A stretch of DNA of 63,704 nt. Source: Glycera tridactyla (taxonomy: Eukaryota). Every line of letters starts with the position of its first letter. The first letter of the stretch is position 1. Under the pieces are notes generated by a model, which saw only the letters and a program-made list of their open reading frames with translations, was not told the DNA's origin and ran no database searches. The position numbers were made by a program, and so were the translations under genes. Of this stretch, positions 1 through 63,704 are shown one piece after another. The stretch covers positions 78,368,297 through 78,432,000 of the forward strand of contig OZ286463.1 in NCBI GenBank assembly GCA_965644265.1. The letters are read 5' to 3'.

Positions 1-14200: not shown

Positions 14201-17200
14201 ACCCTGAACGATCAAAACATCGATTCACACAAAGAAAGAAGGGTGCTTGCACTTACTTCATTGTGGTGGGAGACGTATAAGAAAAGTATTCTCCCTAGTT
14301 ACTCCCAAAAAACCAACAGAACAAGATCATGTGAGAATGGATCATGATAGAATGTGCACTCATGATGGTGGCTGTGGTTCTCGTGATCACGATAGTACTA
14401 CTCATATCGGGTAGTGTCTGCTCTGATCTTGGTAATAACGCAGCGTCTAAATACTGCGCTCATGTTCAGTGAACTGGTACTAGGCACGCTGGTCAATCTC
14501 ACGCGTCCTTCAATTCTGTGGATGTTTTCCGGCTGATGACTATGACAGATTATACAGTGCAACCTGTATACAAAGATCACGCTTTCGCACATCAAGTGGT
14601 ATTTTAAGACGGATGGCCTTTTTAGATAGGATGTTCATCGTATGAAAGACTATAACATACCTTGGATGTAGGTGACTTTTGTATAGAGGGGGTCTCTCTG
14701 ACAGTTTAGACTCTACTCAACTCCATGCCGATAACTATTCCAAATAGGTGCAAAATCATTCATGACATAATTTGTTTTTGAAAGGCGGATAAATTGGCAA
14801 CCTATTCTATGTTTTAATTATGTGCAGTTTGTTGAGTATTAATCAGGCAATAGTCGGACACGCACTGTACAGACCGATCACTGGTCATGGTGGTCCCATG
14901 ATGAAGACACAACACACACTTCAGCATCGAATTCATTCGCATTGTCACGTTTTGCAGAATATCCGTAGTCAAAACGTAAGAAAATAAGTTCACAATTATA
15001 TCTTCGGTCACATTGAATCCATCAGAGTATATCTCACGGAGCGGAGCTCAATCTGGACGATCTGTCGTATAGCTTCAATTGAAAGGGTTATCCTACAACC
15101 ACATAGAGCCTGGTTAGAATATCATTGGTAGCCGTTGCACAACAACAGACTGCTTTTTCACATTTGTCCACGTGCAGGATGCATCGGGCTTCTTGCATTG
15201 ACAGAGATCCAGCAATGGTGTTGCTACCCACACCAGCACAGCATCTATGCCGTACTTGTTATTACCGAACCATCGGAGACATTGATATGAAAAGATGAAA
15301 CATTACTTAGAGCCCAACACGAAGTGACCGGCATGAGCTACACCCCATCAGGGCTGGGTTTATGGTGAGAAGGTCTAGCCGACAATATTGGCACCATGTT
15401 AACTTCCGCTGCATATGAGTGACTTCGGATCACTCACCATAATACACCAGCATGCATACACGAGCAAGCAAAGGCCAGAAGGATTCAAATCCCAATCTAA
15501 GGTAGAGAGGATCGTGCCCTACCAAGATCAGACAACTCAGGCGAAAATGGCTCACTATAGCTGATGTACAAATGACATCAGTCAGTCGAAACATTGAAAC
15601 AAACGTACAATAATTGAACCTTAATGAGTGGCTGAAGCTGAGAATCACACAAGAACAAGAAGTAAAAATTGCCATTGCAACTATGTACCGTCCTTGATTG
15701 ATTTGCTGGCTCATTCTGATGCTGTGACCTGACATTGAAAAGCATCACATGACCTGCGAAAACAAACTGTTCTGTTTGCTACGAAAATTATCTAGCCACT
15801 CTGTATTGGTATCCAAAAAGGTAGCCTATCCGAAAAATATTTCTTTCATTGCTGCAGGATCCCTTACCGATACAAAAATCCCACAATCGATTGTACCAGC
15901 TAATTTGTCACTTTTTTGTGATACTATGGCCTCCCATAGCGGGACCTACCTCGAATGATACATCCATCAACATGTTACCATGAAAAAACCTAGAGAGAAT
16001 GAAAAATAAATTGCTGACACACGCAAAATACAGACTTCCATGTTCATGATTTCTGATTTGATTCGGATTCGCCATATTCTTCCGAAATGTCTAATTATCT
16101 CCTCGTCATGTTTGACACAAGAATATAATCATGACAAGTCTTCAGTCGAATAAGAGATTTGTTTTTCCCCTCATGACTTGTTAACATGTCTTTCATACTT
16201 GTGTAATCTTTCAGGCCCCATTCCGGGATGCGTTGTCATGGATGGTATGTGAGCACGTCCTTCACACGTCATGGATGAGGGGATGAGTCCGATACTTCAG
16301 CTAATGGGTCCCCCTGGGGGCTATGGCTGGGCACCCTCTTGATCGGGTTAGGGCTCGCGGACAGCTAATTTATTCCCAGACTCAATTATCCACTCGCTGA
16401 GGGCAACACACCGCATAGGGACACCAGAGGCTCAATACAACTGTCCAGCCATTTGCTGTGATTATTCTGCACCGAGATCACCAGGCTGGCGTCCTGCATA
16501 CTCATGCGGCTGAGTTATAGTCAAGCCTGGCCTTAACATGCGGCCAAAGAAAGATGCTAAGGTATATGCTCAGAATAGGTGCATGCTCCGTACAGGTGAA
16601 TCAGAGTGAGAATTCTGCGGCGGGTTCAATACAGCGTGTTAGATCAGGAAGGCTCCATAATTCAATTAAAGCTCTGGCCAGATACGACTGTACCTCTCAT
16701 TTACCCAAATGCAATGCATCACGCTGGGGTACTATCATTTTATTGCACCATCTGGAGATATCTCTATATTTGAATAACAACCCCAATTAGGCTGAATGAA
16801 GAGATCGTACACTCAAACCTGTCTTCAAAGGCCATAGCAAAATGTGGTCAGATTGGACAGGTGGTGTGTGCAGGAATCATCCATTGTGTGAAATACTATC
16901 CTGATCACCATCAAGGGTGATCTTCGCGAGCAGGTGGCTTCGGTATGAGGGTGGACTCGCCAGTTGGTTCAGTAGTATGTTTTCCTTTTGTCAATACAGT
17001 TGTAGCAGTTTGACATGCCTACAAATTCCAAAATTGGCAGTATCAAGAAGTGGTTGTAGTGAGCAGGTGGCATCTCTCCAGAGGTCTCTTTATACACACA
17101 CATATGTGGAGGTAGATTTATCCCATCTGAGATGGATTTGTGTATTCATGATTTGTGTATTCATGAACAGATCATTATCTTGAAATTATGCGACACTCCT

Positions 17201-18829
17201 TACGAGTAGGTACCACATATTTTCCTTTTGGGGTGTTTCCGTTATTGACAAGAATGACATACATTGTATGCATCTGATCTCCCTGAACAGGAAACGGTGA
17301 CTAAGAGCGCGAGAGGTACATTTTCACACGGGTTGTCATTCACTTAACCTGCCCTATCTGAGAGCACTGAATTTGAATAAGATAGCGCCGATTGCGGCAT
17401 ACAAGTAGACTACCATCTTAGTCGATGGAACTAGTATCATTGATGCTGATTCTCCCCTTTCAGACCACAGAGAGGCTGGTAATGAAAGGCTCATATTAAA
17501 TTGTAGGAAGGCCAACAAAGTGGGCCATGGCAGTATTCAACTGCGTATATTGTGAAGTATTCAACAAGGTTGTCAAATGCCATGGATGAAATGTGAGATT
17601 GGTTGATTAATTCTTGATTACACTAACGGTAAATTATTTGATGATCAATTGACGCTATTTAGAATTCACACAACGACATGAATGTCCTGGATTCAATTAA
17701 AATTCAATCTAATATGCGCCTGACATGAATTGTTATTCGCATAAATGCATTTTAATCACTCAGACCCTTGAACGTGCATGAATTCGAAATGCCACGATGC
17801 TAATACACGATTTGAACAAAAAGATCATACCAACATGAATGATCATCAAACTCTCACCACAAGGTCTGCCAATCCTATCTGGGCTATTGATCAGTCTATC
17901 GATGAATCGATATATCTGACTAGATGGGTCCAGAAAAAAGTCAAGAATCTAGTCCACGAATCGAAGAACGGTGCTGTTGGATGTGAATACTTCATATGTG
18001 TCGGGGTTTCGAGAACATTTGCTTCAGATTGTGCTCCTTCAAATGCAGTCTACGTGCATTTCATTGGCTCATCACGAGAAACGTCATGTTATGCACTGGT
18101 AGCCCCTTTAAAATTGATGGATGTGTTACTATTTCGCAAGTTGTAGCCTGTGAACATATACATCAGGCTGCAAACACAGGAACACGCATGAACTACAAAT
18201 AATCAGGTTGATTGATTATGCGAGCAACAATTGGGTACCCGAAAACCATTTTCCCTAGGTCAGCAGTAGTATTATAATCAATGATCACGTATCACCCTAG
18301 ACAATACCTCTCAGTTTCGTACAAGCAACCAAACACATGTACAATGTAGGAAAATTCAATCAAAACAGTTGGAGGTGCCCTATCCATATCATATATGAGA
18401 CAATATAGCAGCAACACAGGGAAGATCAGAACAGTTTTGGCTCCGGCACTCACAGCATTGATGTAGTTTTCCAAATTGTTTCAATCAGAAGTATAAGTGG
18501 ACATTTTGCGACGGATCACGTTGATGGAATTATCGACTGTGAAGAGCAAGAGGTCATGTTTTCTCGGATGTAATACTATTCGGTGATTTGTAAATTCGCA
18601 CCAGTTTGATTGGACTTGCATACTTGTTTGCCTACTGGTCTGACTTTATAGAAACATATGAAGTAGAGGGTTTTTCTCATCTCCCACGCCCACCTTCCTC
18701 GGTCGTATCTTGATGAGATGATCTCCAAATGAGCTTCATCTAGCCCTGCAAACCCACTAATCAATTTCACCAGCCAATTAAATTTCCCCTGAGGCCTTCC
18801 CAATACTTGACTAGTCAGTGATCACAGGG

Positions 18830-19052
18830 TAAATAGCATACAGGGAATCGTCAGGGCTCCATGCGGACGAGGTCACAAATCTATTCATACTGGTGAACAA
18901 AACAGTATTTACAGTGCGTACTTAGCACATGTTGTGCTTTTGCAACCCAATTCAAAGGGATCGAACCACGACCCCCCCCCCCCCCGCCACTCACGAAAGG
19001 CACCCATTGCCTTGCAACTAAGCGGCCTGCAATCTACCCATTCAGCCATCCC
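18830..19052 (-). mobile_element. Probable tRNA-derived SINE
   Basis: The minus strand has an A-box TGGCTGAATGG (19038-19048) and a B-box GGTTCGATCCC (18957-18967), separated by a poly-G run. No cloverleaf could be folded. The 3' end is uncertain. Confidence 0.55.
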
Positions 19053-19124
19053 TGGCGAGCTAAGAAAGACTGGAACATGTCAAGCCCCAACATGATTCTA
19101 CATCAGTACTATGCACGTACACAC

Positions 19125-19392
19125 CATCATTGTTATTATTATCATTATTATTATTATCATTTTTATCTGTTTTATTATTATTATTTTTCTTATCATTATT
19201 ATCATTATTATTATTATTATTCTGACTGAAAATATTACTGAAAATATCATTATTATTTCTATCCTTATTATTATTATTATCATTATCATTATTATTATTA
19301 TCATCATTATTATCCATATTATTATCATTATTATTATTATTATTATCTGTAATATTATTATTCGTATCATTACATTTATTATGATCATCATG
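19125..19392. repeat. (ATT/ATC)n trinucleotide tract
   Basis: Seen directly; it produces the poly-Ile and poly-Asn ORFs. Confidence 0.97.
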
Positions 19393-21751
19393 ATGCAGCA
19401 GCAGTAGCAGTGGCTGCAGCAGCTACATATCCATGATTAGGTAGCAGCGTCCTAGATTGGCCCGTCCCTCAACATCCTCTGCACAGGTTGATAAATTGAA
19501 TATCAATCAACGAGAATTACAGCATCAGCTGCACGGTGTTCTAAATAGTCACACGTTTACCTCCGCCAACAATACGAGGGCAGTATCTTTCTGAAAGAAG
19601 GAATCGAATCCTGATCTTGCCTTTAAACATCCGGGGTTAAGGAAGAATCAAATTTCGATCTTGTCTTTAGTCATCGTGTGTAAAGGTCGTAGTGGATCCT
19701 CTGCAATCGAGTATGATTGGCTCTAACTCATGGGTCGTGTCGGTTGGTGATGGATGGAGGCACTAATGTCAGACAAACGGATTTGAGCAGGCCACATGCC
19801 ACAGATAGCAGACAAGCCATTATCAATCGACATCTCGCTGACCGATGGCCTCCATTCAATATGCCATCCCAACTGATGACTCAGCCGACCTAACTTTGAC
19901 ATCACGCACCTTCAACTTAATACCCCATCATAATCCCCGCTACTTCTACTAGCATCCATATCGACTTTCAAGATACCAATCTATCGTAACTAGTGAAAGA
20001 GATCACATATGATATATCGACAGCACATATTTTGACCTGGATGAGCCAAGATGACCTACTTAGGCCAAGGCACCTATTCGTCAATGATCTCTGACGTCTA
20101 TTGAAAAAGTCGGAATTGTTCTCGCTTGAATCATGGCCATCGCATCCCTACAAGAAATCAATATAAGATGACAAATGGCCGTCGAATCCTTAGCTGAAGC
20201 CAGACAAATTCAATTGGAGCTCTTTTGATGAATGGAGACCGACCCGTGACAGATTTGTGGGATACTTTCAGTCACGTGAATCAGGCAGGATTATTGCCGA
20301 GCAACCTGTATTATTCACCATACATTCGTTCATGTTTCGTCCTGGAATGACAATCATCCTAACAGAAGCAGTAGGAGAGATCAATTGCATTGGCAAAACC
20401 ATCCTTGAGTGGAGTGTTGATCATCATTTTGATCGTTACAATCACCATGTTGGCTGTCATAATCATCCTTTTGTAGGCATAAACATAATGGCCCACTAAG
20501 AATCTTGCCATAAGTCCATTATTCCGACGGTTTTGGGGTATCCAATTCTCTCATGCTATCATCGTAGAATCTGTTCTTTGCAAAATCGCCACCTTCTGAG
20601 TGCTATCGTGAACATTTCATCGATGTGACGTTATCTCAGTAGTGTCTTTATCTCATCTGATGAGTCAAAACAACTCTGTTCATCATGAGAATTGTTTAAA
20701 TAGACATTAAGAGCAATTCAACAACTGATCATCTCGTTTAAGGCTCTGATTACCGACCGATGCAGCTATTCTCCAGATTGTGATATTGCTCATACGAAAT
20801 GCACCCCCCCCCCTCAATCTGCATGATAAGGGCATTGTGAATACTAGTGTTATGCCCCACTTTTGAATTGACTGGAACAGCTGAATCGATTAATTTGTGT
20901 GTGGCGTAATCCAAATGCCTGTCCAATGGAAGGATGTGTCGATCCAGAGGCAGACCCGCTCGATGATGACCATTGAATACATTCTCTTGAGTGGGAATAC
21001 CGGTGTTCGAGATAGCCGAAAAAGCAAAGTCTCCTTTGTGCGCCTTAGCGCTCTTGTAGTGAGTTTACGGGCATAGCTTGCGAGGGGCTTTCGATTGTAT
21101 TGTCAAAGAGTGGTACGATAGTTACATGGTAGTCAGCGCTCTATAATCCAGTTGGTTAAGTTTGCTCATTTTGACACCCGTGATCTGGTCTTACTGAAGC
21201 AACTATAGAGACATTCCAAAAAATTACTTTGTCAGAGGCCACAATGATGATTATATGAAGGCAATTTCCTTTCGCATGATTCACTCCCAGAAAGATCGAT
21301 AATTGGACTCACGCATCGTGGGTGGGCAGATGTGGGTGATGTAATCACAGGTCATGAGAGCTTACACAATCACGTGCCTCTTGGATGTGAATCTCATGAA
21401 CTGGCACGCAATCATGCCTCTCGAGAATGCCCACAAGCCCACAAGCCCAACTTCTGCGTGGCGCTTCAGGCGCTCCAAATTCGATAACATAGTATCCGAG
21501 GTCACCCAAATCTATTCTCTTTCTCTATCTACACGGAGGAATGCCGTGGTATCTATGTTTCGCCCCAAGCAATGGGCTCTATCAGCAATGCCTCACGGAA
21601 AACACGACCAGGACATCTGCCACGAAGGATCCGCACCCAGCTGTTCCTTCCGGAATTGTTCTCGATCGCATGTTTAAGTGATACCTCTCAAAACTATCAC
21701 GAGAGTCAGAGAGGTCATTTACTGTTGAAAATACTATCACTGTCGCACCTC

Positions 21752-21813
21752 AGGGCGGTCTTTATAAGCAGGTGGTATTTATAGAGAGGTGGTCTTTAGA
21801 GCAGGTTCGACTG
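21752..21813. mobile_element. MITE right-end fragment
   Basis: GGTGGTCTTTAGAGCAGGTTCGACTG|TA, the same terminus type as 26347. Confidence 0.6.
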
Positions 21814-24800
21814 TACCTGTCGTTACCTAACACCACATACCCTACAAGTTGCAAGTAAGAAGTGAATCTCATAGCACAGGATGATTTCGGATTATCATAC
21901 CAATATACTATCTGACTGATACCCCCATGTTTGACCTAGTGTATTGAGTGAATACCCTAAGATTTGGATAAAATTGCTATGTACCTTTTACAGTGACGAA
22001 TAAAAATATGGAGATATTCATCCATTCATTGTTCAATTATTGAAGCATGGATCATGAGTCAGAAGTGGAAAACCACTCTCGGCTCTATATTAGAATTCGA
22101 AATTCACTGATTTTCTGGAGGCAGATGACATGGTATCAGGAAGCTAGAAATGACGACATATGAAACTGACAAGTACAGAATCAGTGACTCGGGAATGTTT
22201 CTTATAATGAATATCGCTCCAACGAATAATATGAACTTTGGGAAGAAGGATGCAGCTTTAGAAGCACTGCACGCAGCCATACATTGATTCATGAAGTCCT
22301 ACGTCGTCTATTCCCCTCGATTCTCACCGAGAGACTAGGGATATGGCTGAGATATCAGCCTCATCAGATTGTCAGAGAATCAGTGATTGAATCGAAGCCT
22401 AGTTGAGTTGCCGTTACCCTGTTTATTTATTGGCCCGGGTGACAGGCAATTGCCTTGAGGTACACCTAGACCACACGCACAAACAGTAGATGGACACCAA
22501 GCCATGGTCCTCACTGGTATTTTTGGCCGTTTTAGGACACCAAAACGCATCACTATAGCCCTCCCCAGAGTTGCATATCATTGTGCCTGAGAAATGGGGG
22601 ATGGGGCTGATTCTGTTGAAAATTCTAGTAACATCGAGAAAATACCACGACACTTAGATCGGCAAGTTGGCGCATGGTGTAGTGGTACTTGGGATGTCAC
22701 ATAGTTGTAACAAAATACATTGAAAATACAGGGTAATTCGATTAGATCCGGTCATCCACCTGCCATGAATTGAGAAACAGTTCTTCAATTTTAGACACCC
22801 TGAGCAACAATGAATTTATTCGAAAACACATTTGTCACACATTTGCTCTGAGGCTGGGCGTTTCCGGCGTTTCTGGTAATGTGTATGTGTTTGGTGCTTT
22901 CTCCACAGATACCGCTCTGATCAACTCGAAGCATTCTTCTTTCGATTGTACATCGGCTCACGATCGACCAGCTGGAGCCCGAAGCTCGTGGAAAGTTCAG
23001 CATGTCAACCTTATAACTGTCTCCGCCGTCTTCCCCATCTAGCATGAGGACAAAGAAAGAGAGAGGCATATTATGACGGGCGGAGGAGGCCGCAAATCAT
23101 TGTAACGACGTCCCTAACTAATACGCCCTGTATTGAATTTGTTCTGCCTCATGGAGATCTACATGCTTCATTATCCTCACTTGAAAAAAATGCAGGCAGC
23201 TGGCATCTCCCCCGTACTTTCCATATCTCAGTATTATCTTGAAGGGCAGGATACAGGGTGGAGAATACAAATCATAACTTTCAATATCTGTACCATTTCC
23301 CCGATGCATATTCGAAACAATATGATAAAAGTTCACCCGTCTGTTGATCCTCTGATCGGTTGCGAAACTAATGTTCCCGTATTTGGCACACCGTTTGTTT
23401 TTCTTCACCTAAAATATGTTTCCATGAATTCAGCTTGGGATATGAGAAAGTGCATAGTGATTCAATATGGACGCGTTCTGGACTGTTCAAGATCTTTCTT
23501 CATGGCACACAATGTGATTAGTTCCATTCAATGCTCGGATGAATCTACGTGTCCAGCACACATGATCAAATATGCTTTCAATTATCAATAATTGTCTCGA
23601 GTGACACATTGTCTAATGACATCAATCACAAACGAACATAATCCCTGATGGTGATCGAGTTGTAATAACCGCAGTCACGATTTTGCTCACTGCATGATCC
23701 GGCAAACGGGTTCAAGANNNNNNNNNNNNNNNNNNNNNNNNNNNNNNNNNNNNNNNNNNNNNNNNNNNNNNNNNNNNNNNNNNNNNNNNNNNNNNNNNNN
23801 NNNNNNNNNNNNNNNNNNNNNNNNNNNNNNNNNNNNNNNNNNNNNNNNNNNNNNNNNNNNNNNNNNNNNNNNNNNNNNNNNNNNNNNNNNNNNNNNNNNN
23901 NNNNNNNNNNNNNNNNNNNNNNNNNNNNNNNNNNNNNNNNNNNNNNNNNNNNNNNNNNNNNNNNNNNNNNNNNNNNNNNNNNNNNNNNNNNNNNCCATCC
24001 ATCCATAAAGCCGCCTGTCCACCCATCCACCTACCCACCGATGGTCAGACCAAAACGGGGTCTCGTCAGGATGTTCATCATATGGAATACGATTGCAGTC
24101 ATCACTTCTTCTCTTGATAGAGGCGGCCTTTCATGCAGATATGTCTGTAAATACATAATTATGACATAATGCGGGATTATGTGTGTTTGCTGTTAAAGAG
24201 TCATGGGTCTTCTCATAGGCAAGACTAAGCATGAAAGAAGAGGGAGACTAACCTTTCAATATCCGGGGAGTATTGAGGGGTAGTTATAGGGCCTTGAAAA
24301 CGGAAATGATGTAACGTTTATAGCAACAGGATGGCTGATGATATATCACTCAGGGAGACATTCACTGGACACCAGGAGCTATCGGGGGGCCGACAGGTTA
24401 GGAACAGTCTCACTTTCCGCAAACCTTCCTGAGAACGTGCAGCTGCAGGTGTCATGTTCATGTAAAAACCAGCATTATATTCCGAGTCATCTCATGTTTA
24501 CCATATCATGTAAAATCACATTCAATGCCCCTAACCAAATATCTCCCCTCCTATCTCGTGGTATGTGGAAAAGCCTCTGTATGGGGTAATTTTGTATATA
24601 CGAGTATAGATAAAGTCGTTTCAATTCAATTCAATATCACACCATCACGCAATAATACGAAATCATATTTGGGGGAGGGGGATCATCACGCTAGATTTTT
24701 CACAGTATGAAGATCTGTGCCATGAGACCTGCATGCAGATGTAAATATGATCACACCACAGCCGGGATCCCTCCCCCCTGTCAGGCGCCCTGATAATGTC

Positions 24801-26182
24801 TTATCCTCCATAAATTTCAACCAAACCAAACTTATGCAGGTAGTCTGACGAAATTCTTCTCCAAAAAGCAATTTAGTGTGTGTACTTACTAGTTTTCAAT
24901 GCGCTGAGTCACTTGATCCCACAACATCGCCCTGATTGGTCTAGTGGTGTAGTCATAGTGGCGACGCAATCCTGGTGCATTTGATTTTCCCAAAGTCGAT
25001 CTATCTGTGCCCCGCGCAAAACATATGGGTGCAACCACCAGACCATGCCTATGATTAAGATATTATCAAATAAAGGTGTGATGGGATTGGCACTGATGCG
25101 CCTGCCTCAGGCTGATGTCAAAATTCCTTCAGCATGTGCTACATGAAGCGGTTATATCAGATCTAAGGTTGTGAACTCATCACGTTGCCAGAAAATTAGA
25201 TTATGAGACGACCATATTCCTCCCCATGAATATGCCACATCAACATATGTGACCACATTAATTCACCCGAACTTGTAGCTGATGAGAAGGTTGCGAGCGC
25301 ATTTAAAGTACAGAGCATGACCGATATGGTCAGGGTATGAATAGTGTGCAAGGAAAATCATTAAGGGGAGCTCCAAGTGATGATGACACTTTGAAAGGCT
25401 AGAATCGTCCCGTTATAAGCAGTGCGCAGTCATATTGAAAACCTGAATGGAGTTGGGAGCAGGCACTGATCAACTTATAGATGGAGGAAAGCTCTTAAAT
25501 TGCCCTTCAAAATTTTGGAGGGGATTATGCATCCAAGTTCATGTGCAACATGATAATTCGTGGGTTGAATTCTGTATGGTGTAGCTAGAGGATTGGAATG
25601 GAAGGGAACAAATATCACTCAGCATGTTTTTGCGTACGGATGGACTATCATATTTCAGGTGTCTGAAGGTCAATTGTTTGGATGATCTTGGTCTGGTACC
25701 AGGTGATAATACACTTGGAAATAACAGGGAACACGAGATTGCAGTAACAGATCATGTCGTGATGATGTATTATTGAATTCTGTGCATAAATATGCCTCGT
25801 TCAAAAGGTGATAAATGGAATGATAGCAATGTGGTTTGACGATCGGAATCAGACATATACTCATATGTATCACAAATCTTCTTCCTATGGATCGTAGTTA
25901 GATATCAGTGAAACATCTATAGTTGTGGAACAACCTACATTTGGCTCTATTTTATTTTCACGGGCCATCTTCAAAGTCAACCAATATACGAATGCTCATC
26001 TTCTGACGATGCACTCACACCCATTTTGATCAATTTCATGATCAAAAGGTGGAGAATTACTTTGTTCGACCAACATAGGACGTCCACGGAGAGAAGTATG
26101 GACCTCTCCATGATGGGTTTCTCGGTTGGTTTCTCGGCTGTTCAATATATTGGTAGCACCAACCAGGATAAGATCGCACCTT

Positions 26183-26347
26183 TTCGAAAGATCACCTGTC
26201 TTTGGAGACCACCTGCCTGTAAATGCCACCCTCGGCTGGAACCGTGATATAATTTTCCGCACAAAATGACCTCTCTATAAAGACAGTCTGCTTGTGAAAG
26301 CCACTTTTCATGCGACCGAAGGTGGTCTATATAGACAGGTTCGACTG
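26183..26347. mobile_element. MITE lacking one end, related class
   Basis: Ends in GGTGGTCTATATAGACAGGTTCGACTG and has internal GACCACCTG motifs. The left TIR is not seen. Confidence 0.65.
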
Positions 26348-26957
26348 TGTATTGTTACGCTCCTGCAATAGACATTGGCAGATACATTGATGGCTCCCTC
26401 GCCAGGGTCTTTGATCGAAGGCGAAATGGTATGGAATAATGTCCTGATGAAGCCCATGGAGGCAGACAGTGGAAGCTAGCCGGTAACTACGGACTGTGAT
26501 GACGGCCCCGGGCCTACTTGATGACGGTTGTCCCGTTATGAGGAATATGACATCACGTTAATCCTACCACAATTCTGCACGTTGATACGTCATTATTAGA
26601 GGATTAGCTGCTGGCTATGTTATGAAAGATGGCATCATGCTTGATTAAACATTCAATCAATAAGCACATCCTTGTGGTCTGCTCCACATGCTGACGCTGG
26701 CCAAGATGGCTCCTCTTCCTGTTACGATGGCTTGTATCAATCTGACCCGATTTGACTGTGCTATTTGGAGTCGTCTAGTCATGATGCATTTTGTCCAGTA
26801 TGTAGCTGTGCATGGGGACGTTTTTTCAGGTGAATGAATCAACGGGTACATCATAGTGAGCCTTTTTGTATCACATGGTGGATCGTTCAGAATATAAAAG
26901 TAGAGAAGGTAAGAGAGGGGAGAGAAGGCGGGGGGATAGCAGACATTGAAAGTAACA

Positions 26958-26958
<1 letters not shown>

Positions 26959-27032
<74 letters not shown>

Positions 27033-27170
27033 GGACAAACAGACAGACAGTTTTACTTGAAAAGAGATCAATGGAGAAAGAGGGAGTGGCCGATACCGGT
27101 CAACAAACAGACAGGAATGCTGAGCGATAGACTGACAGACAAATAGGCTGATAGATAACATAGATAGATG
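26959..27170. repeat. (AC)n followed by degenerate GACA/GATA repeats
   Basis: Seen directly. Confidence 0.95.
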
Positions 27171-27637
27171 GGCATATGTGCGATGGGACCTTCTGTTTTG
27201 CGATACTCATTCGTAGACAGTATCGGCCCTGATACATAATTGGCCCCAATTGCGAACAGTATTCGGGCCAAACGGTTGACTCGAGAAGCTCAATTAGAAG
27301 ACCAGCACAGTGTATCACAGTGTACCCATCTCTTGATCATGTGAATATGATGTATGTGCACAAGTTGAGTGGGATATTCCGCAGTATGTGTATGCTGTCA
27401 TGTGTGGACAGCATTGCAAACAACGGGAAAGGACCCTCATTAATCACCAACTGTCAGATTACAATGACACACTGTCCTGGTGCCATGGTCATACGTCATG
27501 TTTCTGTGTGTTTGTCTGCCTCGAATGGTAGATATGTAAATAGATGGGCAGGCAGGCATGCAGACGGACGGGGAGATTGGTATATCAGTAGAGAGGTACG
27601 TTGATCGGTAAACAAGCGGATGCTTAGGGAGGAAGGT

Positions 27638-29085
27638 NNNNNNNNNNNNNNNNNNNNNNNNNNNNNNNNNNNNNNNNNNNNNNNNNNNNNNNNNNNNNNN
27701 NNNNNNNNNNNNNNNNNNNNNNNNNNNNNNNNNNNNNNNNNNNNNNNNNNNNNNNNNNNNNNNNNNNNNNNNNNNNNNNNNNNNNNNNNNNNNNNNNNNN
27801 NNNNNNNNNNNNNNNNNNNNNNNNNNNNNNNNNNNNNNNNNNNNNNNNNNNNNNNNNNNNNNNNNNNNNNNNNNNNNNNNNNNNNNNNNNNNNNNNNNNN
27901 NNNNNNNNNNNNNNNNNNNNNNNNNNNNNNNNNNNNNNNNNNNNNNNNNNNNNNNNNNNNNNNNNNNNNNNNNNNNNNNNNNNNNNNNNNNNNNNNNNNN
28001 NNNNNNNNNAGGTAGGTAATTAGGTAGGTAGGTAGGTAGGTAGGTCGGGGGGTAGGTAGGTAGGTAGGTAGTAGGGTGGGTAGGTAGNNNNNNNNNNNNN
28101 NNNNNNNNNNNNNNNNNNNNNNNNNNNNNNNNNNNNNNNNNNNNNNNNNNNNNNNNNNNNNNNNNNNNNNNNNNNNNNNNNNNNNNNNNNNNNNNNNNNN
28201 NNNNNNNNNNNNNNNNNNNNNNNNNNNNNNNNNNNNNNNNNNNNNNNNNNNNNNNNNNNNNNNNNNNNNNNNNNNNNNNNNNNNNNNNNNNNNNNNNNNN
28301 NNNNNNNNNNNNNNNNNNNNNNNNNNNNNNNNNNNNNNNNNNNNNNNNNNNNNNNNNNNNNNNNNNNNNNNNNNNNNNNNNNNNNNNNNNNNNNNNNNNN
28401 NNNNNNNNNNNNNNNNNNNNNNNNNNNNNNNNNNNNNNNNNNNNNNNNNNNNNNNNNNNNNNNNNNNNNNNNNAGTAGGGTGGGTAGGTAGNNNNNNNNN
28501 NNNNNNNNNNNNNNNNNNNNNNNNNNNNNNNNNNNNNNNNNNNNNNNNNNNNNNNNNNNNNNNNNNNNNNNNNNNNNNNNNNNNNNNNNNNNNNNNNNNN
28601 NNNNNNNNNNNNNNNNNNNNNNNNNNNNNNNNNNNNNNNNNNNNNNNNNNNNNNNNNNNNNNNNNNNNNNNNNNNNNNNNNNNNNNNNNNNNNNNNNNNN
28701 NNNNNNNNNNNNNNNNNNNNNNNNNNNNNNNNNNNNNNNNNAGGAAGGTAGGTAGTAGGGTGGGTAGGTAGNNNNNNNNNNNNNNNNNNNNNNNNNNNNN
28801 NNNNNNNNNNNNNNNNNNNNNNNNNNNNNNNNNNNNNNNNNNNNNNNNNNNNNNNNNNNNNNNNNNNNNNNNNNNNNNNNNNNNNNNNNNNNNNNNNNNN
28901 NNNNNNNNNNNNNNNNNNNNNNNNNNNNNNNNNNNNNNNNNNNNNNNNNNNNNNNNNNNNNNNNNNNNNNNNNNNNNNNNNNNNNNNNNNNNNNNNNNNN
29001 NNNNNNNNNNNNNNNNNNNNNNNNNNNNNNNNNNNNNNNNNNNNNNNNNNNNNAGGTGAGAGGTAGGTAGCTAGCCATATAGCCA
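27638..29085. repeat. Mostly N-masked (TAGG)n-type array
   Basis: The unmasked islands are all TAGG repeats. AGTAGGGTGGGTAGGTAG recurs at 28070, 28474 and 28754. Confidence 0.8.
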
Positions 29086-29639
29086 GCTAGCTAGATGGGT
29101 GTACAAGGTTGGTCTTCGATTGGTATGGCCGGTAGTGATTAGGTCTATGATGCCAAACACTTGCGGCGACTTGGTGAATTGCTGGCTATGGTTAGTCGTG
29201 GAGTATTAGGTCCAGTAGGCTCAAAGTGATGAATGGTGTAATCAGGTTCAGTTTTGAGCTGTATAAGTTGAATTGCTTCCGTCGTAAACGTCTCGTAAAC
29301 GTCGGCAAGTCGTACAGCTAATGGTTTGTGAGTCATTCTGCAAATACTCTTCGCTAACTCCGCAGATTAGCCTTATGGCGCCAGTGCCAATATAAATATG
29401 ATACACACAAAAGTAGTGGATGTGCTGTGACGGAAGTCCAGTTCTTACAAGTATAGATTCAAAGAGATGTATGAATCTCCAAATACAATCTCAAGTATTA
29501 CCTCTGCCTAACTTGGCGATAAACATGACTTACAGCAACCAATGCTCATCTGTGTGATCAAGTCGAATCTGGACTTGGATGGCATAAGCGTGCCTTTGAG
29601 TCGTTAACAGTTTGGAAGAGTTGCCTGCGATAGTAGAGC

Positions 29640-30480
29640 CTGCAACACGTTTTCAGTAGGGGCCTTCCACTGGCGCTAGCCTCCTTGGGTATCTAAAAAA
29701 CATCAATCATGGTATAGAGCAAGGCAGTTTCAGTGGAATAATCTTCCTACAAAGAGAGTTTTCGACTGAGTGGATCGTGCGACCCTCGCACGCAGACTCG
29801 CTCGCTATCGGTTAAATAAGAATAGGCTTAGTTTAATAGCTTCCTACCCACAACATCAATCCTATCACACCTTGGACCCTACTACCAATATCCTGTAAGT
29901 CCCCTCAAGGTTGGAGTTTAGGACCACTGCTGTTTATTCCTTTACATAGACAGCATTCCCTTGTGCCTGAGGAATGCCACAGCGACTATCATAGAAGTGA
30001 GTATCTGTGAGTTTTCATGTCAGCTATTTGCAACAACTTACAACCGAACCTAAGCAAAACAATATCAATGATTGTGGAATTCCCAGCGAGGAATCGTTGA
30101 TTAAATAATTTTCTGTAAAGTTCAGATGGTCAGATTTTTCCATCTGCTGATTAGATGAACTGCAATTGAGTGGTTTCGGATCTAGCGCTCAATTTCAGCA
30201 CCACTTACCGCACATAAATTCAAAAACTCTACAAAATTGGAGCATTGGGCAAAGCATACCCCATTGCCAAGCAAAATACAGACCTAATTCGGTAACAAGC
30301 TTTTCTTCTACAAATTTTGATCATGGTGATGCAGTCTTGTATGCCTCCCTCATTAGGACAGTAATACGCTACAAAAATTGCTCACATAGCCATGCATCGC
30401 ATAGCAAAGTAACAATGTCGTTTGATGCCGATATTCTTCAGAGAGAGCTGAGGCCCCTTGCTAACAGAAGAGTTGATCAT
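29640..30480 (+). mobile_element. Highly decayed L2/CR1-group RT fragment
   Basis: LLGYLKNINHGIEQGSFSGIIFL (from 29681) parallels LLQFLDRIYQGLEEGSPSGVLFL of the 33-kb element. PQGWSLGPLLFI starts at 29903. FDHGDAVLY (about 30316) parallels FDYCDIIY. Many stops and frameshifts; boundaries approximate. Confidence 0.8.
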
Positions 30481-30936
30481 GGATTGATTCATGTCGCCTA
30501 AACATTAAGTAGACATTTCCAAAGTTGATCATTCACATGCTACTCAATCGAAAGAGAGATTCATTTCCAAGTGTGGAGCATCTCCAATACAAACCGTGCG
30601 AGAAAAAACATCGGGTGCATCTCCCTGACAGGGAAGATGTCTGTTTGCATGTGAGGCAAGTACGAATGATTCATTATTGCAAAGTTTTATTAGAGGCTGT
30701 TATTCGATATTGCCATTTATCTATTGAGGCTTGTTCATACATGGCTTTCTCTGACACGTTGATAAAGTTATCTTGTATCATCCAGTACTCATCTCATCCC
30801 AACATGTTCCATACAATTGCGATTACACCTGCTCAACCCCAGCTATTGTACACACATGTTGTGTGGAGATACATAATTGGACAGGATGGAACAAGGTCTG
30901 TTCCATAGCGATTGGCTCCCGAAGCGAATAGTTTCA

Positions 30937-31050
30937 ATTGATCAGGCAATAAGTATGTGTACTCGGATTGCAGAGAATATTCTGATTGATCAGGGAACAA
31001 GTATGTGTGATCGGACTACAGAAGACATCTTCAAGATCAGACAAGTACCC
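30937..31050. repeat. 48-bp degenerate tandem repeat, about 2.4 units
   Basis: ATTGATCAGG.AA.AAGTATGTGT at 30937 and 30985. Confidence 0.7.
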
Positions 31051-31544
31051 GTGCTATGCGAAGAATGTACATAATTGTCCGTGTTGATGGATATTTTGAG
31101 AAATTCGGATAAATTGTTCCTAGATGCATGGGATGTCTCGGGTGATCCGTGAGAAAGTATCCGAATCTGGAACAAATGTAATTTGACCAATCAGGGGAAG
31201 ACAGGATTTATTACCGGAAAACCGGGTAACCAAGTATGTGAATGTGGGCTACTGCGTTACCCTTCCAAATTTACATGACGCACTTGGGAGAGATGTAATA
31301 TGCAATTTGATCTACAGGTATCTTGCGTGAGGTGAATGGTTGGGTGAATCATCTTGAGGCAATGCACGAGAAGTGATCAATTCTGTAACATTCCTATCAT
31401 GGAGAGGGACTTTCTCGTAACGGTAATAATCTCATCCCCGCCTTGATTAAGTACCATCGCTTGGTGATGTTTATGGTGAGAATAACGGCTTAATGCGAGC
31501 TTCTGCTGCCGTGTTCATCTCGTGTCTAACCATGTCTCTCATCG

Positions 31545-31619
<75 letters not shown>

Positions 31620-31633
31620 TATCATCATCATCA
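31545..31633. repeat. (CAT)n microsatellite
   Basis: Near-perfect run. Confidence 0.98.
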
Positions 31634-32404
31634 CTGGGAACAAGACGACCGATGAAATTGCGTGAGGATGACGCCTGCGCATTCCATCGGTGACTTCAGC
31701 ACGAAAACTCTCGATTCGAGGAAGAAGGTGATAACACTATTGATAGTGAGTGAGTACAATACGACAAGGGTATGATGGATTCTAACGAAGTGCCACTATC
31801 AATCTGACCTCTTCCTGGTGAGGTAAACATTGCCAGACAGCCGCATCACCAGATTACGTGACATGGGAGCAATATATTCAATTGCCGCTCTCTGGCCGAT
31901 GGTCAGCCGCCTCAAAGGCTGGACCAACAAACCCACCAGGGTCGTATGAGGTAAACAGCAGGGCATGTCGAGGAAGAAGGCAATTAGATTCTCGGGCTAA
32001 ATTTACTTGGAATGAATGATAGGAAGCCGATAGGTCCCTACTCCTATTTGTGTAGGGAGTAATGAAGTCTTGTGAAGTTCCAACATCGACAGCACATTCT
32101 GTGAAATCTCACCTCCCAGAAATAATCCATCCTAATCAGAAAAAGGACGGTGGCGGGAGTAAATTTCAATTCAGATGTATAACGAATGGAAATATATAAT
32201 CACAACTTCCCCGAATGAGGTTGATGGGTGATCAGGATTTCAAATGTCCACAATAGTTAGATTACCTTTCCGATATGCAAGCTGCTGACATTTTTCTTTG
32301 GAGAATTTCGATTTGTTTCAATTTGAATTGACATAGGACCACTCCTCCTGGGAACGACTCGTCAGCCTTTTTGACAAGAATTGTCAAGTGACTGATGCAA
32401 TGAA

Positions 32405-34560
32405 AACTCAAATCAAATCAAAATCAAATAAACTTTATTTCTCCTCGTATCGAAAATATACACATGTACAGTTAGCCCAAGATAGTCTTTATCCGGTACA
32501 CACGAGGTAACATATTTACAAGATGGGTTACAAATGTTAAGGTGTTATTTTCAACCTCTTATTGTTAATTCAATGTTAGCTACAGGCGGTTTTATATTTA
32601 CATACCATCATACAATCATCACAAACACACAAAGATGAAATTTCAATAATATATTGATTAGCATCGGTCCTCATCATTTAATTCTTGATCTGTTGTTAGG
32701 GAATCTATGTACAGGAGTACTACCCATTATATGGATAGTATATTAGTTCCCAGGATCAGGGATAGTATTAAATTTTTGCTGAGAGATGTCAACTCCTGTT
32801 GTAGAAAGCAATTTTCAGATGTAGAATTTTTAAGTTCCCATGGGTTCATCCCTCCCTTCATTTTTGATTTGAGAAATTTTATTGAGTTAGCATTCCGAGT
32901 TTTAGGTGATGATGGATTCCAAAGTATAGGTGCACATATTCTAGAATTTCCCTCACATTCACGAAGTCGTGCCTTGGGTACTTGCCTTGTACAGAAGCTC
33001 TTGTTTTTTGCTTGTGGCCCTCCCTTGTGTATTAAAACATTTTCCCAGTTGTACATCTAGTGTGTTTGTTGAGTATTTTATTTAAATGAGTTACAGTATG
33101 TTTGTTGCGTCGTGTTTTCAAAGTGAAGTTGTAAGCTTGTTGTGGTTTTATCCTTTTTCAAAATAGTTTTGGATGTGCTGTAACATTGCAGCATCTTTTT
33201 GGAACAAATGGTCATATATGATGTCGCAATAGTCAAAAACTGGTGCCACTATGGTCTTGTATAATGTACAGGCGGTATTTTGACTAATGATGGGTCTAAG
33301 CCTCCCAAGTAATTTCACTTTTCCTATTGTTTTGTTTTTAATGTAATTTGCGTGGGAGGGGAAATTCAATTCATTATCAAGCATTATGCCAAGGTATTTA
33401 TATTCGGTTGCATTTTTGATCTGTTGGTTATTATATTCTACCCTTATGTTGTTGCATTCTCTTAACATTTTCTTGGTTCCAAATATCATATGACATGTTT
33501 TATCTATGTTTAATTCCAATTTGTGTAGTTTCAGCCAGTCTGCGATAGTTGATAAATTTCGATTTAGGGCAATTTGCATGTCAATGGGGTGCCCGTGTGT
33601 TACTGAGATAGCCGTATCGTTGGCATACAGATTTACTCCCGCATCTCTAAAGATTGTAGGTATATCGTTTATGAAGATTGTAAAGAGTGGGGGCCCCAGG
33701 ATGGAACCCTGGGGCACCCCACACTTTATAGGTGTTGATGATGATACATGGTCATTGCCTTTCGTACAACAGGTTCTATCAGTGAGGTATGATTCCACCC
33801 AATCAACTGCATGTTTATTGAAGCCTATTTGGTCTAATTTTTGACACAACATTTTACGATTCACAGTGTCAAAGGCTTTATGCAGGTCCAGGAAGAGCAC
33901 TCCACTGGGAGATCCCTCCTCCAGACCCTGATAGATTCTATCAAGGAACTGGAGGAGACATGTCGCAGTGGAATAACCTTTCCTGAAACCTACTTGTTTT
34001 TCATTTGAAATGTTGTTAGCCTCTAGGTATATCATTATCTGGTCGTGTATCAGCCTCTCTAGTATCTTGCTGAGTGGATTTAATACCATGATAGGTCGGT
34101 AATTTGAAGGGTTGCTCTGATTTCCATCTTTCAATAAAGGTGTTATGGTGCCACTTTTCCAAAAATGTGGGAGGTCACCTTCATCTCTGCTTTTATTAAA
34201 AATATGTTCAAGAAGAGAAGCAATACTAGGCGTTAACCATTTTATGATTGTAGGTGTGATACCATCATTACCCGGACTTTTTTTGGTTGAAGTTTTACCA
34301 ATTATCTCAATTATATCTTCCGAGGTCATGTGTGCGAATTTAAACTTCCCGTTTCCAGCATTATTATAGGGATTCTGTTCTGAATCGTCCGAGAATTCCT
34401 CATTGATCTTTTGCCCTATTGTACTAAAATGCTGGTTTAAGATTTCAGCCATCTCCTCGTCTTTTGTAGCCCCATTTATCTTATTTATATGCCCTGCCCC
34501 TTTATCGTTTGGCGTGATTTCTCTAACTAATTTCCAATTTTTTTTTACTATTCCCTTTTG
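32405..34560 (-). mobile_element. 5'-truncated non-LTR retrotransposon, L2/CR1 group (ORF2 RT, C-terminus, 3' UTR and tail)
   Basis: The RT ORF at 33148-34452 extends upstream in frame as KGNSKKNWKLVREI. A C-terminal ILWNPSSPKTRNANSIKFLK segment lies in the 32727-33056 ORF. The minus strand ends in AATAAA (32434-32439) followed by an imperfect (TTTGA)n tail (about 32408-32430). Confidence 0.95.
33148..34452 (-). pseudogene. LINE ORF2 reverse transcriptase domain, 434 aa open but probably inactive
   Basis: Motifs: KKSPGNDGI, WKSGTITPLLK, NYRPI, QVGFRKGYST, LFLDLHKAFDTV, GVPQGSILGPPLFTIFINDI, YKYLG. The catalytic YADD reads YAND. There is no endonuclease domain and the frame breaks after LQHIQNY. 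Confidence 0.92.
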
Positions 34561-36672
34561 AACTCATTGGTGTCCTACGATGTACCAGAAAATGCCTGTG
34601 ATGCAGTCGACCACTTTGTCCTTGTTATCAAATTGGCCATGATTGGCTTTCCACATTACGTGGAATAAAACATTGAGACCGTATGCAACCATTCTGTTCT
34701 GGCACATATGGCACCAAAGAGAGTGCGATCTTGGGTACCCCTCGCTTTTTATCGTTTGGGACAGCGTCCTCCCAACACTCGAATACTGAACCTAATCTTT
34801 GGTGACACAGCAATCCCCCTCATCGTGCCTACATCCAGGACAGATGTTGTGCTCTTTGCAGTGACCAATACCAAATCGGGTATTAAGGGAAACTGAAATT
34901 GTCATTTGAGTACGCCAGGGACTATATTCGACATCAATTAGATCACTTCCGCTGGGGAGTGGGTCACCATCTCGCTAGCTCACGAAAGTATGCCATTTCT
35001 GAATTCGCCGATCTTAGGACTACCATCTAGTTGGAAGCAAATAGCACACTCACTGTCTAGATTAGGGAGTGAGAGGTTGCTGAGGGTTCACTGAAGGAGA
35101 CCCCCGCGTTCGAGAAGCTCGATGATGAAACAGATTCGATCCAAACCTGCCACGAGCATGTTTGTCACATGTTCAAGTATGGTGAAGGTCTAGCTTTTCA
35201 AAGACACATTTAACAGCCTGCAACCTGCACTTGCTCTACTAAATATCCTGTGCATGATGCTTATCTTCAAAATCATTTTATTTTCATTACATATACGATT
35301 AAGCAACTTCTGCACCCTCGAATGCGTAAAAGTATATTATTTCATGCGTGTGTGCCTGGCATTAGGTACAATGATATGAACCCACTGATTTGCAAAAGAA
35401 TAGTCTCAATACACAACAAAGATAGCACCGGCTGTGAACATCTTCAGTACTGACTGACACACGTTGTCCCCATCTCTATTCATGTTGTTTACGTAGAGCT
35501 CGATGTGAAAGCTTTCGATGATCCTCTTCTTACAGGCACCTTTGGTATCCCTTTCTGATAAATGACATGATTTCAGAACATATTGTCCGTGATGGCTGAT
35601 CTACTTACCACCCACCTTACAGGTATATTCGTGATATGAATTCCATCTGCCTGTCTGCACCCTCTTCGTGATATTGAAATTCACCTTTCATTTTTCACCT
35701 CTTCATCATGATCGTCAATACTTCAAATAATTGATAGTCAATACTTGATTTTGAACCCAATCTGTGGATATCATAACACATCTGAAGCGATGAGAAGAAT
35801 ATAGAAAAATATTCTCTCGTTCACATATTCTGAAATCACTGCCATGCCAAGCGTGTTTGTGATATTCTCAGTGCTGCTATTTTGAGGATGAAGATATACT
35901 CTTGGTTGAACACGACCTTCTTCTCAAAACTTCGAACCCTCATATTTTCGGCTTGCATGTGCATATGTGTTTCCTTTTGTAGCTAACTTTTTCGGATCCC
36001 AGATTGGCACTGTAACCACAACCAACTTCTGGTGATGTGAGGCTCATGCCTGTTTCTATGTTTTAGCTCAATGCACCATCTTGTGTTCAGGGTCGACAAC
36101 ATGATCCCTGCAAAGGAAGGGCCATGCATTTTACATGCAGTGGGAAGTCACGGCATTCGTAACCTTCTGGATCTGATGCAATATATTTACCAAAAAGACT
36201 GATTCCGTTCATGTGAATTCAAATCTCGAACTCGAGTGTAGCACATTTTGTCATTACAAAGTTCAATTCATTTCATGGACATTCAAATACCATACTAAAA
36301 AGTAAGCCAATACTGCATTTTGTTCGGATAATCTTAGGTGTTATCTCATATGCACGAATGATTCTAGAATATGTAGAGGATTGAAAAAGATGTCATCGGC
36401 GGTATATTCCACGGCAAACGTTTGCTTGTTCAGCTCATTGCGGCAGAGTTGGAAAGATTCTATTGTTTGAAGTGTCGTGATTTGAGACAAATGGTTCAAT
36501 ATATTTGTGAATCAGGGGGGAATCTCTCGTCTCGCATTAGTGGGGCTGATTTCTTTTTCGACATTGTTGTATCCATCTCATCTTCGCCACGATCAGACAA
36601 ACACCAGGTAGGTACGTCACAATGTTGGTGAAACGTCCGCCAGCAGATTCCAAGGCGTACTAATGGCAGACA

Positions 36673-36772
36673 NNNNNNNNNNNNNNNNNNNNNNNNNNNN
36701 NNNNNNNNNNNNNNNNNNNNNNNNNNNNNNNNNNNNNNNNNNNNNNNNNNNNNNNNNNNNNNNNNNNNNNNN
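36673..36772. other. Probable scaffold gap of exactly 100 N
   Basis: The round length and complex flanks differ from the other N-runs (1485-1813, 4310-4507, 9511-9673, 23718-23994, 38894-39332, 42231-42420), most of which abut low-complexity sequence. Confidence 0.65.
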
Positions 36773-37581
36773 GTTGCCACGTGGTGCGTGTTGGTATTTG
36801 TTTAACACTCACTCATAAGATATCTTCACTGTTAACCCCTCCAGACTCATCCAGGGAATGCCCCTCACATCTTTTTAACCATCACATCAGGTCATGTGCT
36901 ATGGAGGATAACCTCAACTAAATCACCGATTACCAGACAGAATCTAAAATGTGAACAATTCCTACTCACCTCTTCTCTCACATAAACGAATCAGTCAATC
37001 ATTCATTCGGTGACCTGCAGTAGTCCCCTGCTGAGGTGAACCTTCATCATTTTCTACACTGGGAAGATGAGATAAAATCATTCCAGAATTTCTTTCGCGG
37101 CTCTGAGTGATATATGTAGGTCATATGGTACGCTTGTATTTCACCTATCTATACTTTGAATCAGCCTCCGACCCATACATTGATTCTTGATGCCGTATAA
37201 CAGTAGAAAGCCGTCTTGGGATCATAAGGGTCACCACAACACTCGCCGTCATCTAACCCATGGCTCTGCTATGCCTGAGGTACGTCGAGACTCAACGGAG
37301 TGATGCAAGGTGAAGCCTTCGAAAGAGATTTGGGAACAAAATAACACACATCGAAATAGCGGAGGGAACCCCCCTCTCCCCTATTCTCGTACAAACGGCA
37401 ATTGCACCTGCATGAAAGAAGAAGTAGTGGCGTATCAGGTTTGCAGCCATATTCATCGATTGAAGAAGTTTGGGCTTTTTCACCCTCACATCAAAGCTAA
37501 TTGCATCTACAGAGAGTGGGGAATACGTTCGAAAAGTTCCCTAGCCTTTTTCATGAACATCGATCCGACCACCGTGCTGAT

Positions 37582-37910
37582 AGTCAGTCTGTATGTCTGT
37601 CATTTCCTATGTCTGTATTCTGTCTGTCTGTGTTGCCTAACTGTATGTCTGTTCATCCGTATGTGTGTGGCTGTCTGTCGGCACGTTTGTCCTCTTCATT
37701 TACGTGTCTCTGCCCCTATCCGTCTGTCTATCTGTCGGTCGATCTGTATGTATGTCAGTCAGTCTGTATATCTGTCATTTCCTATATCTGTATTCTGTCT
37801 GTTTGTGTTGCCTATCTGTATGTCTGTACATCTATATGGGTGTGGCTGTCTGTTGGCCTGTCTGTCCTGTTCATTTATGTGTCTCTCTGCCCCTATCTGC
37901 CTCTCTCTGT
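37582..37910. repeat. Two diverged 175-bp units built from TCTG-like microsatellite, followed by (TC)n to about 38012
   Basis: TCTGTCATTTCCTAT at 37596 and 37771, with colinear similarity afterwards. Confidence 0.85.
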
Positions 37911-39519
37911 CCCTCTCTCGTTGTCTCTGTCTGTCTGTCTGTCTATTCCTCTCTCTCTTTCTCTCTCTTTCTCTCTCTTTCTCTCTCTAGCTCTCTCTCT
38001 CTCCCTCTCTCAAATATCGGTCCATTGCCCTTGTAGACAGGTGATAATTATGTGGCAGCGGACTAGTTAGTTGCGTGCTGAAAGTAGCTGGTTTTTAGCA
38101 TTGTTTTTCTGCTCTGATAATTGTTGTACAGGGTGCCGCATTGGTGGTAAATGGTGGCAGTTTGTGTGGCATTTATGACATCATAGCATGGAAGCTGCTC
38201 CGTCCCAGTTCGTCGTCCATAGATCTCGTATGATCTATCGACGTCACCATTCTCCCGCCTTCCGCTCCACCCTCACACACCATTCACTCTACCTAGTGAC
38301 AACCATGCCCTCCCTGACATTTTTGCTGTTGATATATCATCATTGACGAAAGCAGTTGACACCAACCATAGCAGACATTTACATCTTTCACAGGACAGGA
38401 TGCGCTGTTGTGGATAACCATTAAGAATGATATACCGATATGGTTATAGTCTGTCGATTATAGGGCGGTGAGTTGTAACACTCTAAATGTAAAGAAAATT
38501 CTGAATGACTGATATATCAGAACTATGTATTTCTCGTCAAACCACCTCTTGCGATATCTGGTTACTGTCATAGCTCTTGGAGGATGAGAAATGTGACAGA
38601 GCATGAACCATTGCATTCCTGATGGCCTTAGTATTGACTCATCTGAACAAGGTTTGTGATAGGAAGTTCAGATGTCCACCCCTGCCATCTATCCATAAAA
38701 GAGTTAATGATTGAAAAAACTCCCTGAAATTGGCAAGAGGCGGTTACCGCCCACTTTGGCCGTCGTGACATACCACTACCCATCTGTCACACTTAGGCTG
38801 GACTCGCTCCATCATTCTGTGACAGGCTTGTCCACAAGGTTGACAGCAGTGATTATTGACTACACTACTACTCACCCACCTCAAACATTTACANNNNNNN
38901 NNNNNNNNNNNNNNNNNNNNNNNNNNNNNNNNNNNNNNNNNNNNNNNNNNNNNNNNNNNNNNNNNNNNNNNNNNNNNNNNNNNNNNNNNNNNNNNNNNNN
39001 NNNNNNNNNNNNNNNNNNNNNNNNNNNNNNNNNNNNNNNNNNNNNNNNNNNNNNNNNNNNNNNNNNNNGATCANNNNNNNNNNNNNNNNNNNNNNNNNNN
39101 NNNNNNNNNNNNNNNNNNNNNNNNNNNNNNNNNNNNNNNNNNNNNNNNNNNNNNNNNNNNNNNNNNNNNNNNNNNNNNNNNNNNNNNNNNNNNNNNNNNN
39201 NNNNNNNNNNNNNNNNNNNNNNNNNNNNNNNNNNNNNNNNNNNNNNNNNNNNNNNNNNNNNNNNNNNNNNNNNNNNNNNNNNNNNNNNNNNNNNNNNNNN
39301 NNNNNNNNNNNNNNNNNNNNNNNNNNNNNNNNGGGGAAAATGGCTACACCAATGTCACCATCACCATCACTGCTATCACCATCGCATCATCGTCATTTTC
39401 CCTGTCATTCAGACAGAAGAAATGTAGGGTCGGATACACTCCGTCATTCGATTCTGGTGATGTTACAATATTTGTATTCATTTCCTTTTGTGCACAGTGC
39501 CCATGTGTGTTGAATAGTG

Positions 39520-39900
39520 CCGGGACTGACGGCGCGCTAGAATTGCGCCGGGAACGACTCTTGTTCTATGTCGGTCTATTCCGTCAATTCCACATCCGGG
39601 TATTGGTGTGATTCACATTTCCGGTCAGGTCGATCACGTGACGTATCCATCGGTGGCAGGTGCGCTCTAATTAACTCATACAATTGGCAGGCAGTTCATG
39701 GAACCGACGCAAGGATGTCTTCACTCGTCTCTCCAGCTTCCCTTCTTTAATCAGCGGATGCTGACTTGCTTCACAGACAGGCGCTGATGTTGAGTGCGCC
39801 GGCCTCTCGTGTCACGTGACCGGATATTGCACGTTATTGAGAAGCCCTTGCACAAGACGTTAACGGAAATAAGAAGCAGCATTATCTAACTTATTGGGCA
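39520..39900. promoter_or_regulatory. CpG-rich, promoter-like segment with two TCACGTGAC E-boxes
   Basis: ATCACGTGAC (39633-39642) and GTCACGTGAC (39811-39820). No linked gene identified. Confidence 0.3.
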
Positions 39901-40929
39901 AACGTGCCCGCCTAATAGCTTTCTTGCCGATAATCTCGGAATCGTGACAGCATTGAAGGTCACCTCGATATGTATGAAAATCGCTGCACTCTTCAGGGTG
40001 ATCTTCAGTACATATGACGCCAGTGTACAACCTTCAAAATTCAAGCAGATTCTTTGATCAAAGTAACAGCTGTCCGATATATCATATCTGATGGGAGAAG
40101 AACAAAGGTATTTATACTGTTTCTCTCCTTGCAGTCAATTAGCCGATCCATCGAGACCCCACTCATTCACGCTGATTCGTCGTTTGGTTGGTTTAAACAT
40201 CCCATCTGGGTTAGATTGAGCATGAGTTGGATAATTATAACGCCTTCTGGGTTGTTAGAAAAATATGAAGACGCGTGGAATTCACCGGCACATAATGTGT
40301 CATCCACCATTCTCGTTGATCTGATTTTGGAGGCTTGTTCTCATCTACGCGGTTTCGGTAGTTGTCCTGGTTCTGACCACATGCCGTCGAACCGGGAGCA
40401 ACCGAATGATATCATCTGTCATTCTCGTTTATCGACAGGGTGTTCATATCTGTGACTGAAGGGCAGATGGTCATCCCTGCTCATTGCCGAGATTGGAGTG
40501 TCTTCAGCTTGCCTCACTTCAGGCTTGATTATGGTTGACATGTGGTTATCCCTGATTTGGCAATGAGTCGGGTACTGCTATGGGCAGTTGTGGACATCTC
40601 TACATGGTTGTGCTGAGGTTGTGAAATGACAGATGCAGGCTGTCTTGACTGGTTTCTGTCATGTGGAAGTCACACCAGAACCACCCCAAACTGCCTTAAG
40701 CTTCGGAATGTCTTACTGTTGGTGACTCTACGCATATTCAAACGACGCTTTTGAAGTATACCTGCCTTGCAGGCATCCTTCTTCTCATCACTCTTGTTTG
40801 GGACTGCAGTTTAGATGACAAAAAAATGGAATATATTTCAAAACTTTTTCGGGTAGCCAATTAAAACTGATAAACTGCTCTGATCCCCATGAAATCTTGT
40901 ATGGTTATTGTGAGGGCCTGTCTCCTTTG

Positions 40930-41273
40930 CACAAATTACTTGGATAGCTCGCTATGAGTCTTTCTGTCATGAAAAACACAGGAGGCTACATTGTCTCATA
41001 GAATTTTTCAAAATTCTACATGGGGACTCTTACACTGGGCTTCAGACTCTATGTGGAGATTTGGTGCGTCGGAAGGAGTATACACGTGTTACTAGGTCGA
41101 CAACTAGCATGCATTTTGCATTAGCTATGAATAGACTTGAAACACCAGACAGGTGTTTTTTTCATCGGTGTGTACCCTACTGGAATCATCTACCCCTTGA
41201 GGTTAGGGAGATCGATGTAATTTCTGCCTTTAGAAGAGACGTAAAAATACATCCAGGATATCTTAAGGGTTAA
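40930..41273 (+). mobile_element. L2/CR1-group ORF2 C-terminal fragment
   Basis: The 41061-41273 ORF contains FFHRCVPYWNHLPLEVREIDVISAFRRDVK, matching the typical F..R....WN.LP..V......F...K end of CR1/L2 ORF2. Confidence 0.8.
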
Positions 41274-41521
41274 TGATGTTACGTGTTTATTCCTATCTGG
41301 TACCGCCTGGTGTTGTGTTATGCTATATCCTCGCCTAAAGAATTTGACAATGATGCTCTGACTGTGGAGAGCTGAATATGCACTACTATTATCAAGCCTG
41401 CATGGAGAATCTTCTAGTCTTGAAATGAACTCTTCACAGTACACGACTGGTCAGATGTCTGGTCAAGTGTCACAAACAAGAACCGAATTGACCAATGTAC
41501 CAATTCATCCTGACCTACTCG

Positions 41522-42681
41522 TTTTTGTGATCTCCGTTGGAGATCATTATGCCGCCACCTCTCTGCTCGAAATGCTTTCTAACTTCGCCGATTCTGACTC
41601 GCGAAGCCAATATAATCAAACGAATCTCAATCAGATCTGTGTGAAGAGATCGAATGATACAATCTTACACAATTTTAAGATGATTTATTAATCTGATGAA
41701 CGACAATTTGAGGAAATGTAGCGATGACGTAATACGAAATTCTCTCAACACTCGTTTTTGTTGCCGATTACCGAAGCACACAGATACGACAGCTCAGAGA
41801 TGTATAGCTGCGCACAAATAGTAAATGCCTGCGAGTTGTACAAAAATAGTTCTCTGCCTGCGAGGCAGTGTATTAGTAGGATATGGTGAATGTATGTCTA
41901 TCTGTCTGTCTGTCGGTCTTAGAAAAAGATTACGCCATCATTTCATTGCATTTTATGGGCACATTCGCCGCCATTATCGGCAACTATTTGTATGCGAAAC
42001 AATGGCGTGATCAAAGTAGTGCTTCTTCTTCGCACCTCATTACTAGGTTTCATGGATCACTGCGCCGATTCATGAATGGAATAGTATATAACGTGTGTAA
42101 AACCAGCCATTCAGGGATCAGCACTCGGGCAGAAACGCCATTCAGTTTCCCGTTGAAGAACACAGAGGCAGCATCTCGGTTTTGTATAGCTGCGTGCAAG
42201 CCTATTAATATAGAGGCTAAAAAGGTCACANNNNNNNNNNNNNNNNNNNNNNNNNNNNNNNNNNNNNNNNNNNNNNNNNNNNNNNNNNNNNNNNNNNNNN
42301 NNNNNNNNNNNNNNNNNNNNNNNNNNNNNNNNNNNNNNNNNNNNNNNNNNNNNNNNNNNNNNNNNNNNNNNNNNNNNNNNNNNNNNNNNNNNNNNNNNNN
42401 NNNNNNNNNNNNNNNNNNNNCATTATCATCGTCAGTGAGGTGTTGGTGTTGGTAGTGGTTGTGGTAGGTAAGAAGGGGGTGGTGGTGATGGTGGTGATAG
42501 TGGTGGTGGTGGTGGTGATGATGCACCGGTGGAGGTGATGATGCACCGTGGTGGTGGTGGTGATGATGCACGGTGGTGGTGATGGTGCACGGTGGTGGTG
42601 CACAGTGGTGGTGCACAGTGGTGGTTGCTTTTGCCATTGCTGGTGTCGCAATCATCGTAGTCGACTTCGTCATCGTCGTCG

Positions 42682-42764
<83 letters not shown>

Positions 42765-42794
42765 GATCTCTCGGCGCACCTGGGCGCTCTTGTT
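41522..42794 (-). mobile_element. Short non-autonomous element (Helentron/HINE-like), copy with expanded internal microsatellites
   Basis: 41522-41825 is a diverged reverse complement of about 51800-52108, and 42755-42794 of 51730-51770. A terminal hairpin TGATCTCC-GTT-GGAGATCA lies at 41528-41546. The superfamily assignment is an inference. Confidence 0.6.
42421..42760. repeat. (GGT)n-derived tract plus (CT)n
   Basis: GGT repeats with TGCAC interruptions (about 42430-42625), and (CT)n at about 42686-42760. Confidence 0.95.
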
Positions 42795-43798
42795 CTCCTC
42801 GTCTGGGTTTTTTATGGGCATCTGACCTTTTCCATGTTCCTCTATGATCTTTTTACTAACTTCAGCAGTTTCCTTCCCCTCTTCTTTCAGTGCTCTCGTT
42901 ACTTCTTACTCGACTTCATAACTAACCTCAACTACTGAGTCTCATGCTAAATCTTCTCGCCTGCCAAGTCTGTATTATTTCGTATTGTGCACTCCTGCCG
43001 GAAAAAATAATACCTGTACTTCCGGTAGGAATATAATTCTTAATGAAAAAAATAAAGAAAAGGCTCCTACTTCTAGAAATTTTTGCCAGCTCATGATCGT
43101 TCTCTGCCCGCCATCAGGTTTGACACTGCTAATGATATGAATGCTCCCTATCTTTATCTGTTCATTTTAAACTGATGTTTCACTGCGCATGATGGGTATA
43201 TGTGGAAGCATTTCGATCTTGTTTTATCGTATTTCAAAGTGTTTTATTGTATGATTGAGTGATTCATGAGTGAAATTCACATGTTTAATGATTGGGTTTT
43301 GTTTCTAACCAATTTGGATGGCTGGTCAATATATGGAACTATCTGGAGCATCCTCTATCTTAGGAAATTGCTAGTTGCAAACTATGCAAGGACTTGGTTT
43401 GATGCAGGCCTATTCACTATTCAGTGTCATGGCTTACCTTCGAAAAGATTCGCGCATCACCCACTGCATGAAATTTGAGGTTACTTGCAAAGTAAACTAA
43501 AAGTAAACCACAAGTATACATGATGTTTAATTAGATTTAATGAAGTTTAATTTCACATTATACATGATGTTTACTTTGAGGTATACTTGGGGTATACTTT
43601 ACAAGTGAAGGACCAAATTTACTTGGGTATAAGTTTACACTTTTACTTCAGTATACCTGATGTATAATTAGTTCAAGGTGTCATTTTACATGTTGTATAC
43701 TTTCACATCTGGATTTTGTTCACCAGTTATATATCATGCTTTCTGCTATATTTCACAGTTGATATTGTGTCTGATGCAGATGAATCAATTTTAATGTA

Positions 43799-44207
43799 TT
43801 GACATAATGTATACTATATCCAGTTTACCCTGTTGACATGGCATCTACTTGCCAGTTTACCCAATTATATGCAGTTGACATCATGTGTACTGCATGCAGT
43901 TTACCCTGTTGACATGACATTTACTGACCAGTTTACTCAATTCTATCCATTTGACATGATGTATACTGCATGCAGTTTACTCTGTTGACATGATATCTAC
44001 TGACCAGTTTACCCAATTCTACACCATTGGCATGATGTATACTGCATGCAGTTTACTCTGTTGACATGACATTTACTGACCAGTTTACCCAGCTCCACAC
44101 CATTGACATAATGTATACTACATGCAGTCTACTCTGTTGACATGACATTTACTTGCCAGTTTTCTTAATTCTACCCCATTGACATGATGTATACTGCATG
44201 TTTACTC
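43799..44207. repeat. 76-bp minisatellite, about 5.4 units (34+42-bp dimer), left subterminal array
   Basis: Units start at 43799, 43875, 43951, 44027, 44103 and 44179. Both subunits begin TTGACAT and contain CAGTTTAC. Confidence 0.93.
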
Positions 44208-44222
44208 GAATAGTCGATACCC

Positions 44223-44225
<3 letters not shown>

Positions 44226-44284
<59 letters not shown>
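44226..44284. repeat. (CA)n microsatellite
   Basis: Perfect run. Confidence 0.98.
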
Positions 44285-44286
<2 letters not shown>

Positions 44287-44677
44287 TTTCCCAGATGGAG
44301 ATTTGCACATGCACATATATACTTGTACCAGTATATCTATCATGTTTGAGTCACTGGGCATCAGAAGACATGGCTTCAAAGATGATACATCAACAATGAG
44401 AAGTTTCTTTCATGGACTTTATTCAACATTTAATGAGTCACTTGGCCTCATTTGGGACATCTTGCTATGCTGCTCTTTTGGAGACTTGTTCTTCATCTAC
44501 CTGCCTCAACTCCTGGTAATGACTATGAGGTGCCATGGTTTTCCTTACACTGCTGTTGCTAGCATCATCACTGCTGTCGCTAGCGTCATCACTTCTCTAT
44601 AGAATCTAATTCCTGAAGAGCACTTTTGTGTCACTGGTCCATTTTTTGTAGTATCAGGTCTGAAACAGAAGAAAATA

Positions 44678-44852
44678 CACTGAAACCTGCTTGAGTGTAA
44701 ACCTGTGCTAGGCAAAATCCTATCTTAAGCACATGCCCCACAGTCTGCCCGGATTTTTTTCTCACTATAATTGTCCTGCGATAAGCAAAATCCTGTCTTA
44801 AGTGGAATTAAAATTTGGTCTTGTGACTTTTCACTTAAGACAGGTTGTACTG
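44678..44852. mobile_element. MITE with TA target duplication (Tc1/mariner-pogo type), 175 bp
   Basis: TA|CACTGAAACCTGCTTGAGTG ... CACTTAAGACAGGTTGTACTG|TA: imperfect TIR of about 20 bp, with TA on both sides. Confidence 0.8.
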
Positions 44853-45496
44853 TATTACAACTTTGTGGAATGAGCTCTTTGCAGTTTGTCAGAATTCAGT
44901 AAGTGAGGCAATTAAGCTACAAGTCAGACAGAGAAGCTGGCAAAGATGCACATGGAAATACACATACACAAACAGTCGTGAATAAATTAATTCAGGACTT
45001 TTTGCCAGGAGGACTGTAGCAATTTCATTTCTCATAGTTTTGTTGGTCTTCATAACTCAAGATCATCCTTTTAAGATTCAGCAATTTACATTCTTCTGTG
45101 TTGCTGTCAACAGCCAATCCTGAAAAATGTGGACTGAACCTATGCAAATGAAACTCTCAAATTACAATTACCAAAAATATTTCATGATCCATGAACGTAC
45201 CCCAAACTATGAATGTGAGTGATTTGCCAACCACTGTCATTCAGACAGACACATGGATTTTTATCATATTGACAGAACCTGACCTGCTGATGAAACCAGG
45301 GGGGAAGTGATTCAGTGTAAATTATGGCTGTTCCTCTCCTCCACAAGTCACACTCATTTTTGTTGAATGAGCTGCATTCCAATAGACCCATATGTTGTAA
45401 AAACCGATACCCCATGTGGAGGAACAACCATAGACACCAGAGGTGTGTGGGATGGGGGTGAGAGGGGGACCTGGGTTTGTTACTGTACCAAGTGAA

Positions 45497-45509
45497 TGTG
45501 TGTGTGTGT

Positions 45510-45553
<44 letters not shown>
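45497..45553. repeat. (TG)n microsatellite
   Basis: Near-perfect run. Confidence 0.98.
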
Positions 45554-45557
<4 letters not shown>

Positions 45558-45608
45558 ACATGCATGCTTGGGACCTAATTCTCACATATTTGTCAGTTTT
45601 AGATGATT

Positions 45609-45786
45609 CAGTGAAACCTGTCTTGGAAGACCCCTCTTTTGGGAGACCACCCTCTAATGGGAGACCACTCTTTATCGGCTCTTCTCTATTTGACATCGTC
45701 AATTATACCTCCAATGAGAGACCACCTGTCTTGAGAGACCACTCTTTGTTGGCATTTGGGATGGTCTCCCAAGACAGGTTTTACTG
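45609..45786. mobile_element. MITE, CAGTGAAACCTGTC type, 178 bp
   Basis: CAGTGAAACCTGTCTTGGAAGACC ... GGTCTCCCAAGACAGGTTTTACTG|TA, with internal GAGACCAC repeats. The left flank is TT rather than TA. Confidence 0.85.
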
Positions 45787-45871
45787 TAGTACATGAATGC
45801 ACAAATTTCTGCATATTTGAGTATAATTCTGTACATCTGGGCAAACATCAATTGTGCCAACCAAATCAGTA

Positions 45872-46036
45872 CAGTGAAACCTGACAGGAAACAAGAAACC
45901 TCCTGTGATGGGGTACCACTTTCTCAGGCCAGCTTTTCAATTTAATGTTTTCAAATATTCTCCTGGTGAGAAACCATCTCTTCTAAGAGGCTACTATTTG
46001 GTACATTTGAGGTTGCCTCTCATCACAGCTTTACTC
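45872..46036. mobile_element. Degraded MITE of the same TA|CAGTGAAACC class
   Basis: TA|CAGTGAAACCTG ... ACAGCTTTACTC|TA. Length and internal layout resemble 45609-45786. Confidence 0.6.
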
Positions 46037-47156
46037 TATGAAGGATAAAACAGACATAATTCTCTGAAATACTCTGAATTGTCTCAAAAATACTGCTCAT
46101 CACTGATAAACTAACAAATGGAGGAAATTATGATCTCCAACTCAAGTTTTTTACCTACCCTGCATCCAGGTCATTTTGAGTTGGTCCTGATACCCATCCA
46201 CATCATGTGTGTATATGGGGTGGGGTTAAGTGGGGTGTATGAATATGAAGTAGGTAGATTGAGACCAGCTGAGATGGATGGGTTGGTGCATGGGGGGTTG
46301 CATACCAGTGGAAATCTGAAAAATTGACTACCTCTGGTTAATTGGGTGTCCTTGACCAGAGCAAAGTGCCGCCCTTGGTGCCCCAACATCCCCCCCCCCA
46401 GCATACTCGCACATACACAAGGTCTTCAATACATAAAGTTTGGAGAGATGAGTCTTTTATTCCTAAGCATACCTCTCTTGCCTGGTATATTCCATATTAC
46501 TGTTGAACCTGCCCTAAGAATGCACAGCACTAAGCAAGAACCATTCTCAAGCAAACATGCTGAATCCATCCCGCCAGGGTATTTTCACTTCAATTTACCT
46601 CTACTAAGCATTCACCTGTCCTGAATATGCACTTGTGTGCCTTCCCTTGACCACATGCTTAGAACAGGTTTGACTGTGTGTTGAGGAGCACGCTATCTTA
46701 GTGAAAATCCGCTGTTTCCCACATATAAGTATACTGGTAGCTATTGGCCCGTCCTGGCTGCCTCGGATAAATCTGCAAATCCAGCCCAACATGACTCACA
46801 ATGATTTATAAGTCATAATTATTACAATAGGCCATGAGGGTAATTTTGAAGGACATTACAGTGAATCTTGTAGAAATACAGTGAAACAGTTCAACAGAAT
46901 TATGTCAGACTCAAAGTCAAACCTGTCTAAAAGTTGCTAGTGACAGTGGTCCGGATTTTCCGAAAAAATTCGGAAATCCGAAAATTGGGTGAAAAATATT
47001 AGTTTTCAAATTTGCTAAAATCTGGTTTTGAGTTTCAGAACGAATACTTTCGATGATATGTGAGGGTAGTCTTATAAAATGTTTCCATATTTCCGAAAAT
47101 TTAGCTTCATCTCATCGGCATCACTGTATGATACACCATATATCTTCAGTAAACAA

Positions 47157-47695
47157 TTGACATTATGTAAAAGTGTATTTAATTGGTGATGTTTACACAA
47201 TTATACATCATGTAATCTGCTTCACTTAAACTCAAATAAGATTGATGTATAATTCACCCTATAGCAAAAGTAAATCATTGACATGATATAAAAGTGTATT
47301 CAATTGGTGATGTTTACACAATTATACATCATGTAAACTGCTCCTCTCGAACCCAAATAAGATTGATGTATGATTTGCCTTATACCTAAAGTAAATCATT
47401 GACATGATGTAAAAGTGTATTTAATTGGTGATGTTTACACAATAATACATCATGTAAACTGCTCCACTCAAACTCAAATAAGATTGATGTATAGTTTGCC
47501 TTATACCCAACGTAAATCATTGACATGATGTGAAAAGAGATATAATTGATGATGTTTACACAATTATACATCATGTAAACTGCCTCACTTAAACTCGGTT
47601 TAGTTTGATGTAAAAGGCTGACTTAAACACCAAGTAAATTTTTGACATGATGTCAAATGTGATTTAAGTGATCAAGTTTACAAAGTAAACATCAT
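47157..47695. repeat. 121-bp minisatellite, about 4.5 units, right subterminal array
   Basis: TTGACAT unit starts at 47157, 47278, 47399, 47520 and 47642. The array runs into the right TIR. Confidence 0.93.
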
Positions 47696-48290
47696 ATTTC
47701 ATGCAGTGACCGTGAAGCATAGGTATATCGACTGTCTCTTAGATTGTTTGAGAAGATCCAGGGACATGGTTTTGTGGGCAAACAATTCGTATCATGAATG
47801 AAATTAAAAAAATCTCTCCTATTCAGAGAGTGCCTTCGATTTTGTTGAGTGCCTTTCTCTGAGAGGTCCTCCACAGGAAGTACGGTACGGATGCAAATAT
47901 CGATCATGTTTATTTTCTCTGCTTCTTCATCATTCTGACATGACGTCGCATTCAGCACATTAATTATGGTGTCATCTGAAAACATCATATTATCCGCGCC
48001 CTGTTTATTGCTCTGAAATTAGATCACATAAAACATGAGCATGAGTTGTATTGGCATCCCCATTCGCCGCTTCGATTGTTCATTCTCTTCCCATCCGGCG
48101 TGGGAGTTGCTCGTGATTGCTCGACTTGATATTATTGGGCCATCAGAAGATCACGAAAATCACTGTGTGGAAGATGTTCATATGCTAGTACGTTAGCTTT
48201 GCGATTTGGGAAATACATTCCAAATAAAACTTTGAGTAGAGACATGTTGAGGACCCTGAGTCTTGAGAGTAACTCCTCGAAGTACCGACC

Positions 48291-50819
48291 AATTAAAATC
48301 AACAGACATTCATGATGAAGGTTCAACAGCTTCATTCAAACTGAGTATAAAACTGTGAAACACCAATAAGGCAATGTGGCTTGCCTGGCCTTGACTTCAA
48401 TATGTGGTGAAATCCCAGTCGAAGGTAGAACTGGGCGCTCCACTCAATCGGAGTAACACAGTGCGTCCTGTCTGAGTGAGACCATCTAGGTACTCCCTAT
48501 ATATAGGCCCTGTGAAGACTATCCCTCTCCCATTCTCATGTTTTGCCTTTTGTTACTGTTTCTTTCATAAATGTTTATAGCTACATCCCATCACTAAACT
48601 CTGCTGGGACACTACGTTAGGAAAGAAACACCTTGATGGATACCTCTTCCATCATAATATGTATTCATAACCTCTATGAGAATGATAGCCACATCATATA
48701 ATGATCAGCACTCTCAACAAGCAGTATATGCGGGATTCCATTTCCCAAAAATCTGACATCCCTGCAGACAACGAGTCCCAGTGGGCCTTTCCTGATCACA
48801 GATAACCGATTTCAAACATTTGGGACCTGGTTGAATCGATGAGGGAAGAGGATATATTATCAAATCATCTGACGACCTCCCTTGTCATCGACCGCTGAGA
48901 TGAGTGAACATATAAGCTCGAGATGATACCAGAGTCACATGTGAATTGCTGCCATTCACAAGTCGCTAGCAGGCTGAACAATCGCCAATATACGCTGATA
49001 TATTCTAATTCTTGCAGTAGATTCATGCCAATAGTCACCAGTCGGTCTGCTCAGCCAGGACAGGCTTCACATCAGAATGCACAAGCTATTCGCGACGATG
49101 CTAGCCTTAGGAGATGATGACTGTCTGAGAAATCGTCGTAATCATAAGTCGGAGTTGTTGGGGGTGACAAATGTCGAGGTTCAATATTCTTGACAGTCTT
49201 CTCTAGAGTTTGATACTCATCACTCCTTATTGTTGTCCTTTTAAACAAATGTCACCCGGTCGCTATTCAATTCCCGGTCCACAATTATTCGCGTGCTACC
49301 AGACAATTGACTGTGAGCTGCAACCTAGTCATTACTTGCTATGCTATTTCTGCTGTCACTGCAATCAGATTGCACAAAAGTGCTGATTAGCCATATCGCA
49401 AAAGGCGCAGTATAAATAATGAACCTAATGAAATGGTACCATTATACATCGCAGCTGAAATGTATTTTGTACTCGCATCACAATTTGTTATAGTGGGAAC
49501 AGTGGTTATCAGTAAACAATGATAATGATGACAGAAATTAAAGATAAAAATAAAATTAAAATCAACAGACATTCATGATGAAGGTTCAACAGCTTCATTC
49601 AAACTGAGTATAAAACTGTGAAACACCAATAAGGCAATGTGGCTTGCCTGGCCTTGACTTCAATATGTGGTGAAATCCCAGTCGAAGGTAGAACTGGGCG
49701 CTCCACTCAATCGGAGTAACACAGTGCGTCCTGTCTGAGTGAGACCATCTAGGTACTCCCTATCTATAGGCCCTGTGAAGACTATCCCTCTCCCATTCTC
49801 ATGTTTTGCCTTTTGTTACTGTTTCTTTCATAAATGTTTATAGCTACATCCCATCACTAAACTCTGCTGGGACACTACGTTAGGAAAGAAACACCTTGAT
49901 GGATACCTCTTCCATCATAATATGTATTCATAACCTCTATGAGAATGATAGCCACATCATATAATGATCAGCACTCTCAACAAGCAGTATATGCGGGATT
50001 CCATTTCCCAAAAATCTGACATCCCTGCAGACAACGAGTCCCAGTGGGCCTTTCCTGATCACAGATAACCGATTTCAAACATTTGGGACCTGGTTGAATC
50101 GATGAGGGAAGAGGATATATTATCAAATCATCTGACGACCTCCCTTGTCATCGACCGCTGAGATGAGTGAACATATAAGCTCGAGATGATACCAGAGTCA
50201 CATGTGAATTGCTGCCATTCACAAGTCGCTAGCAGGCTGAACAATCGCCAATATACGCTGATATATTCTAATTCTTGCAGTAGATTCATGCCAATAGTCA
50301 CCAGTCGGTCTGCTCAGCCAGGACAGGCTTCACATCAGAATGCACAAGCTATTCGCGACGATGCTAGCCTTAGGAGATGATGACTGTCTGAGAAATCGTC
50401 GTAATCATAAGTCGGAGTTGTTGGGGGTGACAAATGTCGAGGTTCAATATTCTTGACAGTCTTCTCTAGAGTTTGATACTCATCACTCCTTATTGTTGTC
50501 CTTTTAAACGAATGTCACCCGGTCGCTATTCAATTCCCGGTCCACAATTATTCGCGTGCTACCAGACAATTGACTGTGAGCTGCAACCTAGTCATTACTT
50601 GCTATGCTATTTCTGCTGTCACTGCAATCAGATTGCACAAAAGTGCTGATTAGCCATATCGCAAAAGGCGCAGTATAAATAATGAACCTAATGAAATGGT
50701 ACCATTATACATCGCAGCTGAAATGTATTTTGTACTCGCATCACAATTTGTTATAGTGGGAACAGTGGTTATCAGTAAACAATGATAATGATGACAGAAA
50801 TTAAAGATAAAAATAAAAT
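48291..50819. repeat. Head-to-tail tandem duplication, 2 x 1263 bp
   Basis: Copies start at 48291 and 49554. Identical 64-aa ORFs lie at 48923 and 50186 (offset 1263). Only two substitutions were noticed by eye. Confidence 0.97.
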
Positions 50820-50982
50820 AATGATTGGGATAATGATAATGCTAATAATGCTTATGATGCTTATAATACCAGTGAATAATGACGGCGATGATAATGATGA
50901 CAGATTTAATGAAAATGGTAATGCTTTGATCATAATAATGATAACAATAATGATAATGATAATAATAGTAATGATAATAATT
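50820..50982. repeat. (ATA/ATG)n low-complexity tract
   Basis: Seen directly; it abuts the end of the 1263-bp duplication. Confidence 0.9.
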
Positions 50983-50989
50983 ATAGAAC

Positions 50990-51514
50990 GTGGCTATCTT
51001 GCCAATTCTGCCTCTTCCGAGGACAGACTTGTGAAATCTTGGCCAAGATGTTGAAACCTGATTTCCGTTTTGCTAAGGTCAGATTCGGCTGCTTCAAATT
51101 CTCATCAGTGTGATCCAAATGCTAACGATATTACCAAACGAAGGTTTATATGCTCCAGGCGACCCAACCTCAGATCAGAGATATAACCAACGTGCGTATG
51201 CCATATATATTTGCACCAATAACCCTGTTTTCTCAATCATAGGCCCCCTCAATCATTCATACCATTTTGGTTACATCGTATTCGACACACTGTATATACG
51301 TTTCTTCGTCATCCTGGGGACAAACACTGTGATTGTGTTTATGTAATTTTGACGAAAATAAAGAATGTTAAATCAAATCACAACTAGTGGTGCTGTTCTT
51401 CTTTTGATTTTTAGTAAAAGCTCCGATACTGTATCAGTTTTGAATTGTGTATGCTTATAAGAGCGAAATTCGGAAAGAATTCGGCGTTAGGCAGATCGAC
51501 AAGCAAGATAGCCA
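50990..51514. repeat. Dispersed repeat copy 1, possible short-TIR element interrupted by a LINE tail
   Basis: 50990-51227 matches 62743-62980 at roughly 90% by eye. TGGCTATCTTGC (50991-51002) is inverted as GCAAGATAGCCA (51503-51514). Confidence 0.7.
51230..51382 (+). mobile_element. Probable LINE 3' UTR/tail fragment
   Basis: AATAAA (51357-51362) is followed by AAATCAAATCA, the same tail type as the 53-kb LINE. It begins where similarity to the 62743 repeat copy stops. No coding part is seen. Confidence 0.45.
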
Positions 51515-51729
51515 AGTGGTACGATTAAAAGATAATAATGATTTGAAAAATGATAAGGCCTATCGCAATAGGTGCATCGTGAATGATGTACCTAATTAAA
51601 TGGTAGCTCTCAGCCTAAATGTCTAATTTCAAAAATAAAACTAATGTTTCGCAAATAATGGCCCTTGATTGTGACTGTATTTACATATGGTGAATAGTGA
51701 TCAGGGGATGACAAAACAGTGTGAGATGC

Positions 51730-52110
51730 AACAAGAGCGCCCACGCGCGCCTAGAGATCTCCGAGATAGATAGAAAATATCAATACTCTGCTTCACACTC
51801 ACTATTTGTGCGCAGCTATATATGTGTGAGCTGTCGTGTGTGAGCCGTCGTATGCTTCGGTGATCAACAACAAAATCGAGTGTATGGTGAAATGCCCATC
51901 ACGTAATCGCTACATTTTCTCAAATCGTCGTTCATCGAATCAAATAATCTTAAAATTGTGTCAGATTAGATTATTTACACCTCTCACACAGCCCCGATCA
52001 TGATTCATTTAATGAAATTGGCCTCGAGAGTCAGGATCGGCGAAGTTAGAAGGCATTTCGAGCAGAGAGGTGGTAGCATAGTGATCTCCAGCCGCTGGCA
52101 GAGATCACAA
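51730..52110 (+). mobile_element. Short non-autonomous element (Helentron/HINE-like), compact copy
   Basis: Starts AACAAGAGCGCCC, has a GAGATAGATAG microsatellite seed, and ends in a GTGATCTC...GAGATCAC hairpin (52081-52108). Homologous to 41522-42794. Confidence 0.6.
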
Positions 52111-52928
52111 GAAGGGGATATATGCTGCGGATGCACGTGTGATTGAGGCATTTTCAATGATTGATGGTAACCAGTAAAGAAAAACATCATCCGTGGCGAA
52201 TGTATTATCGAGGCAGTTATATATATATATCGTTTATCCTACTTCTTGAACAGGGTTCCTGATTTGTGGCAATACTCAGGTGACGTAACACCCCTGCACC
52301 TACCAGTTTCTACTCGGTTCATCGCACTGGAACTCTAAACTGAAGGTGAAAGAAAGTGAAGTACCACGCTGCTGTAGATATGCATGGCATGGATGACAAA
52401 TGCAGTCTTTTGCATGTTAGTTGTATATGTGTTGCGCGCCAGACTCCTAAAGTGTCTGATGAAAACATTGCTTACAAATCGAGTTGCACCTCTATTAACC
52501 CGTCCTTTTCTTGAATCCCCGAAGCCAAACACAAGGTGAAGCGCAATGAGTATACGTAGAAATATATTCTTTATATAGGGATCATGACTTTCATGTAATT
52601 CACTTGAATGACTTTCATCTCAGCATGTCAAAAGCAAATAATCTTGCAGCAAATAATCAAATCAGACTGTGTGCATTTCTGTAACTTTATCGATCCGACT
52701 GGCTAATTATACCTGTCAACAGGTGAATTATGCAATCATGTAGCAAGAACCCTCTCTCTAATTAGACGTATAAGTGGTATACATCGAGTATTGGCCATGG
52801 AAGGTGAGGGGCCTATACTTACGATTATTCCTGATTTTGCAATTTTCATCGAAGTAGAAATGAACTAGAAATGAACACGATAAGTTAAGATAGTATTCAA
52901 TGCATCTACACAGTTTACACAGTTCGCC

Positions 52929-54700
52929 TTGATTTGATTTGATTTGATTTGAATAACTTTATTCAAGAAGCATTGAAACAATCATGTTAAATGGTCATAG
53001 GACAAGAATAACATAACAAAACATATCTACAAAGCACATGGCAAAATAGTGAACAAAAGAAGAGATAGGAACATTTGAGAGAGTACAGTGTTACATTGAG
53101 GAGTTGACATCATAAACAATTGTAGAATTACTATATTGACTTTATTCAACTATGTACAGCATAGTGGCGGGGGAAGATATATGAAGATACTAGAAGGTAT
53201 TTGAAGATATTCAATGATATTGCGAGGGTGGGAGGTGTGGAGAGAATGAAATGTCTAGATTTGCTATAGAGTATCAGATGAGCATCTGAATTCTATGTAC
53301 CCCTAAACAGGTAGACAACCAACCTACATAACAATTATGTATCAACAAAGATAGAGTACTCAAAGATAGAGTACTCAAACTAACATGAAGATACCACCAG
53401 TCCTAATTGGAGAACACATGCGGTGCTGATCCTGCAACAGCAAACTACCATTCAAGGTCAGCGACTACCCTTTTTTCAGAATACTACCTACTTTTGCAGC
53501 AATTGATCAAAGTTGATATTTGATTTTCCTTTGCTTTTCGAAGGAAGACAAACTCCCTGATCTGCGAATCTCCTCAGGGATGCTATTCCACAGTCTAATT
53601 CCATGAGGGATTGTTCTCACAGAAGCAAACTGCATACGATTTTCCGAAGATCCAAATCATCCCGTGCTGTTTGTCTTGTCTCCCTCCTTGATATTTCAGC
53701 ATGTTTTGAGATTGTGTCTTGTAGTTGGACATTCCTCTTCTTATTAACAATTTCATACATTTCCGTAGAGAGCTGGCGATCAGTCAGTGATTGTAAATAT
53801 GGCACCTTAAGAGACACATGACATTCAGTAGCCAAGAAGGTACGGCGGGATTCACCCTGTATGATACGTAGGCAGCTATTCTGACATACTTGGAGACGTG
53901 ACTGGAATTTCAGACTTATACCACAGAGGACATAGTTGTTGTACCAAAACAGAGATTGGATCAACGAGTGTTATATAAATAGAGCTCTGTTTTCAGAGAT
54001 GAATGGCCTGACATGCAATAGTGCAGAGCGGCGAGTCCGGAATTTCTTGAGCAGATAGTTGCAATGAGCATCAAAGGACAGGTTTTCATCCAGGATGATT
54101 CCCAGATATTTTAATTCTGCCTGACGTTTAATCTCCAAACCCTGAAATGAAAGAAAATCAACATTAATTCTTTGAGTCTGTGGACGAGTGCCAAACAACA
54201 TAATGGCCGATTTGGTCACATTTGGGGACAGTCTCATGTATGCAAACCATTGTTGAAGTATCAACAGGTCATCATTCAATCTGGCAGCTATCTCGTTATC
54301 TGTTCAACCACTTGCACAGATTGCGGTGTCATCTGCGTACAAATAGCAGGACGTCTCCCTCAAAGCGTCTGGAAGGCGGTTTACGAATAAAACAAACAAC
54401 AAAGGTCCCTTGTGGGACTCCCAGCGAGATGTTCCAACTGAAAGAGAATGTCCCTTCAAATTTCACTTGCTGAGTGCGAGTATCCAGATAGGATTCAGCG
54501 CAAGGCTGAGTTGTGAAAATCTTCCTCTTTCAAACGTTCAATAAGGCGACAGTGATCAACTGTATCAAATGCCTTTTTCAGATCCAGGAAGAGAACCCCA
54601 GTGGGACGTCCCCGGTCAGCCTCACGGAAGATATTATCCAAGATATAAACTGATTCATAATCTGCAGAATTGCCCAGACTGATCTGTTTGAGGCAAACTT
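52929..54700 (-). mobile_element. Decayed, 5'-truncated L2/CR1-group LINE
   Basis: Minus-strand translation across frameshifts gives GVLFLDLKKAFDTVDH (about 54555-54600), VPQG..PLLFVLFVN, LYADDT (YADD at 54328-54339), LKYLGIILDENLSF, LQVCQNSCLRII and GIRLWNSIPEEIR. It ends in AATAAA (52958-52963) plus (TCAAA)4. Confidence 0.92.
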
Positions 54701-56023
54701 CACTCGATCATATGTTAGGTAGGCAGTAGACAGACTCACAGACAGACAAACAGATGGACAGACAGGCAGCTGGACGAACAGATGAATGGACAAATAATGG
54801 ATGGATCTATAAAAAGTCAGACAATGAGGTCATGAACCGTGATTCTGACTGTGAAATTTGAGAGGAGGCTAGGAAAAGATTCATCTCATCCACCCGGAAC
54901 TCATTCGATAAAAATACCTGATGCCTTGACAAAACACACCAAGATAATTGAATCCGGCCATGGAGGCTATATTTGATTATATTGGTACAAGTAAGCACTT
55001 GCGTTGAGGTGATCTCTACTGCCTATACTTATGCATATCCAACATATCTTCATCAATATGAAATACAATTCCAAATTTCGTTTTATGCTCGAACTTCATT
55101 TCGTGGAGAATCAGCTGGTTCAATCACTGAATTACTGAAAAAGGATTCAAGAAATCTTAGTCGATGACTTCAGATAATCTATCGACCACTGACTTTGGAG
55201 TGTTTGAAAATTATTCATGTTTTATTGATCTGTGCCATGAGTTGTTACTTGATCATTGTATCAGTGATATAGCAAATGAAGATGACATACTGATTGCTGT
55301 GGTTGCCACCAGGTTGAAATTTGACAGAAGGATATCACTGAATGGCTAGTGATATGTATACACAGGGGCTTGGGCGCCACCTTGGTAGCACAAAAATGAG
55401 CTTTGTGGAGGTAATATCCTTTCACAAACTTCTTCATCTCTCAAGATGGTCTTTAAAGTCAGATGACCTTTTAGAAGGTCAGTCAAGATAATCGACCTTA
55501 TATTTGCTTCAGACTCGAGTATATCAACTATAGAAACGAGAATTGAGCTGTGATTCCATGGTCCACCTCACAAAAATTGCATGTGACTTGGAGTCATGCC
55601 TTTCTAATATATCTCAGTGACCTTATCGAAGCTAAAAAGGATGGTTAAGAGCAATGGCGGAATTTTAGCTGATGAGAAAGCCACAGGCAGGTGTGTGGGC
55701 TGGCAGCATTTTGGTGATCTAAAGATAGCCATGAGCCAGGCAAACTTGCTTACGCCTGCTCTAGCCATGACGATGATGCCCATTTTGGTAAAATCTTCGT
55801 ATAACTTGTGTATGTTGGTGCTGGGTTCAGAAATGACCTAGTTCTATTTGAGCTTCTCAAGGGCAGGACTCTTGAGGCCTGGAGGTGAGGCTGAACATCT
55901 AGTAATCAGCATGGTGTTCAGAAAGCGGGTCAGCAAACGTGCAAACTGGGTCCCACTATGTCAGCATTGGGTCACACTAGGTCAAAACCAGGTCATACAG
56001 ACCTGGGTGCTCGAGAAGAGCCA

Positions 56024-57278
56024 TTGCAACTCCTTGTAAGGCTTGGTGAGTGGTGAGGTGAGGCATTCCATTTTGTGAGAGAAACATATAAAGCCGTGAA
56101 GGATTTGATTGAGAAGCAGATCTCTGAAAGCCTACTAGGGCGGTCGACACTCCGTGAGAACGAACTCCAGCTTCTCAGCCCTTCCCACTACATACTTGTA
56201 CCTGTCGAAGAAGGGAAAGAATGAAGGTCTTCATTTTTACCTGGACATAATCGATGGTCGTTCCTAGAATCCAACCTGGGTGAACAAAAGTGAAGAGAGG
56301 ATCCGTGAGCAATTCTCCGCTCTTATGTGTCTTAGGTGTGTCTACTAGGTGCAACTAGCTGGTCATAAGTAAATTTACTAGCCCAGTGAATAACTGGGTG
56401 GGTGACTCCCGGATAGACTGTATCGCTAGAGAGAGCACGGAAAAAACATCTTTGACATTTAGATCAAATCACGACAACAAAACGTGAGTTGGGATAGTAG
56501 GCACATGCTGTAACGAACTGGGATCTGACCTCTATGGCGTTTACTAGACCCTTCTTGTAAAGAGTCAACTACCTGTTACTGAAGGAATCTCATTCGCACA
56601 GGTTAGTTGACAACATCATCACATCACTGGATCAAATCGGCGACCCTTTTTGCAACTCCTTGTAAGGCTTGGTGAGTGGTGAGGTGAGGCATTCCATTTT
56701 GTGAGAGAAACATATAAAGCCGTGAAGGATTTGATTGAGAAGCAGATCTCTGAAAGCCTACTAGGGCGGTCGACACTCCGTGAGAACGAACTCCAGCTTC
56801 TCAGCCCTTCCCACTACATACTTGTACCTGTCGAAGAAGGGAAAGAATGAAGGTCTTCATTTTTACCTGGACATAATCGATGGTCGTTCCTAGAATCCAA
56901 CCTGGGTGAACAAAAGTGAAGAGAGGATCCGTGAGCAATTCTCCGCTCTTATGTGTCTTAGGTGTGTCTACTAGGTGCAACTAGCTGGTCATAAGTAAAT
57001 TTACTAGCCCAGTGAATAACTGGGTGGGTGACTCCCGGATAGACTGTATCGCTAGAGAGAGCACGGAAAAAACATCTTTGACATTCAGATCAAATCACGA
57101 CAACAAAACGTGAGTTGGGATAGTAGGCACATGCTGTGAAGAACTGGGATCTGACCTCTATGGCGTTTACTAGACCCTTCTTGTAAAGAGTCAACTACCT
57201 GTTACTGAAGGAATCTCATTCGCACAGGTTAGTTGACAACATCATCACATCACTGGATCAAATCGAAGACCCTTTTTG
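56024..57278. repeat. Head-to-tail tandem duplication, 2 x 626 bp
   Basis: TTGCAACTCCTTGTAAGG begins at 56024 and 56650. About five substitutions, all in the distal part of the unit. Confidence 0.97.
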
Positions 57279-59032
57279 GAATTCTGATGAAGGTATCATC
57301 CCCTTGTCCGTCTGTTTGTACTCCCACCATTACCCTTCAGTCTTTCTTCTTTTCTTCACACCCATTCCCTCTTCGCTATTACTTATCTCTCTCTTTCTCT
57401 GTTCTTTTCATCTATTTTCTCTCCATTTTCTTTCATTTCACCCAATAGTGCTGCGAATGCAACCTGTGCTTCCCCCAACTCCTGGAGGCAGGATTTACCA
57501 TCTACAATATGGCCAGCTGGATACAAAACTCTAATAGCATGTACTGGTACAATAGGTATGACCATTCTGAGTTATTCAGACGTGAAGGAGTTCTGCCACG
57601 CTGGATAGTCCAATTCATGATTCCTGATAACACAACTCCATTGCCAATGAGAGTTGTCATGTTGGATGATGAATCGTGGGAAGTTCATTACAATATCAGG
57701 AGTGGGTCGATGTATCATGTTTTCCCACAATGATTGATGCCACATTCAAATGTCTGTGACTACCATGTTCACATCAAGTAGCCTACTGATTGAACAGCTC
57801 TCATTTCTCACGTCTCATATAACCCATGGGAAAACATTCCATCGACCGATCGACATACAACGATACATTTGAAAAGTCAATTCAATGTGATGAACACACC
57901 CATGAAATCAGCAAGGGCCACATCATAATGGCATGGTTATTGTAAATATCTTCTTCTCGGATAAATACTCGATTTACATCGTTGTGGCAATGAAAAAGTA
58001 AATGTGAACCTTCAGGATGGACCCTGATGCAGTGAAAATATTTCGGACCTGGCCCTGGCCTCTGATTCCTGACTCCAAATCGTCATGTCGGTCCGAGCTC
58101 CAGAAATACAAGGATGAAATAAAATTCCAGCCCTGTATGTCTGTTTCGATGATTGTAACTTTGTGTTGAATATTTCAAGAAGTGCTACAAGGGCGCAAGT
58201 TTAGTATCAAGAGGTTTCTTCCCTGTGCTTCTCTCTGGACCAGTACTTTCAGCTTCGGAAACGGATGCTCTGCGAACTTCCAGTGATCTGGCAAGGTATT
58301 CTGACAAAGCCCTCTTCTCTATCACCCATCGACGTCAACTTGAGGTCCATACCGTCGTTTCATCTATTTATCTGGCATATCTCAATAAAGAGTCTTGAAC
58401 TCATAAGGCGTCTGACGCCTTTGTTTCTTAAGACCTATTGATCACAGACTTGCTCAACTGTGGGTCAATTGACCCGATTCTGTCACTATATAAGCAGGTA
58501 ATGGTGAGCAGGATAGTTTGAATGTTTACATTATGAGTGACATCATCAATTTCATCGGACACCAATTCACTCCTGTTCTGTAACTGCCAGTCCAATTTTA
58601 CCCATCATCCTGAGACATGATTCCTCTGTAACCCAAAACATCTCGAGCAGATAGCATTGTATAAAGCCAATTCATAGGCAGCACTTCACACTATTATGAT
58701 TATCAAATCTATTCACGCAAGGTAGCTAAGTTAGACTTCCGGATACAGTCAGGCAGCCATCTTGGGGATGTCTGGTTAGTGAACGAATCATCCCAATCCC
58801 ACCCCTCTCCACTATCTCAATACTATCATGAAATATACAGTCTCTCTTTAGAGCCTTCAAGAATTAAAGTTGAATTCATCACCCTATTCGGTGAGGCCAT
58901 ATGCAGTATATATGTTAGCTTCGCTGTCTGTACCTTCTGTATGCTGGTGAAACCGTATACACTATGGAGTCTGGCTATGCTCCTTTCTTCCCTGCGTAGG
59001 TTCGTGTAGCTGTATGTAGTATACACACTAGT

Positions 59033-60417
59033 TTGTTCATAATTGACCTTGTAATGTTGGACTCGAAACAAAGGAACGTGCATGAGCTACACACACTCAG
59101 GGCTGGGTGAGGTTGGAGCGCCTATTTCACCTCTGAAAATAATCGATTTCGGCTATAACTAGTGGCCACGAACTTATCACAACACTACAGAAGCTTAACA
59201 CGGACACATAGAGCTACAATCACAATGAAGGAGAGTTCGAAATTCTATCATGGGTGAAGGGCTGTGCCCTACTAAGACCAGGACTTCCATTTACAGATAA
59301 ATACAACAACCACATTTGATAGGTCAGATCCTCTCATGCAGTATGCAGGCTAACTATCTTCTCTTTCTTCTTTTGCTGACTCCTTCAAAGCACATGCTGC
59401 TAAGTATTCTATTCACATTGGATTCGAGTGCGAATTTGACCACGAAACCAATTGTGTCACACAATTATCATATGGTGGCATGACAAATCGTTATACCATT
59501 ATGGTCTCGCTTATGTCATGCTGCGTGATCGCAGAGATTTGTTGTATCATGGAAGCCATCGATTGTGTCTAGAGGTCGTTTGAAATAACAAAACGATGTC
59601 GGCGATAAGAGTGAGCACGTTGGATGATGGATGGTGGAGAGTGTATTGCAATAATCAGAAGTGAGTCGATGCATCATGATGCCTGACAGTGATTAATGTT
59701 GCTGTTAAATATCTCTGACTATTATGTCCATATTGAGGACTAATCAAAACATTAGTCATTATTCATATCTCAACTAACACCATTATGAACAGCATCAGCG
59801 GCCTAGGTTTACAACGATCTGGTCACCGATAACGCTCCATCAAACACTTCATAGTCGTCGAGTATTTTATCCTATGTACGTCGTGATCCAATCTTAATGT
59901 ACACGAACGATATCAACATATCATATTCTTTGATCATGGATCACTCGCTCCAGTAGTTCAGCGAGGCAAGGTAATATAGGGATTAGCTTCATGCAGTATC
60001 CTCAATAAAAATCCTGATCAACTTTTTCTTCAGTGTATCTCACTCTGGAAGAACCTCAATACCAGATCTATAAGTGTGACGGTTCAACCGATAGGATTCG
60101 ATTCAGCCAAGTATAGCAATGTTGGAGCTTGATAGGATTCGATCTCTTGAATGCGACTGACACATTTATCTATGAATGAGAGTGCTAGTCTTAGTAGGCA
60201 CGGCCCTCCACCCATGATAGGATTTGATACCCCTATCTAGAGTGGTTACAGCTTCATGTACCCGTGTACGGGTAGTCAAGTGTTTGGTCCGTGGTAGCTT
60301 GTTATAGCACTAGTGTTAACCAAAATCCATTATTTTCAGATCTCAGGTAGGCGCACTCTAACCTTACCCAGTCCTGAGTGTGTGTAGCTCAACACTACAG
60401 GGTCAATTATGTGACAA
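59033..60417. repeat. Diverged inverted repeat, arms about 59033-59164 and 60308-60417
   Basis: CATAATTGACCTTGTAATGTTG...GAGCTACACACACTCAGGGCTGGGTGAGGTT...TCTGAAAATAAT matches the reverse complement of the right arm. The left arm has an extra 24 bp or so. Confidence 0.85.
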
Positions 60418-62742
60418 TTGTGAAGCTGAATATTGGTATCATCCATATAACAACCATACAAAATATATACTCCAACATCAACAATCACTTTTAATGGACT
60501 CATTCAATGGCATCATGTGTTCCAAAAAGGCTCTTTTGTTGCCTTAACCTTCAGAGATTTTCGACCCTGATTCGACTTCGGAATCAACATTCATATACAA
60601 TGAACTCTTTTATCATTAGGCAGTTTTCTAAATTCTTTCATAACGTAGCAGTGTCGCGCACTGTGGCAGCAATCTAATAACGTACTCTACATCAGATTTC
60701 TTCGATTTCATTACATCATTTCTATCATCGTTATGCATCCGGATGATGAGAAGAATCACGACTAAGCCATGTCGGCCACATTGCCATCTGTACATTAGTA
60801 AGAATAATCCTTTCTTGGGAAGATACATCTGCCATCACTGGTGCCATGCAAGGCAAATGTATTAATGACTGGTTGTAGTTTGCATGACATTTATGACATC
60901 ATAACAGGAATATCGTCCTCAGCTGTCACAGTTGGATGTTTTACCACACAGTTATGTTACGGAACTCACTCCGTCATTGCCTTTTCAGATGGTCTATGCC
61001 CTAGTCACTCCATTGTTCGGCGCTCAGCTCAGATACGCACCTAATCTTTCAAAAAGATATGATGACAAAAATGTCAGTAGACCACTTTCCTTGAGGATAG
61101 AAGAAAATGCGTGCGTCAAGGAATGAACTCCCGAAATAGCAATCGGATACCTTGGTATTTGAAACATTCTTGACTCGGATCTGAGCTGAAAATCCTGATT
61201 ACGTAACGAGGCACTGATTCCTGTTTTCTGTAGTCAAAGAACCCCCATACATCGAATTTCCACATGATGAATACTCAATGTTTAGCCCAACGGTTATATT
61301 GTGATATTGCGTACATTTATGCGGCTGAGATCCTCCTTGAAATTTTCACTTTACAGGATGTTTGGCGCGTAACAGATATTTGGGATGGTACGCTTCAAAA
61401 TGTATTGTCTACGTGCCAATTCATCTTGAGATTAACCATCTATCGAAAATGTGGAGATATTGCAGATAGAGTGACTTGCCTTTTTTTCTATTTGCAAGAT
61501 GAATTCTGGGTGGTGGTTAGAAGAATACTTTCATGAAATCTCAACCCCCTCCTATTGACCTTCAAATCTACGAGCGAAATGCTTAGTCAGACCTTGCACT
61601 GGTACTTGAGAATTTTCTTGTGGCAAGTCTCATAGACAGGTCATCATTGAAGGGCAGTCCAATTAGATCATCGGAAAATATTCAATACGGAAGAGTATGA
61701 CCGGAGAACGGCGGCGATAGCGATACGAGAAGAAAACTGCTTCAAAAATGTAATATGAGTGATGATAAAATGTGCAACTGACAGGATGTCTTCATGGCTC
61801 TATGATGGAGTAAAGCTAGCCTTGACATTGAAGCTCTATGTCAATAGAACTATTGCTATCCACTTTTTGGACATTTTCAATGTGATAAAAAGGCCGGGAA
61901 GGCAGGATGATGCGACTTACCATTCGCTCTGCTGAAGTCAAAAACATTTTTAGGAATACCTAACGCTCATATTAAAGGCACTTTGTACTAACCTGAGGCA
62001 GCATCATCTCACACCATCTAACGCCACTTCCAAGCATTTAAAGTCAGAGAAATTAAACCGACACTAGGCGAGTGATGTTGACACGAGTGGGAGAAAAAAA
62101 AGGTTGCCTTACAACACACCATTGAATAGGTCGTAACTGTTGATTGTTTATTGCTGCTTCTCTGTGTTCCCTTTTACATGTACCTTTGGCTCTTTGGTGG
62201 AATGATGCCAAAGAACATGGATATCACTCTCGTGTTGTGGACTGCAATACCTACTTGAATGTTAGCCCTAAATCTCCACTATCTATGACTATCTTGGAAA
62301 CCTTTCATGAGGTCCCCAAGCCGATAGATGAGTATCGAGCAATCGGTCAGTGGACTTCATTCCCAAATTGATAACCTGAATAATAGATTACTAACTGGTC
62401 AGCCATTTCGACTGAATTTCAGCGATTTGCAAGTAAAAAAGCTTGTTCCAGTCGAGTGATGATGATGATTATATTCCGATTTCTCATTCTTGGCAAACAT
62501 GTTTGATTTCGATTTATGAAAGAACAAACAGTGACCGAGTACTAAAATAATGCATGGTTGAGCCGCTCATTCCTAATCAGGGAGGGGCTAGTGTCTCTGG
62601 ATCGATGTTTTTCCTTGTTGCCAACGCAGCTTGCAATGCCAAAGCTTTCCTTTGTTCCTCGGCATATATTTAAGTGCCAAAACACTTGTTGCCAGTTGAG
62701 GGCATTCTCTTATGCTTTCATCGGGCAAGGTGGATTGAAAAT

Positions 62743-62980
62743 GTGGCTATCTTGCCAATTCTGCTTCTTCCGAGGAAAGATTTGTGAAATCTTGGCAGAG
62801 ATGGCGCAACCTGATGCTCGTTTTGCTAAGGTCAGATCCGGCTGCTTCAAATTCTCATCAGTGTGATCCAAATGCTAACGATATTACAGAACGAAGGTTT
62901 ATATGCTCCAAGCGACCCAACCTCAATTCAGAGATATAACTAACGTGCGTATGCCATATATATTTGCACCAATGACCCTG
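62743..62980. repeat. Dispersed repeat copy 2 (238 bp)
   Basis: Direct, colinear match to 50990-51227, including long identical stretches such as GGCTGCTTCAAATTCTCATCAGTGTGATCCAAATGCTAACGATATTAC. Confidence 0.9.
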
Positions 62981-63704
62981 ATTTCTGTTATGGCATCGAA
63001 GGGGACTGAAATGGGAAATTTCATGAAATAAGGAAATAAACGAATCTTGAGTGTAAATTATAAAACTCACTTTGTATACCATGGAACTTCACCTGAATAA
63101 TCCGAGAGATTGACTTGGCATCCTTTGAATGGGCAGGTGAAACCATACTCTTGATGTGATCAATACAAACGATGAACATTACCCATTCTTCATCGAACCA
63201 ATGCGTAACGTATCAGATCGATTCGTGGATATATTCAAGGAAGGAAACTAGAGAGGAAGTTTGTTTCAATATGCGATTACCAATCTATTCAACAATTGAC
63301 TCAAGATGGTTCTCCCATTTCATTTCATTCGTTTTTGAGCCATCAGCATAGCTTTTTCAAGCTGAACATGACCTGTCACAAATGACTCTAGTTGATATAA
63401 TGACATCGAAGAGATTCTGCATTAGATTTCTCTTGAATTGGTCCTCAACCATGGAATTATTGGATTTTGAGGAGGCATTAGAATGATCTAAATCGAATTG
63501 GTGCTACACTTTGACAGGGATCGATTCTGTTTCACCATGGCATTAACGAGAATGTTGATTGATGGCCCATTTCCTTCGATGGACAACTCACACAATCTCG
63601 ATATAATTTGCAAACAGCATCACTTTCACCTGTGGAACCGGTCCTATCTCTATACAAGATCAACGCCAATCCACCGGCATCACCATTATCATCACCACAA
63701 AATC

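What the first reader, a model, noticed from the sequence alone, without database searches (positions are those of the whole stretch)
43459..47711. Complete 4.25-kb CACTA/EnSpm-like insertion with an intact ACC target duplication and no visible transposase
Seen: 13-bp perfect TIRs starting CACTG, ACC on both flanks and repeat arrays inside both ends. Known: CACTR...YAGTG termini, 2-3-bp TSDs and subterminal repeats define the CACTA/EnSpm superfamily. Inferred: this is a non-autonomous element whose interior of about 3 kb is cargo or a decayed accessory gene. That would resemble plant Pack-CACTA elements but in an animal-like genome. It is the best candidate for an undescribed system here.
Basis: partly seen in the sequence, partly recalled or inferred. 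Interest (0 to 1): 0.75.

Follow-up and report, generated by a model that had tools for sequence, protein, structure and literature searches.

The report
Deleted non-coding CACTA-type transposon copy
This is a real but ordinary jumping-gene copy: one internally deleted, protein-less member of a family of several hundred CACTA-type DNA transposons in this invertebrate genome, and it carries no captured host gene.

Summary
The element proper is 43462-47708 (4,247 bp).

It is not chance. The 13-mer occurs 944 times in the 2.04-Gb genome against 14 for a reversed control. All 24 paired copies I could inspect have an exact 3-bp duplication.

The copy is non-autonomous, but its interior is not cargo. 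It is the family's own non-coding body, shared with at least 30 longer copies (median 6.7 kb). Against them the window copy lacks three segments (about 153, 333 and 2,050 bp) and has gained a 175-bp TA-flanked MITE. The missing segments are deletions, not introns.

No ORF, Pfam, Rfam, tRNA or tnp2-transposase remnant is detectable in the window copy or in the family DNA I held.

Some long copies are 99.7% identical over their first 330 bp, so the family moved recently. I could not identify its transposase source.

The scan has already reported other protein-less CACTA-type families in this genome. Verdict: new member of a known kind, low interest.

The parts
43459..43461 (.). Left copy of the 3-bp target-site duplication (ACC)
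   Evidence: Identical to 47709-47711. 24 of 24 family copies have exact 3-bp TSDs.
43462..43474 (+). Left terminal inverted repeat CACTGCATGAAAT
   Evidence: The same 13-mer is found 944 times in the genome against 14 for the control.
43475..44200 (+). Left subterminal region: short 10-11-bp repeats (43489-43599) and a 76-bp tandem array x5.3 (43798-44200) carrying the motif ACATGATGT / TTGACATGA
   Evidence: The 9-mer ACATGATGT occurs 13 times in the element and 0 times in the other 59 kb of the window.
44226..44284 (+). (CA)29 microsatellite, part of the family body
   Evidence: Also present in long copies.
44678..44852 (.). Nested 175-bp MITE specific to this copy, with a TA duplication at 44676-44677 and 44853-44854 and TIRs CACTGAAACCTG.../...CAGGTTGTACTG
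   Evidence: Long copies join 44677 directly to 44853. Contigs of other copies skip it (joint 44675>44853). Contig depth there is very high.
44853..46399 (+). Family body, collinear with the long copies. It includes (TG)30 at 45497-45557 and a second nested MITE-like repeat at about 45608-45786 that is shared by the younger subfamily.
   Evidence: Diverged copies lack query positions 309-487.
46399..46401 (.). Deletion junction 1: about 153 bp of the long form is missing here
   Evidence: No GT..AG boundaries.
46401..46677 (+). Retained 277-bp body segment. Its 3' 180 bp is a dispersed repeat.
46677..46678 (.). Deletion junction 2: about 333 bp of the long form is missing, with 2-bp (GT) microhomology
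46678..46942 (+). Retained 265-bp body segment
46942..46943 (.). Deletion junction 3: about 2,050 bp of the long form is missing
46943..47695 (+). Right arm, including the 121-bp tandem array x4.5 (47148-47695) with the same ACATGATGT / TTGACATGA motifs
47696..47708 (-). Right terminal inverted repeat (ATTTCATGCAGTG on the + strand)
47709..47711 (.). Right copy of the 3-bp target-site duplication (ACC)

Best explanation
Window 43462-47708 is one copy of a multicopy, protein-less DNA transposon family of the CMC (CACTA/EnSpm-Chapaev) kind. Shown: CACTG...CAGTG ends, exact 3-bp target duplications, arrays of a short subterminal motif in both arms, hundreds of copies, and no coding capacity. Inferred from what is established for CACTA/CMC elements: the element is cut out and pasted by a DDE transposase supplied in trans. 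That enzyme would recognise the 13-bp ends plus the repeated ACATGATGT-type subterminal sites and make a 3-bp staggered cut at the target, which after repair gives ACC on both sides. This copy is an internal-deletion derivative of the family's 6.3-6.9-kb non-coding long form. It has lost three segments (about 153, 333 and 2,050 bp) with 0-2 bp of microhomology at the junctions. That pattern is expected from abortive, template-switching gap repair after excision, or from in-situ slippage. It later received a 175-bp TA-flanked MITE. Both ends and both arms are intact, so it should still be mobilisable if the transposase is present. It has no evident host function.
For: Ends and TSD. Family size: 944 TIR 13-mers against 14 for the control, and more than 400 first-look candidates for each terminus. 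TSD: exactly 3 bp in 24 of 24 pairs, 16 different triplets, no consensus. Sizes: median 6,682 bp for the pairs found with terminal queries, plus many 0.9-2.8-kb pairs carrying the same TIR. Collinearity and the three missing segments. The missing segments are also present in the diverged 81-86% subfamily, so they are ancestral. Only the window copy matched across the junctions. The boundaries are not GT..AG or CT..AC. Subterminal motif: 13 copies in the element, 12 of them in the arms, and none in the other 59 kb. No coding or RNA signal. A complete long copy stitched from overlapping loci has no ORF above 120 aa. tblastn with 121 tnp2-type proteins gave nothing in any family locus or in the window. 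Recent activity: some copies are 99.4-99.7% identical over the first 330 bp, while the window copy is at most 97% identical to any other.
Against: No autonomous partner with these ends was found, so trans-mobilisation is inferred, not shown. The only PF02992 (tnp2) hit in the assembly is an intact 968-aa ORF at C26:82102516-82105419. It has no family terminus within 1.5 kb on either side and shares no nucleotide similarity with the family. No empty-site allele or orthologue could be examined. Without a transposase, placement within CMC (EnSpm-like or Chapaev-like) is open. The origin of the three deletions (one repair event or several) cannot be decided.
Confidence: 0.9

Rival explanations
1. 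Pack-CACTA-like gene carrier: the roughly 3-kb interior is captured host DNA or a decayed accessory gene.
For: The interior is long and lacks a transposase. A roughly 180-aa open frame recurs at the same place in about ten copies.
Against: The interior is the shared body of at least 30 family copies. The recurrent frame runs through the (CA)n tract, has no Pfam hit and scores low in the protein atlas, 1162 against 2300 for real proteins. All long genomic matches of the interior lie inside TIR-bounded family copies. The only matches outside them are short nested MITE-like repeats.
Confidence: 0.04
2. The 6.7-kb long form is really autonomous, with a transposase split into many small exons that ORF scanning misses. 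The window copy would then be its decayed derivative.
For: KDZ and other multi-exon transposase genes are reported elsewhere in this genome (earlier scan notes, unchecked). Copies 99.7% identical imply a recently active source.
Against: No ORF above 120 aa in a complete long copy. No tblastn hit at E<=1e-3 with 121 tnp2-type proteins in 79 loci plus the window. PF02992 and the 968-aa protein, searched exon by exon genome-wide, hit none of the family's coordinates.
Confidence: 0.04
3. The termini are a chance inverted repeat, or the element belongs to another superfamily with CAC ends (Transib, PIF/Harbinger, or the TRC type).
For: CAC...GTG ends are shared by several superfamilies.
Against: 944 against 14 occurrences. 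A 3-bp TSD in 24 of 24 pairs excludes the 5-bp TSD of Transib (my own knowledge). The variable TSD sequence excludes the TWA of PIF/Harbinger (my own knowledge) and of Chapaev3 (PMC4079192). The TRC type has CCC ends and 2-bp repeats (PMC1636069).
Confidence: 0.02

Closest known systems
Non-autonomous CACTA/EnSpm elements (plant dSpm/I deletion derivatives; the CMC-EnSpm group)
   Same: CACTG...CAGTG termini, a 13-bp TIR, a 3-bp TSD, arrays of short subterminal motifs in both arms, internal-deletion derivatives, and dependence on a transposase in trans.
   Different: The host is an invertebrate animal. The family's long 'master' form is itself protein-less. No tnp2-type autonomous element with these TIRs was found.
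Chapaev transposons (CMC; Kapitonov & Jurka 2007; PMC4079192)
   Same: Invariable 5'-CAC...GTG-3' ends, a 3-4-bp TSD, and wide distribution in animals.
   Different: The TSD is not TWA as in Chapaev3. The long subterminal arrays and the 6.7-kb size are more EnSpm-like. No transposase is available to place the family.
Animal TRC elements (SmTRC1; PMC1636069)
   Same: Animal members of the CACTA superfamily. A TRC/tnp2-type 968-aa ORF exists in this genome.
   Different: TRC ends start with CCC and have 2-bp flanking repeats. This family has CACTG ends and 3-bp TSDs.
Pack-type (gene-capturing) DNA transposons such as Pack-MULE and Pack-CACTA
   Same: Non-autonomous, with a large interior between transposon ends.
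   Different: No host gene fragments are detectable. The interior is the family's own sequence.

Membership tests
CACTA/EnSpm (CMC superfamily) | Termini 5'-CACTR...YAGTG-3' in short TIRs | tested here: met
   CACTGCATGAAAT / ATTTCATGCAGTG, perfect 13 bp. Conserved in 30 other copies.
CACTA/EnSpm (CMC superfamily) | 3-bp target-site duplication | tested here: met
   ACC/ACC here. 24 of 24 pairs match at exactly 3 bp.
CACTA/EnSpm (CMC superfamily) | Subterminal repeated motifs in both arms | tested here: met
   76-bp and 121-bp arrays. The 9-mer ACATGATGT occurs 13 times in the element and 0 times in the other 59 kb.
CACTA/EnSpm (CMC superfamily) | A cognate CMC/tnp2-type DDE transposase encoded by an autonomous member with the same TIRs | tested here: inconclusive
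   There is one intact PF02992 ORF in the genome (C26), but no family ends lie within 1.5 kb of it. A family left-end fragment lies 22.6 kb upstream in the same orientation.
Chapaev (CMC) | CAC...GTG ends with a 3-4-bp TSD | tested here: met
   Definition from PMC4079192.
Chapaev3 subgroup | TWA target-site duplication | tested here: not met
   16 different triplets among 24 TSDs. Only TTA x4 fits TWA.
Animal TRC type (SmTRC1-like) | CCC-starting TIRs and 2-bp flanking direct repeats | tested here: not met
   The ends are CAC. A 2-bp TSD fits only 3 of 24 pairs. Definition from PMC1636069.
Pack-type gene-capturing transposon | The interior contains fragments of host genes | tested here: not met
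   No Pfam, Rfam or atlas signal. The interior is the family body.
Autonomous DNA transposon | Encodes its own transposase | tested here: not met
   The largest ORF is 134 aa and runs through (CA)n. No tnp2 remnant.

The most novel reading that the evidence does not exclude
A large (6.7-kb), entirely non-coding 'master' form has amplified very recently (copies 99.7% identical), yet no element in the assembly carries its ends together with a transposase. The family may be cross-mobilised by a transposase whose own element has different ends: the single-copy 968-aa tnp2-type ORF on C26, which lies 22.6 kb from a family terminus, or one of the intact 680-710-aa ORF families that are about 27% identical to it. 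Alternatively, its conserved body may provide a cis function that favours its transposition.
Probability: 0.1. Interest if true: 0.35.

Novelty: new member of a known kind. Interest (0 to 1): 0.12.

Why it matters
It matters mainly for annotation. The stretch should be masked as a non-autonomous CMC/CACTA-type transposon with a nested MITE, not treated as a gene-carrying or new system. At family level it adds one more example of large protein-less CACTA-type elements that were recently active in this invertebrate genome. If someone wants to study trans-mobilisation in this animal, it leaves a concrete open question: which transposase moves them.

Tried and rejected
**Intron or 'processed copy' idea**
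- I considered whether the three missing segments were spliced-out introns.
- Rejected: the boundaries are not GT..AG on either strand, and they show only 0-2 bp of microhomology.

**Missing segments as later insertions into the long form**
- Rejected: the diverged 81-86% subfamily also has them.

**Empty-site test by reads**
- Only five small runs held any words of the stretch, and all were contigs.
- They showed other family copies and the nested repeats. No read spanned the insertion site, and there was no secure RNA evidence.

**Paralogous empty site**
- The high-copy repeat in the left flank ends at about 43301. Positions 43302-43458 are single-copy.

**Autonomous partner**
- PF02992 gave one ORF. 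Walking 1.5 kb to each side found no family ends.
- Its degenerate copy on C13 loses homology about 105 bp after the stop codon, with no CAC/GTG end there.
- A very young repeat with 100%-identical ends of about 700 bp abuts the C26 ORF region.
- PF18759 (Plavaka) gave no hit.
- The 681-aa and 710-aa ORFs on C1 have no exact TIR 13-mer anywhere near them in the listed hits.
- L028 and L008, copies that diverge from the family soon after the left end, contain only other repeats and low-complexity ORFs.

- The search of earlier findings by sequence was blank, which means nothing.

**Other**
- The word search with the 968-aa protein found only relatives at 48% identity or less, in bivalves, abalone, lancelets, Lingula and Saccoglossus. 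This genome's own proteins are therefore not in that collection.
Full report
**1. The observation**

Reading the ends and locating the repeat by script gives ...GCGCATC ACC | CACTGCATGAAAT ... ATTTCATGCAGTG | ACC GTGAAGC... The TIRs are perfect over 13 bp (43462-43474 and 47696-47708). They continue imperfectly to about 30-35 bp.

The ACC copies are at 43459-43461 and 47709-47711.

Both arms hold tandem arrays: a 76-bp unit x5.3 at 43798-44200 and a 121-bp unit x4.5 at 47148-47695. The 9-mer ACATGATGT occurs 13 times in the element, 12 of them in the arms. It does not occur in the remaining 59 kb of the window. The largest ORF is 134 aa and runs through a (CA)n tract.

**2. Not chance: a large family**

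The window is C11:78368297-78432000 of a 2.04-Gb, 207-contig assembly. The first and last 300 bp of the element each find more than 400 first-look candidates, and the 40 scored are 83-97% identical.

The exact 13-mer occurs 458 times on one strand and 486 on the other. The reversed control occurs 4 and 10 times.

In the loci returned, I could pair 24 left and right ends. All 24 have identical flanking triplets. A TSD of 2, 4, 5 or 6 bp fits only 0-3 of the 24. The triplets are diverse: 16 different, with TTA x4 and CAA x3 the commonest.

Paired copies found with the terminal queries have a median length of 6,682 bp and range from 2.6 to 14 kb. The window copy is the second shortest. The first 100 listed 13-mer hits also include 16 close pairs of 0.2-2.8 kb, mostly 1.8-2.3 kb. 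Shorter forms with the same TIR are therefore common.

**3. What the interior is**

Against the other copies, the window copy breaks down as follows:
- 43462-44677 is collinear.
- 44678-44852 is an extra 175 bp.
- 44853-46399 is collinear.
- The long copies then carry about 115-170 extra bp.
- 46401-46677 is shared.
- The long copies then carry about 330 extra bp.
- 46676-46942 is shared.
- The long copies then carry about 2.05 kb extra.
- 46943-47708 is the shared right arm.

One long copy, C13:68145585-68151920 (6,336 bp), could be read whole from three overlapping loci of the same contig. It has no ORF above 120 aa.

The boundaries of the three segments missing from the window copy are not GT..AG or CT..AC, and they show only 0-2 bp of microhomology. 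They are not introns.

The three segments are also present in the diverged 81-86% subfamily, for example C4:9086xxxx and C1:1178xxxx. They are therefore ancestral, and the window copy has lost them. Only the window copy itself matched across the junctions among the best-scoring candidates. This deletion derivative has no detected sibling.

The extra 175 bp is a MITE with a TA duplication and TIRs CACTGAAACCTG.../...CAGGTTGTACTG. The long copies show the empty TA site. A second, related repeat at about 45608-45786 is shared by the younger subfamily and absent from the older one. Both repeats have enormous depth in the public contig runs.

**4. No cargo, no gene**

- ARAGORN found no tRNA.
- Rfam found nothing near any gathering score.
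- Pfam found nothing for the ten largest ORFs.
- A roughly 180-aa frame that recurs in about ten copies runs through the (CA)n tract. It has no atlas neighbour and a recognition score typical of non-proteins.
- tblastn with the genome's 968-aa tnp2-type protein and 120 relatives found nothing at E<=1e-3 in the window or in 79 loci.
- All long genomic matches of the interior lie inside TIR-bounded family copies. The only matches elsewhere are the short nested repeats.

The Pack-CACTA or 'decayed accessory gene' reading is therefore not supported.

**5. Activity and age**

Over the first 330 bp, several long copies are 99.4-99.7% identical to each other. The family median is 95.6%. The window copy is at most 97.0% identical to any other copy. 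The family was moving very recently, and the window copy is somewhat older.

**6. The transposase source is unresolved**

PF02992 (tnp2) hits the assembly once: an intact, intronless 968-aa ORF at C26:82102516-82105419. A degenerate copy lies at C13:45803671-45805381. About 15 intact ORFs of 588-1113 aa are only about 27% identical to it.

I found no family terminus and no nucleotide similarity to the family within 1.5 kb of the C26 ORF. The C13 copy loses homology about 105 bp after the stop codon, without a CAC/GTG end. A very young repeat with 100%-identical ends of about 700 bp abuts the C26 region.

A 236-bp family left-end fragment lies at C26:82127989-82128225, 22.6 kb upstream and pointing toward the ORF. 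With about one terminus per 2.2 Mb, I estimate that arrangement would arise by chance roughly 1-2% of the time. It is a lead, but I could not read the DNA between.

The limits were these. The protein's best database relative is only 48% identical, from bivalves, abalone, lancelets, Lingula and Saccoglossus.

On C1, the 681-aa and 710-aa ORFs have no exact TIR 13-mer nearby.

**7. Mechanism**

Shown: the ends, the TSD, the motif arrays, the copy number, the deletions and the nested MITE.

Inferred from established knowledge of CACTA/CMC elements: a DDE transposase supplied in trans binds the TIRs and the subterminal motifs, excises the element, and inserts it with a 3-bp staggered cut. Internal deletions with little microhomology are the usual product of interrupted gap repair after excision.

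**8. Comparison with known kinds**

The features match the CACTA/EnSpm definition and also the broader Chapaev hallmarks of CAC...GTG ends and a 3-4-bp TSD (PMC4079192). They do not match Chapaev3, which has a TWA TSD. They do not match the animal TRC type, which has CCC ends and 2-bp repeats (PMC1636069). From my own knowledge, they also do not match Transib (5-bp TSD) or PIF/Harbinger (TWA TSD).

Without a transposase, placement inside CMC stays open.

Earlier notes of this scan report a 26-kb TRC-type CACTA element (s1-322445) and a family of about 160 copies of 12-kb protein-less CACTA-type elements (s1-318279) elsewhere in this genome. I did not check them. They agree that such families are ordinary here.

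**9. Verdict**

This is a real, well-delimited, non-autonomous CMC/CACTA-type transposon copy. It is a triple-deletion derivative of a protein-less 6.7-kb family form. It is a new member of a known kind and not a gene carrier. Interest is low.

Noticed in passing
window 44678-44852 and about 45608-45786: Two related MITE-like repeats of 175-180 bp with TIRs of the type CAGTGAAACCTGTCTT.../...AAGACAGGTTTTACTG. At least the first has a TA duplication. They have by far the highest contig depth of the stretch in three public runs (13,000-59,000 summed word depth), so they belong to extremely abundant families.
   Followed up: partly
window 44226-44284 and 45497-45557: (CA)29 and (TG)30 microsatellites lie in inverted orientation about 1.2 kb apart inside the family body. 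Both are also present in long copies. They could pair as a long hairpin stem.
   Followed up: no
L067 (G000 C26:82102516-82105419, minus strand): An intact, intronless 968-aa tnp2/TRC-type transposase ORF (PF02992, E=3e-11). It is effectively single-copy in the assembly, with one decayed copy at C13:45803671-45805381. Its best public relatives are at most 48% identical, in Mytilus, oysters, abalone, lancelets and Lingula. It could be an active element or a domesticated gene.
   Followed up: partly
L068:1-697 (G000 C26:82101001-82101697): A roughly 700-bp segment is 100% identical to more than 40 places in the genome. These often lie as same-strand pairs or triplets spaced about 12.7 kb apart, for example C32:88520166, 88532882 and 88545596. 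This is a very young element of about 12.7 kb with long terminal direct repeats, or a tandem unit.
   Followed up: no
G000, about 15 loci such as C42:32302171, C13:91024096, C51:45551617, C26:37228685, C1:2291725, C11:53125087: Several multi-copy families of intact 680-710-aa ORFs are about 27% identical to the catalytic half of the tnp2-type protein. They are likely young CMC-related transposases and candidate mobilisers of protein-less CACTA-type families.
   Followed up: no
window 33151-34452 (minus strand): A 434-aa ORF with a reverse-transcriptase domain (RVT_1, E=2e-33). A retroelement lies about 9 kb upstream of the insertion.
   Followed up: no
window 43081-43301: A high-copy dispersed repeat ends about 160 bp before the insertion site (38 genomic matches to its last 52 bp, high contig depth). 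The insertion itself is in single-copy DNA.
   Followed up: partly
window 46498-46677 and 46995-47126: Two further short stretches inside the family body also occur outside family copies or have raised contig depth. They are probably older nested repeats shared by all family members.
   Followed up: no
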